A stretch of 13,588 bases of DNA from assembly GCA_051439425.1 (NCBI GenBank), contig JBFRWD010000114.1, positions 1 to 13,588 on the forward strand, written 5' to 3'. Position 1 is the stretch's first letter. Each line of letters opens with the position of its first letter. Shown here in pieces: positions 1 through 13,588 of the stretch. Made by a program: the position numbers and the translations under genes. The DNA is from Synechococcus sp. Lineage in GTDB: Bacteria > Cyanobacteriota > Cyanobacteriia > Thermostichales > PCC-7336. The notes beneath the pieces are model-generated. The model saw only the letters and a list, made by a program, of their open reading frames with translations. It had not been told where the DNA came from and did no database searches.

Positions 1-60
1 CACTTGCAAGACCACTTTGGCCTTAAATTCAGCCGTGTATTGTCGTCGATTTCCGCTCAT
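1..60 (-). CDS. IS3-family transposase OrfA, N-terminal fragment (partial)
   Basis: Manual translation gives MSGNRRQYTAEFKAKVVLQV, matching the typical OrfA HTH start (RRxY/FTxEFKxxxV). It is not in the ORF track. Confidence 0.8.
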   Translation of the reverse strand, partial: MSGNRRQYTAEFKAKVVLQV

Positions 61-122
61 AGCTGCCCCTTTCGTGGAACAAGGATACTGCTCTTCGCCT
101 TGTGTCCGAATTTGGGGGGTCA
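1..122 (-). mobile_element. Left end of an IS3-family insertion sequence (truncated by the window edge)
   Basis: The minus strand from 122 reads TGACCCCCCAAATTCGGACACAAGG, a 5'-TG terminus with an IS3-like left inverted repeat. A purine-rich RBS (AAAGGGG) and an OrfA-like start follow at 60. The right end is outside the window. Confidence 0.8.
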
Positions 123-373
123 CTTCAGGCCATTGTTCTGCCCACGACCAAAGCATGCTGAATAACTTATTGACGGCATTACGTCGCAATCAGGTTCAAT
201 ATGCATATCCACAGAAAATAGGGCCTTTAAAGTAGTGCCAGTGTTCGAGTAATACAGCCTCGGATGCGTGAAGGTTTATATTCCCAAGCAAGTAAACATC
301 GGTTGGACGTTCGCACGAATTATGAAACGAGCTGAGGTATGGTCAAGTCGATAATGTTTGCAGAACGCGACCC

Positions 374-1591
374 ATGACATCCTCTCCTGTTACTACTCCT
401 CTCAGTTGGTCTGAACTTGAAGCCAAGACCAGCGGCTTCTCTGTTGACGTAACCAATGGACCCACGAATTCGCAGGCTCGTTTGAGGTTGTTTGGTCAAG
501 GCGAGTCAGATGTGCGAGTGACGCTGTATCGCGATAATCATGCGTGGTGTCCTTACTGTCAGAAGGTTTGGTTGTGGCTAGAGGAAAAGCAGGTTCCTTA
601 CCGCATCGAGAAAGTGACGATGTTCTGCTACGGCCAAAAGGAACGCTGGTACAAGCAGATCGTGCCTTCTGGAATGCTGCCTGCATTGAAACTCGATCGC
701 CGAGTGATTACTGAAAGCGACGATATCTTGCTGGCTTTGGAGCAAGCATTTGGCCCGTTGGGTAAAGGAATGAAGGACTCTGCGGTCTTGCCGTTGCGGA
801 AATTGGAGCGATTGCTGTTTCGGGCCTGGTGCATGTGGCTGTGTTATCCTAGCCGCTCGTCTCAAGACGAGCGGCGCAGCAGGGAGCAGTTTGTCGAAGT
901 GGCTCGAAGAGTGGAGCAAGCGTTGAGTCAGACTCCGGGGCCGTTTTTCCTTGAGGACTTCTCCACTGCAGATATCGTGTTTGTACCGTATGTGGAGCGC
1001 ATGCACGCTAGTCTTTATTACTACAAGGGGTATTCTATGCGGGACGAGCATCCTCGACTAGCGGAGTGGTTTGACGGATTGGAGCAGCTAGCAACTTATC
1101 GAGGAACCCAAAGCGATTTTCACACTCACGTTCATGACTTACCGCCACAAATGGGTGGATGTTATAGCAATGATGAGCCCGCTGCTTTGAACAATCAGAA
1201 ACGTGTGGATGCTGGCCCTTGGACCGGACTGCCGGATGTAATGTATGTCGAACCCGCAACTGCCCCAATTGAAGCTTTACATCGCGTCCTCAAGCATCGG
1301 AGCAATATTATCAGGGTTAATCCAGCGAACGATCGTGTATTTGACGAAGCATTGCGCTGTGCACTGACGTTTATGATGACCGGCAATGTTTGTGTGCCCC
1401 CTCCCGAGAGCGATCGCGCTTTGCGATACCTTCGCGATCGGATCAACGTCCCTCGCGATATGTCTATTTACGCAGCCAAACGACTGCGGGAATCGCTCGA
1501 GGCAACAGCCGCATTAGTAGGAGATGGTCAGGGACTACCTATTCCAATTCAACATCGTCGAGATCAAAATCCTGCCGAGTTTGCTGGCTAG
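374..1591 (+). CDS. Glutathione S-transferase family protein (Cys-GST, CPYC active site)
   Basis: [15 protein letters not shown] active site, G-x-LP cis-Pro region (VPSGMLPAL), TESDDI motif, [14 protein letters not shown]-domain motif and a C-terminal extension. Confidence 0.88.
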
Positions 1592-1630
1592 CGATGACTT
1601 CGTACTGAGATGAGAGATGTTGTATCGAGA

Positions 1631-2158
1631 CTACTCAATATCGGCGAGCGGGACGGGCTCAGTAGGTGGTGAGTCAAAGAACTCATCAGCATCACTGGCT
1701 GAGGTTGTGCTGCTGGTAGGGACGGGGTCAGGTGATTCCTGGAGTGGTGTTTGAGCAACCAATAAGTCTTCTACTGGGACTCCTCCAAGCACATGCTCTT
1801 GAAGAATCCGTTCGATCGCCGCTGGAGTGACAGCTCGATACCAATATCCTCCGGGATACATCAACAGAATTGGACCAGGTATCTGGTAGTCACATCCTCG
1901 CAAGCAATTTGCCTTGCTGCGATGAACCTGCTCGGTGCCGCTATCTAGCCCTAATTCCTTTATGCGTTTCTTCAAATAGAGCCATGTCTCCAAACCTGCA
2001 GGCTTTTTGCAGCATTTGGGTTTAGTCTGATCGGCACACAATAAAATATGCCATTTGAACTGAGGCAATTGAACCGCTGCTCGGTACGAGTCATCTGCGA
2101 CATGTTGAGTCTCGGCCATGATGGGAGTAGAAGAAACGCTTGTGCAGTTCGTATGCAT
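1631..2158 (-). CDS. Thioredoxin-like (2Fe-2S) ferredoxin domain protein
   Basis: HILLCADQTKPKCC...RSKANCLRGC...GPILLMYPGGYWY...ERILQEHVLGGVPV pattern with an acidic, low-complexity tail. The true start may be the internal ATG (MAETQ) at 2119. Confidence 0.85.
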   Translation of the reverse strand: MHTNCTSVSSTPIMAETQHVADDSYRAAVQLPQFKWHILLCADQTKPKCCKKPAGLETWLYLKKRIKELGLDSGTEQVHRSKANCLRGCDYQIPGPILLMYPGGYWYRAVTPAAIERILQEHVLGGVPVEDLLVAQTPLQESPDPVPTSSTTSASDADEFFDSPPTEPVPLADIE

Positions 2159-2367
2159 TATATTGCGACCGCAGGAGATTGCTTGGTGAGGTTACTGACA
2201 GCTCAAAGTTAATGAAAGGCGATCGTCGACTCCACTAACGAAGTTTCCTAGAGTTTTTTTTCGTAAAATCCTCATCGTCTGCTTAGTATTTTGAAATATT
2301 GAGGTCAATGCATGACTACTCGAACAATTGAATCCTGACATTCTGTTGCCCCTTTAGAAATAGAGAT

Positions 2368-2399
2368 AAAAACGCCCCAGCCTACAAGCAGGCTGAGGC
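2368..2399 (-). terminator. Intrinsic terminator for the 2421..2684 ORF
   Basis: The minus strand reads GCCTCAGCCT-GCTTGT-AGGCTGGGGC then GTTTTT, about 20 bp after the stop codon. Confidence 0.65.
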
Positions 2400-2420
2400 A
2401 TTCGGGGTTGAACAACAGAT

Positions 2421-2684
2421 TTACTGTTCGAGAAGCGACAGCTTTAAATATTCAGATAAAGATATCAGATGCTTGTAGGCGAACCCTAGCAGAACGATAA
2501 ATGCGCTGACTGTATACCCGACCAGCATCAATACCCAAGCCAAGGGAGCTAAGAGCGCAGTCAAAATCAATGGACCAACACTACGGTTCCAGTAGGACGG
2601 CCTGGTATTGGATAGTTCTCTATTACTTAAAATGCAAAGGGTTAAATCTTCACCGAACGGTTTTACACAGTCTCTTTGAGTCAT
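2421..2684 (-). CDS. Small hypothetical membrane protein
   Basis: 87 aa with a long hydrophobic stretch (VGPLILTALLAPLAWVLMLVGYTVSAFIVLLGFAY), followed by a terminator on the same strand. Confidence 0.5.
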   Translation of the reverse strand: MTQRDCVKPFGEDLTLCILSNRELSNTRPSYWNRSVGPLILTALLAPLAWVLMLVGYTVSAFIVLLGFAYKHLISLSEYLKLSLLEQ

Positions 2685-2960
2685 ATCTGTTTCGTTCCGA
2701 GGGGGAATGAGCTATAACCTGATGCCTAAAGGCGTTTGTATTGCCTTACAGCACGCTAAACAATCAATTGATGAATGCTTAAGTTGTTTCTATTGTGCTC
2801 GAACTTTTTGGGAGCGATACGCTCCTTATGACAGACAGCATTGCGGAAATCGGTGGCACGACTCCTTTTTCGATCTATTTTTTTTCATTGCTTTCATGAT
2901 ATTTATTCTTGAAGAAGCAACCCCAAAAAACAACTACCGACAACTGTATTCACCCTGTAT

Positions 2961-2991
2961 AAAAATCACCCTGCATTCGTGCAGGGTGATT
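2961..2991 (-). terminator. Intrinsic terminator for the 3037..3402 gene
   Basis: Perfect 12-bp stem AATCACCCTGCA-TTCG-TGCAGGGTGATT with an A-run on the left, which is a U-tract on the minus strand. Confidence 0.75.
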
Positions 2992-3036
2992 GATGTTAAG
3001 GAAGAGATGTAAAGAAAAAGTAACTGGCGGCTCTGC

Positions 3037-3402
3037 TTAGAAACCGTGCTCTGAATCTAGTGCGACTGCGCAGCCTTGGACGTGATGGCAGCTATACATT
3101 GAAACTTGAAGGGTGAAATAGCCCTCATATGGGGCTGTAACGATCGGAAAATCGTCAGAGAGAGAATCTTGAGAAACTAGAGTGCGGCCATCGTATAAGA
3201 AAAGGTCCATGTCGGAACAGTCGATATCGCAAGCACCGTAGATAGCCTCACCAGCCAAGAAGTAGCCAGAAACAGTTGCTGTTTGATTGTCATACAGCAA
3301 CAGCTCGCGGCTTTGGGCTTTCGCCTCTTCTGCTTGTAATCCTAAGAGGGCAGAGCCAGCGATCAGGGCGGAAATAGCAACGGTACGGAAGTGCTTGAAC
3401 AT
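3037..3402 (-). CDS. Small secreted hypothetical protein (PPC-like beta domain)
   Basis: Clear Sec signal peptide (MFKHFR, hydrophobic core, AKA cleavage site). The ACDIDCSDMDLFLYD...DSLSDDFP pattern resembles pre-peptidase C-terminal-like domains. A terminator lies downstream. Confidence 0.75.
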   Translation of the reverse strand: MFKHFRTVAISALIAGSALLGLQAEEAKAQSRELLLYDNQTATVSGYFLAGEAIYGACDIDCSDMDLFLYDGRTLVSQDSLSDDFPIVTAPYEGYFTLQVSMYSCHHVQGCAVALDSEHGF

Positions 3403-3656
3403 GGGAAATCCTTTTCATTTCGCTCGATGAAATTAGTTTCCCGGTATTGTCTTAATTACTCTGCGATCGCCATCTCCTATCAGATGCGATCCAAATCACT
3501 TACAAAACTTTTAGGAATGAATTAGCTGCCCAATAAAATAGGTTAAGCCTAGCTGTACTCCTAGCCAGGCGGGCATGAGATATCTTGTCTGAGTCAGAAA
3601 GCAAGAAAATCTTTTTGCTTCAACCTCTCTATTGACATCTTTCTTGCTTTCACCGT

Positions 3657-4550
3657 ATGCCAGTTACCCCTGCAACTTTGTATCTTGTCGCGACCCCGAT
3701 CGGAAATTTAGAGGATATTTCTCGGAGATCGCTGCGCATTTTGGACGAGGTGGATTGTATTGCGGCGGAAGATACTCGCCATTCTGGTCAGCTACTAAAG
3801 CATTTTGATATTTCCACCCCCCAGATGAGCTACCACACCCACAATATTGCTCGCCGTACCCCCGAGCTAGTGGAAAGACTGGCCAACGGGGAGACAATCG
3901 CTCTGATAACCGATGCTGGCATGCCTGGGATTTCCGATCCGGGGGTGGAGTTGGTTCAGGCTTGTGCAGCCGCCAATATTGCGGTTGTTCCCATCCCTGG
4001 CCCGACCGCAATTATTTGTGCGTTAGTTGCCTCTGGATTGCCAACTCAGCGGTTTGTATTCGAGGGCTTTTTGCCGACAGTCAAAAAAGAGCGGCGAGAG
4101 GTACTGCAACTGATCTCCAAAGAAGCTCGCACAGTTGTCTTTTACGAGGCCCCCCATCGACTGGTTCGCACCTTGAATGAACTACTCGAACATGTGGAGG
4201 AGACCCGAGAAATTGTGCTGGCCCGGGAGTTAACGAAGCGCTACGAAGAATTTTGGCGGGGAACTGTTGCTGGGGCTCTTGAAGAATTTCAGGTGCGATC
4301 GCCCAAGGGGGAATTCACCATTGTGTTGGCCGGATTAGACTCCAGAGAAGAAGTAGTTAGCGATGAGGCTTTACTAACACAGTTACGTCGGCTAATGGGG
4401 GACGGTTTATCGCGTTCTCGGGCAGCAAAGCAATTGGCAAAAGAAACAGGAGGCGATCGTAAGCGAATCTATCAGTTGTCTTTAAAGGCAGACGACGACA
4501 CTGCTGTCGCGTCCGATCCCACCCCATCGGGTGAGAGCAATCCTGTCTGA
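3657..4550 (+). CDS. rsmI: 16S rRNA (cytidine(1402)-2'-O)-methyltransferase
   Basis: LYLVATPIGNLEDIS, AAEDTRHS, TDAGMPGISDPG, FEGFLP, FYEAPHRL, ARELTKRYEE and PKGEFTIV signature motifs. Confidence 0.97.
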   Translation: MPVTPATLYLVATPIGNLEDISRRSLRILDEVDCIAAEDTRHSGQLLKHFDISTPQMSYHTHNIARRTPELVERLANGETIALITDAGMPGISDPGVELVQACAAANIAVVPIPGPTAIICALVASGLPTQRFVFEGFLPTVKKERREVLQLISKEARTVVFYEAPHRLVRTLNELLEHVEETREIVLARELTKRYEEFWRGTVAGALEEFQVRSPKGEFTIVLAGLDSREEVVSDEALLTQLRRLMGDGLSRSRAAKQLAKETGGDRKRIYQLSLKADDDTAVASDPTPSGESNPV

Positions 4551-4629
4551 GTAGAGCTTCCAAATTCGTTCAATGAAGAAGAGTAGCGACGCGGTTAGTA
4601 ACGCTACCAAGTAAAGATAGTATGAATAA

Positions 4630-5658
<1,029 letters not shown>

Positions 5659-5686
5659 TTCTGCTTCAGTGTTCGGATAGATGTAA

Positions 5687-5719
5687 GCGTTCTCTCATTC
5701 GTCGAGAGGGCGTTTTTTT
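5687..5719 (+). terminator. Intrinsic terminator after hemB
   Basis: GCGTTCTCTC-ATTCGTC-GAGAGGGCGT stem (with G-U pairs) followed by a T-run. Confidence 0.7.
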
Positions 5720-5738
5720 GGGGGGATTTAGTCCAAAT

Positions 5739-6593
5739 ATGCGTCGACACCTGTTGCCCAACCAATTGACATTCCCCAGTGGACATCGAGCTGTGTATCG
5801 GGATTGGGGAGAAGGTAATCCTGTGGTGTTTTTGCATGGGCTGATGGGCAGTCATCGGCATTGGTTGGGGCTGATGCAGGGATTGAAGCGGCAATATCGT
5901 TGCGTGGCGATCGACTTGCTAGGGTTTGGGGACTCTAGCGAGTCTGAACAGGAGTGTGGAGTTAGCGAACAGGTTGCGTTTGTGAGGGAGGTTGTACAGG
6001 CGCTAGACCTTGATCGCTACGTGCTAGTTGGCCACTCTTTGGGGGGCTGGATTGCAGCTGAGTACTCCCTGTTGTATCAAGACGAAATGGCGGGGTTGAT
6101 ATTGGCTGCTCCAGCGGGAATCCGCGATCGCTCCTTCAATCGCCACTATCTATTGCGCTGGCCCCTAACGTGGAATACGAACTGGATTGATTGGGGGCTA
6201 GGTATCGCCTCGCGCATTTACGGCTACTTTGGGCAACAAGATCGCCTCTCCCCTCTACTGCTCGAACGTAAGGAATTCTTGGTACACCCCACTGCCCGAT
6301 GGTTTGTGCGAGCCCGTGCGTTTGGTCATGTCCGCGATCGCCCAATCGAACCCAGTCTAGGTCGAATACATACTCCTGCCTTAGTCATAGCTGCCGAAAG
6401 CGATCGCCTCATCCCAAGATGGTGTTGCGAACAATATGCCAACAAAATGCAACAGGCCGAGCTGCAGATACTGTCCCAAGCATCCCACCGATTACCCATC
6501 GAGCATTGGAGAGAAATGCTGCCGATCGTCGAAAAGTTTCTGGTTGCCTTGCAAGACTCACAGCAAGCCGAGTCCGTAAACAACAACGCCTAA
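5739..6593 (+). CDS. Alpha/beta fold hydrolase
   Basis: VVFLHG oxyanion motif, DLLGFGDS, nucleophile elbow GHSLGG, Asp (ESDRLIP) and His (ASHRLP) of the triad. The ATG at 5739 is preferred over the TTG at 5718, which lies in the hemB terminator tail. Confidence 0.9.
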   Translation: MRRHLLPNQLTFPSGHRAVYRDWGEGNPVVFLHGLMGSHRHWLGLMQGLKRQYRCVAIDLLGFGDSSESEQECGVSEQVAFVREVVQALDLDRYVLVGHSLGGWIAAEYSLLYQDEMAGLILAAPAGIRDRSFNRHYLLRWPLTWNTNWIDWGLGIASRIYGYFGQQDRLSPLLLERKEFLVHPTARWFVRARAFGHVRDRPIEPSLGRIHTPALVIAAESDRLIPRWCCEQYANKMQQAELQILSQASHRLPIEHWREMLPIVEKFLVALQDSQQAESVNNNA

Positions 6594-7625
6594 TAGTGCA
6601 GTGACTGCGCACAGTACTGCTACAACCGTCGTTTCCTGCCAACCCCCCAGCTCAAGATGATGATGGAGAGGAGACATGCGCAATAATCTCCGCCCTTCGC
6701 CGAATTTCCGTTTGGTGTATTTGAAATAGCCCACCTGCAACATTACAGATAATGCTTCTGCAATGAAGACGGCCCCCGCGATCGCCAACGCCCATAAGCA
6801 GTTACCGAGTAACGAGATCGTTGCTAGTGCCCCTCCCAAAGCCAGCGAGCCCGTGTCTCCCATAAACACTTTGGCGGGGTTGCGATTGTGTGCCAAGAAT
6901 CCGACGCAGCTTCCCGATAAGGCGACTGCCATCATGGCTAAATCAGGCTGGGGGACGACCACAGCTAACGCCACTAATGCGATTGCGACCGTACTGGTGG
7001 CCAAACCATCCAAACCATCCGTCAAGTTCACGGCATTATTTGCCCCCAGCAAGACGAATAACGCTAGCGGCCAAAATAGTAGTCCTAGAGACAGGCTCCC
7101 CATTAATGGAAAAACTAGGGTCGTGCCGAGAAAGCCCAAGCGTGAAAATGCTATACAAGCAATCAGAGCTACGAACACTTGAAGGCCAAGTTTGACCTTT
7201 GGAGCAATACCTTTATTGGATTGTTGACGGATAACAGTCCAGTCATCCAGAAGTCCAATTGCGCCAAAACCCAGCACTGTTGCTGCAACGGCGATCGCCA
7301 AGGGAGTTGCTCTCGTCAATACCAATCCGAGGGTCAAACCAACGGGGATGAAGTAAAGTCCTCCCATCGTTGGAGTGCCGCCCTTTTTCAAGTGGGCTTG
7401 AGGTCCCTCTGTACGAATAATTTGACCTGTTTTGAGACGGAGTAACAACGGTACGGCAACTATTCCTATTAAAGAGACGAGCGCGGCCGAACATATGAAA
7501 GGAAGAAGCATTGCAGGTTGCCATAACCATAGCGATATGACTAGGCCTGCAATCGCGGCGATCGCCACCCCCGTTCCGCTCCACCGCACAGGAAACCCCA
7601 CGTATTCAACTTGTTGTCTGGACAC
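6558..7625 (-). CDS. mraY: Phospho-N-acetylmuramoyl-pentapeptide transferase
   Basis: GPQAHLKKGGTPTMGG, IGLLDD, NAVNLTDGLDGLA, PAKVFMGDTGSLALG and MSPLHHHLEL motifs. The start is placed at GTG 7625 behind a GGGAG RBS; the open frame extends to TTG 7640. Confidence 0.97.
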   Translation of the reverse strand: MSRQQVEYVGFPVRWSGTGVAIAAIAGLVISLWLWQPAMLLPFICSAALVSLIGIVAVPLLLRLKTGQIIRTEGPQAHLKKGGTPTMGGLYFIPVGLTLGLVLTRATPLAIAVAATVLGFGAIGLLDDWTVIRQQSNKGIAPKVKLGLQVFVALIACIAFSRLGFLGTTLVFPLMGSLSLGLLFWPLALFVLLGANNAVNLTDGLDGLATSTVAIALVALAVVVPQPDLAMMAVALSGSCVGFLAHNRNPAKVFMGDTGSLALGGALATISLLGNCLWALAIAGAVFIAEALSVMLQVGYFKYTKRKFGEGRRLLRMSPLHHHLELGGWQETTVVAVLCAVTALLGVVVYGLGLL

Positions 7626-7884
7626 TACCACCACTCCCAATAAGCCAGCGCCTCTGAGGGAAACACAGTTTCGCCATCAATCCTCTGTTGAACTGACATG
7701 GTGTGCCATGCCCACAACACTAAGAACGTTATGCCGCTGTAGCCTTTGATTTCACCATCAGCCTACAGGGTTGCCTATCAAAAAGCTCTGCTGCTTTCCC
7801 TACGCTCGGGTCTTGGTTGCCACTCACTTAGCAGCGATCGTCCCTGGAGGATTTTTCGATCCAGCTATTTTCTGCCCAAACGTC

Positions 7885-7893
7885 TGTTAAGAT
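7885..7893 (+). promoter_or_regulatory. Possible extended -10 promoter element for tRNA-Ser
   Basis: TGTTAAGAT (TGn-TAAGAT) about 75 bp upstream of the tRNA. Motif match only. Confidence 0.3.
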
Positions 7894-7966
7894 ACTTAAG
7901 CTGAAAGCAGTCTAGGCTGTACCCGCACTGACTTCACTCGCTTCGGTTCGGGTTAATAACGCCTCT

Positions 7967-8054
7967 GGAGAGGTGGCCGAGTGGTCGAAGGCGCAGCACT
8001 GGAAATGCTGTGTAGCGTAACCCGCTACCGTGGGTTCGAATCCCACCCTCTCCG
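7967..8054 (+). tRNA. tRNA-Ser(GGA)
   Basis: Acceptor stem GGAGAGG/CCTCTCC with G discriminator, anticodon arm CAGCA-CTGGAAA-TGCTG (GGA at 8001-8003), long variable arm GTAGCG..CGCTAC and T-loop TTCGAAT. CCA is not encoded. Confidence 0.97.
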
Positions 8055-8073
8055 TTTTGTCTAATCATTTGCA

Positions 8074-8109
8074 GCCCGAGTCCTTCTCTTTAGGACTCGG
8101 GCCTTTTGT
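8074..8109 (+). terminator. Intrinsic terminator after tRNA-Ser
   Basis: Perfect 11-bp stem GCCCGAGTCCT-TCTCTTT-AGGACTCGGGC followed by CTTTTGT. Confidence 0.8.
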
Positions 8110-8363
8110 ATGGATGCGATCGACATCCCCTCATCATCGCCATCGGCGGATCTTTCTGTCCAGGTAGGACGCCGATAGTGTTCACCTCGCGTGGTTCCTG
8201 TAAAGAGTCAGGGGGTATTTCTAGATATTCAATACCTTTCAACTACATAAAATGACTTGGATATCAAAAAGTATATCTCTATAAGCATATTCTAGTTTCC
8301 CATATCTGTTCATTTATGAATGACATACTATATGTTTTCCGTAAAGCATGCACCATATACACT

Positions 8364-9098
8364 TCAGAAATTTTTTATGTCTTGTAATCGTAAATTGGCT
8401 AGTTCAATATTGGATGAGATCGTAGAAATCCATATTTGATGCACCCTTCTATAACTTAATCGTGTAACTTTATTTGTTACAGGGTGTTGAGCTGTGAACA
8501 GAGCTTCGGCATGGTCGTGTCTGTAAAAGCGTAGATATTTTTTAAGGCAAAGAGTGACATCATCCGAAAAGTGATGGAGACTGATTTCCCCATCTTTTGT
8601 AGAGGCCGTAAATTGGCATGTCTCTAGGTCAATATCTGTGAGATTTAATGCTAGTAGTTGACGGATACTGGCCTTGGTGTTGTTGGATAACCTAACGAGC
8701 AATTGAAGGCGGCAATCATTGCCAACCGCCTCGTACAGCAGCTCGAATTGACGAGGAGTGATGGTTTGCTGGCGATCGCGGTTTTTGCGGTTATCCGATG
8801 AATAGCTCTTAGGGCGGCGGCTATTTCCAATCGGGTTTGTCTTGGCATATCCTTGCTCGATCGCGTAGTTGAACAACGATTGCAGAATGACCTTGTGTCG
8901 ATTGAGCGTATTGCTGGAAAGATGAGATTGTCTTTTTAGATAGCTGTAGACTAACTTAGAATCGAGCAAATTAATATGTATGCGGCCATACTTCTCCAAA
9001 AATGGAAGTAGAGCTATTTCATATGATATTGCTGTAGCTTTCGCTAAGTTCGGTCGATCTAAAAACTGCGTAGCTACTGTGGCAAGAGGGAGAGTCAC
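8364..9098 (-). CDS. Tyrosine recombinase/integrase homologue, C-terminally truncated and lacking catalytic motifs (possible pseudogene)
   Basis: SAM-like N-domain (TLNRHKVILQSLFNYAIEQGYAKTNP) and box I-like TKASIRQLLALNLTDIDL with the Arg absent. It ends at LRLQDIKNF where HxLRH is expected, and there is no LGH...Y box II. The likely start is GTG 9098; the open frame extends to 9167. Confidence 0.8.
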   Translation of the reverse strand: MTLPLATVATQFLDRPNLAKATAISYEIALLPFLEKYGRIHINLLDSKLVYSYLKRQSHLSSNTLNRHKVILQSLFNYAIEQGYAKTNPIGNSRRPKSYSSDNRKNRDRQQTITPRQFELLYEAVGNDCRLQLLVRLSNNTKASIRQLLALNLTDIDLETCQFTASTKDGEISLHHFSDDVTLCLKKYLRFYRHDHAEALFTAQHPVTNKVTRLSYRRVHQIWISTISSNIELANLRLQDIKNF

Positions 9099-9112
9099 AA
9101 TGTATAATGAAA

Positions 9113-9152
9113 ATCGGAAAGTATATTTTCTAGTTAAACTATACTTTCTGAT
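9113..9152. promoter_or_regulatory. 17-6-17 inverted repeat, putative operator between divergent genes
   Basis: ATCGGAAAGTATATTTT-CTAGTT-AAACTATACTTTCTGAT, with arms 15/17 complementary. A TATAAT lies immediately left at 9103-9108. Confidence 0.65.
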
Positions 9153-9175
9153 GACACGTCTGGACACAGCCTTTC

Positions 9176-9634
9176 ATGCAGTCTATAGATTCTGATAAAC
9201 TTCCTCAGTCAGGAGAATCTCTAGCAGAGTATTTGCGACGCTTGCGAATGGAGCTAGGACTAACGCAAAAAGAAGTGGCGACGAAGGCCGGAATCCATCT
9301 GCAAAGCCTAGGAAAGCTAGAGCGCGGAATATCCGCCAGGTTGAATAGCAAGTCCAAGAATGGTCTGGCAGTGGCGCTGCAAGTGCCTAGCGAGTATTTC
9401 GATGCATTGGTGAAAGGTAAGGATATTGTCGATATTGCCGCTGGTTTGAAGTTTTGCCCCGTATGTTGGCAACCCGGTACCTTACCGGATTCATTGTGGA
9501 TGCACGAGAGGGCGAAATTCTGCTTTGCTTGCGGTACTCAGCTACGAAATCGGTGTGCAAACTGTAACGAACCGATTTCATCACTCAAGCATCGATTCTG
9601 CCCCTACTGCGGTACGTCTTATAAGAAAGGGTAG
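9176..9634 (+). CDS. Xre-family HTH protein with C-terminal double zinc ribbon
   Basis: LRRLRMELGLTQKEVATKAGIHLQSLGKLERG HTH and four CxxC pairs (CPVC, CFAC, CANC, CPYC). Confidence 0.9.
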   Translation: MQSIDSDKLPQSGESLAEYLRRLRMELGLTQKEVATKAGIHLQSLGKLERGISARLNSKSKNGLAVALQVPSEYFDALVKGKDIVDIAAGLKFCPVCWQPGTLPDSLWMHERAKFCFACGTQLRNRCANCNEPISSLKHRFCPYCGTSYKKG

Positions 9635-9922
9635 AACTAAGCTCAAGTTATATCCTGAATGTTTATAGCTTTCTACAATCCGCGATGGAGGATACTCTAG
9701 CAATTTTCCTTAGAAGATCGAGGGTTTGAGTTATCTTCGCACTCCAGATCTTATAGCGGGTTGCTATAGTCACTTAATCTGAAGTTGATGCTCAAAAACT
9801 GAGCGATAATATGTAATAGCCTAGGCTAATATTGGCTGCCAACATACACATCTTTAGTGTTACCAAATGCCTCTTGGCTATCATCGATCTACAGCAATAC
9901 TGCTTGCAAACTATGTACGGTT

Positions 9923-10975
9923 TCAGTATGTGGAATGTACAAAATGATTGAATGCATACTGTTGTTGTAGAGAGCTAGCAAAACTCACCGCAGCAGTTCG
10001 TCGATCGCCAGTTGGTTCGCGATAGCTAAAGCGGAGGGCAGGACGTCGTTCCCCCCCAAGATGCAGGTAACCTGCTTCTAAACTGTGAATACTCTTGGAG
10101 GCGATCGCGGATGTCCACCATCCGGCTCTGCGATTAGCAACTGCTAATCCTCCTCGACTAGACGCGTCTACATTTGCCATTAGCACCAATTCACCATTCT
10201 CGGAACTGCCAATTGTCCCTGGCATATCAACAAACATCTGTCGAACGATGGGCTTGGGAGAGCGATTTCCATCTTGAGCTGCAGTGGAAGATAAAGCTAA
10301 GCAAGCACTGACGTGTAAATCAACTTGCTTCCCTTCAGTAAGCGATACTCCTTTGCTGCGCATTACTTGGTGCGAAGGTTCAAAAATAATGCCCTGCTTG
10401 GCTAGGGCAACTGCAAAGATACCTAGTAAGCCTCCAATTCCTCCCATAGCAACCCCGTGTCTCCAGGCTGGGTTGAAGCGGCTTCCTTCAACCAAACTCC
10501 ACGCCGTTTCGAGATACACGTTTTGGCCTAAATCAGCGCGACTGGCGTCAACCTGTCGTTCTGGCTTGAGGGGTTGCAGCCTTCCAGTAACTGCAGATGG
10601 AGATGGGCCAAGCGGATCGCTGGTTGCACGACCTGCGCGAACTAGGATTGCTCGCCGAGTGTCTTCTTCTATCAAAGGAATGTATGCTGCACCTCCTAGT
10701 CTTAGCTCCGATTCGGGAAACAAATGCCCTTGAACGGTAACGTAATCTAATGCCTCAGCTCCTAAGGTGGACCCTTTGATATCTTGAATAGAAATCTGCC
10801 TGGGTTGAGAGTGCGCGATTGCACTGGCGATAAACTCAGCACCCTGCCAAACAACACAAAGCCCCATTCCTGCCATAACGAGCCAGCTCAGAGGAACTCC
10901 CTTTAAGTGAATGTGACTGGTGGTTAGATTGATGCGGGCAGCAATGCCCAACGGTCGGTACACCCAAGAAGACAT
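9923..10975 (-). CDS. Hypothetical membrane protein
   Basis: 350-aa ORF with two hydrophobic segments (about aa 28-54 and 174-192). No family is recognised. Confidence 0.7.
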   Translation of the reverse strand: MSSWVYRPLGIAARINLTTSHIHLKGVPLSWLVMAGMGLCVVWQGAEFIASAIAHSQPRQISIQDIKGSTLGAEALDYVTVQGHLFPESELRLGGAAYIPLIEEDTRRAILVRAGRATSDPLGPSPSAVTGRLQPLKPERQVDASRADLGQNVYLETAWSLVEGSRFNPAWRHGVAMGGIGGLLGIFAVALAKQGIIFEPSHQVMRSKGVSLTEGKQVDLHVSACLALSSTAAQDGNRSPKPIVRQMFVDMPGTIGSSENGELVLMANVDASSRGGLAVANRRAGWWTSAIASKSIHSLEAGYLHLGGERRPALRFSYREPTGDRRTAAVSFASSLQQQYAFNHFVHSTY

Positions 10976-11123
10976 AGGCGAGTTGGAATAACTAGTATTT
11001 GGCTAGACTGACCATGGGATATTTTATTAGGGGGAAGTGTAATCTGGCAGGCTGGAGGAAGAGCGATCGTCCATGGTTAAGTGCTGTCAGCGTTTCGGAC
11101 AAACTCAAAGCAATTTTAATCTT

Positions 11124-11149
11124 ATTATCAAGAGAATACTCCAGATAAT
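11124..11149. repeat. Degenerate copy of the 13-bp arm within an imperfect palindrome
   Basis: ATACTCCAGATAA at 11136-11148 (12/13 match) inside ATTATCAAGAGAATACTCCAGATAAT. Confidence 0.55.
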
Positions 11150-11230
11150 GATTAAGAGATAGTGACTAATTCATTTAGTGATTCAACCCATGATTCGAGC
11201 ATCGATTTGATGTCTGGGCAATGTTCAAGT

Positions 11231-11950
11231 ATGGGATTTGTAGCGGGAATTGATGGATGTCGAGCAGGATGGATTGCGATCGCTTACAGCAATGCTGGCT
11301 TCTCTCACAAACTTCTGGAAACAAAGCAGGAACTACTCGAATTCTTGCAAGCAGCCAAGTTAGCCTTGATCGATATTCCGATTGGTCTTTCTGATTGCGA
11401 GGCCAGCCGCCATTGCGATCGTTTACTCAGAGATGCCCTCCGTCCTCACTTCAGCTCAAGTGTATTCAATCCGCCAGTAAGACAAGCCATTTATGCCAGA
11501 AGCTATGAGGAGGCCTGCCTGAAGAATGCTGCTGCAACCGGGAAGAAACTATCAAAGCAATCGTGGAATATTTCGGAAAAAATCCGAATCATTGATGAGC
11601 TACTGCTTGCTCATCCTGCCTTGAGAGGTACCGTTCATGAAAGCCATCCGGAATATCTCTTCTTCAATTTAAATCGCCATCACTTAGTGCATAAGAAGAA
11701 AACTGTTGCTGGGAGGGTTGAGCGACTCACAATATTGGCTAATTTTTTTCCGGCGATTGAGGATATGTTCGGCGAGGTGCGCTCGCACTACCTGAAAAAA
11801 CAAATGGCAGATGACGACATCGTTGATGCTCTTGGCTTGGCGATTGGAGCACAGATGGTTGGCGATCGCGAGCTTTGTAGCCTGCCTCAACCAATCGAGC
11901 GAGATAAACAAGGTATCCCGATGGCCATCCACTATGTGGCTATGCCTTAG
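11231..11950 (+). CDS. DUF429 family predicted RNase H-like nuclease
   Basis: VAGIDGCRAGW, IDIPIGL, RHCDR..R, SSVFNPP, LSKQSWNI..KI, ESHPE and DDIVDA motifs. The ATG at 11231 is preferred because the family begins at the GID strand; the open frame starts at GTG 11162. Confidence 0.85.
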   Translation: MGFVAGIDGCRAGWIAIAYSNAGFSHKLLETKQELLEFLQAAKLALIDIPIGLSDCEASRHCDRLLRDALRPHFSSSVFNPPVRQAIYARSYEEACLKNAAATGKKLSKQSWNISEKIRIIDELLLAHPALRGTVHESHPEYLFFNLNRHHLVHKKKTVAGRVERLTILANFFPAIEDMFGEVRSHYLKKQMADDDIVDALGLAIGAQMVGDRELCSLPQPIERDKQGIPMAIHYVAMP

Positions 11951-11962
11951 TTCGAGCAGCAG

Positions 11963-11983
11963 ATAGTCCAGATAATTATTCAA
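11963..11983 (+). repeat. 13-bp arm half-site (ATAGTCCAGATAA + TTATTCAA)
   Basis: Exact arm, 12 bp after the DUF429 stop. The 21 bp are identical to the reverse complement of 13445-13465. Confidence 0.9.
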
Positions 11984-12093
11984 GGCATCTCATTCTTTCT
12001 GAAGTCATATATGAGTATTCCCGGCAGAATATTTGAGGTTCCCGCGATTCGACAACGTTGTGCAAGTGGACGGTTTCCTGATTCGAGTGACGG

Positions 12094-12113
12094 ATAGTCC
12101 AGATAATTGCTAT
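12094..12113 (+). repeat. 13-bp arm half-site (ATAGTCCAGATAA + TTGCTAT)
   Basis: Exact arm at 12094-12106, preceded by TTCGAG-N6 as in the 11963 copy. Confidence 0.9.
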
Positions 12114-12266
12114 TGTCCTTGGGAGCAGGAAGGAAACGCCGACCGGAACAAGCCACCTACTACCAAGATTAAACACTGCCAATGAACTATCCCATATAAA
12201 GCGGCTTTCCCTCCACCACATCTACTGCCATCCAAATGCATTTCCCTGACCTCCACCACCACTCAA

Positions 12267-12299
12267 ATAGTCCAGATAAGTAATAGTTATCTGGACTAT
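12267..12299. repeat. Perfect 13-7-13 inverted repeat (loxP-like putative recombination site)
   Basis: ATAGTCCAGATAA-GTAATAG-TTATCTGGACTAT, with an asymmetric 7-bp spacer. Confidence 0.9.
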
Positions 12300-12560
12300 A
12301 GATATACTCGCGGGCTGTATCCCATGCCTGGCAATGATTCTGAGGAATGGCATATTAGAGCCATAATTCCGCTAAAGCCAATTTCTGGCCTTGTTGGTCA
12401 TCAATCGGAGAAGCAAATGGCTTTTCTGCCGCTCATCAATGAAGGAGCGGGGGAGGGCAGCTCCGTTCGTCTCGTATCAAGTAGCCTGGGAGGAGAATCT
12501 ACAATAGCCAGACATCGGGACACTAGACTAGTCCTCAATATTCCTCACTCAAGTAGCCTA

Positions 12561-12580
12561 ATAGTCCAGATAATTATTCT
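12561..12580 (+). repeat. 13-bp arm half-site (ATAGTCCAGATAA + TTATTCT)
   Basis: Exact arm at 12561-12573. The first 19 bp are identical to the 11963 copy. Confidence 0.9.
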
Positions 12581-12718
12581 TCCGATTACTCTCCAGCAAG
12601 GACAAGAAGACAAGACTGCTAAAAAATTAATGCCATTCGGATAAATTGCTGTGTATTATTAAACTTCAGCCTCACTTAGGTATATAGATACTCTTTAAGC
12701 TTAGCGGGAGTCCTCACC

Positions 12719-13441
12719 ATGTTTTCTTTGCTCTCAGTCTTGATTTCGCGCGATCGAAACGACTGGTGTAAGAGGGTTAGCGACCCCATGAGAGAAATTG
12801 AAGACTTTTATAAATCACGAGCCGAGATTTCCCTCAAGCAGCGCCGAAAGACAGCATACGAGCGCTTGCGGAGATTAGAAGATATTAGTCCTTACGCCGC
12901 AAAGACGATTCTAATGCAATGGGATGCAGCGATGGCGGCGTCCGTAAAGTCTGCTTCCGCGAGGAGGAGTAGAAGCTCTAATGTCCGTACAAGCAAAGAG
13001 GTAGTTTTAACCGGCTCCCGGTCACAAGTGTCCAAAGAGTTAGCTCAGAAACACGCTGCCACTCGCGACCTACGTATTGGAGAATTACTGCAGAAAGCTG
13101 GACTTGTAACCCCTACTCAGATTGAAATTGCGTTGATGGAGCAGGAAACCTGCACGCAACAACTTTTGGGAGACATCATCGCAGAACGTGGTTGGATAAA
13201 ATCTGAAACCGTTGACTTCTTTATTCGTCGATTCCCCAATATCCACCGCGAGTCCTTTCGGTTTCCGCTGGGACGCTACCTTAAGGATGCTTCTCTCCTC
13301 GATACCGCCCAGATTGGTTGCATCCTGCAGGCTCAAAGTCGATCACTCAGGCCAGTCATGTTCGGGACGCTGGCAGTCTCTCAAGGCTATGTAAAACAGG
13401 AGACCATCGATATCCTGCTTCAGCAACTGACAACTCGGTAA
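12719..13441 (+). CDS. Hypothetical protein with two tandem MshEN-like (putative c-di-GMP-binding) domains
   Basis: RIGELLQKAGLVTPTQIEIALMEQ...LLGDIIAERGWI and PLGRYLKDASLLDTAQIGCILQAQ...MFGTLAVSQGYV resemble the RLGxxLxxxGLI...LxxQ motif. An alternative start is ATG 12788. Confidence 0.7.
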   Translation: MFSLLSVLISRDRNDWCKRVSDPMREIEDFYKSRAEISLKQRRKTAYERLRRLEDISPYAAKTILMQWDAAMAASVKSASARRSRSSNVRTSKEVVLTGSRSQVSKELAQKHAATRDLRIGELLQKAGLVTPTQIEIALMEQETCTQQLLGDIIAERGWIKSETVDFFIRRFPNIHRESFRFPLGRYLKDASLLDTAQIGCILQAQSRSLRPVMFGTLAVSQGYVKQETIDILLQQLTTR

Positions 13442-13444
13442 TTT

Positions 13445-13465
13445 TTGAATAATTATCTGGACTAT
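13445..13465 (-). repeat. 13-bp arm half-site, inverted orientation
   Basis: TTGAATAA-TTATCTGGACTAT, with the arm at 13453-13465, 11 bp after the upstream stop codon. Confidence 0.9.
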
Positions 13466-13588
13466 GTGCGATGCGAAGAACCGAAACCATCAGTTTGATG
13501 GGGGATGGTTCACCTCTCCGAGCTAACTGCTGATCCAGTGTTAGCACTAACGCTCGGGAGGTAACTGAATCAGCTTGTTGGTGCGACT

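Follow-up and report, generated by a model that had tools for sequence, protein, structure and literature searches.

The window analysed here is a stretch of 13,588 nucleotides that represents contig C114 in the 4.8-Mb assembly of a Synechococcus strain (G000), and it carries an array of short repeated arms located 3 kb downstream of a tRNA-Ser gene (7966-8055). By scanning the window, the 13-bp motif ATAGTCCAGATAA was detected in exact form at positions 11963, 12094, 12267 and 12561 of the plus strand and at positions 12287 and 13453 of the minus strand, along with ATACTCCAGATAA, which matches it at 12 of 13 positions, at 11136. All seven copies had been noticed at these positions in an earlier sequence-only reading of this DNA and were recovered by the rescan; the first 11 kb, in which that reading saw no exact copy, proved to be devoid of the motif up to position 11136 even when two mismatches were allowed. 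The perfect 13-7-13 palindrome at 12267-12299 was likewise confirmed. It is termed the full site in the following and has the structure ATAGTCCAGATAA - GTAATAG - TTATCTGGACTAT, in which an asymmetric spacer of 7 bp separates two identical, inverted arms of 13 bp; it represents a candidate dif-like site.

The other copies are single arms distributed over both flanks of the full site. On the left flank, the variant arm ATACTCCAGATAA (11136-11148, plus strand) points to the full site and precedes a DUF429 gene (11162-11950, plus strand; PF04250, E-value 1.3e-48), which is located between two inward-pointing arms in a cassette-like arrangement. The second of these arms is followed by TTATT (11963-11980, plus strand), and the next inward-pointing arm (12094-12106, plus strand) by TTGCT. 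On the right flank, an arm with adjoining TTATT (12561-12578, plus strand) is one of three among 42 arms that break the inward rule, and an open reading frame of 240 amino acids without a Pfam family (12719-13441, plus strand) lies between this arm and an inward-pointing arm on the minus strand (13453-13465), which is followed by TTATT on its own strand. The semi-conserved 7-mers behind the four exact single arms, TTATTCA, TTGCTAT, TTATTCT and TTATTCA, read as previously described. The contig ends within a multicopy group II intron, of which the first 123 nucleotides are present (13466-13588, plus strand).

The seven motif matches in the window compare with an expectation of 0.30, and none of 200 shuffled sequences reached this number. 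Throughout the assembly, the exact 13-mer is confined to the six positions in the window, and allowing one mismatch added three further genome matches, compared with six for the backwards sequence used as control. The motif is consequently not scattered across the genome. It does not correspond to the end of an IS element or a MITE, no longer repeat was found around the arms, and the first and last 15-55 bases of contig C114 are absent from every other contig. Searching the window with Rfam at gathering and permissive thresholds yielded the tRNA-Ser gene and one chance miRNA-like match and nothing else. A CRISPR-like reading of the array was rejected.

Of 30 genomes examined from this cyanobacterial order, 23 contain a full site with 13-7-13 or 13-8-13 geometry. 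When a 7-nt spacer and at most three mismatches were required, it was detected in 21 of the 30 genomes, 19 of which contain exactly one copy, the remaining two showing a second match at three mismatches. G000 has a single full site, and the complete genomes G007 and G016 contain one 13-8-13 site each. The spacer of the full site has the asymmetric consensus TTRAYAC. Arms of 13 bp around a spacer of 7 or 8 bp that is asymmetric and AT-rich are typical of the core sites of tyrosine recombinases, and the geometry that had suggested such a site is thereby supported. In a sister genus both arms of the full site share the same G-to-C change, resulting in the variant ATACTCCAGATAA; the 12/13 copy at 11136 is thus a regular arm variant of that genus and not a decayed copy. 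The seven genomes without a full site comprise four drafts (85-94% complete), one genome with a stop codon in the recombinase frame and two that lack the recombinase. A sample of 400 further genomes from across the phylum, only one of them belonging to this order, yielded no such site. The link to the tRNA-Ser gene is real but loose, and the full site is not private to an island but conserved across the order. The occurrence of 7-nt and 8-nt spacers inside one system is unusual for a single recombinase.

The genes adjoining the full site vary from genome to genome and include obg and moeA, the genes for RuBisCO activase and an ABC transporter, histidine kinase genes and others. No neighbouring gene is shared across the loci; the only clusters extending over several loci consist of PAS/GAF/CBS sensor and histidine-kinase-type reading frames (four genomes) and of DUF429 genes (three genomes). 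In 11 genomes, ten of which belong to one genus, the full site is bare, with no flank arms within approximately 6 kb, and this retention points to a housekeeping role of the site. A comparison of contigs revealed that other strains keep the full site with both flanks replaced, the left flank differing from position 12267 and the right flank from 12299 or 12307. The flanks of the strains diverge at the arm edges or within 8 bp of them.

The position of the site was related to GC skew by a local test covering 400-800 kb, in which the complete genomes G007 and G016 showed the strongest plus-to-minus switch within 400 kb at distances of 440 and 738 bp, respectively, at scales of 20, 50 and 100 kb. 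In G002, the third complete genome and a member of the genus represented by the window, the best switch and the site are 79 kb apart. Considering 6 kb on each side at loci with at least 2 kb of sequence on both sides, 14 of 19 loci showed plus skew on the left and minus skew on the right, one the reverse and four the same sign on both sides; since the genomes are related, this count and that of arm orientation given below overstate independence. The skew flips at the site of G015 although the annotated reading frames approximately 3.3 kb to either side share one strand, and in G000 it changes from +0.025 left of the site to -0.042 over 50 kb of contig C115, which follows the intron. When G002 was sampled genome-wide in 40 windows, each of 20 kb, the noise precluded the recognition of a clean two-replichore pattern, and neither dnaA nor dnaN is antipodal to the site in any of G002, G007 and G016. 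A polarity toward the site was seen for G/T-rich oligomers, such as GGGTTTGG with counts of 38 and 5 in the two orientations; they may only restate the strand skew, and a specific orienting motif is not claimed.

No intact recombinase gene adjoins the full site, neither here nor at nine annotated related loci. The sole integrase-like reading frame near the site (8364-9167) has no recognisable catalytic domain. The best match to the Phage_integrase family in G000 is a 312-aa Xer-like tyrosine recombinase encoded on contig C64, the only one of four matches that scores well as a Xer-like protein. The best NCBIfam models for this protein are XerA, XerC and XerD, with scores below every Xer cut-off (XerA, 120.9 versus 220 bits), and the closest solved chains are XerC-like/XerA 4a8e, XerD 1a0p, XerA 5hxy and XerH 5jjv. 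An ortholog with 71-96% identity is encoded in 28 of the 30 genomes, and the two genomes without it, both 99% complete, contain no arms above background either. These are two reduced genomes of one genus. In complete or near-complete genomes the recombinase gene is located 0.4-1.3 Mb from the site. The FtsK gamma domain (PF09397) was not found in G000, the assembly of which is 96% complete; the classical XerCD/FtsK system, which is characterised by a pair of paralogous recombinases together with this domain, is thus not seen. Upstream of the Xer-like gene, a half-site that might indicate autoregulation was found only as a match with two mismatches inside the preceding reading frame, which looks like chance. 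Judging from these sequence data, the conserved Xer-like recombinase on another contig is likely to be the cognate enzyme, a pairing that we infer only from co-occurrence. A near-single-copy site that is conserved, located at a skew switch and accompanied by a XerA/XerD-like recombinase suggests that the full site is dif-like.

Arrays of single arms are present in 11 genomes besides G000. Across 23 loci, 39 of 42 flank arms point inward (P ~3e-9 if treated as independent). Sorted by 0, 1, 2 and 3 mismatches, the arms number 37, 5, 10 and 74, compared with 0, 0, 12 and 82 in the control; since no tail of degenerate copies is apparent, the arms, previously read as scars or substrates of a tyrosine recombinase, are not decaying scars. 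Tandem arms only 14-27 bp apart occur as well, and such close spacing together with the perfect conservation of the arms is not what simple integration scars predict. The arms are followed by T in 39 of 42 cases, by a second T in 34 of 42 and then by A, T and T, and none reads GT at this position; the resulting half-site consensus, the arm plus TTATT, differs from the TTRAYAC spacer of the full site.

The DNA between the arms varies by genome and often consists of a single gene, which supports the earlier view that single arms bound unrelated segments. The DUF429 gene is likewise bracketed by arms in G001, where its nucleotide identity is only approximately 66% while the arms are exact. A segment encoding a Usp protein is located on the left flank in G002 and on the right flank in G001, with the same orientation relative to the arms. 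Reading frames point inward in 8 of the 12 short segments between arms, which is not significant. The arrays at the nine annotated related loci contain no integrase gene. No joints between arms were detected in the contigs of four sequencing runs, and contigs cannot show rare forms; an excised circle or an empty and filled pair was seen for none of the gene segments.

The arm at 13453-13465 had been regarded as a plain member of the array, and its context is now explained by the adjoining group II intron, which had been overlooked. The element that abuts this arm also ends contig C68, with a match of 99%. The sequence across the junction is TTATCTGGACTAT|GTGCG in the window and TTATCTGTACTAT|GTGCG in C68, and the sole difference concerns the proposed linker base. 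At three other contig ends with a common 3' terminal sequence, domains D5-D6 were recognised by RF00029 with 50.6 bits (cut-off 40). Sequencing-run contigs include a 2187-nt intron contig, and the intron has a depth of 60.8 compared with 10-13. In X3, a run from another study of a related strain, the site at 13465|13466 is empty and the sequence continues into that of C115 which follows the intron; conversely, the arm at 12561, an empty intron site in G000, is filled in X3 by the intron on the minus strand, and loose ends at 12541 and 12561 are the reverse complements of the intron 3' and 5' ends. The element thus combines the GTGCG start, D5-D6 at the 3' end and filled and empty target sites of a group II intron. 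Its first 123 nucleotides gave no match in Rfam, a GIIM domain was not found in the G000 assembly, from which the intron interior is missing, its 5' end is absent from 40 relatives, and an exact 23-nt pattern of the intron had no matches in collections of genome contigs and metagenome contigs. The 5' exon on the plus strand reads TTATCT-G-GACTAT, so that the 13 nucleotides upstream of the intron are predicted to provide IBS2 (6 nt), the linker base and IBS1 (6 nt), and the outer edge of the arm would be the homing site. A mobile group II intron very probably homes to this edge; the empty and filled sites indicate that the arm is its target and not part of the element.

Taken together, a dif-type full site, one-armed borders of segments and an intron homing to the arm provide the best overall explanation of the locus, which we consider reasonably well founded. 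It is probable, as the central component of this explanation, that the palindrome at 12267-12299 serves this cyanobacterial order as its dif-type site. One XerA/XerD-like recombinase, presumably of the homodimer type, would bind both identical arms, and dimeric chromosomes would be resolved close to the terminus of replication by strand exchange across the asymmetric spacer of 7-8 bp, probably without an FtsK gamma domain, as in archaeal XerA. There is an even chance that the same enzyme uses the single arms as one-armed sites, and that these bound small integrase-less segments that would have entered at the full site or next to it. Given that the arms of the full site do not differ, segments would come to lie on either side by entry or by a later inversion across the centre, with all arms still pointing inward. 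It is possible, though rather doubtful, that the single arms are even active sites of a chromosomal cassette platform around dif that the housekeeping Xer-like recombinase operates. Circular cassettes of a single gene that carry an arm plus TTATT might then enter the palindrome in either alignment and leave again, inversions between left and right arms might shuffle cassettes and spacer orientation across the terminus, and the group II intron might have specialised on the arm as a safe and always-present target.

The bracketing of single genes that differ between genomes, the half-site consensus of its own with perfectly kept arms, and the Usp segment on opposite flanks in two species would also fit a dedicated platform for gene capture or shuffling, similar to an integron, a shufflon or pdif modules, that has no role in dimer resolution. 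We regard this as improbable, as the 11 bare full sites suggest a housekeeping function, the site lies at a skew switch, and neither an adjoining recombinase gene nor an intI/attC architecture is present. A replication fork trap or another terminus-organising site, in which the arms serve as polar Ter-like binding sites of a different terminus protein instead of taking part in recombination, would account for the sharp skew switch at the centre of two opposed polar groups with 39 of 42 arms inward, and conservation of the arms is expected for protein-binding sites. However, the Tus (PF05472) and RTP (PF02334) families were not found in G000, many genomes hold the central palindrome only, and the layout typical of a tyrosine-recombinase core site, the co-occurrence with the Xer-like gene and the replacement of strain flanks from the arm edges or within 8 bp of them make a fork trap quite improbable.

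An operator recognised by a transcription factor of local genes is very unlikely. The palindrome is indeed intergenic and arms are often located 30-300 bp upstream of a reading frame, but each genome has one full site with unrelated neighbours and no regulator gene conserved beside it, other loci lack a counterpart of the HTH gene at 9176-9634, and inward polarity and skew switch would be left unexplained. Finally, one arm lies directly beside a multicopy element found at the ends of several contigs, which might suggest that the 13-mer is a by-product of mobile DNA, either as the terminus of an IS or MITE or as a sequence distributed by the group II intron itself. This view is largely refuted and hardly credible: the contigs share their repeat from the arm onward, but the intron proper only begins after the arm, at GTGCG, the empty and filled sites identify the arm as the target, no longer repeat surrounds the arms, and arrays occur in 11 other genomes while the intron 5' end is absent from 40 relatives.

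The dif-type system favoured here was compared with known systems. It resembles archaeal XerA/dif in having one Xer-like recombinase (relatives 4a8e and 5hxy), no detected FtsK gamma domain and a near-single-copy two-arm site, but differs in its bacterial host, the 13-bp arms with a 7-8 bp spacer, a protein scoring below the XerA cut-off and the single-arm arrays. Classical dif sites have an 11-6-11 layout. XerS/difSL of streptococci and XerH/difH of epsilon-proteobacteria are single-recombinase systems for dimer resolution in bacteria as well, and XerH (5jjv) is a detectable relative. In both systems the recombinase gene adjoins its site and FtsK is involved, whereas here the gene is located on another contig and no FtsK gamma domain was found. 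The arrays recall the IMEX elements (CTX and TLC phages, the gonococcal island) and the pdif/dif modules of Acinetobacter, in which integrase-less DNA lies beside or between dif-like sites, and small one-gene dif modules have been described in one study (PMC6449649). The bounding sites considered here differ from these in consisting of one arm plus TTATT, occurring on both flanks, pointing inward and being located at a candidate chromosomal terminus. The sfx sites of the R64 shufflon comprise one conserved arm and a 7-bp spacer, as do the single arms, and the two inverted groups make inversions crossing the centre conceivable; unlike in R64, the array has no rci-like gene beside it, its segments contain whole genes instead of alternative 3' ends, and it has a central palindrome. 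A shufflon was accordingly rejected on the grounds that no recombinase adjoins the array and the segments hold whole genes. An integron was rejected as well, as no integrase is encoded beside the arrays and the sites are 18-nt single arms without attC-type imperfect palindromes; the integron-like character that the sequence-only reading had attributed to the locus does not extend to its parts, neither intI nor attC being present. On this analysis, the arm arrays appear to be closer to dif modules, or to elements that exploit Xer, than to an integron. Class C group II introns home to attC sites or terminators, and the intron described here would similarly be a retroelement homing to a short conserved non-coding site and filling several copies, with the difference that its target is the arm of a dif-like site. 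A search of titles and abstracts yielded no paper in which dif is a target of group II introns.

A described cyanobacterial dif site was not found in the literature. In a systematic study, dif sites could not be predicted for any of the five cyanobacteria tested (PMC3025954), no dif sites were predicted in cyanobacteria in a genome paper from 2019 (PMC6416890), and a survey of recombinases proposed that a cyanobacterial subgroup named 'Cyan' may replace Xer (PMC8138268). Given a concrete candidate site of 33-34 bp and a candidate enzyme, the resolution of chromosome dimers, the location of the terminus and chromosome segregation become directly testable in culturable relatives among the often polyploid cyanobacteria, and the site could serve as a terminus marker where GC skew is weak. 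The intron would represent a retroelement that exploits the arm of a recombination site as its target. If the doubtful cassette platform proved true, it would constitute a two-sided cassette system without an integrase of its own and the first description of a functional dif in cyanobacteria. The inward-pointing, conserved half-sites with their variable genes suggest a new route by which integrase-less DNA may gather at the terminus.

Motif searches in the window confirmed the arm positions and the palindrome described in the sequence-only reading. The 13-bp arm ATAGTCCAGATAA occurs exactly at positions 11963, 12094, 12267 and 12561 on the plus strand and at 12287 and 13453 on the minus strand, with the pair at 12267-12299 forming a perfect 13-7-13 palindrome (the full site), and a variant copy, ATACTCCAGATAA, is located at 11136. 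Against an expectation of 0.30, seven matches were obtained, a number reached in none of 200 shuffled sequences; the first 11 kb of the window contain no copy at up to two mismatches. The window represents one entire contig (C114) of an assembly comprising 4.8 Mb in 182 contigs, throughout which the exact 13-mer is confined to the six window positions, and a search allowing one mismatch added three matches versus six for the backwards control.

A BLAST comparison of the region with related genomes yielded few matches besides the DUF429 gene and the palindrome itself. The full site with a 7-nt spacer and at most three mismatches was detected in 21 of 30 genomes of the order; 19 of these contain exactly one match and two (G006 and G028) a second one at three mismatches, while the complete genomes G007 and G016 contain one 13-8-13 version each. 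The pattern was found in none of 400 other genomes of a phylum-wide sample, only one of which belongs to this order. The seven genomes devoid of a full site include four drafts that are 85-94% complete, one genome with a stop within the recombinase frame and the reduced genomes G010 and G022 (99% complete). The consensus of the full site is ATA[G/C]TCCAGATAA - TTRAYAC - TTATCTGGA[C/G]TAT. An identical G-to-C change is present in both full-site arms of one genus, the window copy at 11136 being the same arm variant, and identical arms fit recognition by a single recombinase. The neighbouring genes are unrelated between genomes (obg/moeA, RuBisCO activase/ABC transporter, histidine kinases, PFK, TauE), and a bare full site without flanking arms is present in 11 genomes, ten of them from one genus. 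The public sequencing runs X1 and X4 contain other strains with the window's palindrome including its spacer, but with both flanks different; the left flank diverges from 12267 and the right flank from 12299 or 12307. The T-side of the spacer is left-facing in some genomes and right-facing in others.

The full site appears to coincide with a switch in strand composition, as deduced from local tests on related genomes. Within a 400-kb stretch of G007 and G016, the plus-to-minus GC-skew contrast is strongest 440 and 738 bp from the full site, respectively, and this position holds at scales of 20, 50 and 100 kb. In G002, the genome-wide skew sample of which is noisy, the best switch within 800 kb lies 79 kb from the full site, with mean skews of +0.018 over the left and -0.003 over the right 400 kb. 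Within 6 kb on each side, the skew was compared in the 19 loci that extend at least 2 kb in both directions: it changes from plus to minus, left to right, in 14, is reversed in one and keeps its sign in four, irrespective of contig orientation. With values of up to 0.15-0.2, this local skew greatly exceeds the 0.01-0.02 observed over 200-400 kb. Gene direction is not the explanation, since the skew still flips in G015, where all annotated ORFs within approximately 3.3 kb on each side are on the minus strand. In the assembly under study, the skew is +0.025 left of the full site and -0.042 over 50 kb of contig C115 after the intron described below, the latter value depending on a C114-C115 link from the contig comparison with public runs. 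The dnaA and dnaN genes are not opposite the full site. Additionally, G/T-rich oligomers within 6 kb on each side of the full site in 23 loci (L016-L024, L109-L121 and the window) are strongly polar toward it, with 38 forward versus 5 reverse copies of GGGTTTGG and 34 versus 4 of GGTTTGGG; they may represent a chromosome-orienting motif or merely a local strand bias.

Of four Phage_integrase matches in the assembly, a 312-aa ORF on contig C64 ranks first. It is matched best by the NCBIfam models XerA, XerC and XerD, every one below the cut-off, and the closest solved chains belong to a XerC-like/XerA protein (4a8e), XerD (1a0p), XerA (5hxy) and XerH (5jjv). Tyrosine recombinases share the conserved segments H-x-x-R, GH and Y, and the corresponding stretches of the ORF align in the comparison with 4a8e. 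Orthologs of this Xer-like protein are encoded in 28 of the 30 genomes (71-96% identity), and in both genomes without an ortholog the arms are not above background either. G010 and G022, the smallest genomes of their genus, lack gene and arms alike, and genome reduction may have been accompanied by loss of the system. The Xer-like gene of G013, a genome with one lone arm and no full site, contains an in-frame TAG. An FtsK gamma domain, Tus and RTP were not found in the assembly. A conserved, near single-copy recombinase-type site occurs at a skew switch together with a conserved Xer-like gene; co-occurrence and site geometry suggest that the two form a pair, and the full site is probably a dif-like site of this cyanobacterial order.

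The single arms flanking the full site were counted at up to one mismatch, which yielded 42 copies in 23 loci. The left flank contains plus-strand arms in 25 of 26 cases and the right flank minus-strand arms in 14 of 16, so that inward-pointing arms make up 39 of 42 (P about 3e-9 under the assumption that they are independent), the window arm at 12561 being one of the three exceptions. These arms do not decay: at zero, one, two and three mismatches, 37, 5, 10 and 74 flank arms were counted versus 0, 0, 12 and 82 for the backwards control. The arm is followed by T (39/42), T (34/42) and mostly A, T and T, with random sequence from position 6, and the 'GT' side of the full-site spacer follows none of the 42. 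Segments between arms range from 1 nt to 4.5 kb and contain genes for DUF429, Usp, pentapeptide, esterase, methyltransferase, GNAT and toxin-antitoxin proteins, among others; no integrase was found in the arrays of nine annotated related loci. The DUF429 gene is bracketed by arms in both the present genome and G001; the two copies share only about 66% of their nucleotides, but their arms match exactly. The Usp gene is found on the left flank in G002 and on the right flank in G001, and its orientation with respect to its arms is unchanged. Toxin-antitoxin-type genes were observed at L019:6000-6955 in G027 (a RES/Xre-like pair directly between the full site and the next arm) and at L018:9757-10248 in G002 (a PIN-domain gene inside a 4-kb segment). 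Doublets consisting of an arm, one base and a second arm starting TTAGTCC occur at L021:5667-5693 (G009), L121:5621-5647 (G029) and L112:7306-7332 (G024), in the left flank of two genomes and, inverted, in the right flank of the third; further tandem arms 17-27 bp apart are present in G006 and G024.

One arm is also associated with a group II intron, the canonical start of which is GTGCG. Window positions 13451-13578 share 99% identity with the end of contig C68, both contigs stopping within the shared sequence TTATCTG[G/T]ACTAT followed by GTGCGATGCG. The Rfam domain V-VI model RF00029 matched three other contig ends (C44, C115 and C167) with 50.6 bits; these share the 3' terminus ...GACCCCTAAT and continue into unrelated DNA. 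The assembly is thus broken by this multicopy intron, inside which all five contigs end. The intron interior is absent from the assembly and a GIIM domain was not found there, nor was the intron 5' end found in 40 relatives or two public collections. Contigs of four public runs were compared with the window. Run X3 stems from another study and represents a related strain; here, the sequence past 13465 continues directly into the post-intron sequence of C115, so that this site is empty, whereas the 12561 arm is flanked by reverse complements of the intron 5' and 3' ends and is thus filled on the minus strand. Therefore, the outer edge of the arm is very probably the homing site of the intron. 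A third 5' context in X3 shares GAATAATTATCTGGACTAT, and this run shows that C114 is followed, beyond the intron, by C115 in reverse complement. Sequencing depths of the intron contigs (60.8 versus 10-13 in X1, 38 versus 6 in X3) suggest roughly 5-6 copies. The usual 5' exon is arranged as IBS2(6)-linker-IBS1(6); the 13 nt upstream of the intron fit this layout, with the lone C68 difference at the linker base, and the arm presumably pairs with EBS1 and EBS2 of the intron. At 13464, a loose X3 end places the intron 3' terminus immediately before its 5' start, which could reflect tandem copies, a circle junction or an assembly-graph artefact.

Further upstream, the window contains a tRNA-Ser gene (7966-8055), a minus-strand 267-aa integrase-like ORF (8364-9167) with SAM-like/N-terminal matches only and no recognised catalytic domain, and an HTH_3 plus double-zinc-ribbon gene (9176-9634). 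In other populations, divergence starts right after the tRNA-Ser 3' end (loose ends at 8057-8059), and positions 7966-9634 look like a decayed tRNA-integrated island adjoining the dif-like region. Two ORFs, of 350 aa (9923-10975, minus strand) and 240 aa (12719-13441, plus strand), match no Pfam family.

Shufflon sfx sites consist of one arm plus 7 bp. Membership tests rejected both an integron and, despite the resemblance of the layout to sfx sites, a shufflon; in its working, the system is nearest to the single-recombinase Xer systems (XerA, XerS, XerH) and to Xer-exploiting elements or dif modules. A model regarding the single arms purely as scars does not account for the tandem arms, 14-27 bp apart overall, and the perfect arm conservation, which together point to a function of the arms themselves. 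Whether they are cassette boundaries for the enzyme that would act at the full site appears evenly balanced. Our literature search found neither a description of a cyanobacterial dif nor a paper on a dif-targeting intron. The prediction results of Kono et al. 2011 (PMC3025954) list dif in none of five cyanobacteria, the Halomicronema genome paper (PMC6416890) states that dif sites are not predicted in cyanobacteria, and Smyshlyaev et al. 2021 (PMC8138268) propose the 'Cyan' recombinase subgroup as a possible Xer stand-in.

Conserved, inward-pointing one-armed sites bound variable DNA, and the intron moves between arms. The Xer-like enzyme would resolve dimers at the full site and might also recognise arm + TTATT sites on integrase-less segments. 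A single strand exchange where arm and spacer meet could proceed on either palindrome strand, leaving arm + TTATT at the outer end of each insert and regenerating the full site; if this mechanism holds, the observed arrangement, with arms on both sides pointing inward, is precisely what it would produce. This arrangement would survive inversions between left and right arms, which could also explain the variable facing of the spacer T-side and the side change of Usp. The proposal of a tyrosine recombinase capturing cassettes in an integron- or pdif-like manner stands in part; the site is best read, with somewhat more in favour than against, as the dif-like site of this order with an attached array and an arm-homing intron.
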